Shown here: in pieces, positions 1 to 64,000 of the stretch
How positions within the stretch are numbered: position 1 is the first letter of the stretch
How the letters are laid out: each line of letters begins with the position of its first letter
DNA from: Hyaloraphidium curvatum SAG 235-1
Taxonomy: Eukaryota; Fungi; Monoblepharomycota
Assembly (NCBI GenBank): GCA_025558095.1
Contig: JAIVFI010000020.1
Location: forward strand, 620,001-684,000
Length of the DNA: 64,000 nucleotides
Reading direction: 5' to 3'
Notes under the pieces: model-generated
The model's database searches: none
What the model was told of the DNA's origin: nothing
What the model saw: only the letters and a program-made list of their open reading frames with translations
Program-made: the position numbers and the translations under genes

Positions 1-1477
1 GAGGACGGTCCTGATGACGCCGTAGTCGATCCTGACCCCCGCCAGCCTCGCCGCCGCCTCCTCGTCCGCGGCCCGGAACTCGGCCAGCGCGCGGTAGTGC
101 CACCCCGCCGCCGCCTGGAACGCCGATCCGTCGGGCCCGGGGCGGGCGGCGGCGGCGCGCAGGGCGATCGAGCGGACCTCGGCCGCGGCGTCGCGGTACA
201 GCCCCGTGGCGCGGGCGATGCGGGCGTTGCTGTCGGCCGCGATGACGAGGTCGATGGAAGCAAAGACGAGCCACCAGCCGACCCAAGCGAGCTGCCACGC
301 CGTGATGCACCCCGCGATCTAAGCGGGAGGCGGGAGGGTCAGCAGGCGTTGGAAAGCAACGGGAACGGTAACGAACCCCGTTCAGGAGGAAGGCCACGGC
401 GGCGCAGAGGACAAAGGCCACAACCATCCGCCACGTCAGCTCCACGTGCACCATGCCCGTCGCCCACGAGTTCTGCAGCGCCGCGTTGAGCGCCACGTAC
501 GGCTCCTCCGGCCCCGGAATCGGCAGCGCGGGGTCGTCCGCCGCGGCTTCGAGGCGCCGGATGGTCCGGAGCAGGGCGACCGATAGCATGCGGCGCTGGA
601 GGCCGGCTTGGAGGTGCGAGAGAGAGGCCGTGTTGATGACGACGGCGCGCAGAGCCCAGACGGAGAAGAATAGGAAGGCGGCGCAGAGGACCAGGAAGAA
701 AGTGATGGCCCAGGGCGACGACCAGAAGAATGGCGCGTAGGTGAAGGCTGGGGTGGCGAGGAGCAGGATCCCAACGAAAAGGTGGAGGAGGGACAGGCCG
801 ACGAGGTCGGCGAGCTTCTCCCAAATGACGTTCCGGATGATGCGCCCGCAGCATGCCGGCCGGTCGCAGGGGCAGAAGGCGTCCCCGTCCTCGTGAATCA
901 ACAGAGGCGACAACCGGTCTTTGCCCCCGCCGTCCCGACCCTCCTCAATGAGCTTCTGGCGGCGCAACCAGATGGAAAGGGTAGAACGCGTGGAGAGGAA
1001 GTCGACGCCGGCGAGGTCGCGGGGCATGGGCCCGCGGCTGCTGCCGAGCATCACGGCCCCACGGAGGATCCACCAGGCGTAGCCCCAAAAGACGCAGAAC
1101 AGCTGGAGGGCCGCGGCGACGGTGCCGAGGGCCACGTTGCGGGGCGGGAACCGCTCCGGATCCCGGGAAGCCAGCGAAGCGGCGGCAGCGAGGGCAGGCA
1201 CGCCAAGGCATCCCGCGATCAACTCCCGCCACAACATCGAAAACCGCACCGCAAAGGCCGCGAAGACGCGCACCAGCCACGCGAGAGGAGCGGCGCCCCC
1301 GCGCGAGAGCGCCACCGCGGCGGGGCCGGACAGCAGCGGATCCGCGGCGCGGAGCTCCGCGGCCGGCTCGGCCGGCGGCGATATCCACCGAGGGAACGAC
1401 GGCAGCGCCGCGGCGGGGAACACTGCCGCCCATTCGCGGGCAGTCGGCACGAAATCGACGGGGTCGTCGGCCTCCAT
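1..1477 (-). CDS. Multi-pass membrane protein, putative 7TM ion-channel/gustatory-receptor-like (copy A, 3' end runs off the window)
   Basis: ATG at 1477 (MEADDPVDFVPTAREWAAVFP...). The frame is open and colinear with the paralog at 2012-3585, has the same intron position (GT at 376 to AG at 319) and shares the FCPCDxxxCC motif. It is absent from the ORF track, probably because it has no stop inside the window. Confidence 0.85.
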   Translation of the reverse strand, partial: MEADDPVDFVPTAREWAAVFPAAALPSFPRWISPPAEPAAELRAADPLLSGPAAVALSRGGAAPLAWLVRVFAAFAVRFSMLWRELIAGCLGVPALAAAASLASRDPERFPPRNVALGTVAAALQLFCVFWGYAWWILRGAVMLGSSRGPMPRDLAGVDFLSTRSTLSIWLRRQKLIEEGRDGGGKDRLSPLLIHEDGDAFCPCDRPACCGRIIRNVIWEKLADLVGLSLLHLFVGILLLATPAFTYAPFFWSSPWAITFFLVLCAAFLFFSVWALRAVVINTASLSHLQAGLQRRMLSVALLRTIRRLEAAADDPALPIPGPEEPYVALNAALQNSWATGMVHVELTWRMVVAFVLCAAVAFLLNGVRYRSRCFPTPADPPASRLDRGVHHGVAARLGRLVARLCFHRPRHRGRQQRPHRPRHGAVPRRRGRGPLDRPARRRRPPRARRIGVPGGGGVALPRAGRVPGRGRGGGGEAGGGQDRLRRHQDRP

Positions 1478-2011
1478 GTGGAGGACGCGGCGCCGGTGAT
1501 TAGCGAAGGAACGGCGGAACCCGATGTGTATACGAATCGTAGCGTCCGCTCACTTGCCGACGTGGGTCCCGATCGCGCAAGTATGGCAGAGACCATAGAT
1601 CTACAGATTCCAGAGATGTCGCAGCGCAGCACGCGTATTCAAGCCTCCTTGCTGAATATTGCTCTCACGCCGTACCTGCCCGCTTGGTACCGCCGACCGC
1701 GTGGCAATGGAAAGGGTCAAACCTGGCGCCTCCCGAGTAAAGATGATGTGGATTTATTCCGATGTTGAAAGATAGGAGGCCTCCCGTGAGTGTGGCAAAC
1801 CCGTTGTACGTGTAACGTGGGGGCAGGTTCAACCATCTTGCTTGGCTCAGGCGAGGAGGCGTGGATACCCTTGCTACGTGCATCTGCAAGGTGCACATCC
1901 AGCGGATCTCGACAGTGATTGATCGGGATGACCAACCTCGGGGCGAGGAGGACGGGTCCTCGCGATCGAACGTTCCGAGGTTCCAACCCACCGTCAACGC
2001 CGCGTCTCCCA

Positions 2012-3585
2012 ATGGCCGACGACCCGGCCAATTTCGTGCCGACGGCCCGCGAATGGGCTGCGGTGTTCCCCGCCGCGGCGGCGCCGTCGTTCCCGCCGTG
2101 GAAGGCGGCGCCGGCCGACCCGGCCTCGTCGCTGCGGGCCGCGGACCCGCTGCTGTCGGGGCCGTTCGCGGAGGCGCTCTCGCACGACGGCGCCGCGCCG
2201 CTCGCGTGGCTGGTGCGCGCGTACGCGGCGGTTGCGGGGCGGTCCCCGCTGCTCTGGCGCGAGGCGCTCGCCGCCCCGCTCGCCGTCCCGGCGCTCGCGG
2301 CGGCCGCAACCCTGGCGGCGCAGGACGCCCAGCGCTTCCCGGCCCGCAACGTCGCCCTCGGGACAGTGGCCGCGGTGCTCCAGCTGTTCTGTACGTTTCT
2401 CGGCTACCTCTGGTGGTTCATTGGCGGTGCCGTTTTCGGAGGCGGGAATTTCCGCCGTCGCGCCCTCCCGACCGGCGACTGGAGCACGATCGATTTTCTC
2501 TCGTGGATATCGACACTTTCGGTTTGGTTGCGTCGCCGGAAGCTCCTTGCAGAGGGTCGGGACGGCGGCGGGAAGGATCACATGTCTCCGCTCCTCGTCC
2601 ACGAGGACGGGGATGCTTTCTGCCCCTGCGACGGAGCAGGGTGCTGCGGGGACATTATCCGGAAGGTCACGTGGGAGAAGCTCGCTGACCTCCTCGGTTT
2701 GTCCCTCCTCCATCTTTTCGTTGGGATCCTGCTCCTCGCCACCCCAGCCTTCACCTACGCGTCGCGCTTCTGGCCGTCGCCCTGGGCCGTTACTTTCTTC
2801 CTGACGCTCTGCGGCTGGCTTTTATTCTTCTCCGTCTGGTGCATGCGTGCCATCGTCATCAACACGGCCTCGCTCTCCCACCTTGAGGCCTGCCTCCAAC
2901 GCCGCATGCTCTCGCTGGTCCTCCTCCGGACCATCCGGCGCCTCGATGCGGCCGCGGACGATCCCACGCTGCCGATCCCGGGCTCGGACGAGCCCTACCT
3001 GGCGCTCAACGCCGCGCTGCAGCATTCGTGGGCGACGGGCATGATGCACGAGGACATCACCCGCAGGCTGATGACCTCGTTCGTCCTCTGCGCTGCCGCC
3101 GCCTTCCTCCTGAATGGGGTTCGTCCCGCGCACCCTGCCCCGCGCTCTGCCTGACCCACCGCTTGATTCTTCCCCAGATTGCAGGCTGCATCGCGGCGTG
3201 GCAGGTCGCCTGGGTGGGGTGGTGGCTCCTCTACGCCACCGCCGAGCTGGTCATCGCCGCCGACAGCAACGCAAGGATCGCCCGCGCGACGGCGTTGTAC
3301 CGCGACGCCGCGGCCGAGGTCCGCTCGATCGCCCTGCGCGCCACCGCCGCCCGCCCCGGGCCCGACGGATCGGCGTTCCAGGCTGCGGCGGGGTGGCATT
3401 ACCGCGCCCTGGCCGAGTTCCGGGCCGCGGACGAGGAGGCGGCGGCGAGGCTGGCGGGGGTCAGGATCGACTACGGCGTCATCAGGACCGTGCTGGCATC
3501 GGTGGTCACGCTGGCCGCGGCGCTGTGGGGGGTGCTCCGGGGGGTGGGGATCGTGGTGGTGCTCGAGACGTTCTGTCCCGCGTGA
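2012..3585 (+). CDS. Multi-pass membrane protein, putative 7TM ion-channel/gustatory-receptor-like (copy B)
   Basis: ORFs 1919..3154 and 3028..3585 join through intron 3119-3177 (GT...ctgac...cccag). Several hydrophobic helices; C-terminus ARLAGVRIDYGVIRTVLASVVTLAAALWGVLRG. Confidence 0.85.
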
Positions 3586-3831
3586 GCAGCTGCAGGAGGC
3601 TTTCGATGCGTGGACCTTGTCGATCGCGACATGCTGGAGCGATCGGATAGCGAGCGTGGGAAGGCTTCGGGGGTCGTCCAGCGGCCGAACCTCGCAGCTC
3701 AACAGCCCCAGCGATCGTATCACTGAGCATCAAAGAGCCCCATCTCGCTTCCTCCAATAGAGATGCGTGTTATTCGCACCACCAGGAGAGACGGTCGTCT
3801 CCCACCCATCGGTGTGGCAAATTACCTGACA

Positions 3832-5436
3832 ATGAACCTCGCGCACCTTTTGGAGAAGCGCGCGGTCTCCGCGCCGGAGCGGCCCGCAATTTTCCGCGGC
3901 GCCAAATGCACCGCCACGTACGGTGAGTGGGCGGCGCGGGCGGCGCGCGTGGGCGGGGCGCTGAGGGCCAAAGGTGGGACGCGTCTCCCCGGCGGCGCGC
4001 ACCACGCTAAACTGCGTGCAGGCCTCGTTGAGGGCGACCGCGTCGCGGTATTCATGAAGAACCACCCGCGCTACCTGGAGTTCCTGTTCGGCATCTGGTG
4101 GGCCGGATTGGTCGCCGTGCCGGTCAACGCCAAGCTGCACGTGCGCGAGGCCGAGTGGATCGTGGGCACCGCCAAGGCCAGGGTCGCGTTCGTGACAAAG
4201 GACACCGTGTCCCGCGCGGGCGAGCTCGGGGAGGGCGTGGAAATCGTCGATGCGGACGGCGGACGGGCGGACGGGATGCTAAACAGCGGCCCCGCGCTGC
4301 CGGCGGTCACCGAACGCGCCGGCGGCGACCCGGCGTGGCTGTTCTTCACCTCCGGCACCACGGGAAAGCCCAAAGGCGCCGTGCTGACCAACAGGAACCT
4401 GATGACCATGGGCCTGGGCTACTTCGCGGACGTCGACCACATCGCCCCGGGCGACGCCCACGCCTACGCCGCGCCCATGTCGCACGGCGCGGGGATATAC
4501 GCCATTCCACACGTCATGGCCGGCGCGCGGCACGTGGTCCCCGAATCCGGCGGCTTCGACGCCGCGGAGCTGTTCGAGCTCGGCATGCAGGTCGGCCCGC
4601 TGAGCATGTTTGCCGCGCCGACCATCGTCAAGCGGCTCGTCGACGAGGCCGAGGCGCGGGGACACACGCCCGAGCGGTGCGCGCGCTCCTTCAAGACCAT
4701 CGTCTACGGCGGGGCGCCCATGTACGTCGCCGACATCACACGCGCGCTGCGTGTCATGGGCCCGCTCTTCGTCCAGATCTTTGGGCAGGGCGAGACCCCC
4801 ATGAGCGGCACCGTGCTCTCGCGGCAGCTCCTGTCGGACACCTCGCACCCGCGGTACCTGGACCGCCTGGCCTCGGTCGGCGTCGCGCAGACCACCGTGC
4901 GCATCCGCGTGGCCGATCCCAAGGGGCGCGACCTACCCCCCGGCGAGATCGGCGAGGTGCTCGTGGCGGGCGACACCGTCATGGGCGGCGGGTACCTGGA
5001 CAACCCCGCGGCGACGGCGTCGGCGATCCGGGACGGGTGGCTGTGGACGGGGGACATGGGGTTCCTCGACGGGGACGGGTTCCTCACGCTCAAGGACAGG
5101 AGCAAGGACGTGCTGATCTCGGGCGGATCCAACATCTACCCGAGGGAGGTGGAGGAGGCCCTGCTCGCGGCGCCGGGGGTGGCGGAGGTGTCGGTGATCG
5201 GGGCGCCGGACCCGGAGTGGGGCGAGGTGGTCGTGGCGTTCGTCGTCCCCTCGGCCGGGGCCGCCCTCGCGGCCGACGCGCTGGACGCGCACTGCATCGC
5301 CAACATCGCGCGGTTCAAGCGGCCCAAGCGCTACGTGTTCGTGGACGCGCTGCCCAAGAACAACTACGGCAAGGTGCTCAAGACCGAGCTGAGGCAGAGG
5401 ATCGCGGAAGAGGGGGCGATAAAGACGAAGCTGTAA
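3832..5436 (+). CDS. AMP-dependent acyl-CoA synthetase/ligase, bacterial-like, C-terminal TKL
   Basis: Motifs FTSGTTGKPKG, QIFGQGE, TGDMG, SGGSNIYPREVE and LPKNNYGK. Probable single 48-nt in-frame intron at 3974-4021. Confidence 0.93.
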   Translation: MNLAHLLEKRAVSAPERPAIFRGAKCTATYGEWAARAARVGGALRAKGGTRLPGGAHHAKLRAGLVEGDRVAVFMKNHPRYLEFLFGIWWAGLVAVPVNAKLHVREAEWIVGTAKARVAFVTKDTVSRAGELGEGVEIVDADGGRADGMLNSGPALPAVTERAGGDPAWLFFTSGTTGKPKGAVLTNRNLMTMGLGYFADVDHIAPGDAHAYAAPMSHGAGIYAIPHVMAGARHVVPESGGFDAAELFELGMQVGPLSMFAAPTIVKRLVDEAEARGHTPERCARSFKTIVYGGAPMYVADITRALRVMGPLFVQIFGQGETPMSGTVLSRQLLSDTSHPRYLDRLASVGVAQTTVRIRVADPKGRDLPPGEIGEVLVAGDTVMGGGYLDNPAATASAIRDGWLWTGDMGFLDGDGFLTLKDRSKDVLISGGSNIYPREVEEALLAAPGVAEVSVIGAPDPEWGEVVVAFVVPSAGAALAADALDAHCIANIARFKRPKRYVFVDALPKNNYGKVLKTELRQRIAEEGAIKTKL

Positions 5437-5475
5437 TCCGGGCAGGTCAACGTGAATCACATATGGTGCCTCCGT

Positions 5476-6919
5476 CTAGTCGAATCCGGCGACCTCTGGC
5501 TTCTTCTCCCGTTCCGCCGCGGCCTGCCCGAAAGTCCACGCCTGGTACAGGATGTAGATATCGAACACGATGGTGCCCATGCTACCCATGATGTACGGGA
5601 ACGTGGACAGCCAGAACTCGCCGTTGACGGCAGGCAATCGGAGGAGGATCCCCAAGCCGTAGGCGAGGTTGCCCGACACGGTGAGGAAGAACATGGGTAT
5701 GGAAAGACCCTCGACGGACTGGAGGGCGGCGTTCTCGAGGATCTGGGGGAATCTGGGAGACCGGGAGCGGTCAGAGATCGAAAACAGGACCACGGGTGGA
5801 CACCGACCGAGAAAACATGTAGAACAGGCCCGACGTCCACGCGCAGACGTAGCCGAGCACGCGCGCCAGTTCCGAGGTGGGCTGCTGCGCGTTGCACAGC
5901 GGCGGCGGGGCAAAGGTCCTGGCAGCGGCCTCGAGCAGGGCCCCACCGAGGGTGACTGGCGACCCGTCCGCACCGGGGACGCCCAATGGGAGGCACAGCG
6001 CGACGCAGGCGACGATCGCGAGGGAAGCGCCCGAAAGCGCGGGGGTGTTGTACCCCAGCACGTTGCCCGTCAGGGAGCGCTTTCGCGACGAGGTGCTCGA
6101 CGTGCGTCGTGGCCGGTCGCCCGGGCCCGCAGAGGGCGTCGCAGAGTCTTCAGAGCCGTTACGGGTGCGGGCGCCATCGGCAAGGAGGGGGGTGGATTCG
6201 TCCGCGGCGATGTACGTGATACTCCCGACCTGCCCTTCCGGGGGCACCGTGGGCGTCGGCGGCTCGGAGACGAGGGTGCCGGCGGGTTTGTCCTCCTCGG
6301 CAAACAGGGGCATGAAATTGTTGTAGTAGAGCCACTGGAGGAGGATGAGGGCGTCCGTGATGAGGAAGTAGATGGCGGTGGCTCTTTGGGGAGGGAGCTG
6401 GAACGGGACTTTAGCAACTGGCTTCCTGCCACTTTGGTGAAGTAGCCGACCGACCTGATTTGCCAGGTAGGTGCCCACGAGGTTGGCAATGTCCCCGAAC
6501 GTCCAACTGCGTGGCTAAGTGAGGACGCAGCCTCGGAGAATCGGAAACCGACCCACAGCGTCAGCAACCCAAAAGACAGCCCTTCCACGGACTTCCTCTT
6601 GAAGTTGAGGTGGAGCTGGGGGATGAACACGATGATCCATATGAGCAGCGACAGCATGCCGAAGGCCCATGAGGCGTAGTCCTGCGGCGAGTAGACGCAG
6701 TCGCCGAAGAAGCTACCAATCCACTGCAAGCGACATCGGGGAGACGCAACATCGACTAATGAGCGCCCATTCCTACGAAAGAACCCCGCAAAGTCTCGCC
6801 TGGTTGAACCGGTGCCCGTCGACAAACTCGGGTTCGCAGACGCAGGTGGACGCGTTCCCCGCCGCGGCGTGCGGCCGAGCAGCCGGCGGGGCGCGTGACG
6901 GGCCCCACCGCAGCGCCAT
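5476..6919 (-). CDS. PQ-loop repeat vacuolar/lysosomal amino-acid transporter (Ypq/PQLC2-like)
   Basis: Two PQ motifs (VFIPQLHLNFKRKSVEGLS; RFPQILENAALQSVEGLS). Multi-exon; intron 1 is GC-AG (6799-6724). Confidence 0.9.
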
Positions 6920-7370
6920 GGCCGCGATTCGCAAGGAATGGAGGCGCTGAGGGGGTTTGGGACCGCGGCGTGATGGGTTGGACGGGCAGCGCAGGGTCCG
7001 TTGACTTGTTGGTCCCCTCGCCGACTGGCCGACGCCGTCCGAATCAAACAACCCGCCGTGACCCATCGGCCGCTCATCGGCCGCCGAAACACCCGCGGTT
7101 GCACTCCACAGCGGTTTTGCTGCCGGCCCGCCTGGCGCGTCGCCCTCCGCCCCTTTGCCGGAGCCCCCCGCACCGCCCGCACCGTCGCCGCAAACACGGA
7201 CCCGGAACCGCACGCACGCGGTCAGGTGCGACTCCCTTTCGGCTCCCTGCCTCTGGAGAGAGGGCTTATATTGGCCGTTGACCCCTCGATCGGGCCGTTG
7301 CGGTGTTTGGTTCTCGTCGCCACCCTTCTGCCTCCGCCTCCGTCCGGCCGGCCACTGCAACAGGCCAGCC

Positions 7371-9129
7371 ATGCCGCCCCAGCAGTTCCCCGCGGCGATT
7401 GAGAAGAAGTACAAGTTTCTGAGGGAGCTCGGAGCCGGAGCCTATGGGGTTGTTTGGTGAGGGTCGATGGGCACCGGTTGCGGGTGACACGCGGCGAGAG
7501 GCGAGGAAGTCGGCCGGGCGAGAGACCGCCTCGGGGAAGGAACTCCTGCCGAGGCAGCTGTCTCGGCATCTCCCCTACCCGACCATGAGCTCGGTTGCTG
7601 ACGGTGGTGCCGTTCCGCCCCGGCAGCGCGCTCAAGAACCTGGAGACCGGGGAGGAGGTCGCTTGCAAGAAGCTCATCAAGGTCTTCGACAAACCCATCC
7701 TTGCGCGGCGGGCGTTGAGGGAGATCAAGCTTCTGCGGCACCTGAATGGCCACGAGAACGTGAGTTGGTCGAGCTTCTTGCCCGCTGCCCGGCCAACCGG
7801 CGCCCCCCAGATCACCAACCTCATTGACATCGAGATTGCCGACCCCAACAACTTCAACGAGGTCTTCCTCATTGAGGGTCTCATGGAGGCCGACCTGCAC
7901 CAGATCATTCGCTCCGGCCAGCCCCTCACGGACGCTCACTTCCAGTACTTCCTGTACCAGATCTGCCGCGGGATGAAGTGGATCCACACCGCCAACATCC
8001 TGCACCGCGACCTCAAGCCGGGGAACCTGCTTGTCAACGCGGACTGCGAGCTCCGCGTTTGCGACTTTGGGCTGGCCCGGGGGTTCTCGCAGACCCCCGA
8101 GTCCAACGCCGGGTTCATGACCGAGTACGTCACCACGCGGTGGTACCGGGCGCCGGAGATCATGCTCAGCTTCCAGTGCTACACGAAAGCCAGTGGGTGG
8201 AGCTGTTGCGGAATCGAGTATCTGCTTACTGATGGCCGTTCTGCCCAGTCGACGTTTGGTCGGTCGGGTGCATCTTTGCCGAGCTCCTCGGAGGCAAGCC
8301 CCTCTTCAAGGGGCAGACATGTGGGTCCGCCGCCCTGTACCCGCCTCCAGATCCTGAACCGGGACCCCGCAGACGTCGACCAGCTCAACCAGATCATGGG
8401 CATCCTCGGCACCCCCGACGACTCCCTCCTCCGCCGCATCGGCTCCGAAAAGGCCCTCTCCTACATCCGCTCCCTCCCCCGCATGGCCAAGGTGCCCTTC
8501 TCCAAGCTGTACCCCAAGGCCACCCCGCAGGCCCTGGACCTCCTGGAACGGATGCTCAAGTGGGACCCGCTGGAGCGCATCACGATCGAGAAGGCGCTGG
8601 AGCACCCGTACCTGGCCGCGTACCACGACAAGGAGGACGAGGTGGGCGGCGGGTGTTTGCGGTGTGGACGAGGGTGCTGACGGATCTTCGCAGCCGGCGT
8701 GCCCGTCCCACTTTGACTTTGGCTTCGAGTCGGTCAAGACGGTCGACGACATCAAAAGTGGGTGACCCCCCCTGCCGATCGGCCGCAGCTCATCGTTTCG
8801 CAACGCCTGCAGAGATGATCGTTGCCGAGATCGGCGACTTCAAGCGCCACCTCGCCGCCAAAGAGAGCAAAAAGGACCGCGGGCCGCTGTCGGCCCGCCT
8901 GCCGCACCCCCAGGCCGGGTTGGTTCCGCCGCCTTCCTCCCCGATCGCAACATGTTGACCCCCCGATCTTCGATCCAGCATGCCGAGCAAGGACGAGCGG
9001 GCATCGTTCGTCCGGGAGGACAACGACGAGGAGGTCGGCGGCGGCATCGAGGACGAGCTCCGGAGCATGAACCTCTCCCGCAAGCCGGCCGCCTCGGGCA
9101 CCACCGCCGTCCGCGTCCCCGCCCACTGA
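7371..9129 (+). CDS. MAP kinase, Slt2/Mpk1/Pmk1 (cell-wall integrity) subfamily, copy 1
   Basis: [33 protein letters not shown] and [21 protein letters not shown] motifs; multi-exon. Confidence 0.93.
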
Positions 9130-9232
9130 GCCTCCCCGCCTTGGACAGCAACCGCAGATGTAGATTTCGCCGCTTTCGCACGATGACGGAGTATACCCGC
9201 AATGTATCGCCCCGGTTCCAAAACAAGGAGGG

Positions 9233-10940
<1,708 letters not shown>

Positions 10941-11432
10941 CGCGCCGGCGGCGGCGTGCGCGCAACTGCGGCTGCCGCGATGGCCGCGTCGGCGGCGGAG
11001 AAGGGGGTTCGCGGGCGGCGGTGTGGGCTCGGGCTGCGGCGCACGGGCGCGGGGCCCTGCAGCCGCCAGCGCCCTCAGTCACACAACTACCCAGGTAGCA
11101 CGGCTTGGGCCCCAGATTCCGTGGCATCCCCGCCATGAATAGAAGCATGATCACAAAAGAACATGCCGTGCTCGTCTGCCATCGTGATCCGCTCATGACG
11201 CGTGAAGCCCATCGATGCTTCCTGTCGATTGATGCATCACATGTCGGACATACAGCGAAAGGGAAAGGAGGCTACGAGTGGAAGAAAAAGTGGCATGTGG
11301 TGCTGTAACGGCTATCCTTTCCATCGCATCCTATCTTGGACGGATGGAAGAGGCCTACAAAGGGTTCCCGGCGGCGCGGGGGGTCACCCGTTCCCCCCGT
11401 CACCAACGTCCCCCACCGGCCCCGAACGCGCC

Positions 11433-13196
11433 ATGGCGGCGGCGCCAACGTTCGCGCCGCGAGAATATTGGCCCGCGTTCGAGGAGACGCTCGGCTTCGG
11501 GGAAGCGGACCTCGAGAAGTGGTTCGACTACAGGTCAGGCCGGATCCGATTTCTCAGGCGAGAGATGGGCACCAACGCGTCCACCTTCAGGCGGAAGTAC
11601 AACGAGAAGGCCGCCGGGCTTTGGCGGATCGGAGATAAGCTCTATGACCTGACGAAATTCGTGGACCAGCACCCCGGGGGGCCGGAGTGGCTCCAGATGA
11701 CTCGCGTTGGTTCCTGGTCTTGTCGAATCGGCTTTGACTGGACGTGGGAACGCGCTCTAGGGAACGGATATCACAGAGGCATTCGAGGCTCACCACCCGG
11801 GCATCGAGGCCGTGAGGAAGATTGCGGAGAAGTACTATGTGCGGGACGCGGACTGGCCACGCGAGAGCCCCGTCACCTTCGAGCCCGACGGCTTCTACGC
11901 CGTGCTCCGCGAGCGGGTCAACAAGAGGGTCAAGGAGATCGGACCGTGGCCCGCTCGACTGTCGAAGGCCATCGCGGACACCACGGCGGCCAGCTTCGTG
12001 GGCCTGTGCCTCGCCGCGGCCTACAAGCGGAGCCTGCCGCTCGCCCTCGCCGCGGGGATCAACGGCGGTATCCTCGGCGTCATGGCGCACAACTGGGTCC
12101 ACCAGAAGAGGCAGTTCCGGTGGCTCTACATGGAACTCTCGGGCGGGTCCCACGATGCTCTGCGGATGCACCACACTTACAGCGTGGGTGCGCCGGGTTG
12201 GTCCTTCCCTTTGCAACTCACATGGCGATCCGCAGCACCACCTGTACCCCAACACGTCCCTCGATGTTGAGCTCCCCCTCTTCGAGGCGATCAGTGAGTG
12301 AAGACTTATCGCTGCACGATCCCTGTCGTTGTTGATTGACCGTACCTGTAGCTGGACTCAACTGGTGGCCTGCGGGACCCAAGTCTAGCCGCAGCCTGTT
12401 CATCAACTACCTGAGTGGGTGCACCGTGTGCCAGCTCAGTGGCTATCGCTTACTGGTCGTGCCGATTGCAGAATATCACTTGCGACTCATCTTTCTCGGT
12501 CTCCTCGGCTCGGCCACCGCTCCCCTCCAAGTCTTGGCCGGGAAGGCCAAGAAGAAGGACACCATCAGCTACGTACTTCTGCTCGCCATGCTCCTCGCTC
12601 GGCGGAGATCCCCGGTGCCGAACTCCAAGTCCCTCCGGGGAATGCTGGAAACCTATGGGCTCTGGGCCGTCGCCAGGTCCTTCGGTGCCTGGTGGGGACT
12701 GAACGTGGGCTTGCTGGCCGGGCACTATGGGTGGGTTGGGTCGTCGTCGTGAGGCCCAGCACGCAGCTGATTTTCCCACAGCGACGAGGCGTGGCGGCAG
12801 GGCGATCTGGCGCCGCCCGTCAAGAAGATCCGCGACTTTGGCCTTCTCCAGCTCGAAGCCACGAGCGACCGGGTGGAGCTGTACGCGCCCAACCACGACC
12901 TCATGCTCCCCTTCATCCTCTCGACCTTTGGCGACCACAGCATGCACCACCTCTTCCCCACCGTGGACCACGCGTACCACCGCCACCTCTACGGCGACCT
13001 CGCCGAGGTGTGCAACCGGTTCGGGATCCGCTTCGCGTTCACGAGCACGTGGGACGAGATCGTCATGTTCTGGCGGCAGATATCCAGGATCGACCCGCTC
13101 AAGTCGAGCAGGCGGGTCGAGTGGGACGGGACCAACAGCCGCGGATGGGTCGACGGGAAGATGGGTTTCAAGGTCGGAGCCGAGCCGAAAGCATAG
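11433..13196 (+). CDS. Cytochrome b5-fused fatty-acid-desaturase-like protein (cytochrome b5-related protein family)
   Basis: GLWRIGDKLYDLTKFVDQHPGG b5 domain; His boxes HNWVH, RMHH and HSMHHLFP; multi-exon. Confidence 0.85.
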
Positions 13197-13307
13197 ATTG
13201 GGCCATCAGCAACGAACCACATTTGAAGTAGAGCAGCGGTCTGGCATCCGGCCCGACTCGTTCCGCCGCCGCTCCCAACGTCCCGACAAACAAACAGACT
13301 CTTCGAA

Positions 13308-14422
13308 ATGATCATCAAGGGCAAAGTCGCGCTCGTCACGGGCGGCACCGAGGTGCTTTGTGTCGCTGCACTCGCCAAGTCGGGCCGGAATGACCGCCTG
13401 CCGCGTCCCCGAAGGGCATCGGTCTGGCCATCGTCGAGCGGCTCCTAGACGAGGGCGCGCGGGTCATCATCGCCAACCGGTCCGTGGCAAATGCGGAGAA
13501 GGTGCTGCCGGACCTGAGGAAGAAGCGGAACATTGGAGAGCGGGAGGTCACCTTCGTCAAGATGGTGCGGAAGCTCGTGGTCGTGTCTGCCGCGTCGGCC
13601 AGCTCACCCAACTCGAAACTCCCTGCCTTTTGGTGCTTGCAGGACGCCACGGTCATGGACGATGTCCGGAACGCGTTCCAGGCGGCGGTCGACTTTGCCG
13701 ACGGCGAGCTCTCCATCGTCATTGCCAACGCCGGTTTCAGCTCCGATGTTTATGCCCGTGACCTCAAATCCGGCAACGACGAGGGCTGGATGCGCGGGAT
13801 TCAGGGCAACCTGGTCGGCACCATCCTCCTGGGCCGCCTCTCGCTCACGTACTGGCTGGAGAAGGAGCGCAACGGCGTGTTTGTCGTGACCAGCTCCGTC
13901 AACGGCATGCACGGGTTCTACCACGGCGCGGCGCGCGGGCATCCTTCCGTTTCCTGTGGGTGCGAAGCGTACGTGCCGAATGGCATGATCCTGAGCACCG
14001 TGCCTCCTCCAGACCCCGTCGTCAAGGCGGCCCAGATCTCATACGTCGAAACCACCCAGGCAACCATCGACGCCCGCGCCCGCAACAAGGGCATGCCGCA
14101 CGGCAACCAGCGATTCCATGCTATACTTCCGGGCGCCGTCTTCACGAACATCTGGGGCGCCTCGACTCCGGTAAGCATCCCGAGCTTGCTCGGCTGCCTT
14201 TGCTCACATGTTGGCCTGCAGGAGGAAGTCGTGAAGCAGGGGCTCGCGAGGGACAACTGGGTGCCGATGGACAAGCTGGTGGACGCCTACATCGACGTCA
14301 TCGTGGACGAAACCAAGCGGGGGACAACGTGGGTGGTCGGCGGATCGGCGGGCAAGGCGGTCCGCTACCCGGACCCGCCGTCGGTCGACATGGAAAAGTA
14401 CTTTGTCAAGGCGACGATCTGA
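13308..14422 (+). CDS. Short-chain dehydrogenase/reductase
   Basis: MIIKGKVALVTGGTE|GIG Rossmann start, ANAG and TSS motifs; several introns. Confidence 0.85.
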
Positions 14423-14566
14423 TTTTGATTAGTGTGCGATGAGGTGTGAATCAGTTTGCGTCGTGGGAAAGCCACATGACGTGTCGTAGAGCGACCTCCC
14501 CCTCGCCCCTCAACGCCGGCCCTTCAAGCGTGTCCCGCTTCTACTTGCACTTTTCTCGCCCACGCA

Positions 14567-15596
14567 ATGGCTACCGCGGAGACCCACAGAGCGCCCTGTA
14601 AGCCTGTGCGCCCTTAGCCGTTCCGGCTCGTGAATGACTGGCGCCTTCGGGAGCATCCTTGGGGGCCGCCGTCTCCTCCGAGCTCCTTCGTATCCGCACC
14701 GCCGCAGAACAGTTTGATTGGTCGCCGCTGGAGAGGGTGCTCGTCACCCGGAAAAGGTTCACGAGCGATGCCGCCAAGAAGCTGGTGAAGGTCGGTGTCA
14801 TTCGATCGCTCGGCATGCTCAGTCAGTGACATTGCCCCAGGAGCTTTCCCGGTTCCTCGTTCTCAAAGCCTTGCTCGGAGATCTCGACGCCAGCGTGCTC
14901 TCGCCGTCGGGCCCCATCGATACAGCCTGGCACGAGCTGCTGCTCATGCCAACCATGTACCTCGACGTCTGCACCCGTCTCCTCCGGAAGGAAGACCTCG
15001 CGGCGGGCCGCTTGGTGATCGGACACAACCCCCTTGGCGGTCACGATGGGGAAAGAGCGGCAAGGCTTCGGGCCGCGGTGCTGCTTTACAGGAAGGCGTT
15101 TGGGGAGTGCGAGGGTCGTCTCTGGAGGGACGATGTGCTGGTGAAGAGGTTGGAAGAGGCTCTGCCGCCGGAGCAGCAGTCGATTCCGTACCTGTTTGAT
15201 CTCGGAGATTGCGAGCTGCATGGGACCGTCAAGTTCGGCGCGCGCTCGACGGACAAGGAGTACATCAACCAGCTACCGACGTTTGTGAAGAAGAAGGCCA
15301 GGGTGGCGGAGGTGGTCGATCATCCTAAGCTCGGATGGTGCCTGCACGTCGGCACGAGCCCGTTCTGGATCAGAATCGTCGACACCGAGCGCCGTACCTT
15401 TCTTGTTTTCCCCGAAGGCCCGGAGGAGACGGTCCAAACCGTCATGGCTAGGATCCAAGCTGTCGTTCCTTTCAGTTTGGAGTACCATCGGCTGCTGTTC
15501 GAGGGTCAGCGTCTCTTTGACAGGGATACTCTTGGGCATTGGCGGGTTGAATCGGGAGACGCGCTCATGATGGCAGAGGAGATCGGAGGCTGCTGA
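14567..15596 (+). CDS. GRDP-like domain plus C-terminal ubiquitin-like domain protein
   Basis: LSPSGPIDTAWHELLLMPTMY...C...IGHNP motif; C-terminal ETVQTVMARIQ...RLLFEGQRLFDRDTLGHWRVESGD...GGC. The 5' exons are inferred. Confidence 0.7.
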
Positions 15597-15666
15597 GCAC
15601 GGACTTTACGCCGTCGAGGATTGGACTGAATCTTTCCAGTAACTGACACAAGTTGGGTACATCGCA

Positions 15667-16821
15667 TTACAACTTCCCTCCCTGGCCTCCACCCGCCTCC
15701 GCCAGCGCCGCCTTGACCGCCGCCACGGCCCCCCGGATCAGTCCGTCCGTCGACCTCTCGGTCTGGTTGATGGTAGCCGTGAGCACCACCCCCGTCTCGC
15801 GGTGCATGTACATCACGACGCCCCAATAGCCCGTGTGGCCCAGGAACACCATGCCGTCGTACTCGCGCGCGATCACGCCCAGCCCGTAGCCCAGCGTCCC
15901 GGCACGGAGCTGCATCTCGGCGGCATCAAACTCGCGGAACCGCCAGTGCAGCATCTCCGTCAGCAGCGGCTCGGGAACGACCTTCCCACCGAGGAGCGCG
16001 ACAACGAAAGCCGCGAGGTCGTCCACGGTCGACACCAGGCCGCCCCCGGCCCAATCCGTCGTGCCGTGCATGGCGAGAGCATCGCGGGTGCCGATGTAGG
16101 GGTGCGAGATGGGCGCGCCGCGATGCGTCTCGTGGCCCTCGAGGTAGGTGTCCTTAAGGCCGAGCGGGTCGATGATCCGGGCGCGGTACGACTCGTGGAG
16201 CGGCCGGTCGTCAAGCTGCTCGATAGCCACGCCCAAGAGGACGTAGCCCGTGTCGTTGTAGGCATACTTTTGGAGGTCCGGCGCGAACGTGGGTTTGCCC
16301 CAGGCGATGGCACCTTCCAGCATCTCCCGCGGGGTCCAGAAGTGCTGCGGGTCGACCCATGCCGCCCGGCCGAAACCTTTGGACATAGCGTAGTCGAAGA
16401 GGCCCGAAGAGTGTGTCAAGCAGTGCCGTATGGTTACCTTGCGGCCGGATGACACGCCTTCGAGCACGTGCAGCCGGTCCACGACGTCCAGGATCCCCGA
16501 AGGCAAGTACGAGGCAACTGGCTCGTCGAGTTTAATCTTCCCCTCGCCCACGAGCTGAAGCACGACCGCGGCGGTGAAGGTCTTGGTGACCGACGCGATC
16601 CGGAACGTCGTCGCGGCGTGGGCACGGGCTCCGGCTCCCTCCCTGGGGCCCGCGGGCTCGTCTGCGGCACGCACAAGACCGCCGGACGCGTGGCGCGAGG
16701 AGAAATCGAGGGGAGGGACGTCGACTCGGAGGACGCACGCGGCGCCGTCGTGAGCAGCCTCGGCGTCGGCGAGGCGCTGAAGCTCGGCTGCGAGGCGCGG
16801 GTGGGTGGAAAAGGCTGCCAT
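15667..16821 (-). CDS. Serine hydrolase of the beta-lactamase/D-Ala-D-Ala carboxypeptidase (S12) family, intronless, C-terminal GKL
   Basis: FRIASVTKTF (SxxK), LTHSSGL, YNDTGY and GHTG motifs. Confidence 0.9.
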   Translation of the reverse strand: MAAFSTHPRLAAELQRLADAEAAHDGAACVLRVDVPPLDFSSRHASGGLVRAADEPAGPREGAGARAHAATTFRIASVTKTFTAAVVLQLVGEGKIKLDEPVASYLPSGILDVVDRLHVLEGVSSGRKVTIRHCLTHSSGLFDYAMSKGFGRAAWVDPQHFWTPREMLEGAIAWGKPTFAPDLQKYAYNDTGYVLLGVAIEQLDDRPLHESYRARIIDPLGLKDTYLEGHETHRGAPISHPYIGTRDALAMHGTTDWAGGGLVSTVDDLAAFVVALLGGKVVPEPLLTEMLHWRFREFDAAEMQLRAGTLGYGLGVIAREYDGMVFLGHTGYWGVVMYMHRETGVVLTATINQTERSTDGLIRGAVAAVKAALAEAGGGQGGKL

Positions 16822-16981
16822 GGAGATGGCGGGATGTAGCGGCCCGCGATGAATGACGCGGAAAGGCGCGGAAACCGGAGCTACTGGGAGACGGAACGGA
16901 GCAGCTCGACTTATCCGAACGCGACAATGCTGGCGCTTCAACGCGATCCGAGCGCGACGACTACATCCGACCTTCACGCGA

Positions 16982-18059
16982 TCATTTCAAAGCCACGGCA
17001 GTGAGCCAGACGGCCCCGATCGCCATGAGACCCACGATGCCGGGCGCGACCACCGTTGGGATGGCTTTCGCGAACTGGCCCGAGGGAATCACAGGCGTAA
17101 GGCTCAGACTTCGGTCAGTGCCAGGGAGCGGCAAGCTGACCTTGGCATAGCGCTCGAGGGTCTTCATGTGCCCCGAAAAGACTTGGCGTTCGTTGATCCG
17201 GGGGAACGGCACGTCTGGGATCGCGCAGCCGAGGAACTTGCAGAGCGGGCCCCATCCCTCCTTCACGTTGAAGACGAGGAGATTCTGCGGAGAGCATACT
17301 GCTGGATGAGCTGATCCATTCGTGAGAGCCATGCACCAACCTTTGAATCCACATTGGCCCTGACGCTCTCGTTCCAGGCCACGTAGGCCGCTTCCAGCTT
17401 CGCTTCCGACAGAGCCTCCTTCATGGCATCCAAGGCTGCCCTCCATCCCCTCTTCCTCTCAATCTCGATCACGTCGGTGCCCATCCAAACGTCGAGCATA
17501 AACGGGAACATCGTGCCCATCCCCTTGATGATCCAGAACACCGCCCACTCCGGCACCCCCGCGTCGTGCATCTCGTGGAGCCAGCGGTAGTTGTCCGTGA
17601 TGGCATGTGCGATCGTTTCGCGGGCGGACTCGGCCCACGCCCTCGGGGTGTCGCGCACGGTGTGGACTACCTTGACGTCCGGGTTGCGGCGCAGGATTTG
17701 CTCGTACACCAGGCAACCTGGGCGACGCTACAATTCAGCAGCTGGAGGATGGCCAGGAGGGACGATGCGTACCTGGTAGGTCACACTGCGACTTGTATCC
17801 CTTGAACACGTCATCGAGCTTGGGCTCGCCTCCGTGCTTCACATCTACGCGCGCCGGATTCAGAGGGCCGTTCGTTTCGAGCGCCGGACTACAACGTCCC
17901 ACCCCGAAAGACCCCGATCCAGTCCGAGAACATGTTCCTACCAATGACCTCGATCATGTGGTGGCACGGGCCGAAGCCGAGGATCTCCAGGGCCTCCTTG
18001 AGCGACGCCGTGCCCGTGCGGCCCCATCCTGAGCCGATCACGCGCAGGTCTGCGGTCAT
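16982..18059 (-). CDS. Sulfotransferase-domain (P-loop) protein with C-terminal TM anchor
   Basis: N-terminus LRVIGSGWGRTGTASLKEALEILGFGPCHHM; VKEGWGPLCKFLG...PFPRIN; multi-exon. Confidence 0.85.
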
Positions 18060-18395
18060 TTTGAGCGGCTTCGGCGCAAGAATCGATGGACGGGGTGTGT
18101 GAACTGGCCGTTGTTCGCGGCGGAGAAGTTGGTTCCTCCGGCTTGTCGAGTCACCACGAGCGCCACGTCAACGTCGGGCCAACGAACACCGTATGCTAAG
18201 CACCAAAATCAGGCGCAGCTCCGAAATGCGACAAATAGATATGGAATTTCGCGATAAACGGAAGGGCGAAATTGGATGATGCAATCAACCGCCGATCGCC
18301 GCGAAGAGGCCTCAGCGCCATGCGACGTCTGTAATTGATACATCATGTCTACTTTCTGCTTCATTGCCGTCATGAATTCGCGAGTCATCCTGATG

Positions 18396-19635
18396 TCACT
18401 CGGCCGCGTCCGCGCTGCCCCCGGCCGCCTCGGCCTGCTTGACCGCCGAGCACACGTCCCTGTGCCCCCCAGCCCACGCCCGCTTCTGGCAATCGATTCC
18501 GCAGTACACCGCCGTCAGGCAGCGCTTGCATCGACGAAGCTGGACGCCTGGGCCGGCGGGCTTTCCGCACTCGTCGCACCGCTCCCCGCGCGTTTTCCCG
18601 ACGAGCCTGTTGTTGCCGCAGCACGGGCACTTGAGAACCTTCCCGCCCTCGAGGCCCTTCTCCAGCGACTCTAGATTTTCCTGGAGGTGTTTGCCGGCCT
18701 GATCGTAGCGCAGGCGGAGGGGCAGGGAGTCGTGGAAGGCGCGGAGCCCTTCGAGCAGGTGGTACGCTGGAGTTGGGAGGCCCTGCGGCAGTGATCCGGT
18801 TGGTGAATGAGATGAGGGGCGGCCACTTTGATTCCGGTACCTCCTGTGCGAGCTTGCGGGAATGATCGGCCCACTTTTCCGGCGTCTGTAAGAACATCCG
18901 CCTGAGGGTGTCCGCGAAGAGGGCGTAGTGCAGCGCGACCTCCTTCGGCCCCACAACCGGCTCGTCATTCCTGCGGCGACGCGAAACGAGTATCAACCCT
19001 GCATCGACCGCCGGCCTCAGGATGAGCATGAGATCGGCGACGAGATCGAGGAACTCGACGTCGCGTGCGAGCCTCCTGGCAGCCGTCTGCGACATGGCGA
19101 GCTCCGAGAGGAGGCGGAAGACGAGAAACTCCTTGGAAATGACGAAAAAGCCGCCGTAGACCGAGTACAGCGGGTCGCCAGCAGAAGGGGCGTCGCTTGC
19201 GTCGTCGCCGTCCTCCCACCGGGGCGTCCACCCCGCCGCGGAGGCCATTCTTCCGAGCTTGACAACGGCCTGACGAACCTGATGGAACGTGCTTCCGAAA
19301 GTCTGGAGCCCAACTTCGTTCCGCAGCTCTGCTGGCGTGCGGTCGGAAGGCACGCGCTTGCCCGGCGGGAAGAAGGGCGCTCCAACGCCCTGAAAATCAG
19401 GCCCCTTCACGAAGAAGCTGACCATACTGTGCATGTTCTGCAGAGCCGAGAAGATCCGGCGACGTGTCGTTCGGGCCATGTCCACCGTCCAGAAATCCGG
19501 CCACTCGGAAGAGTCGCTGGAAAGGAACTCGTCGGCGACGCCGGAGAGGTACGTTGCGAGGTCCACAGCGGTGTTCGAGACGTTTTCAACCATGTCGGCA
19601 CTGTCGAACTCCTTCCACTTGGCGCGAGGGGACAT
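18396..19635 (-). CDS. MYND zinc-finger protein
   Basis: C-terminal CDECG...LRRCKRCLTAVYCGIDCQKRAWAGGHRDVC. An intron at about 18783-18840 joins two ORFs. Confidence 0.85.
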
Positions 19636-20048
19636 CGTGGCAGTGAAGTGAATGAGTCGGTCGTGGGGATGCGGGTCCCGCGTTAGCAAAGATCACTGCT
19701 GGAAACTTCCATAGAGCTTCAGCGATAAAAGCATAATGCTGTTGATGCAGTCAATTGTTCGGCGATGCCACCGAATCGGAAGCGCGAAACAGGGCATGAC
19801 TTTGATTTGGTCCCCTCGGCGACCTTTACGGTAGTCCATTCTTCGAGCTATGACCATTGAGCCCTCCCCGGCCGGCTATCATCTTATCATTCCTTTCCTT
19901 CTAGAGAACTTGATTCGGCTCTGGTTTCTGCCGGCGACCTTACTTGGCCGGGGGAATCTGCGCCTGCGGCAAAACCCGTTCCGAGCCCCGACGCCCAGAT
20001 AAACACCGCCCGGAGATCCGTCGCCCAGCGTCCCCCAACCGTGCCGCG

Positions 20049-20981
20049 ATGCCAACCCTCGCCCTCCGCGGCTGCAACCTCGCCTACGAGCTCGTTCCCG
20101 GGCCCGCCGCCCACGCGGTCTTCGTCCACGCGTGCGCGGCCAACGCGTGGGCCACCACGCCCGCCGAGGTCGCCGCGCGCGGGATCGGCACGACCACCTA
20201 CGACCGCAGGGGCTACTTCCGCAGCCCGGGATCGACGGAATCGTGGGAACGGCAGGCGGAGGACCTTGCCGAGATAGTGCGGGCGACGGCGCCGGGGAAG
20301 AGGGCGGTTCTCGTTGGGTGGAGCCTCGGATCTGTGCCTTGCCTGATCGTCGCCCGGAAGCACCCCGAGCTCGTCAAGGTGAGTCCCAGGCTGACACGCT
20401 TATGCCGCGCCAGTGCTGAATGTCGCCAATGTGCCTAGGGCGTCGTGCTCGTCGAGCCTGCATACTCTATTTCCGGCTACCGCGGCGAAGGCGTTGGCCA
20501 CATGCTCCGCGGAGTAGTGACATGCCTCGTCTCTGGAAAACTTCCGTTCGAATTCCTGCGCCCCTTCGGCGCCCGTTCCTTCCTCCGCTGGGCGTTCGAC
20601 ACCGACCGCGCTACTGTTCCTGCCGACGTCGCGATCTCGCCGGACGGGTACGATGGAATGTCGGCAGCGGATCGGGAGGACATGATGCGCAACGCTTCGG
20701 CCATCTACGAGGAGCTCTCGACCGGGACGGGGGAGGCCGCGATCTCGGCGCAGCAGGTCGCCGAGATCGCGTGCCCCGTGACGGTGCTGGTCGGCAAGCA
20801 CACCGTGGCGGCGCTCCGGGAGAATGCGCCGAGGGTGCTCGGGATGCTGAGCCGGTCGGCGAACGCGAAGCTGGTCGAGGTGGAGGCAGCGACGCACCTC
20901 ATGCCGCTCCAAGAGGTCGGGGCGAAGGCAATCGCAGAGGCGGTCAGGGCAATGGCTTCTATTCCTGATTCCAAGATGTAG
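20049..20981 (+). CDS. Alpha/beta-fold hydrolase, C-terminal SKM
   Basis: YDRRGYFRS, nucleophile elbow GWSLG and ATHLMP His motif; one intron at about 20379-20438. Confidence 0.88.
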
Positions 20982-21019
20982 ACATCGTTTCTTCAGAGCA
21001 ACAGGGTGCTGCTTGCTTC

Positions 21020-21569
21020 CTACTTGGCCGAGGCTCCGGCCTGCACCCGGCGGATCGCCTCGTGCCACACATCGTTGTTGCCCTCCTCCCTCGTGACGGT
21101 GAGCTTCAGCTTGCTGATCTTCCATCCATGGGCGGTGCGCTTGAAGCCGTTCTCGTACTTGCCGAACATGGTGTAGCGGCTGTTGCCCCGCGTGCCGTCG
21201 AGCCTGGATTCGGGAGACACCGTCAGCCAACACCACCCCCGAACATGTGACGGATCATCACCAGTGCTCGGCCCTCATTGTCGCCCTACAGGTCGCTTCG
21301 TCGCCATTCAAAAAGACCTGCACGTTGGTGATCATGTGCTGGGTGCAGTTGAACTGGGAGATTGCGCCCTTTGTCGAAGCGACGTGCGCCTCCAACGTCA
21401 ACGTAGCCGGCGGGAACCTGGAGTCCATGCCGCTAAAGTCCGCATCCAAGGGGTCCGTGAAGAGCTCGGCGAAGCCGGCAAAGTCCTTCTCGTCCACACA
21501 GGACCCGTAGCGGTCGATGAGGTCCCGGATCGCGTAGACGTCGGCGAGAGCTTTCGAGTCCATTAGCAT
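21020..21569 (-). CDS. SnoaL/NTF2-like protein (BaiE/LinA/scytalone-dehydratase-like fold)
   Basis: AIRDLIDRYGSCVDEKDF...LFTD, TQHMITN, and GKYENGFKRTAHGWKISK; one intron. Confidence 0.85.
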
Positions 21570-21701
21570 TGGTGGGCGCTGCGTCCGGCTCCGTGGCGAA
21601 AGACGGCTGATGGACGGTTTGGAGCAATGTCTCCCACGGCGCGCCAACGCGGTCGCCACGAACGCCAAGTCTTCCCCACCAATCTCGGTCGCACGCGCAG
21701 A

Positions 21702-22567
21702 ATGCCGACGGCTCTGATCACCGGCTGCTCTTCAGGCTTCGGCGAAGGCGCCGCGCTGGCCTTGGCCCGCGCCGGCTACACGGTCTACGCCGGGGTGCGC
21801 GAGACGAAGCGGGCCGCGCGTCTCGCCGAAACCGCTGCGAAGGAGAAGCTGCCCATTACTATCGTCGAGTTCGACGTGAGAGATGGAGAGAAGGTGGCGT
21901 GGAATGCACTTCGCCCTCTCTGTCTGCCCTGACCTTGTCACCACAGGTCAAGTCCGTGGTCGCAGACATCGAGGCCAAAGGACCCATCGACCTCCTCGTT
22001 CCCAATGCTGGTCGCCACCTGATCGCCCCTCTGGAACTGAGCTCGATCGAGGACGTGTCTGCCATCTTCGACATTAACGTGTTTGGCGTGCTCCGCCTCT
22101 GCCAAGCCGTGCTTCCCGGGATGAGGAAGCGCCGCGCGGGCAGGATCGTCGTGGTCACCTCGGGAGGCTCCTTTGTCGCGGTCCCCAACATGGCGGCCTA
22201 CACGGCATCAAAGCACGCCCTGGATGCCATGTGCGCCGCCCTCGCCAACGAGGTCAAGCCGTTCGGGATCACCGTCGCGACGGTGGCCCCCGGAACCTAC
22301 CGCACGGCCATGACGGAGCTCGCGTACCTCCCCAAGGAAACGTACAACTACTCCCGTTTCGCCGGGAGGCAGTGCGTCCAGCACATCAAGGACATTGACG
22401 TCGGGCCGGATCCGGGCCCTGTCTTCGAAGCAATCCTGAAGAGCTGCACGGAACCGGACCCGCCGCTGAGGAGGCTGATTGGATGCGAGGTGCTGCAGCC
22501 GGCCGTGGACATCCACGATTCGTACCAGGCGTGGTTCGCGCCCAAGGAGGACGAGGTGCCCGAGTGA
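21702..22567 (+). CDS. Short-chain dehydrogenase/reductase
   Basis: TALITGCSSGFG, PNAG and YTASKHA motifs; one intron. Confidence 0.9.
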
Positions 22568-22663
22568 GGTCGGATATCTCTGGCGAATGGCCGATCTTCA
22601 TAATCCTAGTCAATACACAAAGAATGCAACTCCCGCCCGTGCACAAGCTATCCATCCAGTCCA

Positions 22664-25600
22664 TTACTTCCGGTTCCCGCCCACAGCGATGTTCTGGCAC
22701 ACGCTGCAGGACCCCGCGGACCCACCGGTGCCCCCGAACGAGTTGCGCCCGTATCCCCACAGCTCGATCTGCACCCCCCACACGCCCGACCAGTCCCATC
22801 GCGAGCCCAGCGGGTTCTCCTCGAGCAGGAACCGCGTATAGGCAGTTGGTACGTAATCCTTCCCCGTTTCGGCGCTGATGAGGTCGGCGAACTCGACTAC
22901 CTTCCAATCGTCCGTGGGCTGCAGCGTCATCCCCACGGGAAAGGTCGGCGCCATGAACGACTCGACAAGCCGCTGCCCCGAAGACGGGTCCGTGGCGAGG
23001 CTGCGGTACACGCCGTTGGAGGTCACCGTCATGACCAGCGTCGGCGACGGGTTGGTGCCAGCGGGCCGGATGCCGTACGGCTTCAGGGCCATCCTCAAGA
23101 CGTGGAAATTGTCGTAGGCGCGCAGGTCCCGCACGTTGTCCGACCAGGGGTCCGACAGGTCCAGCACCGCGGAGCCGTTGGTCGAGAGGTTGCCGATGAA
23201 CGAGGGCTCGGTGATGATCCAGCTGATGTTGCAGAAGCACTGCTCCAGGTCGGCGACCTCGGTCACGCTGGAGAGGGCGGCGTCCAGCTGGTAGGCAAAG
23301 TACTTGGTCGGGCTCGTGAGGCTGGGGTACGAGAAGCTCGAATTGAGCGGGCACGGCAGTGTCTTGGCGAACTGGTAGGCCGCGCATGCTGGATGCGAAT
23401 GTCAGATCGGGCCAGCAGACATCCCCTGGACAGACTACCCACCCTCGTAGATCAGCCCGAGCGACCTCAGTTTCTGCGTGATCAGCGAAAACTCCATGTC
23501 GATCACCGCCTCCACCACCGCTGTCTCGTCGGTGGCCAGCTGGTTCGCCCTCGCCTGCAGCGTATTGGCCTCGGCCAGCGCCGCCTGGTACTTGAGCGCC
23601 GCCACGAGCTCCTTGTTCTGCGCGGCGAGGTAGTTGATCTGCGCCTTGACGAGGTCGCCGCCGGCGTTGGCCGTTTTGGCAAGGGCCTCGGCGTACTCAG
23701 CGGCGCCCGAGATGCCCTGATTAATGGCGGGGCCGATGGTGATGTAGGCCGAGTCTGTGGAGGAGCGGAGGGTGAGCACGGAGCTGCCGACGGGTGCCGT
23801 GCTGCTGCCCACCGTGGAGATCCTGGAAGGCAAGCGCCGAGGAAGCCAGAGAGGCCAGGTTGCCGGAACTCAGGTTTCGCGCGAGCGCGTTGGCGATCTC
23901 GTCGCTGAGGTCCGTGTTGCCGACCGGGTTGCTGATGATGGCGTTGTTGAGCGTCACCGAGGCCTGCGTGCAGCATGATATGCAGTGAGCCGAAGTGAAT
24001 GGGAGGCACCGCACGAGGCACCCACGGCTATGATCGAGTTGATCCCCGACAGGAGTGTTCCAATCTCCTTGAGCAGGTTCGCCACCTTTTCCAGGTCCTT
24101 GAACAGCTCGCCCAGCGACCCCGCGTCCTTGCCGATCTTGGCGATCGCCGCGCCCTCCCCGATCCCGCCAACGAGCGCGGAAAGGATGGCAAAGACGAGC
24201 TCGAATGCGGCCTCGAAGATGTTCTCCTCCACCTTCTTCTTCACGCCCTCCATGAACGCCTTGCCGGTCTCGTTGAGCTTGGCGTGCTCCACGCTGAAGG
24301 AGTAGTTGAGGTGCTGCACCGCCAGCCCCAGCGACTGCACGTAGTTCTTGTCCAAGCCCAGCGTGTCCTGGTACACCTGCGCCTGCGCCTGCTGGGCGGC
24401 CGCCGCGGCCCGGGCAGCCTGCAGCGCCGACGAAAGGGGCTGCGTCGAGTCCCGCGCCGCGTCCACCTGCGCCGCCAGCGCCTCGAGGTTCTGCACTTCG
24501 AGCACCGCGAGCCCGTTGATGCTCGACTGCGAGAGCAGCGGCACCGGCTGGATGGCGAGGTCCCGGCGGTTGGACCGGAGCCACGACTGCTGCGTGAAGA
24601 CGGAGCCCAAGCTGGCCGAGGAGGCGTAGTCCCCGGGTTGCGCGCCGAGGTCGATCAGGTCGCCGAGGTCCAGGGCAAAGGCAAATGCCTCGGCGTAGCG
24701 GCCCGCGCCGACCATCTCGTCCGTGCAGGCGGAGATCAGAGCGGAGATCTGCCGCGGGAGGCCGGGGTAGCCGCCCGCGGGGTTGGGGATAGAGACGATG
24801 TGGCCCTCGGGGCCGAACACGTCGGCGCTCTGCCGCCCGCACTGCGCGTCCTGCAGCTGGGTCATGTTGGGGAGGGTCGGGGGGGAGCCGGGGGGGATGG
24901 TGGCGGACCAGCGCCATAGGAGCTCGATGTCGTTGTTGGCGCGGGGGTCCACGAAGAGGTTGACCGCGTAGTCGGCCGAGGAGGCGACGCCGGCGTAGGG
25001 GTTGGTCGTGGTGGAGGTGTTGCCGGGGGTGCCTTCGGCGTCGTAGAAGGTCTGCGAGGCCAGGTTGAAGGCGCCGTTGGTCCCTTTGCCGGGCCAGGTC
25101 AGCCGATCGGTGTTGTAGGGCCTCCCGTCCTGCGGCGGGGCGTTGATCCAGGCCGAGCCGAAGTAGTTGTTGATCGAAAGACCGAGGGCGCCCCCCGGGG
25201 TCGGGTTCCACGTGTTGATGCACAGGGGCAGGAAGAACGTTGCGGGGTCATCGCCGCGGAAGGCGCAGTTGAAGATGAACATGTACGGCTGCGCAAAGGC
25301 GACGCCCCCTTTGATCCAGTTCTCGCACAGGCGGAACTCCCCGCCGTTGCGCCAGGGCCGAATTCCGACTGTTGAGACACGGGAAGCGGGAACCCAGATC
25401 AGCGGAGAACCAAGGAACGGCGGTCATCGCTACCCACGATCGTAGGTACCCGAGGTGTTGGACACCAGCGGGCTCCCCGCCGGCAGCCCGTTGTACCGCA
25501 CGTCCAGCCGGCCAAACACGCGGCCGGCCGTGATCTTGACGTCGGGCCCTTTCGCGCCCGTGGCCGGGTCCGGCGCGGACGAGTAGACCACCAGTGCGCT

Positions 25601-26434
25601 GCCGGGCAGCGCGACCACGTTGGCGGCCTCGATGATCACGCGGGTCATGTTGGCGGTGTTGTTGTGGCCGATGGACACGGTGTTGCCGGGGAAGATGACG
25701 TTGACCGCGCGCACGTGGAGGCGGTACGCGGTGCGGATCGATGCCTGCCCGTTGGTCCAGCTCGACAGCAGCGAATCCAGCTCCGACATGTCCAGGTCCA
25801 CGGCGTCCACGGTGTACGACCCGAACGGGCCCGGGTTGGGCTCCACCCGCAGCGCCCAGCGCGCCGCCGACGCCGACACGTTGCGCGCGGCCGCGGCGAC
25901 CCCGGGGCACCTGTCCGCGCCGAATGTCGACGGCCGCCGGGTGCCCAGGGTCGGGTACTTTGCGGGCTCCGGTACGGGGGGCACGGGGGCGAAGAGATCG
26001 GGCGACATGCAGTCGTACGAGACGCGCAGGAACTTGTGGATGCCGGGGCAGGGGTCGCCCCACATGTCCTCGAAGTTGGCGTCCAGCAGGTAGCTGCAGG
26101 TCTGCTGGCCATCGCAGGCCCGGGCAATGTCGACCGCCAGGGCGGCGGAGAGGGCGGGCGACAGCGAGCAGCTGTCCGTCTGGGTGTTGTTCGCCGGCGT
26201 CTGGCAGGTGAACGCGAGCGCGGCCTCGCCGGGAATGTCGCGGCCGTAGAACGCGTCCGATATCGCGATGACGCCGCCGCCGCAGGACAGCTGGAGGGCC
26301 GTTCCGCCGCACGCGGTCGCGCGGAAGCCGGTGGTGCCGACGCCCGCGGGCGGACCCGATTGCCGCCGCAGCGGCGCAGCGGACGCCCCCGCAAAGAGGG
26401 CGGAAAAAGCAAGGAGGGGAAACAAGAGGCGCAT
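22664..26434 (-). CDS. Large secreted protein: signal peptide, SUEL/galactose-binding lectin domain, long coiled coil with hydrophobic hairpin (putative pore-forming toxin)
   Basis: Signal MRLLFPLLAFSALFAGASA; SUEL motif CGGTALQLSC...AFYGR...CDGQQTC...GDPCPGIHKFLRVSYDC. ORFs 25430-26434, 23954-25282, 23435-23833 and 22664-23266 are linked by short introns. Confidence 0.8.
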
Positions 26435-27047
26435 CGTGGGTCGCGGTGTGCTGCTGGCCGCACCGGCCCGGGGGACTTGAAGGGTCGATGGCCGTGTCGC
26501 TGCGCCTCGCGTCAGCCGCGCGGGCGGACTTCCTTTCGAACGCCGATGACAACCAAGTTCTGCCGGTCCGGCAAGGACGCGAGCTCCATGGATTCTTCTT
26601 TCGTTGGATCAACGGCGCCACAGACCCTAGCCACGGTCGATCTTTCCGACGGGGCGGGGAGATGGAGGCTTCCCCGCGCGGCCGGCCCGGCGGACCAATA
26701 TCCGAGCCCATGCTCAAGTTCCAGAGGACCCATCGCAAAAGTCTGAAACAGTTGAAGTGTTGTAGACTTGTTGCAGCAGCTTCTCTGATTTTTGCGGCGC
26801 TCCTGCCGATGGTGCACCGCGTCGGTCGGCGACGAGGTAGAGCAGTTCGTGGATGCCGCTCATTTCATACCTATTGCTGATTGCGATGACGGATCATGTC
26901 AAAAGCAACCTGGAGCACTATGTCGGAACGCAAGATCTCTAGCTTTCGGGGCTGTTGGAAGGCAGCATCGTCCCCGTAGTGTGCGCAACCTGCGTGCGCG
27001 CGCGCCTGCCCAGGTGGGCCGCCGAGGACAACCAACAAACAGGCGCG

Positions 27048-28443
27048 ATGGCCACCGACGCCGGCCCGTTCCGGCTCCTCCATTCTCTCCCCGTGGAGCT
27101 CGTCATCCAGATCGTATTGCGCTTGCCGGCCGAGGACGTCGTGCGCCTGGGCTTGGCGGACCGGCGGCTGCGGGAAGTCGCGTGCGACCCGCAGGTCTGG
27201 CTCCGCGTGCTGGCCGCCAAGGGTCTCGGCTGGCTCTCGGTGGACGGCGCCGCCGCGCTTCTGAGGCGCGTGGGCGACGCGGTGCCGCAGCTGGCGGCCC
27301 TCCGCGGGCCGGACGCGGTCGCCACGGCCTTGAAGGTTCTCTATTTCTGGCCGCGCTCTGTGGGCCGGGACGCGCCGTCCGAGCTCGACTCGGTGTGCAG
27401 ACACATCTCTTTCATCCGCGAGCGCGAGGTGTCCGAGTACGCCTCGGTCTTCGCCTCGGTGGTCCTCGACACCCCCCTGGCCTCGGACGCGGCGTGCATG
27501 GGCCCGCCCGGCCCGCCGCTTCCGGACGACGAGGGCAACGTCGACCCCGCGGACGCGAACGGCACACCTTGCAGTTACTCCCTGCCGGATCTGTGGCTCT
27601 GCCTGGCCCCGGGGTGCGGCTCGGTGCGGTGTGGGAGGACGTGCAGGCTGCACGCGCTGGGGCACTACCACCGCGAGAAGGGGCCGCACTGCGCCGTGAT
27701 CAAGCTGTCCACCGCCGAAGTTTGGTGCTACCAATGCGAACGATGGCTGGGGACGGTGCAGTCGCACCCGCTCGAGTTCCTGCGGATCCGGGAGGTCGGC
27801 GCGAGGATGCTCGGAGTGGACCGCCCGGGCGTCGTGGGAAACCTCCAGGGCCCCGCCTTGGGCAACGGTGGCGCCGTTGGGCGGGCGATCCGCTGGAGTG
27901 CCGCTCACAGAGAGTACCTGCTCAACCCGCGGCGGCAGGAGGAGAGATCGTGGTCGATGCGCGGGGACCAGGGTGACGGCCCGGTGTGGCTGATCGGGCA
28001 GCCGTTCCTGTCGCAGTGGAACGCGTGGGTCGCTGCGTGCCGCGTGCTTTGCGACCGACTGATTCCCTCTTCGCGTGGGCAGCTTCCTGATCGGCAACGG
28101 CCCGCCCCCCGAGTCGGCCGACCACGCCTCCCTCTACATCCCCGGCACCTCGCCGCCCCGGATCAACCCCGAGCTCGCCTTCCTCGGCGTCAGCTTCGTC
28201 TCGGCCCACGACCGCGCCCGCTTCGCCGCCGCGTACCCCTCGACCGGCCTCGGGCCCGTCTGCGAGACGGCGATCCCCGACACCGAGGAGTACACCGTGC
28301 TGAGGCGGTTCGTCGCCAGACACCGGCTGGCGAATGCAGAGTGGCAGGGCGACGACATGGAGGGGGAAGGCGAATGGGAGGGGGACGATTTCGACGATGA
28401 GGCCGAGGTGATGGAGGCTTTCCAGCAGTTCATGGGGATATGA
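27048..28443 (+). CDS. F-box + UBP-type zinc finger + DUSP-like domain protein
   Basis: LLHSLPVELVIQIVLRLPAEDVVRL (F-box); LWLCLAPGCGSVRCGR...HALGHY...H...VWCYQCE (ZnF-UBP); WLIGQPFLSQWNA|FLIGNGPPPESADH (DUSP-like). One intron at about 28025-28082. Confidence 0.82.
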
Positions 28444-28709
28444 GGCGGGGAGGGGTGGGGCTGCGGCCTGGGCGCTTTGTGTTCCGGTGACTTCGAAGTT
28501 CTTGTACACGGCTTGAATATTGTCGCTGCCAACATTCAGTCTTCGAGTGCGAGCGGCATCGGCGCCAGGGTCCGCCCGCAGCGTGTTGGCGCAGCGTCCC
28601 CAGCAACACGGCGACCTTGACGGCGACCCCTCAAACATACTGGCGGCCCTCTCCGAGCCCGCCGCGGCCGGTGCCCTGGACTAAAAGCGGCTTTAACCGC
28701 CGTTCCCGC

Positions 28710-29950
28710 ATGGCGTCGGCGCCGCCGTCCCGCGGGGAGCGCGCGCGCGGGGTCGCGCTCACCGCGGCGGGCATCCTCGCGTCGTTCCTCGTGTACGGCG
28801 TCGCGCAGGAAAAGATCATGACGACCCCGTACGGCGAGGACGGCGAGCGCTTCGACGAGACGGCGTTCCTCGTGCTCCTCAACCGCCTGGTCGCCGTGGC
28901 CCTCGCCGCCGCGCTCATGTGGGCCAATCGGGCCACCGATAAGGACCAGTTCGCCCCGGCCGCGCCGCTGCGGAGCTACCTGGCGATCGCCGCGTGCAAT
29001 TTCCTGTCGACGTTTGCGCAGTACGAGGCGCTCAAGTATCTGTCGTTCCCGATGCAGACGCTGGGCAAGACGGGCAAGATGGTGCCCGTGCTGCTGATCG
29101 GCGCGCTGCTGCAGGGCAAGAAGTACGGCGCAGTGGACTACGCGACGGTGGCGGCCGTCACCCTGGGATCCTTCCTCTTCATCACCTCGGGCGAGATCCG
29201 GTCGTCGTTCCACCCGCCGCGGCCGCACGACACGTTCGCGGGAATGCTGCTGCTAGCGCTATACCTCTTCTTCGACGGGTTCACCACAACGTCGCAGGAG
29301 CGGCTGTTCAGAGCGTATGCGATGTCCGCTCCGCACCAGATGTTCTGGGTGGGCGCGTGGGCCGTCGTGCTCAGCATACTTCGTGGGTGATGCACAGGCC
29401 CGGGCTTTCCCCCCCCCCTCACCTTTCAACCAGTCCTCCTCTTCCCCATCGATACCCTCCTCACCACGGGCACCCTGGAGCACAACAAGCTCGGCCCCGC
29501 CGTCGCCTTTGCCGCGCGCCATCCCGCTCTCTTGGCGGACGCCCTGGTGCTCTCTTTCGCGGCCACGGCGGGGCAGGCGCTGATCTACTTTTGCATCCGC
29601 ACCTACGGTGCCCTGGTGCTGTCCACCAGTACGTCCCCCCGCGCTCGCACGCCCCGCTTTCGCACGCTGACCGCCCTTCAGTCCTCACAACGCGCCAGAT
29701 CATCTCCATCCTCCTCTCCGCCCTCATCTTCGCGCACCCCATCACCCCCGCGCAGTGGCTCGCCTTCGCCGCCGTCTTCGGCGCGCTGTACTTCCGCGCA
29801 TTCGCGCACCGCCGCGGCGAGCCCGCGGGGGGGAAGCCGCTGCCGCTGCTGCCGCTGCAGGCTAAGAGCTCGGATGATATACTGCGCATCGGTGGGGAGG
29901 GGGAGATTGGGGTCGCGGGGAACGGGGTGGGGCGGGAGGCCGGGCGCTAG
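28710..29950 (+). CDS. UAA-family nucleotide-sugar/PAPS transporter (SLC35B2-like)
   Basis: YGVAQEKIMTTPY, QYEALKYLSFPMQTLGKTGKMVPV, FDGFTTTSQERLF and TTRQIISILLS motifs. Confidence 0.9.
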
Positions 29951-30020
29951 AGGGTTCATGCCGACATAGAGCGATACCAATGATGTATATCTGGCTCGTC
30001 CAATGCTGTGTCGAACTAGA

Positions 30021-30936
30021 CTACAGTTTGAACTGCTGCTGCTTCGCGACGACGCCTAGTTCTGCAATGACGTGGTCAGCCTGCGCCAGCGACTGCCGCT
30101 GGGCCCGGCAGAGACTCACCACCGAAGTAGCGGACAAAGTTTACGGGCCGCTCTGATACGGGCTTCTTCCCGCCGCCGTCGATCCCGAGCAGGATGTCGC
30201 CCAGCGCCTTGCATTCCCGGTCGTTGAGCGCGAGCATCTCGTCCCTCCACGGCTGCGGCCGGAGCATGGCCTTGGTCGCGAAGAGGGCAGCGGGGGAGAG
30301 CTGTGCGAGGGGCACGATGTCCTTTGCCATCGCCGCGTCCAGGATGCTGGGCGTCGATGCGGGGAAGATCCGCGTAACGAAGCTCCCCGCGGCCTCCTTC
30401 GCCGTTATCCTGTTGGCCCCCACGAGGATGTCGAACGCCCTGCGCTCCCCGAACAGCCGGGGAAAGATGGCCGTCGAGCATCCGCCGGGGGGCACGCCGA
30501 CCCTCGTGAAGGGCGCCAGGAGGCCCGCGTCCTCGCGCGCGTAGACGAAGTCCGCGAGGCCGAGGGTGGTGAAACCGAACCCGATCGCGTTGCCATTCAC
30601 CGCCGCCACGAGGATCTTTGGGAAGGCGATCATGGACCGCACCAGCTCGCGCCAGACGGCGAGCCCGGCCTCGAGGTCCGCGTCCGTGATCTTCTCCAGC
30701 GGCACCTTGAGCGCCTCCGTCTCGATCCCGGAGCAGTAAAAGTTCCGCCCGTTGGCGGCGTCCTGGCCCGTCAGAACGAGCACGGAGCAATCCGGGTCCC
30801 CGGCGGCGCGCCGGATTCCGTCCAGCCATTCGAGCATCGTCGAGGGGAGCGCGGCGTTGCGCGAGGCGGGCCGCGAGAAAGTGAGGACCGACACGCGAGT
30901 CTTGGGATCGTTTCGGTACGGCATCGTCGAGGCCAT
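30021..30936 (-). CDS. Crotonase-fold enoyl-CoA delta-isomerase (Eci1/ECI2-like); spliced C-terminus ends FKL
   Basis: FYCSGIE, FPKILVAAVNGNAIGFG and APFTRVG motifs. Terminal intron 30119-30062 (gtgagt...ctgac...tgcag) gives ...FGELGVVAKQQQFKL*. Confidence 0.85.
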
Positions 30937-31108
30937 GGTTTCGGCCGCGATTCGGGCTCGATGAACGATTTGAATGTCCAGAAGCGATGTCTCCCGGAGC
31001 CGCGGCGATCGGCGCGGAAGGATCTGGACGAGTCGTCCACAAACACCACCACCGGCATCTCGCTCTGGCCCGTCTGCCCTGCGAATCCCTCCCAAACACC
31101 TTCTTGCA

Positions 31109-31619
31109 ATGTCGGACAAGAAGATTTCTCGCGCGGAGGTGGCCAAGCACAACACGCAGGTGGCAGCGGCCGCCGGTCTACCGCCTCTTCCCGGCTCAAC
31201 GAAACCGCTGGAAATGCCCTATCCCCCCCCCCACCGGTCGCGCGTTTGTTCGCTTCGAATCATCTCAGGACAGTGCCTGGATCATCTTGGATGGAGGCGT
31301 CTACGACTTGACGAAGTTCATGAAGGTTCGTGTTCAGTCGACCTGCTATCTCCCACGCTCTCGACAATGACACGCCGACTCCTCGCAGGTTCACCCCGGA
31401 GGTGAGGGCCGGACGCGTCTGCCACTTTTGTGGCCTCGTTGCCGCGGACTCCGTGTCAACCAAACGTTGTCCTGCCCCGCAGGCCCGAAACCCATCCTCT
31501 CGTTCGCCGGCCGCGATGCCTCGCTGCTCTTCCACCAGGTCCACGAGCACATCATCGGGCAGGTCACCAAGAACCGGGCACGCATGCAGATCGGCGTCGT
31601 CTCGGACGAGAAGCTCTAG
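31109..31619 (+). CDS. Soluble cytochrome b5 (no TM tail), C-terminal EKL
   Basis: MSDKKISRAEVAKHNTQ|DSAWIILDGGVYDLTKFMK|VHPG|GPKPILSFAGRDASLLFHQVH...EKL; four exons. Confidence 0.88.
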
Positions 31620-31652
31620 TGGAATGTGATTGGGACGCAGATTCGCGGCCGT

Positions 31653-34357
<2,705 letters not shown>

Positions 34358-34611
34358 TGCAAGGCCGCGTTGGAAGTCCGCAAACCGAATCTAGCGTCCT
34401 TCGCGGGCCAGAGAGAGTGTTCCGTATTCCGAAGTTGCCGCCGAGCAAGGACCACGCGGTGCGTCGCGCATCGCAAACGTCTCCCATCCGAACTTGCCTC
34501 TTCTCCGGTGGCTATCAAGACCATCCTGCCCATCGCTTGCGCTACATTGGTTGCTGGACCGCTCTCCCGCTCCCCCTAGTTCACCCTTTCTCTTGCGGCC
34601 TCTGGAACGCG

Positions 34612-36758
34612 ATGGCGTCGCCAGCGCGGAAACGCCGGCCCTCTTCGTTCCGCGGATCCTACTCGGACGATGTCCACGTCTCCGCCAAAGAGATCGCGAC
34701 AGACGTGCTGCGGTCTCTCGGATTCGGCGACGACGTAGTCTCCCAGCTCCTGGGCCGCGTCTCAATCGCCGGTCCCACCGAGCCCTTCCTCCCCTGCGTC
34801 TTCCGGGTGACCGACGCGATGACGGCGCTCCAGCTCAGCGTGGCGTCCCTTGCCAACCTCTGGGGTCTGCGGAGGAACGGCTACCTCCAGGATGTGCGGG
34901 TCAGCACCGAGACCGCGAGCATGCAGTTCTTCAGCGCCTTCTCGTTCGAGATATCCGCCCGGAAGATGTTTCCCAACCTGCCGGGGCCCGAGGACAGGCC
35001 GCTTTTATGGAGGGAATGGACGCCGTCGCTGACGGGTTTCGCGGAGCCCGACGTGACCGCGCGCTTTGGGTCCGTCTACTGGCAGCTTTGGGAAACGGGA
35101 GATGGCCGCTATGTCTTCGTGGGTCTCGCGAAAGCACGTAGAACGAAGTCCCCAATTGATACCCTCGTCTGCTCTAGCTCTCTCCCTTCATCAACCCGTA
35201 CCCCCCGGAGAAGCTCCTCGAGCTGGTCGGATTCCAGCAGCCCGAGATCCCGCGCTTCTTCTCGCTCCTCGAGAAGGACGAGGGCATCCCCGAGGCCCTG
35301 GAGGCCATGCGCCGGGCCCTGAAGCGCATCCCCTCGGCGATGGACCTCGAGAAGGCCATGTTCAAGGAGAAGGCCGGCGGATGCTGGGCCATCAAGACCC
35401 TGGACGAGTTCCTCGACGGCGACCAGGGGGTCTGGAGCGCGGCCCACGACCAGATCCACGTCGAGCAGGTCGGGACCGACAAGTGGGGACCCGCAGGATT
35501 CGGCGAGCCGGTCAAGGAGGGCGAGGGGCTGTACAAGGGGATCAAGGTCGTGGAAATGACGCGGATCGTGATGGGACCGGTGTGCGTTACATTTCGCCGG
35601 TTGCTTTGCTTGAACCTAACGACATTGGCCCCACAGGATCAGCTCCTTCCTTGCCAACATGGGCGCCGACGTCGTGCGGATCGCTTCCGAGACGGTCAAC
35701 GAGATGCCCAACTGGAACTTCACCCAGACCACCAACAAGCGCTGCATCGCGCTGAACCTGAAGGACCCGAAGGACAAGGCGGTGATGGACCGGCTGCTCG
35801 ACGAGGCCGACGTGGTCCTGCAGAACAACGCCTACGGGGCCGTCGAGCGCCTCGGCTACGGGTTCGACGACCTCTGCAAGAGGTTTGCGAACCGCAAGAA
35901 GGGCTTCGTGTACTGCGAGGGCAACTCGCTCGGTTTCACGGGCCCGTGGGCATCTTCGGGAGGATTCGATCAAGGTAACGTCCGCTATCGCCCCATGCGG
36001 CGTCATACATGTCTAACGGCGTGCAATCCAGTGGGGCAGATCTGCTCCGGCGCCGCCTTTGCCATGGGCCGGGAGGTCCACGGCCACGGAGAAGGAGCCG
36101 GCCCGGCCGGCGTCAAGCCGCACTTCTTCCCGAGCACCATCTGCGACGCCACGACCGGCATGTCGGGCGCCGTGGGCCTGCACGCCGCGCTCTACCGCCG
36201 CGCGACGGAGGGCGGGTCGTACCGCGTCCGGGTCGCCCTCGCCCGGTCGGGGATGTTCTATCAGGAGCTGGGGATGTACCAGAGCAAGGCGCTGCGGAAG
36301 AAGGTTATGAGCAGGTGCGGGATCGGCGGCGGAGGTGGTTCTGTTTGCCCGACTAATTGGCATCGTGAACTTCTTTGCGCAGATTCGAATACCTGGACCC
36401 TCTGCCCGACCCGAAGGCCCGCTTTTTCGGGGTCATGGACGCCTTCTTCCAGTATCATGAAGCCCTGCGCGACACCATGCCCCACCTGTTCTCCGACGAG
36501 CACTGGATGCGGTTCCGCGACTCGCCGTTCGGAGGGGTGCCCCTGCGCATCGTGCGCCCCGCCTTTTCCCTTTCGCGCAACCCGGTCGCCGTCCGCATCC
36601 AGCCGCGACCGCTGGGCTACGACTCGACTCCGGCGAGCAGGATCGCCATGAGGGGGGAGCTGAGGTGGCTCGATGAGCAGGCTCGGGATGTGGAACGGGA
36701 CGGGGACGAGTGGTGGTTCAGGACCGTCGAGGGCGGTGCGGATAGCGCGAAGCTGTGA
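34612..36758 (+). CDS. Family III CoA-transferase (CaiB/BaiF-like), C-terminal AKL
   Basis: GIKVVEMTRIVMGP, LANMGADVVRI, NKRCIALNLK, ADVVLQN, GGFDQ, and RRATEGGSY.V.VALAR motifs. Confidence 0.88.
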
Positions 36759-37053
36759 AATTTCTTGGGTTCTTCGTATTGTCTGTTCACCAGAACACCG
36801 CGCGGCTCGCAGCAGCTGTCGTGCAATGGAGGAAGCAACTTGCATGATGGATGCCAGAGTTGGAAGAGCACTAGGCTCCACTTCAACACTGCAGGCAGGA
36901 GTGCCGCCCGTCCTCCGCACACGTCAGCGGCCATCGTGGAAGGCGTGGGGCATTTTGGGGATCGCGCGAGGCCCGTTCTGCCGCAGGCGGCGGCTGGGGG
37001 GACAGGGAGAGAGCCATTCCAACCGCCAGAAACCCGAGCTCCGCCCGACTCCG

Positions 37054-38709
37054 ATGGCGGGAATGCTTGCGGACATTCTCTCCCCGCTGAAGCGGTCCCG
37101 CGCCGGGCGGCCGCCGCCCGTCGCCGCCGCGCGGGAACCGCCGTCCCCGCGCGTCGCCCCCGAACCCGCGCCCCTCCCCACGCCGTCGTCCCCGGACCCG
37201 CCCGCAAACGCGGTGCAGCCGGCCGCCCGCGAGAGGCCGTGGCCGCCTCCGCCGCCGATGGCCCCGCCCGGCGAGTACCCGCTGAATCCCAGCCCCGCCC
37301 AGGTGGCAGAGCTCATCGAGTATGGCAAGGTGAGGCCTGCCGGTGGGAGCGGGGGGCGCAATTGAATCGGGATCGCGCCGGCAGGTGCGGCGAAAGATGT
37401 ACAAGGACGTGAAGCTCCTCGGGAGCGGCGCCGAAGCCACGGTCAAGCAAGCCGTGGTCCGGGAGACGGGCCAGATCGTGGCGCTCAAAACCATGCCGAA
37501 GCCGGAGTTGATGCCCGCAGGGGGCAAACTGGGCGCTAAAGCGGCCTCGGCGGAGTCCGTGCGGGTCAGGGAGGCGTTCGAGAGGGACATTCGAAAGCGT
37601 TACGTCGCGATGAAGAGACTAGGAAATCATCCGAGGATTCCAACGTGAGGCTGTTGAGCGCCTCGCGGATGACGCCCATGCCGACGTGCAAATTCGCAGA
37701 TACCACGAGCTCTTCGAGGTGACCGACAAGTTCTACCTGATCCTGGACGTCGCACCGGGTGGCAATCTGGGTCAATACCTCCGACGGCAGGGCGGAATCA
37801 TCGAGGACGAGCAGCTCGCAGCGCGCATTGCGTCGTACATACTGGAAGGCCTGGTCTTTGTGCACTCCCGCGGGGTCATCCACCGCGACCTGAAGCCCAC
37901 CAACATCCTCCTCGCCGATGACCGGGTCGAAACGCTCTTCCTCTCGGACTTTTCCAACGCATACGTGGATCCGGCTCTCTACGGGACGGACATGACGGGG
38001 CAGCTGCTCACCCCGATGTCGCCTGTGACCCAGTCGTCAGACGACTCCAGCGAGGTCATGAACAAGGCCTTTGCCAAAACGGTTACGGGAACGCCGTTCT
38101 ACCTTGCCCCGGAGATCGTGATGGCGCAGCCCTACACCAACTCGGTGGACATGTGGTCCGCAGGCTGCATCATCTACGAGGTGGGGGAGGTTTCAGGGGC
38201 GGCTCCCGCTCCTCTGTGGTAGACTGATGGAAACGTTTCCCCACATCCAGATCCTGTTCGGCCGCACCCCCTTCGCCACCGCGGCAAGATCAATGACGGA
38301 ACTCTTCAACTGCATCGGTTCGGCGCGGATCAACTACCCGACCGAGGACCGCGAGTACGGCCTGTCCCAGCAGGCGCTCTCGTTCCTCACCCGCCTCCTC
38401 GTGCGCGACCCCGCGGGGAGGATGACGGCCGCCGAGGCGATGCGGCATCCGTGGATCGCGGGGGTGCTGCAGAAAGGACCTGCCGGTTCCTTGGAGAGGG
38501 AGCAGAAGGCAGCGGGGCTGGCGCCGGTCGCGGCACCGATGCAGCTGAGTGTTTCTCCGGCCCTGAGGCCGACCAAGCTTGCGGATCCGGAAGCGGAGAC
38601 ATCTGCTCCAGTTGCTGAGAGGAGGTTGTCTGGCGTTGAAGTCATGTGGAGCATGGGCGAGCTGGTGCCGATGCTGCCGACTCTGCAGGCCCCGCCGAGC
38701 TTCCCGTGA
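37054..38709 (+). CDS. Ser/Thr protein kinase, CAMK-like, with DFS in place of DFG
   Basis: LGSGAEATV, VALK, HRDLKPTNILL, LSDFSNA, GTPFYLAPE and DMWSAG motifs. Confidence 0.88.
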
Positions 38710-38839
38710 CAGCTGCATCCCTGGCCTGGACATGTATATAACTGAACTGCAATCTTCCTTTGCGAAATTTGAGAGAAAAGAGTAGTTTGCCAAAGTTGGT
38801 TACAGGAAAAAGACTGTACAAGCCTCCCGGCCGGGGCCA

Positions 38840-41623
38840 TCACTCGACCTTGATCCGCACCTCGTCCTCCTCGTCCTTGATCACGACCACCTCCCGCTCC
38901 CGCTTCGCCATCTTCCTCTCCCTCTCCTTTTTCTCCGCCTTGACCGCCCGCTCGAACGCCCTCCTCTCCTCCTCCAGCTCCCTCTCCCTTTCCCGCAGCG
39001 CCCTCCTCGCCTCGGCATGCTGCCTCGCCAGCCTCAGCACCTCGGCATCCAGCTGCTCCCTCTCCCTCGCCAGCGCCACCGCCGACCCCGCCCCTGGCCC
39101 GTGCAAGCCCGCCGCGGCGTGCACCATCCTCTCCGCCTCTGCGCGGCGCTCCTCCAGCTCCGCGCGGTCCCCGTCCAGGGCGGAATGCGCGGCATCCAGC
39201 GCCGCCCGCTCGTCCGAGAACCGCCGGCGCTCGAGGTCCAGGCTGCGCGCCCAGCGCTCGTGCTCGGCCCGCATGGCCGCGAGCTCCAGCTTCGCGGCCG
39301 CAAGCTCCGCCTTCGTGCCGGTCAGCTCGGCCCGGCCACGCTCGAGCTCGGCTTCCCGCTCGGCGTCGCGGGTGAGGAGCTGCGCGATGAGGGGGGCGAT
39401 GTCGCTTGCGGGTGCCCGGGCGGGGGTGGGCGGACGCGGCTCGGGCGGGGGTGTGGGCGAACGCCGGCGCTTCCGCGCCTCCGAAACGCGCGCGGCGAGC
39501 GGGAGGTCCTCCGAGTCCAACGCCGGAAGCGGCCGAGACGGCTCCTCCCCGTCCTCCGTGTCCGACACCGCCGCCCTCCTCCTGAGCTTCCTCCGCGGCG
39601 CGGGCTCCGGCGTCCGATCCTCCCCGGCCTTCCTCCTCGGCGGCGTGGGCAGCTCGATCTCGATCTCGACCTCCAGCTCGTCCCGCAGCGGGAGCAGGCC
39701 GCGCCGGATGTCGTCCTCCCCCTTGACCCTGCGCTTCTTTCCGGCGGGGCGTTCCAGCGCGGCGGGCGGCGGCGGCGAACCGCCGTCGGAAACATCTTCT
39801 TTCTTGACCGCCGCCGCGGTGGGCTCCCCAGGGATCCGCACGGCCGCTTCGTCCGCCGCCCGCCGCTCCTTCCGCCTGCGCTTCCTCTCCCCGCCGCCAT
39901 CCACCAGCCTGATCGTCCCGCCTTGCACCACCACCCCCGCGCCGACCACGCGCTCGCCTTCCGCCGCGTCGGGAACGGGGAACGGCGGCATCGGCGAGGG
40001 CGACCTCGCTCTGCCCCTCGCGGGGAGCGAAGGCGGGCTCGGATCGCGCGGGGGGGTGCCGACCCACGACACCACGCTCGGCACGTCCGAGGGGAACCCC
40101 GTCGCGGCGTCCGATGCCGGCGACCCGGGGGTGGAGGGCAAGGGGGGGACGGGGATCGGGTCCGGTTGGGGGGGCCGCAGGCGGGGGTGCTTGGGCTGCA
40201 GGGGGAGCTTCGGCGGGGGAGGTGCGGGTGCGGGGGGAGGCGGTGCTGGAGCGGGTTGCGGGTCGGGGAGGCTGCCAGAGTGGGAGGAGAGGGGAGGGTG
40301 CCGGTACGTGCAGCGGTCTCCGAACGGGCAGTGGCCCTTTGCCCAGTAGCGACAGGCTTTCCAGCCGTGGGGGAGGGGCGCTGCGGCGGCCGGTGGCCCG
40401 GCCGGTTTGGCGGGAGGTGCAGGAGGGGGAGCGGCCGGTTTGCGGGGCGGCGCGGCGATGGGCAGGGGAACCACCTCCAGCTTGCGGTGCACCACCTCGA
40501 TCTTGCGGGACGGGGAAGGTGCGAGAACCAAAGATTTGCGCGGCGGCGCCGGAAGCGGAGGCGGAGGCAGAGCGCGCGGCGCCGGATTCGGCTCCGGTCG
40601 CGCCCTGCCCCCCGCGGGCCCGTTCTTGAGCACCACCTCCCAGACCTTCAGGCTGCCGGGCCGCTGCGGCATCCCCGCGTGCCGCGCGGGCCGGATGCGT
40701 CCCCAGTCGCTGCCCCTTGGGCCCGTCGGGACGAGGTCCGGGAAGGCCGCGTCCACGGCGCGGCGGACGGCGTCTTTCCCGGCGTCCGACCCGAAGGCGA
40801 GCCAAATCTCCGTGTACGTGTCCTTCAGGTGCTCCGTGTTGGGTGCGGCGCGCACCGCAACGCTGAGCGGCACCGGCGACTCGGGCGTCGCCAGGAGCGG
40901 GTCGACGATGTCCCGCTGCACGAGGTCCAGCAGGGAGGGAAGCTCGCCCTGCCCGCCGTCCGACGACGGCCGCGTGACGCGCACCGTGAAGCCGAATCTC
41001 CACGTCTCCTCCTGCGCGTAAATCTCGGTCACGCTCCAGTACCAGCCGTGCGCGTGGCCCCAGCGGCACACCTCCCGCGCCTGCGCCAGCCCGCGGACGA
41101 CCACGAGCGCCGAGAGCGGCTGCACGGCCGGCGCGTCCCTGATCTGCAGCAGCTTCCTGTGCCGCGTGTCCGACATGAGCCGCAGCCGTTCGGCGTCGAG
41201 CGGCAGCAGCAGGCCGGGCTGCACGCCGCACAGCTCCGCGGCCCCGTCGGGCGCCAGCGTGTAGCGCACCGGCCTGACGGGCAGCGAGTCGAGCAGCACC
41301 TCCGCCGTGGGCGGCGGGTGCGGCGGCAGGCGGAAGCCTATGAGCGGGAAGTCCGGCGCCTCCGTGTCCGCCAACACGGGGGGACTCGGCACCTCCCGCC
41401 TCCTCGAGTTGGGCCCGCTCGGTTCCCGCCTAACAGGTCCCCTCGCAGCTCCATTCCTGAACGGTTCCCTGGACGGTCCCGCGGCGAACGGCGGCCCCGC
41501 GCGCGGCGGCCCGGCCGGCGGTTTCGCCCGTCCCGCGGGCCGCGGCACCTCGACCGGCCCGCCGCCGCGCAGCTCAACCCACGGCCGCGCGGGCGGCGGC
41601 GGCGGGAGCGGCGGCGGCGGCAT
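38840..41623 (-). CDS. Proline-rich CCCH zinc-finger protein with C-terminal coiled coil
   Basis: CRYWAKGHCPFGDRCTYRH, basic NLS-like clusters, and an E/R-rich coiled coil in a long single ORF. Confidence 0.8.
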   Translation of the reverse strand: MPPPPLPPPPPARPWVELRGGGPVEVPRPAGRAKPPAGPPRAGPPFAAGPSREPFRNGAARGPVRREPSGPNSRRREVPSPPVLADTEAPDFPLIGFRLPPHPPPTAEVLLDSLPVRPVRYTLAPDGAAELCGVQPGLLLPLDAERLRLMSDTRHRKLLQIRDAPAVQPLSALVVVRGLAQAREVCRWGHAHGWYWSVTEIYAQEETWRFGFTVRVTRPSSDGGQGELPSLLDLVQRDIVDPLLATPESPVPLSVAVRAAPNTEHLKDTYTEIWLAFGSDAGKDAVRRAVDAAFPDLVPTGPRGSDWGRIRPARHAGMPQRPGSLKVWEVVLKNGPAGGRARPEPNPAPRALPPPPLPAPPRKSLVLAPSPSRKIEVVHRKLEVVPLPIAAPPRKPAAPPPAPPAKPAGPPAAAAPLPHGWKACRYWAKGHCPFGDRCTYRHPPLSSHSGSLPDPQPAPAPPPPAPAPPPPKLPLQPKHPRLRPPQPDPIPVPPLPSTPGSPASDAATGFPSDVPSVVSWVGTPPRDPSPPSLPARGRARSPSPMPPFPVPDAAEGERVVGAGVVVQGGTIRLVDGGGERKRRRKERRAADEAAVRIPGEPTAAAVKKEDVSDGGSPPPPAALERPAGKKRRVKGEDDIRRGLLPLRDELEVEIEIELPTPPRRKAGEDRTPEPAPRRKLRRRAAVSDTEDGEEPSRPLPALDSEDLPLAARVSEARKRRRSPTPPPEPRPPTPARAPASDIAPLIAQLLTRDAEREAELERGRAELTGTKAELAAAKLELAAMRAEHERWARSLDLERRRFSDERAALDAAHSALDGDRAELEERRAEAERMVHAAAGLHGPGAGSAVALAREREQLDAEVLRLARQHAEARRALRERERELEEERRAFERAVKAEKKERERKMAKREREVVVIKDEEDEVRIKVE

Positions 41624-42025
41624 GAGGGCCGGGCATGCGCGGGGGAGATTGCTGGCTCCAGATCCCCCTCGCGAATCACGCACCGGACTGGAAGATCCAG
41701 AAGCTACGCATCAACGGGACAACCGAATCATGGTGACGGAATGAGTGCCAAGCGAAGCCCCCCGCAATCTCATCGCCGAGGCACATATCAAGCTTTGAGA
41801 GTTATGGGCGCGCCCGTCCGCATGTGTGTCCGCATGAGTGAAGTGGAAGGAGCGCCGAATGACCATGCGGTCGATCCATCAGACAGGCATATGGAGATGA
41901 TCGTCGTGTTGTCTGCTTGCGGCGAGTGTGCCACAGCACACCTCTTTCGTGTCGAAGCCGTGCCAGCTCAATCCTGGAATGTGACTTTCTGACTGTGAGC
42001 GTGATGAGGTGCAAGTCAAGATCAA

Positions 42026-42337
42026 CTAATTCATCACCGGGGCAGGTCGTTCAGAGAGCACCCACAAGGTCCGTCCCGAGTTGGCCTCGAGATCGTACAT
42101 GTGCTTGTAGCAGAACGGCCCCTTGTCGTCCCGCATCTTCTGCCGGCAGAACTCCCCGTTCTGCACCACTCGATGGCACCGGTAGGCGCAGTACCTCTTC
42201 TGCACGAACCGCCCCTTCTCGTCGGTGTACACGATCTTGTTGTAGGCCCTCTCGCCGCACGGACCGAAATCCTCGCAGCGGCACGGGTTTATGCGGGGGT
42301 TGGTTCTCTCACCGTAGTAGATGGTGGGGTCTTCGCT
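42026..42337 (-). CDS. Small Cys/His-rich protein (probable terminal exon; start not resolved)
   Basis: The frame is open from a likely acceptor (ctgat...ccgcag) and reads SEDPTIYY...PCRCEDFGPCGE...YCAYRCHRVVQNGEFCRQK...PFCYKH with coding-like composition. Confidence 0.4.
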   Translation of the reverse strand, partial: SEDPTIYYGERTNPRINPCRCEDFGPCGERAYNKIVYTDEKGRFVQKRYCAYRCHRVVQNGEFCRQKMRDDKGPFCYKHMYDLEANSGRTLWVLSERPAPVMN

Positions 42338-43047
42338 CTGCGGTGGCGGACCCGGGGATCAGGCAGGTCCGAGGCGCGCACGTCGGCAGGGCCCGGGGGC
42401 TGGAGACACCCGGCGTGGTGTCGTACGGCGGACACAACTTGCCGGTCCCGACAAGCCGTGAGGCTGAGGGAAACTGTGAGGGCTTTCTCTTGAGTTTTCG
42501 CGACGCCTCAAAAGTCCAGGACGCAGACCAGTCCATCCAACTCCCGGCCGTGCAGATGCTCGTGGTCGCGGATGCGCCGGCAGCAAGTACGGTTCGTTGA
42601 CACCCTGCGCGAAGGCTCGGATTTGGCTGCCCGGCACGAGTGTCCCCGCGTCACCTGACGCACTCCGAACCATCACGCACAATCCGGCCGACCTGGCTGC
42701 CCATCAGCTCCGGGATGCGAAGTCCGTCGCCCGGCTTCGGACACGGTGCGGATCCCTCCGCCATCGCGCCGCCGTGGAGCCGCCATGCCCTCCCCTGGCC
42801 AGCTGGGCTTCCAGCACCGGTTCGCTCGCGGGAGCCCCATCAGCAGCGATTCGGGCCTCCCCGCCATCCGGACCGATTAATTGCAAGCATCCCGAAATGC
42901 GGGACGCCCAGTGCTGTTGTTTTCCGACCGAGCCCCTGAAGATCCGCGCAAAGGGTCCTGCGTCGTCGCTTGGCGTTACCGCCGTCCCCCGGGCCTCGGC
43001 CTCCGCATCGCCCCTTGAAACACGCCACTTCCCAACTTTCCAGCGCC

Positions 43048-43384
43048 ATGGCCAAGTGGTTCACATTCAGTGCGTTCGCTCCCGTCCCGTGCCCGCCCGC
43101 TATGCCGACGGCGCCTCCCGGGCACCCCTCCCCAGTCTGCCACGCGGCGCCCGACGACGCCATCCAGGACGTCCTCCCCGAGGCCCTGGGGTGCACCAAA
43201 TGGTACCATTACAAGCGCAGCGGGGTGGAGATCGAGGTCGGCGCGGACGAGGAAGCCGACGCGGGGGCGTTCGAGAGGGTGATGCGGGACATCTTCGCGC
43301 CGGACTTCCAGGTGCGCATGCCGTCGATCCGCCGCGGCGCGCACGGGGCTCAACGGGCCGCCCGCAGATGATCAATGCCGCGTG
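43048..43384 (+). CDS. Small hypothetical protein
   Basis: MAKWFTFSAF...ALGCTKWYHYKRSGVEIEVG...FAPDFQ, then a plausible intron (gtgcgc...ccgcag) and MINAA*. Confidence 0.45.
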
Positions 43385-43474
43385 ATGCAGTGATACCACC
43401 GGCGGGCATCCAATTGGGCACCAGTGCGAACGAATGTCTGGAGGTGAATGAAAGGCCATGTTCCAATAGGACGC

Positions 43475-45758
43475 CTAGAAGAGCAGTCCGCCCGCATCAT
43501 CCCACCGGAAACTCCTTCCACCAGGGAAAGAATATGACCGTGACCAGGAACCACACCGGGCACGCGATGGCGAGCGACCACGCCATGTAGCCGAAGAAGC
43601 TCGGCACGTGGAGCTTGTTCTGGATGGCGATGTTGCGCACGAGGAAGTTGGGCGCGTTGCCGATGTACGTGCTGCGAAGGAAGGGATGCGGTGAGCGGCA
43701 CGTGTGGTGCGTGCGTGGCAAGCGGCCCACTTGGCGCCCATGAACACGGCGCCGGCCGTGATGGCCTGCAGGTAGATAGACTTGGTCGTCATGAGCTCCT
43801 GCGGGTTTCCGCCGGCGACGTTGAAGAAGAGCAGGTACGTCGGCGAGTTGTCGAGGAAGCTGGACAGGCCGCCCGTCACCCAGAAGTACTTGGCCGGGGT
43901 GTCCACGGCGGTGATGATGAACCCAAGCGGGCCCTGCACGCCCTCGTCGAACATGAGTAGGATGGGGACGAGGCAGAAGAAGATGCCGATGAAGAGCACG
44001 GCGACCTCCGTGAATGGTGCCCAGGTGAAGTTGTTGTCGCGGTGCACCTTCTTGGGCGTGAAGAGGAAGTACGAGGCCAGGCCGATGCCGACGAAGATGA
44101 GGTCCCGGCCGAGGGCAAAGTACGACCAGAAGATCGAGTCCGAGGGGGCGGCGGGGTTGGTCATGACCGTGAAGCCCGCGTCGGGGTACGCCTTGACAAG
44201 GAAGCCCGATGCAACGACGAGCGCTTCGTGGACGCGGCGTCAGCTAGCTTGTCGATCAGGGGTATCCTTTCGGAGGCACCCACCGACGACCAAACCGATC
44301 CCCGCGATGTTGATGAACCCGCTGATCCTGAACTTGTCCCCCGCCGACAGCCCCGGCTTGAGCGCCATCCCCACCCGCACCATCATCCGCAGCTTGTGCC
44401 ATCCCTCGACGTACGCCATGGACGGTTTGCGCTCCGGCTCGCCGTGGAACTGCACCTGCGTCGCGGCCGTCGCGGCCGTCGCAACGCTGGCGACGGTGTC
44501 CTTGCGCACCGCGCTGCGGAGGCGCGCCCAGCCTTTGGGCTCCGGGGCGGTTGCGGCCTGCGCGCTTGCGGCCAAGACGTTGCCGGCGTCCTCCGACGTT
44601 GCGACAGCAGAGGGCCCGTTCGTCTCGGCTCCGACCAAGATGCCCCGCGCTTCGGGCGCGGTGCTGTCGGTTCCAAGCTGAGCAGCTTCGCCGGCAACCT
44701 CAGCCTCGGGCGCGACTGTCGGTGGCTCGAGCGACTGCGGCGCCGCGGCGTCGGGAGCGACCCTCTCCCCGTCGCCGTTGGCCTTGAAGTCCCCCTCGAC
44801 TCCCGCGGCCGTGGGGCCCGTCTGGCTCCTGGACGACGCCTTCCCCATCTCCACGTCGCCCCGATCGACAAACGCCACCGACGCCTTCCTCGGCAGGTTG
44901 TACGTGAGCACCGATCCCGTCCTCGGAGGCCCCACGGGCACCGACATGGGCTGGTCGGCGCCGAACACCTCGCTCACGGCGGTCGCGAAGGTCTTTAGCC
45001 GCGTGGGCGCGCGCGGCGTGCTGGTCACGCTGACGGCGTCCGAGTCCCTCCGTCGGCGGGTCTTTGACCTGCGGCTCATCTCCATGTTGTAGAGCACCGT
45101 GTCGAGGATCAGGTAGATGAGGAGGAGGGTGGCGACGGCAAAGAGCATGTGGAAGATGAGGTTGGTCAAGGGCCAGAAAAAGTCGATGCCCTTGAGGAAG
45201 CCCAGGTACACGGGCGGGTCGCCGATGGGGGTGAGCACGCCGCCGACGTTGGAGACGATGAAGATGAAGAAGACGATGGTGTGCACGCGGTGGGTCCGCC
45301 GCGCGAGGGAGCGCAGCACGGGGCGGATCAGAATCATGCTGGTGCCGGTGGTGCCGATGATGGAGGCGAAGATGGCGCCGATTAGGAGGGTGAGCACGTT
45401 CGTCATGGGCGTTCCGTTGCCGGCGCCCTCGATGACCACGCCGCCGGCGGTCACGTAGAGGGCGAAGATTAGGGTCGTGAACGGGATGTACTCGAGAATG
45501 ACGGTATGGAGGACCTCGTAGAGCATTAGCAGGCCTCCGAACTGCACCGCGAACCTGCGGGAGCGCAAGAGATAAGAACCGCAACTCCGAGCCCGTCACG
45601 GGCACCCACGGTATGAGAAACGCCAGCGCACACACGAGCACGAAGGCCCACATCCACTTCTCCCACGTGTGCGGGATCACCAGCGGGCACACGGCGATGC
45701 AGAGCAGCAGCACGACGAACGGTATCCCGTAGGGCAGCGTCACGGGCACGGGGGCCAT
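43475..45758 (-). CDS. Ion-transporter (IT) superfamily protein of the bacterial CitMHS_2 / putative Na+/H+ antiporter type, with a large low-complexity insert
   Basis: IGTTGTSMILIRP, SNVGGVLTPIGDPPVYLGFLKG, YFWVTGGLSSFLDNSPTYL and GAVFMGA.TYIGNAPNF motifs; three introns. Confidence 0.88.
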
Positions 45759-46291
45759 GGTTCGGAGCAAATCCCAAGTCTCTGCAGGCTAGGAGCCGGA
45801 TCCGGAAAGGAAACCAAGCCCGGCGCCGTCCGGGAGCCGCCCGAGGGGAAAGAAGGCGCCCCGACCCGCTGCCGCGCGGCCGCCTTCAGCGAGCGCGCCC
45901 GGGCCGCAAACCGCCTCGGAATGCAGGAGACGGTCTTTTCGGCTCGAGGCACGCCGCGATGGCGGCCCGAACGGCGCGAAAAGCCGCGATGCGGGGGGTT
46001 GTTTACGGGGCGTCCGGCCGAACCGCCGCGCGCAGGGATCGGGCGCTGCCCCCGACGAATGGCGAGAAAAGGCCGCACCATCCCGGACGCAAGGCCAGCG
46101 GCGCTTAACGGATCCCAATGCTTGTACTGTACAGGTATCACACCCGTCGATGAATCTACCCCCGACCGATAAAGATGGCCCCGCGGCGCTACAAAGCCGC
46201 CCCGCCTTCGAGATGACGACGATTCAGGATACAGCCCCCGACCGTCCGGGCCCCGCATGGGAAACCCCGGCCGAAGGCATGAGGAAGCCGC

Positions 46292-47686
46292 TCACTTGCC
46301 CTCCTGCACGGTGGTCGCCGGCGACTCGGCCTCCTCCTTGGCCGCCGCCTTGCCGGGGATCGGGAACGGCAGCGGGGCGCCGATCATCAGCGCGTTCATG
46401 TTGCTGTTGAGCTGCGCCTGCATTGCCGCCTTGTCGAGGTCGGTCATGCCCTCGGCTGTGCGGAGGAACTCGGAGTAGCGCTGCCGGGTGCGCGGTCAGC
46501 GGGCAGGCGGGCGCGGCCACGGCGCGGCGGCCCACCTTCTCCATCACCTCGAGCACCTTCTCCTGCGCGCGGCTGGGGATCACCGAGCCGCAGTTGTCGC
46601 ACCTCCGGGCCTCGCCCTTGAGGGGCTCGCGGCACCAGAAGCACACCTGCACGATGGATTCCTTCTTGCGGTAGAACAGGCCGATGAACTTGATCATGAG
46701 GAAGACGACGATGGCGATGAGGAAGAAGTTGACGATGGACTGCGGAGGGGGATCGGAGGCGGGGCGGGTGGTCGGAGGGGGCCGAGGAGGGGGCGAAAGG
46801 GGCATGCGACGGAAGCGGGACACCGTCAGGACCTCGTCCGGGGTCCGCCGTTCCCCGCACCCACGTTGATGAAGCTACCCCACGCGAGCGTGATGGCCTG
46901 GTCCGCGGTCGCCTGCTGCGGCGTCGGGTAGCTCATGTTGCCCGACAGCCCGGCGCGCATGACGGCGTTGTAGGCCGCCAGGTCCTTGTTCCCCATCAGC
47001 CCGATGATCGGGGAGATCATGTCGTCTACGAGCGAGGTGACGATGGCCGTGAAGGCGTTGCCGATGATGATGCCCACGGCCAGGTCGACGACGTTGCCGC
47101 GGGAGATGAAGGCGAAGAAGTCCTGCGCAAACTCGGACATGCCGCGGAGGGTGTCCATCGCCACGTCGTCCAGGTCGTCGAAGCTGTCGACCTTGGTGAA
47201 CACGTTCGTGGCCTTCTGCACGGTCTGCTTGGTCGAATCGACGACGTCTTTCGGGGAGGGGGACCGGGTCAGCGCGCCCATCCGCGGCCATCACGGGGCG
47301 GACCACCCACGGAGGGCATCGTCCGGCACGAAATCCTCGATCACGACCTTCTCGGGCGCCTTGGGCGACTGCAGCGTGCTGGCGTGCGCGTCGTGGGCGG
47401 CGATGAGCTCGGGGTGGAACATGTCCGACGCCAGGCCGTAGGCCGCGGGTTTGGCCGGCGCGGCGGCGGCGGCGGACGACGAGGCGGCGGTGCCCGCGTC
47501 CGAGATCGGGCTGTCGCCGGCGCCGGCGGCCGCGGGCGCCGCCGATGCGGAGGCCGTCCCTGGCGTCGGCGCGGCCGACGCCGGGAACAGCGCCGGCTTG
47601 CCGGTCTTCGGGTCGAGGATCACCCGCCCGGCATCGTCGAAGCGGTACTCGAAGCCCGCGGGGGGCGGCGGCAGCTCGGCGTCCAT
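46292..47686 (-). CDS. mscL: Large-conductance mechanosensitive channel MscL homolog, copy 1
   Basis: [37 protein letters not shown] (S1/TM1), AWGSFIN|[17 protein letters not shown] (TM2) and CFWC...CDNC; three introns. Confidence 0.92.
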
Positions 47687-49556
47687 CGCGCGCGGGGGCG
47701 GGGGGGAATCGGGCCGCGGACGCGTTTTCCAATCACACAGGGTACTCTGGTTCGGGGCGCACCCCACTCGCCCGGGGAGGGCCGGGGACGCATGGCCGAC
47801 ACCACGATGGGGTGGATCGCCGTCCGATCGCACCGGAATGCAATTATCAGCCCGACATCGGTCTATTCTACCCCGCGGATGCGTCGGAAAGGAGGTCCCT
47901 TGCTGACCTCCCCAGCCCGGCCGCACCGGCCCGCCTCTCGTTCCACCCTGCCGGCCGCCCATCCGCGCCCTGGGGCCCCTCCGACGCCTCCAAGACCACC
48001 GGTTGGCACGTCCCGCCCGGCGGCCACCGGGTCCCGGGACCGGGGAGGCCCGGACGGGCGGTCGGGCGTTGCGGCCTCCTACGGAGGGGCCGAGGTCGTC
48101 CGACCATCGGACGCGAGCCCGGGGGATCGGCTGCCCGGGGAGGCAGGAGACCGGAAGGGGGGCCCGAGGGGCGGGCGCGGGGACGATCGGCGGCGGATGG
48201 GGGGGGGGGCGGGAGGGCCGGGATCCCAAACGGGAAGGTGGGAAGGACAATGCCGCCCGGCCGCGGTCCGCCGGGTTTGCCGGCCGCGGGGGAACCGGAC
48301 GGGGCTCCAAACCGAAATATAATGAGGCGGCGGTCGCGGACCGCCCGTTCCGCGGGTCCGGTGGGCCGACGGGGCGCCGGCGGCCCCGGCAGGGCGTCAC
48401 GTGATAGGGGCGGGCGGGAAGACTCGGACCGTCCATCCGGCCTGCAGACGGCGGGAAAGCGACCCGTATCAGCTTCAGTAACAAAATAATGTGGAATCCC
48501 GGGATTTCCGCCGCTCCGCTGCCCCTCCCTGTCGCGTGGGGCCGGCACGGCGGCACAGACGGCGGCTGACCCGCCGGAAAACCCGCGCGCCATCGCGCGC
48601 TTCCCCGCCGCGATCCGGGCCCGCGACCCGCGCGGACGCCATCGCGACGATGCGGACGGACGGGGGCGATTGCATGCGGTGCGGGGGACGGCGCAGCGGG
48701 GCGGGAGGGACGGCGGCCCGTGTGGCAGGGAGGTCGGGGTGACCATTTCCGCCCGCTTCCTCCGCCGTCCCCGTTCAGGGACAACCGCGATGGAGGCGGG
48801 GAGAAGCGATCTCTGGCCTCCGAGGGCCGGGAAGCGGCGTGCCGTGGGTGGGCGGCACCCCACCCGTCCCGCGCGGGCGGGTGTCGCGGTGCGCCATCCC
48901 TCTCACATTGCGGGAGCCAGGGCCGCGGGATGACCGAGATTCCAGTTCATATTGGCGCGCGACTCATTGGACGGCCTGGAAGCTCGGCAGGCCCGTGAGG
49001 GGCCGGGCAACAAGCGGCGCACGCGGACCGCGACGCTTATCTGAGGACACAGGACCAAGGACGGGCCCGCCCGGCGGGCCATGTCGGCGACGGCAAACAC
49101 CCCGCGGATGCCAGTGTTTTGGCGAACCGGATGCCACGGACAGCGGGGCAGCGGACGACGGCCGTCCCCACCTCTTGTCCGGCCAGGACCCCTACGATCC
49201 CCCTCCTCCTCCCCTCGCCGAGCCGACGGATCGGCGATGTCCCGGCGCTTCAGCCGACGCTCCCGGGACGCGCGGGGCCGGTGATGCCCCGGACGGGCGC
49301 CGATCCGAGCGACAGTGGGGGACGCAAGGCCATCTGATGGGCGGGGGGCCCTGACCTGCGGAGCGCATCGGCGGCACCGGACGTGCATCCCCCGGGCCAT
49401 CCGCAATTTTCGCTTATTGGCAGGACACCCGCGACTGCTTTTTGACCCGCGGCGCCGGGTTCCCGGGCGTCTTTGGGGCGGAGGGTCCCAGGTCCCCTGA
49501 CCAGAGGCGGGCGGCGACGGCTGCTGCGGCTCCGAACTCACCACACCTTTCACGCG

Positions 49557-50964
49557 ATGGCGGGCGAACCCGAGCTGCCGCCGCCGCCTGCGGGCTTCGA
49601 GTACCGCTTCGACGCGGCGGGCAACGTGCTCCTCGACGAGAAGACCGGGAAGCCGGCGCTGTTCGCGGTCGGCGAGGGCGGCACGGTTGCCGCGGCGTCC
49701 GCGCCATCGCCGGCCGCCGCGCCCGCCGCGCCCGATGCCGCCGCCGCCGCCGCGTCGGCCGCCGAGGTCGCCGCGCATCCCGGCGGCGTCGGCGCGCCCG
49801 GCGCCGCGGGCGACCTCGCCGCCATGTTCGCCGCACAGTCCGACGCCGACAACGCAAAGTCGGGCGCCGCCGAGCTGACCGCCGACCCCAACGACGTCAA
49901 GGCGATTCACTTTGTGCCCGACACCGCGCTGCGTGGGTTCCGCACGCCATTGCGCCTGCCGGCGGTGCGGCTGACCCCGTCCCCCGATCCCCCCCCCACC
50001 AGACGTCGTCGACACCACAAAGGGCACGGTCAACAAGACCGTCGACGCCGTGCAGGACATCTTCGACGACCCCACCGACGCCGCCCAGGACGCCCTGCGG
50101 AACATGTCCGACTTTGCCCAGGACTTTTTCAAGTTCATCTCGCGCGGCAACGTGATCGACCTGGCCGTCGGCATCATCATCGGCAACGCCTTCACCGCCA
50201 TCGTGACCTCGCTCGTGGACGACATGATATCGCCGATCCTGGGGCTGATGGGGAACAAGGACCTGGCGGCCTACAACGCCGTCATGCGGCCCGGGCTGTC
50301 GGGGAACACCTCGTACCCGACCCCGGCGCAGGCAAAGGCGGACCAGGCCATCACGCTCGCATGGGGCAACTTCATCAACGTGGGTTGACGTCCCCGGGGG
50401 GGCGAATTCGGTCCCGAAGACCGCGGCTGACCCGTTCCCTCGCCGTCCCGTCTCCTCCCCCCGCCGTCTTCCGTCTCCTCGACCTCCCCGCACCTCCTCC
50501 TTTGTCCTCCCCCACCCAGTCGATCATCAACTTCTTCCTCATCGCCATCGTCGTCTTCCTCATGATCAAGTTCATCGGCCTCTTCTACCGCAAGAAGGAG
50601 TCCATCGTCCAGGTGTGCTGGTGGTGCCGCGAGCCGCTCAAGGGCGACGCCCGTCGGTGCGACAACTGCGGCTCGGTGATCCCCAGCCGCGCGCAGGAAA
50701 AGGTCATGGAGGTCATGGAGAAGGTGGGACCGCCCGTGGCATGCCGGTGCGGGGCAAGCTGACGCCCCGCAGCGCTACTCGGAGCACATCTCCAGCGCCG
50801 AGGGCATGACCGACCTCGACAAGGCCGCGCTGCAGGCCCAGCTCAACAGCAACATGAACGCGCTCATGATCGGCGCCCCGCTGCCGTTCCCGATCCCGGG
50901 CGGGAAGAAGCTCGAGACGCAGAAGACGGCGGCGACGGCGGCGGGCGTGGCGCCGGCCAAGTGA
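49557..50964 (+). CDS. mscL: Large-conductance mechanosensitive channel MscL homolog, copy 2
   Basis: [44 protein letters not shown]|[17 protein letters not shown] and CWWC...CDNC. Introns at about 49933-50002, 50380-50519 and 50724-50772. Confidence 0.92.
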
Positions 50965-51628
50965 GCGGGCCGGGGATGAGGCGCGGGTCGGCGGTCCGGG
51001 TTGTGGGCGCGTCGGCCGGAATCAACTCGAGGGCAAGACGGGATGGGGGTTCACTGTTGTCGATATGGCCGGGGGTTGGCACATGTACGTATACGACGGG
51101 CGCGGGGATACCCGTGCCGCGCACCATCAAACATCGTTATCGTTCGTCTCCGTCTCTGCAGGGCGGGACCGGTCCGGACGTGCGGTGGAGCGAGCGCGGA
51201 AGGATCGACGGGGCGTTCCTCCGACCGGGGCGGCCATCACCCCCGCTGCAAGCCCGCGGGACCGGAATCCCGGCGGGACGATCAATCGGCCAGGATGAGC
51301 TGCACGGCAGCCGTGAGCCCGGTTCGCCCGGCGGCCGCCGACGTGGTGCGATTCGAAGAGCCGAGGACGGGGAAGCGTATCACCAAGGATATCACACAGC
51401 TCAAACACAGTGGCCGGACCAGGGCCACGTACACCAAATACAGGCGTGGGCAAGGAACAAGGAGAACCATCGGGTAGGGATTCGTTCTTGCTTCGAAGCC
51501 GTCGTCTGCGGGGGACACGGGGAAGCTTTCCAGCCGTGCAGAGCGTTCATCACTCCAACGTGCACGCCCCGGTCATGCCATCAACACACGACGCGTTCAG
51601 TCGTCCAACGGTGTACACATCGAAAAAT

Positions 51629-54341
51629 CTACAGCTTCGGCGCGGTCTCCTTGTAGCGCACCTCGAAACCCTCGAACTTGCCCGTCTGCATCACCATGTC
51701 AGCGAGCCGTCTCCCATCCCGGCCGGCAAATAGCGACCCACCTTCTTGATCCGGTCCAGGTGCCCGTACATCCTGTCGCGGTACATGATCGGCCCGCCGC
51801 CGTAGTTCTGCGCGCGGTTGACGACCTTCCGCAGCAGCGCGATGTTGCCCTCGGCGTTGTCTGGGGAACGGGACGACGTCAGCCCTGCACCACCGCACAA
51901 AAACGGAGAACGGACAGTAGCCAGGCGTACAACCCTCCCTGAAGTCGTAGTTCTCCTTGCCCGTCGCCAGCACCTCCCTGGTCCACTCCTCCTCCGCCTC
52001 CCTGGTGACCTCGAGCACGTCCACCCCCCTCCTCACGGCCTCTGCCAGCACCCCGGCGCCGAAGGTGGCCTGCAGCGAGAAGGTCGAGGTGAAGTTGGGC
52101 GAGTTGCTCGCCTGCGCGGCGCCGAAGGAGAAGCAGTTGGGGAAGCCGTGGGTGCAGGTGCCGAACAGGGTCGCGAAGCCGTCGCGGGTGTGCTTCTCTT
52201 TGGGGGTCAGCCCCTCCCGGCCGACGATGCGGTAGTCGGCCTTGACGTCGATCACGGTGCTGGGAAGGGGGTCAGATGGATGCGAAGGTGCGGGCGTGGG
52301 AAGACGTATACCCCGTCACGGTAAACCCGGTCGACCTGTTTGGGCGAACGTCAGCGCTTCCATCGAGATCCCGTGCCGGCACGGGCCTACCAGATGATGC
52401 AGTCCGTCTGGTACTCCTTCCCGTCCACGACGACCCCGCGCGGGGTGATGGCCTCGATCCCCTTGGCGTTGGAGCAGTCGACCAGCTCGACATTGGGCCT
52501 GTTGAAGCTCGGCAGGACTGGCGGGGCGGGTCAGCACGGGTCCGGCGAGGGTGAGAGGGCACACACATTCGTCGCTGTACACCGGCCTCTTGCACCTGGA
52601 GACCGTCGACGAATGAGCGGCGGGGCGTCCGGCGGCAGGAGAGCACGCACCAGAGGTTGTACCACGGCTTGAGCGCCTCGGCCGTCTTCTTGTCCTTGAC
52701 CGTGTCCTCGACGCGCTTGCGGAGGCGCTGCATGAGGCGGTAGTCGCCGAGCTGGTAGAGCTGGCCCGTCGACTGTGCGCGGAACAGTCAGCTCCAGACA
52801 GAGGCGCCGAGGGCGTCGGCGCCGCCCGCCGTCCACGCACGTATTTCTGCCCCTCCTCGTCCTTGTACCACATCTTCCTGTTGGCGTACGCGAACCACTC
52901 CTGGAACGAGTTGCTGAACCCGTCGTCGATGGGCTCCTTGCACCCCGCCACGGCGCCCTTCTGGAACTTCTCGTCGCGCGCCGCGTGCCAGCCCTTTTTG
53001 GAGGTCACCTCGCGCCACCACGCGGGGTCCGTCGACGCGTTGGCGCGGATGTCGACGGCCGAGGGGGTGCGCTGGAAGACGAGGAGCTTCTTGGCGGATT
53101 TGGCGAGGTAGGGGATGCACTGGATGGCAGTGGCTGGACGGCAGGCAGTCAGAATGGCCGACGGGAAAGGGGAGCAAGACGGGCAGACCTCCAGTGCCGA
53201 TGATGGCCACGGTCTTGTCGTTCAGGCCCTTCATGTCGTAGTCGCCCGTCATGGGGTTGCCGCCGGTGTACTCATAGTCCCAGCGCGCGGTGCTGGACCA
53301 TCGATGTCAGCGGGACGAAAGGGTGGTAAGAAGGCGAAGAAACCCACTGGAACTCCTTGCCCTCGAACGAGTCGATGCCGGGGACGTCGGGGAGGTGCGG
53401 ACAGTTGAGCGCTGTGGGTATTGAGTCGCGCAAAGACGGGTCAGACTCAAACGAGCCAACACGAGCGACCGACCACCCACGTCCGCCGCAGACGAGCAGC
53501 CACTTGGCCGCGAACTTGTCACCCCTGTCCGTGTAACCCCTCCACACCCTCCCCGCGTCGTCCCACTTGGCCTCCACGACGCTCGTCTGGAACATGGCGT
53601 TGGGGTACAGGTCGTAGTGCTTGGCGATGATCTGGGCGTACTTGAGGATCTCGGGTGCGCCGACGTACTTGGCGCTCGGCATGTAGCCCGTTTCCTCCAG
53701 CATGGGGAGGTACTGCCGGCGGGATCAACTGATCAGGGCGGGACGGGTCGGGCGGCGCGACGAGACCCACGCAATAGGCTTCCGAGTCGCAGGCGGCACC
53801 GGGGTACCGGTTCCAATACCAGGTCCCGCCAAAATCGCCAGCCTTGTCGATGATCTTGAAGTCCGTGATCTGCAGGGCGGTCAGAAGGCTCGCAAAGGGG
53901 GTGGGGGGAGGACGGCGACGCACCCCGGCCTCCTTGAGCTTCCCGCCCAGCAGCAGCCCCGAGAACCCGGCGCCCAAAATCACGGCCTCGGTGGTAAACT
54001 CCTGCGCCGGCCGCTCGACGTATTTCGTCCACGGGTCCGTGAGCCAGTGCTTGAACTTCTCGCCCTTGCCCTCGCCCTTCCCGGCGTCACGTCAGCGGAC
54101 GGCGGCGGCGGCGCAGCGGCGGCACCCACGACGGTAATGTACTGCTCGCTGCCATCGGTGCGGATCCGCTTGTCCCTTTCGGCCCTGTAGCGGGCCTTGA
54201 GCTGCGGCGGTCGGCCGGCGAGTCAGGAGGCGGGCTGGGAGACACCGCGTGCGGCGGCCGGCGAACCTCGTCGGGGTCAAAGTCGATCTTCCAGATGTCG
54301 TGCGGGAAGCGCTTCGTCGCGTCCTCGGTCGCCAGCGCCAT
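51629..54341 (-). CDS. Baeyer-Villiger (type I flavin) monooxygenase, C-terminal PKL
   Basis: [19 protein letters not shown], the FxGxxxHxxxW fingerprint (FEGKEF|HTARWDY), IIGTG and PWYNLWCKRP; many introns. Confidence 0.92.
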
Positions 54342-54645
54342 GGCGGGGGAGGGGGACAACGGAGGGATGTTCTCCTGGCCTTGCCACTCGACGTGCGCCA
54401 CTTCCGTCACGATTAGTCACACGCAGATCACCCGCAAACGGGAAAAGAGGTTGGGAGACGATCTCAAATAATGGCATCGTACTCAGTGTCCAAACGTCCT
54501 GTAGGCCGGGACTGACCCAGGTGAAGGCCAGCCAATGTGCGGCTTTGCGATCGCGCCACCCCCGGCCACTAGCAGGTCCTCCGCCGCAGCTACTGTACAA
54601 AGACGTTGTCTCTCTCTGATACAAAGCAAATGCGGCGCGCCGGCC

Positions 54646-56099
54646 TCACCCGACCGCGACCCCCCCGCACGCCGTCTGCGGCCCGAACGCCAGCCCCGCG
54701 CCCCTCGCCACCGTGTACAGCCCGAGCCCGACCGTGAAGGACGTCGCCGCCGCCGTCCGCACGACGGAGTGGTCCACCGCGGCGCCCAAGAACCTCGCGC
54801 GGGGATCCTCGGCCGCGAATGCAGAGAGCAGCGCTGCGTGGGCGCGCGCGGAGGGGGTGCCGAGGCGGAGGAGGGAGGAGGCGGCGCACGCGTAGGCCGT
54901 CCGCACGGTGGCGATCCCCGCGTTCCACGAGGCGACGAGGACGGCGTCGCGGAGCAGCTTGAGCGCCTGCAGCGCCGCGCAGACGGGCGGCCAGAGCGGT
55001 ATGCAGCCGCCGCGGAAGGCAAAGGGGAGGGCGGCGAGCAGCGACAGTACGAGGAAGAAGGCGACGAGGCCGCGGCCAAAGGAGGCGCGGACGCGGTGCG
55101 CGTGCCAGCTAGACGCGAGGGTGTCGTGCAGCGCAGCATAGGGCTCCGAGGATATCGGAACCGGCTCCGGCTGCGCTTCCCCGGGGTCCATGGCCGCGCC
55201 CTCGATCGCCGCCGCCCGCTCGCGGTCCAGCAGGTCCCCCAGCAGCACCACCACCGCGCGGTGCCGCAGCCTTTTGGCGAGCCCCAGCGGCGGGTGGCCC
55301 GTGACCGACATGGGCAGGTGCTGGCTGCCGTTGTACGCGAGCGAGGCGGCGAAATAGAGCGAGGCCAGGGAGGCGCTCCACGGCGTGTTCCAGGTCCGCG
55401 GGGCAAAGGTGACGATCGCGGTCCAGGAAATCAGGATCTCGACGGCCATTTGCACGGGAGCGTGGAAGGTGAACGTGGCGAGCAACGCCTCGGCGGCGGC
55501 GAAATCCGCCGACCGGCCCGCGCACGTGGGGGCGGGGCACGAGCACATGCCGTCCCCCTCCCTGTGCAGCAGCAGCACCGAGCCGGGCTCGTGCCTGGCC
55601 AGCTGCGCGTACCTTGCGGCGCCGGCCCAGGGGTCCGCGTCGGCCGTCCGTGCGCCGTACTGCGCGACCATGCCGCGGGACGACAGCTGCGACGCCACGC
55701 TGCCGACGAGGCTGGCGACGATGAAGATCGCGATCGTCGCGGTGGCCAGGGCGAGCTGGTCCGCCGGGAAATCACGTTGGTGCCGTTGAATACCCACAGC
55801 GGCGCGCAGAGTGCCCCGATGTTGGCGAGGAGCAGCACGATGAGCGGGGCGAATTTCCTCGCGATGGGCACGAGGAGCCGGTAGAGCCGCGCACACAGCC
55901 GCGCCGCGCCGTCGCCGAGCGCGCCATCGATCGCCGCCTCCGTCAGCGGGTCGGAGCCGCGGAGGGTCTGCGCGGCATCGGCCGCCGCGGGCGCGGCAAA
56001 CAGCCGCTCCGCGAGGGACGGCGGCGGCGCTTCGGGGAAAATGGCGAGCAGCTCCCGCGGCGTCAGCGTCAGAGGCGCCTTTTCCGGTGCGGGGGACAT
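54646..56099 (-). pseudogene. Third member of the putative 7TM ion-channel-like family, frameshifted near 55775 (pseudogene or sequence error)
   Basis: The N-terminus (LTPRELLAIFP...LRGSDPL) is in one frame. The rest (FPADQLAL...GDGMCSCPAPTC...RARFLGAAVDHSVVRT) is in another. Confidence 0.6.
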
Positions 56100-56409
56100 G
56101 GCGGACGCGGGGAAAGGCTGGGGGCGGCGGTCGGCGCACGGGCTCACGCCCAAGCAGGGACCACATCCAACGCACGTTCGGAAGCCCGATCGACGGGCAC
56201 CTGTGCATGTTCCCCTTTACATCGACCCCGGTCCGGCCGGGATCGGCCGCGAGCCCTGCTCGCTGCTTGATATATGTGGAATTCAACGCCCGCCCTGCGG
56301 GCCCCCCCAACGAACGCGTGTGGTATGCCGAAGGTGGTTGGAGTTGTATCGTGCGGCCGAGCCGGTCGGTCCGCGTGGTGGAGCTGCGTTGTTATAGGGC
56401 GGAGGCCGG

Positions 56410-57615
56410 CTAGCAGTACCGCCATTGCTGGAACGCAAGACGTCAGCACCACCTGCCTTCCGAGCACCGGAGCCGGGAAACCCACGATGGGAAATTCGGC
56501 GTCGCCCCAGTTCCCCGTGTTCCTTCCGAACGCCCTCAGCACGGCCGGGGTGAGGTCGATCGAGCCGTACCCGCACCCCGCGCACCGGTCGCCGACCGTG
56601 ACCCGCACGGTGCCGCCGCGCTCGAGGTCGCGGATCTCGACGCAGCGGCCGCAGCCGGTGTACTGCGCGGCGTTCATGGCGACGGTCCAGGAGTTGTCGT
56701 CTGGAAGCGGGGGGAAGGGAGGAGGGAAGTCAGCGGGGAGAAGTAAGGGAGGCCGGGGGGGGGGGGCGCGCCCACCGATCCGGTTGTCGCACGAGCCCAT
56801 GCACGACCACCCGTGGTTCTGCGCCGGGTCGCACGGGTTGAACCACGTCGCGCGGCCCGAGAACTGGTACTGCGGCGGCGGAGGAGGCGGCGGGGGCGCG
56901 GGGCGGCGCGTCGTGATCCGGGGGAGGTTGGCCCTGCCGCGGTCGGTCGTCCTGCGGCGCTTCGCGGTGGTGTGTTTGCCGGTGGGTGCCGGGGCGCGGC
57001 GGGTGGTCCGCCGGGGGAGGCGCCGGGAGGTGGCCTTCCGACGGGCCGAGGTGGCCTTCCGGCGTGCCGAGGTGGCTTTACGGCGGGTGGTCGCCTTGCG
57101 GCGGGCCGAGGTGGCCTTGCGGCGCGCCGAGGTCGCTTTCCGGCGGACGGTGGTCTTTCTTGCCGGGGCATTGGGTTGCACGGGGCTGGAAAGGGCGAGG
57201 CAGGTCAGGAGATCGGTCGCGAGTCATGGCGTGATCCGGGAGTGACAGGCGAGGGCTGCCCGGTCCGGCCGGGACGGATCCCGCTCCCGGGCCTCGCCAA
57301 AAGGCATCCCGGTCACTGCCACACCGAACGAGGTGGCCGCGGCCGTTCCCGGTGTCCGTTGCCGGGACCCTGACCCCGATCTGCCCTCCCATCCTGGGAG
57401 CACACCCACATCGTGATGGGCGCCACGCGGTCGCCGGCTGTGGGCACCTCCGGCACCGGGACCTCGGTGGAATTTGCCGGCGCGTCCGCGGCCGGCGCGG
57501 GGCTTGCCAGGTCTGCGGAATCGGCCAGCTGGCCGAGCGAGGCCGCGGGCAGCATCGCGGCGGCCAGCGCCAGGAGCAGCGCGGCGCGCGGCCGGAAAAG
57601 GGCGGCGAGCCGCAT
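56410..57615 (-). CDS. Secreted RlpA/DPBB (expansin/barwin-like) protein with basic repeat linker
   Basis: Signal MRLAALFRPRAALLLALAAA; FSGRATWF, VAMN, CGRCVEI and VGDRCAGCGYGSIDLT motifs. Confidence 0.87.
57020..57160 (-). repeat. Coding tandem repeat, about 6 units of 18-21 nt encoding RRKAT(S)A
   Basis: Repeated gccgaggtggcctt(g/c)cgg units on the + strand; translation RRKATSARRKATSARRKATTRRKATSARRKATSARRKATS. Confidence 0.85.
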
Positions 57616-58554
57616 CGTGCGGGGGGCGGGCGGCCGAGGGGGCAGAGGGCCGCGGGAGAGAGGTGCGGTGGCGAGCGGCGGGCGGTGCGATTCGCGGGGC
57701 TCCGGTCCCGGCCCGGCCGCGATGGCGTGGCCGCGGGAGGCGGGGAGAGTGCTCGCGGGCAGTGGGCGGAGATCCGGCTCCGCTTCTCCTGCCTTTGCCC
57801 GCTGTCGTAGAATGCTTTTCGTCCTCGGCGGTGTCGGGATGGCGGCAGAGCGGCGGCCAACGGGTCCGGCCACGGCGGGCTGGGACGCGCAGGCGGGCTG
57901 GTGCGCGGTTCTACCGAGGGTTACTTCGCCTGCATGCACCTTCCGTAGCACATCAATGCTAGTCACCGCAACCAATGCAGCGGCTCCTCGGCCCCCAGTT
58001 ACGCCGTTTCCCGCCCCCAGCGTCCATCTCCGTGCCCGCCATCGGCCCAGCGGCCGGCTCCCAAGATGGCATCTCGGGCAAACTCTCCCCCAGCCCGCCC
58101 GCATGCTAGGGCTTTCCCTCGCCGCCGCGTGCCGCCGGCCGACGGGCCACTCCATCCCATTTCACGGCCGACGGGATTCCGCAGGTGGCCGCCGTCGGCC
58201 GCGCCCTCCGGTGATTTTTCATTTCCCCGGCGCGGGGTAGTCCCGCGGGTTTTCTTCCCCGGGGGGGGCAACGCTTCGGCTCGGCATTTCGCGGGGCGCC
58301 CGTCCCGTGCCGTCGGCCAGGGTCCGGCAGGTGATTCCGCGGGACCCGGAAAGCGAAGGCGGGCGTACCGCGGCGGACAGACGGGGGACAGACACGAAGA
58401 TGTGCCCTTCGTGCAGTATACCTTGCGCGCGTACTGGAATAGATGACCGGATCGCGGCGCGAGTAAGAAGTCCCAAGAAGTGTACTGGCCAACTCGACCG
58501 TCGCGCGGCGAACTCCTTCCACCGCACTCTCCCCGAAGCCCGACCGCCCTCCCC

Positions 58555-60746
58555 CTACTTCTTCGCCTTCTTCACCGCGGCATCCACAACCTGCCCGGAC
58601 CGGCATCAGCCCCTCTTCTCTCCCTCGGCGCCACGGGCGACCCACCTTCATCATCTCGATCACCTTCTCCTCCTCCAGCCTCCTCCCGACCACCTGCACC
58701 CCGACGGGGGTGCCCTCGTACAGCTCGGGCGAGTAGGCCTTGTGCACCGCCTCCTCCATCGTGTTGGCGAACGACGTGGGGGGGGTGTTCTTGTCGGCGA
58801 GGGTGACGGCGGTGACGGGGACGACGCCGGCCGAGAGGTCCGTCACGTTGACTTTCCCGGCGGGGAACGCGGTCAGCTTCCGCACGCATCGCAACGCGGC
58901 GCGGCGCAAAGGGAGGACCCACACTGGATCGTGTACGAAATCGCGCCGAACAGCTCGCCCGACTTGAAGTGCGGCGCCGCCGGGATCGCGCTCACGGGGG
59001 CGATGATCCCGTCGATCCCCGCCTTCTCCATCGCCGCGAGGTACTCGGCCTTGACCGTCTCGCGGTCCACGGTGCCGGCCCACACCTCGTCGAGGCCGAT
59101 GGGCTTCTTGTCGTAGGCCGAGCGCACGGCGTCGTGCGGGCCGCCTTCGATCCAGTTCATGCCGGGGACGAGCGAGTCGCCGCCCGCCTTCATCAGGTCG
59201 AGGAACTGCCCCATGTAGGCGCCGAAATCGAAGAGGGAGTAGGCGAAGAGCTTTTCGGTGCTGGGGGGCTTCCACTCGACGACTGTCCCGCGGGGCAGGC
59301 GGATTCGGCGAGCGCGCGATAAAATCGGGGCAGGATCGGCGCGTACGCATCGGGGCGGCACGAAATCAGCATGCGTCCTTGGCAGACCGAGCGTCGCAAC
59401 CCACCTTCATGGCCCGCGGCCTTGATGGCCGCCACCGCCTCCTCCACCGCCCGCACCACCGGCGCCACGGGCTGGATCAGCCCGTTGGTGGTGAAGTACC
59501 CGAACTTCAGCTTGGCGGGGAGCTTCACGTCCGCGTAGGGGAACGGGAGGCAGTCCGGGTCCAGGGCCGCCGAGCGGGGGCCGCAGACGACGCGGGAGTA
59601 GAGCTCGAGGTCCTCGATGGAGTTGGCCATGGGGCCCTTGACGGGGGCTGCGGAACGGGGGTAAGTGTGTGTGAGTGGAACGGGAGGAAGGGGGCAGGGA
59701 AGTACCGATGGCGTCGGGGATGCCGATGAGGAGGGAGGCGCTGCCGGCGTAGGGGAAGCGGCGGGCCGACGGCTTGAGCCTGTGGGCACAATGCGGTTCG
59801 AAAGTCAGCCGTCGGTGCAGCGACACACCTTCCCGTCCACCCACCCGTAGATCCCGTTCATGCCCGACGGCAGCCTGATGCTCCCCCCGATGTCCGAGCC
59901 TACGCCCAGCAGCGAGCCCCGGAGGCCCACGAGCGCGCCCTCGCCGCCCGACGAGCCGCCGGCGGCCACGCGGGTGTTGAGCGAGCCGAGCACCTTGCCC
60001 CAGACCGGGTTGTCCGACTCCCACGTCATCTGCAAACGGGCCGGTCAGGCAGACGTCGACATCCACACAGAGCGTGCTTACGAGACACTGCGGCACGTTG
60101 GTCTTGGCATAGAAAACCGCGCCCTCGTCCATGAGCACCTGCGGCACGGCGCCGTAGTTCTCCACGGGCTTGCGGCTCCACGCCGACAGGCCCCAGGTCG
60201 TGAGCTTGCCCGGCAGGTTGTTGTCGTCCTTGAGCGACACGGGCAGGCCGTGCATGCGGCCGAGGGGCTTGCCGGAGGCGGCAAAGTCGGCGTCGATCTG
60301 CTTGGCGCGGGCGATGGCCTCGTCGAAGAAGACTGGGGGCGATCAGGGGGTGGAGGTAAGGGGCACGGCGGGGGCGACCCACTCTCGGTGAGGCAGTTTG
60401 TGTAGGCGTGTGCCAGGGCGGCGCGGTGGCAGATTGCCGTGACCAGCTCCTCGCTCTTGAGCTTGCCGGCCACCATGAGCTGCGGGGGGCAGGAAAGGGA
60501 GACATTTCAATTAGGACCGTTACAAGGGCAATCCTAACCCGTGCAGGCGATTACCTCGACGGCCTTGACGGCGGTGAGTTCCGTCAGCTCCCTCTCGCGT
60601 GGGCTCAGCGCGGCCTCGACCGCCTTGAGCGGGTGCGGCCCGGCCTTCTCGACGTCGGCGGCGGCGACGCGCCACGCGGCGGGGATCTTGTCCAGCTGCG
60701 CCTGGCGCAGGGCCGCGTTCTCGCTGCTCGCGTCGCCGGACGGCAT
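58555..60746 (-). CDS. Amidase signature family enzyme (fungal acetamidase/FAAH-like)
   Basis: HGLPVSLKD, KTNVPQ, GGSSGGEGA, GSDIGGSIRLP and PVGVQVVGRRLEEE motifs; many introns. Confidence 0.92.
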
Positions 60747-61189
60747 CTTCGGATGGCGGGGAGGGAAAGATGTGGCGAGTGAGTTGGGAGCGTTGGCCGG
60801 CGGCGAGGCGCGGGGGCGCCGATGCGGGCTCCGCCGCGCACTGTGGCAAGGAAACTTCTGCGGGCTACCCCTCGTCTACCCATTCGATCCGAAGCGCTAA
60901 CTTGTGTCTGATGCGTTGTTTTCGTCCCCGGGCCGGCGGGTCTTCTTTAATCGGCGGCGTGAGCTGACCGGTGTCGGCGGGCGCCATAATCCGATCCGCT
61001 GGCCTGCTAGCTCACCGGAATCCATGCGACACAAAGGGTTAGGACGGCTATCTCGATGACAATGCTGGGGGCTGGCAGTGTCATCCGCTCCATCTCGCGG
61101 AGGTCGGCCGGCGCGCCCCGGGATGAGCCTATTCCCCCGCCCCCGCGCCACGCCCGCATCCCCACGCCAATCGCCCCCACCCCTCCCGC

Positions 61190-62386
61190 ATGGTCGACTG
61201 GCGCTCCGTCGATGTCGCGTCGTTCCTCCCGCCGCCGTCGGGCCGCCCCGTCGCGGTGGTCGGCGGCTCCGGATTCGTCGGCCGCAACGTCGTCGCGCTC
61301 CTCCTTCTCGCGGGGGAAGAGGTCCATAACCTCGACATTTCCCCGCCGCGGACGCCCGACCCGCGCGTGCAATTCCTAAAGACGGACATCCGCGACCCCG
61401 CCTCCGTGCGCGCCGCGCTCGCCTCGCGCCCGTTCGGCACCGTCTTTCTCGTCGCAGCGCTCCTCTCGTACGCGAAAAGGCACGACTCGGAGCTGCAGCC
61501 CTCGATCGACGTCAACATCAACGGAACAAAGAACGTGATCGACGCGTGCCGCGACCTCGGCATCCCCTTCCTCGTGCAGACCTCGACCTCCAACGTGGTC
61601 ATCGGGTTCGACAACCCCCGGATCGTGGACGGCGACGAGTCCCTGCCTTACACCACAAGGCCGTTCAACCACTACTGCCGGACCAAGGCCGAGGCCGAGA
61701 AGCTCGTGCTGGCCGCCGACGGCACCCCTTCCCCGTCGGGGGGTCCGCCGCTCCGCACGTGCGCCGTCCGCCCGGCCTCGACCATCTTTGGCCACCGCGA
61801 CGGCACCCTCCTGGACCTTCTCGACGCCGGGTACCCGATGATGGCGCAGGACCCCGAGGGGATCATCGACTACACCCCCGTCGAGAACGTCGCGCTGGGG
61901 CACCTCCTCGCGGCGCATTCCATGCGGAGCGGCGGGGGCGCCGCCGGCAGGGCGTTCCTGGTGGGCAACAGGACAATCACCCACGCGCAGTTCGCCGGCC
62001 TCGTGCGGGTGCATCTGCCCAGTTTGAAGCTCCACACGATGCGCTTCCTCTATCCGGTGGCATGGCTATCCGATACCCTCCATTGGATGATGCCGCGGAC
62101 GTCGCTGGGCAGCGTGCTGGACAAGCTCACCCTCGCCACGTGGGAGCTCTCGAAAGCCACGTACACGTTCCGGTCGGACGCCGCGGAGGGGGTGCTCGGT
62201 TACAGGTGGGTCCCGTCACGTTCGAGCAGCAACTTGGCCCTGGCTGATCGGATCGGCGGGGGCAGGGAGATGTACAGCGTCGCGCAGGGGCTGGCCAAGG
62301 CGGCCGATGGGTATGTGGAGGAGGGGAGGGGGGCGTTCGCGGCGGCGGCGAGGGCGAGGGAGAGGAAGGAGGACAAGGCCGGATGA
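61190..62386 (+). CDS. 3-beta-hydroxysteroid dehydrogenase/NAD-dependent epimerase family (Erg26/SDR42E-like)
   Basis: VVGGSGFVG, NINGTKNVIDAC, TST and YCRTKAEAE motifs; probable late intron. Confidence 0.88.
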   Translation: MVDWRSVDVASFLPPPSGRPVAVVGGSGFVGRNVVALLLLAGEEVHNLDISPPRTPDPRVQFLKTDIRDPASVRAALASRPFGTVFLVAALLSYAKRHDSELQPSIDVNINGTKNVIDACRDLGIPFLVQTSTSNVVIGFDNPRIVDGDESLPYTTRPFNHYCRTKAEAEKLVLAADGTPSPSGGPPLRTCAVRPASTIFGHRDGTLLDLLDAGYPMMAQDPEGIIDYTPVENVALGHLLAAHSMRSGGGAAGRAFLVGNRTITHAQFAGLVRVHLPSLKLHTMRFLYPVAWLSDTLHWMMPRTSLGSVLDKLTLATWELSKATYTFRSDAAEGVLGYRWVPSRSSSNLALADRIGGGREMYSVAQGLAKAADGYVEEGRGAFAAAARARERKEDKAG

Positions 62387-62777
62387 TGCCGATGGATGCG
62401 GTGGTTTTTTGCTGCTCGGTGCTCGGGCTGGGCGACGTCGTTCCGACGCGATGTGAGGACGGCGGCATCGGAGCGAGTTCCGGTTTTCGCGGCGGGCGGC
62501 CAGCCGCCTGTGCCCGCCCGTCAGCGCGTCCCCTGAACCCCGCCGTCGCACGCGGCGCGGAGCCCTTGCGCGGATGCACCCGATGCCTTTGATGGAGTTG
62601 CACTCGACTGGTTTAAGCAGGCAGGGATGCGCGCAGCCGCGGTTGGAACGGCGTCCCTGCTTATTGCGTCCCCGAGCCTCGACGCGCGGACGGTGTCCTT
62701 GTCCCCATCAGGCCCCACTCCACCCCGCGCCCCAAACGTCTTAGTCCTCCAGCAACCAGTCTTGCCGCAGACCCGCG

Positions 62778-63421
62778 ATGCGCGCGTTCCCGGCGCTCCT
62801 GGCCGCCCTGGCCCTCCTCGCCGCGCCGGCGGCGTCGACGTGGGCGCGCCGCGCCGCGACCCGCGGGACGCGCTGATCTGCTCCGCCCCGCGCGCCGCAG
62901 CCCGACCCCGGCGACCACCGCGATCTTTAAGCGCACGTGCGCCGAGTGCGATCCCGCCCTCGCTTGGTGCGCCCCCCCATCCCCACTCCGCTCCATCCCT
63001 CACCTCATCCCCTCCCCCCCTAAAGCGAATTCGGCTTCCCCGGCGCCCCCGAAGACCACGTCGCCTGCATCTCCCAGCCCGCGGCCCGGAGCGCGCTGTA
63101 CCGCCGCTACGCCGCGCAGTGCCCCGCCGGCACCGAGGCCTGCTTCGACGGCTGCGTCGACACGCAGACCAACAACAACAATTGCGGCGGATGCGACGTT
63201 AGCGGGTATGCCTGCCCCTTTGTGGCGATCCCCGTTGACCCTCCGGTCCCGCAGTGTGCGACGGCGGCATGTCGTGCCAGGGCGGCGGCTGCCAGTGCGA
63301 TGTGGGGGAGGAGTGCGGCGGCGTGTGCGTGGACACGGAGGAGAGCAACCAGCATTGCGGGGGGTGCAACCAACGGTGCACTTTGCCGGAGACGTGCCAG
63401 GGGGGGATGTGCATGGAGTAG
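62778..63421 (+). CDS. Small secreted Cys-rich protein (Stig1-like repeats)
   Basis: Signal MRAFPALLAALALLAAPAAS; repeats CVDTQTNNNNCGGC and CVDTEESNQHCGGCNQRC. Confidence 0.75.
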
Positions 63422-63860
63422 TCGGGGGAGGTCGGACTTCGGTGTCGCGGTGCCGTTGGCGGGAGTTCAATCACGTCGGGGCGGACGCCTGTGCTTTGGA
63501 ACTTTGATTGCTCATTGGCATCCATGCGCGGACTCCGGAGGGCAGTATCCTCCTTCCTTTCCGGGGCTACACAATCCTCCTCAGCTTGGATGAATTGGAT
63601 GAATCAATTTGAGAGAAGGGGTCTTAATCCGGGCGGGTACGATTCGCTCGTCACCCGCTATTCCATCCGGCACGAAGCTCGACCCGCGATCAGCGGCACG
63701 GTCTCGGGGAGGAACTCGATCGGACCGATCACTTTGGAAGCCTCGGGCCGAGCGAGGGACGGGGGACGGGTGGCGAACGACACCAGCCCGTGCGCCCTCG
63801 GCAAGGGCGCGGCAACAGTAAAACCGCCCGCGCCCCTCAATCGACTCACCGACCACCACG

Positions 63861-64000
63861 ATGCGCATCGCGGTGTTCCTCGCATCGCTCGCCCTGGCGG
63901 CAGCCCTGGCGTCCCCGGTCGCGGCGCAGAACGGGCTCGGCGCCGGCTGCTCCGCGTCGGGAGCGGCCGGCGGCTGCGGGTCGCTCTGCTGCATCAGCGG
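63861..64000 (+). CDS. Secreted Cys-rich protein, 5' part (runs off the window)
   Basis: MRIAVFLASLALAAALASPVAAQNGLGAGC...CGSLCCISG. Confidence 0.6.
   Translation, partial: MRIAVFLASLALAAALASPVAAQNGLGAGCSASGAAGGCGSLCCIS

Follow-up and report, generated by a model that had tools for sequence, protein, structure and literature searches.

MscL is among the best-understood mechanosensitive channels, and in the bacterial protein the TM2 region runs straight on into the C-terminal helix. Bacterial-type (MscS) channels have been retained in fungi, where Msy1 and Msy2 of S. pombe and MscA and MscB of A. nidulans have been tied to the hypo-osmotic response (PMC9367656). For the eukaryotic relatives of MscL, the literature that we searched held no current recording, localisation or clear phenotype, and the sole functional mention of a fungal MscL that we found is an unpublished knockout in Drechslerella that had no trap phenotype (PMC13463886). 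Proteins of the same family as the two genes described here, A and B, have been annotated in Linnemannia elongata (OAQ35976.1, 'Gated mechanosensitive channel'), in L. exigua (KAG0279536.1) and in the very genome that carries A and B, that of Hyaloraphidium curvatum (KAI9015531.1, KAI9029114.1 and KAI9004542.1). These annotated fungal MscL-like proteins are encoded by spliced genes and, like A and B, they have a variable N-terminal extension, an MscL core and a zinc ribbon.

In the window, which is the whole stretch of 64,000 nucleotides that was analysed from the pond fungus H. curvatum, the MscL genes A and B lie head to head on opposite strands, each with four exons and with 1,870 bp between their start codons (Table 1). 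The three intron positions are common to both genes and the intron phases are 1, 0 and 0 in each; a GTGGG donor is present at all six introns and a fungal CTGAC branch site lies close to the 3' end of every one of them. When contigs of a public RNA run (X1) were compared with the locus, each copy was matched without differences and all six predicted introns were skipped exactly, which shows that A and B are real, distinct, transcribed and spliced genes. A second study (X2) likewise yielded contigs over both genes. The splicing evidence is from contigs of one RNA sample (X1) and as such it shows presence and not expression levels or co-regulation. Thus, the divergent spliced pair with three common intron positions and GTGGG donors that was described in the first-pass annotation is what the gene models and the RNA contigs both give, and the possibility that one of the copies is untranscribed is contradicted because mRNAs of A and B occur, spliced, in the same sample.

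Table 1. Features of the divergent MscL gene pair of H. curvatum (positions are those of the window)
Feature	Position	Strand	Basis
Gene A coding region	46292..47686	-	translation and splice-site reading, stop included
Gene A exons	47686-47311, 47247-46865, 46739-46536, 46480-46292	-	
Gene A introns	47310-47248, 46864-46740, 46535-46481	-	X1 RNA contigs skip all three exactly
Gene A N-terminal conserved module, ~35 aa, with PPPPAGFEY	47582..47686	-	79% identity to module of B
Gene A MscL core, first half: S1 helix, pore-lining TM1, outer loop	46865..47128	-	Pfam, 80.1 bits
Gene A TM2 and RKKE charged cluster	46659..46736	-	PF01741 positions 78-100
Gene A Cys4 zinc ribbon, CxxC-x10-CxxC	46590..46643	-	sub-threshold Pfam DZR, Zn_Ribbon_1
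Gene A C-terminal tail motif	46352..46456	-	inverted-repeat arm I3, 89%; protein 88% identical to B
Intergenic region 5' of both genes	47715..48589	.	RNA cover, Rfam and coding-signal scans
Gene B transcribed leader, non-coding	48590..49556 (~967 nt)	+ (inferred)	X1 contig; ten upstream ATGs
Gene B coding region	49557..50964	+	translation and splice-site reading, stop included
Gene B exons	49557-49932, 50003-50379, 50520-50723, 50773-50964	+	
Gene B introns	49933-50002, 50380-50519, 50724-50772	+	X1 RNA contigs skip all three exactly
Gene B N-terminal conserved module, 37 aa	49557..49667	+	sequence comparison
Gene B MscL core, first half: S1 helix, TM1, outer loop	50116..50379	+	Pfam, 80.7 bits
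Gene B TM2 and RKKE charged cluster	50523..50600	+	E. coli MscL alignment, 82-108
Gene B Cys4 zinc ribbon, CxxC-x10-CxxC	50616..50669	+	motif, sub-threshold Pfam, alignment A1
Gene B C-terminal tail motif	50797..50901	+	inverted-repeat arm I3; protein comparison

The spacer of about 1.87 kb from which the genes had been said to diverge does lie between the two starts but it is mostly transcribed. X1 contig 5 is collinear with the DNA from 48590 to 49932, is then spliced to 50003, and has adapter sequence immediately before 48590; as the contig runs into gene B, it leaves no more than about 48125-48589 as a poorly transcribed stretch between the genes. From this we infer that the stretch between 48590 and the start codon of B is the leader of B, read from the forward strand on one transcript, and no codon-position GC periodicity was found in it. 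The leaders of A and B are very unlike each other. On the side of gene A the RNA cover is weak over 47703-48124 and almost absent over 48125-48435. The promoters of both genes presumably lie in the intergenic region listed in Table 1, in which there was no coding signal or periodicity; the spacer matched no Rfam family and a scan of it for bacterial-type promoters and terminators gave nothing useful.

Sequence searches were run per exon. The exon 2 products of both genes match positions 2-76 of the Pfam MscL profile (PF01741) at 80 bits, which is well above its cut-off of 27.4 bits and was confirmed in the genome scan, and exon 3 of each extends the match at profile positions 78-100; both copies are therefore intact MscL-family genes, as had been claimed from the letters alone. 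Aligned with E. coli MscL, exon 2 covers residues 4-62 and exon 3 covers 82-108. The residues L19, G22 and G26 of the TM1 gate are kept, V23 is changed to I, the RKKE cluster aligns with that of E. coli, and the gate residues and RKKE are the same in A and B. No full-length relatives were found when the stop-free ORF 49473-50762 and the exon-3 region were used in a word-index search. For P0001, which is the closest contiguous relative, the AlphaFold2 (AF2) model (pLDDT 83.9) has TM1, a loop hairpin, TM2, a ribbon and two helices, and its top Foldseek matches are the MscL structures 4y7k (probability 1.00) and 2oar (0.99); the model of another relative (P0003) likewise has a loop hairpin between two long helices. 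The matches from a metagenome scan with P0001 were all bacterial MscLs; over the best segment their identity was 33-52%, in most cases 34%, and many of them come from gut metagenomes. Judged by the alignments and by these relatives' models, A and B have the MscL layout, in which an amphipathic helix at the N-terminus precedes a pair of transmembrane helices joined by an outer loop. Each gene encodes about 380 aa; the protein begins with the N-terminal module and a disordered Ala/Pro-rich linker, and the MscL S1 helix and TM1 come next, then the outer loop, TM2 and the RKKE cluster. After this cluster stand the putative Cys4 zinc ribbon and a tail of helical segments that carries a conserved motif.

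The CxxC-x10-CxxC motif of A and B, a putative zinc ribbon, is in exon 3, after TM2, and each of its four cysteines is at least 90% conserved in the 69 rows of alignment A1. Against the Pfam profiles Zn_Ribbon_1 (PF13240) and DZR (PF12773) the ribbons score 16-21 bits, under the cut-offs of 25-27. In the P0001 model the ribbon part consists of short strands with a pLDDT of roughly 80-90, and Foldseek gave weak matches of the relative's model to RanBP2/NZF fingers (E 0.3-2). Since the ribbon separates TM2 from the helices after it, assembly or gating may differ from that of bacterial MscL. No paper that links MscL to a zinc ribbon was found in the literature searched. The ribbon is not peculiar to eukaryotes as it was present in 64 of the 152 proteins examined, among them bacterial MscLs of 150-154 aa. 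Hence, of the 'eukaryote-style extensions' that had been ascribed to the pair, the ribbon is common with bacterial MscLs such as those from a Leptospirales MAG and from Salinisphaeraceae, and only the module at the N-terminus and the tail are specific to the lineage. The module, PPPxG(F/Y)xY, was found only in A, B, a paralogue on contig 44, KAI9015531.1 (weakly) and two fungal relatives; in the paralogue P0003 it is predicted to form a small beta unit (pLDDT 79-88). It matched no Pfam family and gave no protein-atlas lead. As a ligand it was considered for WW (PPxY), GYF (PPG-hydrophobic) and EVH1 (LPPPP) domains, and none of these fits every copy. Outside A and B the tail motif is matched weakly by the paralogue on contig 44, and the relative L009 has a homologous stretch that is 50% identical.

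In a profile search, at least eight loci of the H. curvatum genome exceeded the Pfam cut-off for MscL, which does not agree with the expectation of usually one gene in a eukaryote. Several of these loci are already named 'large-conductance mechanosensitive channel' in GenBank, and KAI9015531.1, which is P0003, is a 100% match to one of them (L008). One relative (L010) has three head-to-tail copies of this MscL subfamily on a 3.6-kb contig and L009 has one copy. As to whether paired MscL genes are routine and already described, the family is annotated and local duplication recurs in L010, but A and B are the only adjacent MscL pair found in this genome. As a genomic finding, the pair is an ordinary tandem duplicate within an already annotated family.

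When A and B were compared, the amino acid identity was 52% in exon 1, 80% in exon 2, 94% in exon 3 and 68% in exon 4, while the introns align at only 63-68%. The inverted-repeat arms (330, 220, 137 and 99 nt long, with identities of 85%, 91%, 89% and 86%) are almost wholly exonic. The picture of near-identical TM1, TM2 and tail beside diverged introns and linkers, given in the first-pass annotation, therefore holds, with TM1, TM2 and the ribbon at 90-100% and the tail motif at 88%. The strong selection that had also been claimed is seen, as purifying selection, in windows of the TM1, TM2 and ribbon core, where pN is 0.00-0.06 and pS 0.13-0.32; omega is 0.12 in exon 3 and 0.32 in exon 2 and thus not near 1. 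Among 268 sites with identical residues, 61 have different codons compared to 86 expected at saturation. The synonymous sites are thus about 71% of the way to saturation, which indicates that the duplication is old and has not been recently homogenised. In the exon-3 tree A and B are sisters (SH-aLRT 99) and form a clade with the paralogues on contigs 44 and 24 and two relatives (support 98); the exon-2 tree was unresolved inside the subfamily and did not recover A and B as sisters. Very probably, a single fungal MscL-type gene underwent an inverted duplication that is old and specific to this lineage, and both copies have been kept functional.

By homology, it is most likely that A and B each assemble as pentamers and are mechanosensitive. 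Either protein would then be a tension-gated channel of large bore that releases solutes upon hypo-osmotic swelling, which would suit a walled freshwater cell. The differences between A and B are in the cytosolic linkers, the extreme C-terminus, a few outer-loop residues and the 5' leaders. That A and B have almost the same pore and subunit interfaces while linkers and leaders differ suggests a division of labour that is regulatory and not one of gating; the likeliest level, as far as comparison of the two copies can tell, would be expression, translation control, partners or location. Presumably both proteins are located in a membrane and have undergone regulatory subfunctionalisation. With nearly identical pores and different cytosolic parts and leaders, A and B are a natural pair for probing the role of what fungi have added to MscL, namely the N-terminal module, the zinc ribbon and the tail.

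It could also be that A and B are not osmotic valves of the plasma membrane but are organellar (in the ER, vacuole or mitochondrion) or are regulated through the ribbon and the N-terminal module, with a signalling role such as Ca2+ entry. The MscS-like channels of fission yeast are found at the ER (PMC9367656), and the large cytosolic additions together with the expansion of the family suggest more than a simple valve. The gate and transmembrane residues, however, are those of a canonical MscL, and the acidic N-terminus, judged by eye from the sequence, is unlike a typical presequence or signal peptide, and we regard this alternative as rather unlikely. A split of A and B by life stage or by organelle, as suggested in the first-pass annotation, is speculative. 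Mixed pentamers of A and B, also suggested there, as the regular functional unit, with properties set by the mix of N- and C-terminal cytosolic parts, are a less likely explanation. They are sterically plausible inasmuch as interfaces with such identity in TM1, TM2 and the ribbon should be compatible, both mRNAs co-occur in one sample, and the genes diverge around one short untranscribed gap. But near-identical interfaces are equally expected of two homomers that each keep the ancestral channel, and with at least eight paralogues a pairing of A with B alone is not implied. Moreover, no pair is conserved in the relatives, given the one copy of L009 and the three tandem copies of L010, the very different leaders speak against strict stoichiometric co-expression, and there is no signal of A-B co-evolution. 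An extension of this idea, for which we see little chance, is that the N-terminal beta module (PPPPxGFxY), the ribbon and the tail together make a regulated channel, in which A and B would co-assemble in a ratio tuned by the uORF-laden leader of B and this would determine the threshold at which the channel opens or would link it to cytosolic partners. If true, A and B would form the first eukaryotic MscL that is both heteromeric and regulated.

Very improbable is the explanation that the near-identity of the core comes from recent gene conversion between close inverted repeats, so that one copy could be redundant. The repeats, about 3-4 kb apart, are able to exchange sequence, and the synonymous divergence, which reaches 79% and 77% of saturation in exons 1 and 2, is somewhat lower in exon 3 (58%) and exon 4 (54%). 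Exon 3, however, has a pS of 0.245 and a pN of 0.034, that is, many silent changes under a fixed protein; the introns beside the most conserved exons align at just 63-68%, and both genes are intact, spliced and expressed. Given the synonymous divergence, we reject conversion as the cause of the core identity. Finally, that the locus is an assembly artefact, be it collapsed haplotypes or a mis-joined inverted duplicate, is suggested by nothing but its symmetry and is refuted by the RNA: each copy has contigs that match it exactly, one contig runs from the spacer into gene B, and X2 contigs also lie over both copies. The exons of A and B moreover show 9-15% difference, and introns and linkers are much further apart. 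Two wider points may be more useful than the pair itself, namely that a freshwater fungus has at least eight MscL genes and that the ribbon architecture is common to fungi and some bacteria.

Compared to the MscLs of E. coli, M. tuberculosis (2OAR) and M. acetivorans (4Y7K), A and B have the same S1 helix, TM1, outer loop and TM2 and keep the gate motif LAVGxIIG and the RKKE after TM2. They differ in that bacterial MscL is about 136 aa long, whereas A and B have an extra cytosolic N-terminal extension of about 160 aa, the Cys4 ribbon inserted after RKKE and then a longer helical tail, and are encoded by spliced nuclear genes with many paralogues in one genome. Closer in one respect are the bacterial ribbon MscLs MHB1604921.1 (Leptospirales MAG, 150 aa) and MAA75257.1 (Salinisphaeraceae, 154 aa), in which the MscL core is followed directly by CxxC-x10-CxxC with the same cysteine spacing as in A and B and with the conserved A-x-[RK]-C. 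These bacterial proteins are without the N-terminal extension and the long tail of A and B, and their first cysteine pair is CP(Y/E)C while it is CFWC or CWWC here. The fungal MscS-like channels are of an unrelated fold and family and, unlike A and B, have been studied experimentally, yet by analogy they may be the functional counterparts of this pair.

The stretch at 46292-50964, in a window with a G+C content of 66.7%, holds two genes on opposite strands in divergent orientation, and as their start codons are 1,870 bp apart, the head-to-head MscL pair with about 1.87 kb between starts, described in the first-pass annotation, was borne out. The three common intron positions with GTGGG donors also held in both gene models: the intron phases are 1, 0, 0 in A and in B at homologous positions, GTGGG is the donor in all six introns, and each has a CTGAC branch site near the acceptor, which is the usual fungal pattern. 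Amino acid identity between A and B was 52%, 80%, 94% and 68% for exons 1 to 4, respectively, and the introns aligned at only 63-68%. In a repeat search the inverted arms were almost wholly exonic (330 nt at 85%, 220 nt at 91%, 137 nt at 89% and 99 nt at 86%) and the spacer gave no inverted-repeat match. The closest paralogue, L007 on contig 44 of the same assembly, and L009, a locus of a relative from a public assembly, have an additional intron immediately following the FISRG codons, and in L007 a second extra intron follows TM1; A and B have neither, so introns have been gained or lost inside this subfamily.

Coordinates of the MscL pair and neighbouring features in the window
Feature	Position	Strand	Basis
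Gene A, exons 1-4	47686-47311, 47247-46865, 46739-46536, 46480-46292	minus	splice-site reading
Gene B, exons 1-4	49557-49932, 50003-50379, 50520-50723, 50773-50964	plus	splice-site reading
Apparent leader of B	48590-49556		X1 contig
Left neighbour of A	43475-45770	minus	Pfam CitMHS_2

When contigs of one public run, X1, whose RNA label is itself a guess, were compared with the two genes, they omitted exactly the six predicted introns, with ends GT..AG or CT..AC, and showed zero differences from A or from B. This exact skipping by difference-free contigs shows that A and B are two genuine and separate genes, both transcribed and correctly spliced within one sample, and the possibility that one copy is untranscribed, which the first-pass annotation had raised, does not hold in X1; these contigs allow no comparison of A and B levels. 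Contigs of a second study, X2, partially covered both genes. One X1 contig is collinear from 48590, with adapter directly before it, through the B start codon and across intron 1, which gives B an apparent leader of about 967 nt. This leader contains ten upstream ATGs and lacks GC periodicity by codon position, unlike the A and B exons with their GC3 of 95-97%. The main RNA contig of A stops 28 nt upstream of the start codon, and beyond it RNA cover is weak to 48124 and nearly absent at 48125-48435. Since the weak or near-absent cover is confined to a short interval, the untranscribed gap is a few hundred bases, and the 1.87-kb spacer stands as a start-codon distance but not as an untranscribed gap. 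The two leaders are very different, and with a long leader rich in upstream ATGs in B and 28 nt in A the genes may be under different translational control. An X1 contig of depth 33 joins 48387 to 49724, omitting 1,336 nt, but with GG..CC ends and an anchor of 24 letters on one side this is probably not an intron but an artefact of assembling GC-rich simple sequence. RNA contigs that branch off within TM1 (window 50140-50184) carry the sequence of L003, the contig-38 paralogue, so this sample expresses L003 as well.

A Pfam-profile scan of the 31.9-Mb assembly of H. curvatum, which belongs to Monoblepharomycota, placed eight MscL loci over the cut-off and a ninth slightly under it. Beyond A and B there are at least six MscL-like genes, on contigs 38, 35, 6, 10, 44 and 24 (L003-L008), with varying N-terminal extensions. 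Three proteins from the exhaustive search are H. curvatum entries in GenBank, already named as MscL channels. KAI9015531.1 is a 100% match to L008 over most of its exons, which assigns the assembly to H. curvatum; KAI9004542.1 matched none of the MscL loci fetched from this assembly and for that reason may be a further paralogue, and the family may number nine or more. MscL in H. curvatum is an expanded, already annotated family, so the expectation of usually one gene fails here, and the pair, real as observed but with its first-pass interpretation supported only in part, belongs to a known and annotated kind. The L009 fungus, whose flanking DnaJ gene is closest to chytrids (31-35% identity), has a single gene built like A and B, and the 7 kb upstream of it hold no divergent partner. 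L010:1-3616, a 3.6-kb Logan contig of SRR23967301, has three head-to-tail copies of the same subfamily. In the exon-3 tree A and B are sisters (SH-aLRT 99) within a clade (98) that includes the contig-44 and contig-24 paralogues and the L009 and L010 relatives; the exon-2 tree leaves the branching inside this clade unresolved. Taken with the single L009 gene and the triple L010 copies, the sister relationship makes the head-to-head pair a local duplication specific to its lineage, within a subfamily where such duplication recurs. L010 also has a stray piece resembling the N-terminal module at 815-910, and its intron positions are unlike those of A and B, with one intron interrupting TM1 and another the ribbon, while the exon 2/3 junction lacks one.

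Omega between A and B (Nei-Gojobori) was 0.71, 0.32, 0.12 and 0.75 for exons 1 to 4, and the TM1, TM2 and ribbon windows had pN of 0.00-0.06 against pS of 0.13-0.32, so that the claimed strong selection on both copies stands for the core. Because pS saturates early at a GC3 of about 96%, age was gauged from identical-residue sites with different codons. These were 61 out of 268, compared to 86 expected from a random codon draw from the genes' own usage, which is 71% of saturation overall, 58% in exon 3 and 54% in exon 4. At this level of divergence the duplication is old and recent gene conversion has not homogenised the core, whose identity reflects purifying selection on both copies. With relatives as outgroups, the outer loop has five derived changes in A and one in B, numbers that are small.

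The most probable explanation is that a fungal MscL-type gene underwent an inverted duplication long ago, giving the present locus, and that both copies have been retained as working channel subunits, with divergence limited to the cytosolic linkers, the extreme C-terminus, a handful of residues in the loop and the 5' leader. Divergence so limited favours subfunctionalisation by regulation or by partner over a difference in gating. That A and B would form mixed pentamers is sterically plausible, as their subunit interfaces are nearly identical, but this is equally expected of two homomers, the head-to-head pair is not conserved among relatives, and the differing leaders speak against strict co-expression. 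The left neighbour of A matches CitMHS_2 (putative citrate transport) at 135-218 bits across two exon-sized ORFs and no Na+/H+ antiporter family, and no functional link between it and the MscL pair was found. More useful leads than the pair itself are the MscL expansion in a freshwater fungus, the bacterial and fungal ribbon architecture and the subfamily-specific N-terminal module. In the papers found, fungal MscL-like genes get passing mentions only; an unpublished MscL-like knock-out in a nematode-trapping fungus had no trap phenotype (PMC13463886), and those osmotic channels of fungi that have been characterised are of the MscS-like type (PMC9367656).

In family searches run exon by exon, exon 2 of A and of B scored 80 bits on Pfam MscL (profile positions 2-76; cut-off 27.4) and exon 3 continued the profile at positions 78-100, whereas exons 1 and 4 matched no Pfam family. 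Exon 3 carries CxxC-x10-CxxC, with sub-threshold zinc-ribbon Pfam matches. The fold was modelled on P0001, the nearest natural relative whose core is contiguous (198 aa, 86% identity to B over the core; mean pLDDT 83.9), and runs in the order TM1, loop hairpin, TM2, short ribbon strands and two helices. Its top structural matches were MscL 4y7k (probability 1.00) and 2oar (0.99), with E of about 0.02, and its ribbon had a weak structural likeness to RanBP2/NZF fingers. The N-terminal module, about 35 aa with PPPPxGFxY and then a G-x-V-x-LD..TGKP stretch, occurs in this genome together with the tail motif only in A, B and the contig-44 paralogue. The contig-24 gene has a weaker form of the module; its AF2 model folds this form into a small beta unit (pLDDT 79-88), after which come about 75 residues of disorder and helices that run into TM1. 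Outside this genome, two relatives from public assemblies have the module, and of these L009 also has the tail motif. The ribbon was present after TM2 in 64 of 152 proteins surveyed (the best 150 representatives of 10,376 matches plus two cluster members), including fungal ones, for example from Linnemannia, and no paper containing both "MscL" and "zinc ribbon" was found in a literature search. Thus, of the proposed eukaryote-style extensions, the module and tail keep a narrow distribution but the ribbon does not qualify, as bacterial MscLs of 141-154 aa (P0110, P0170 and others) carry at their C-terminal end the Cys4 zinc ribbon seen in the fungal proteins. Those of 150-154 aa come from a Leptospirales MAG and a Salinisphaeraceae bacterium, and many further ones are metagenomic. 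The ribbon is thus a trait of an MscL subgroup found in bacteria and fungi and not a eukaryotic addition. In comparison with the solved structure of E. coli MscL, residues 4-62 align with exon 2 and 82-108 with exon 3, the TM1 gate residues and glycines are retained in A and B as L, G, I (for V) and G, and so is the RKKE cluster after TM2.
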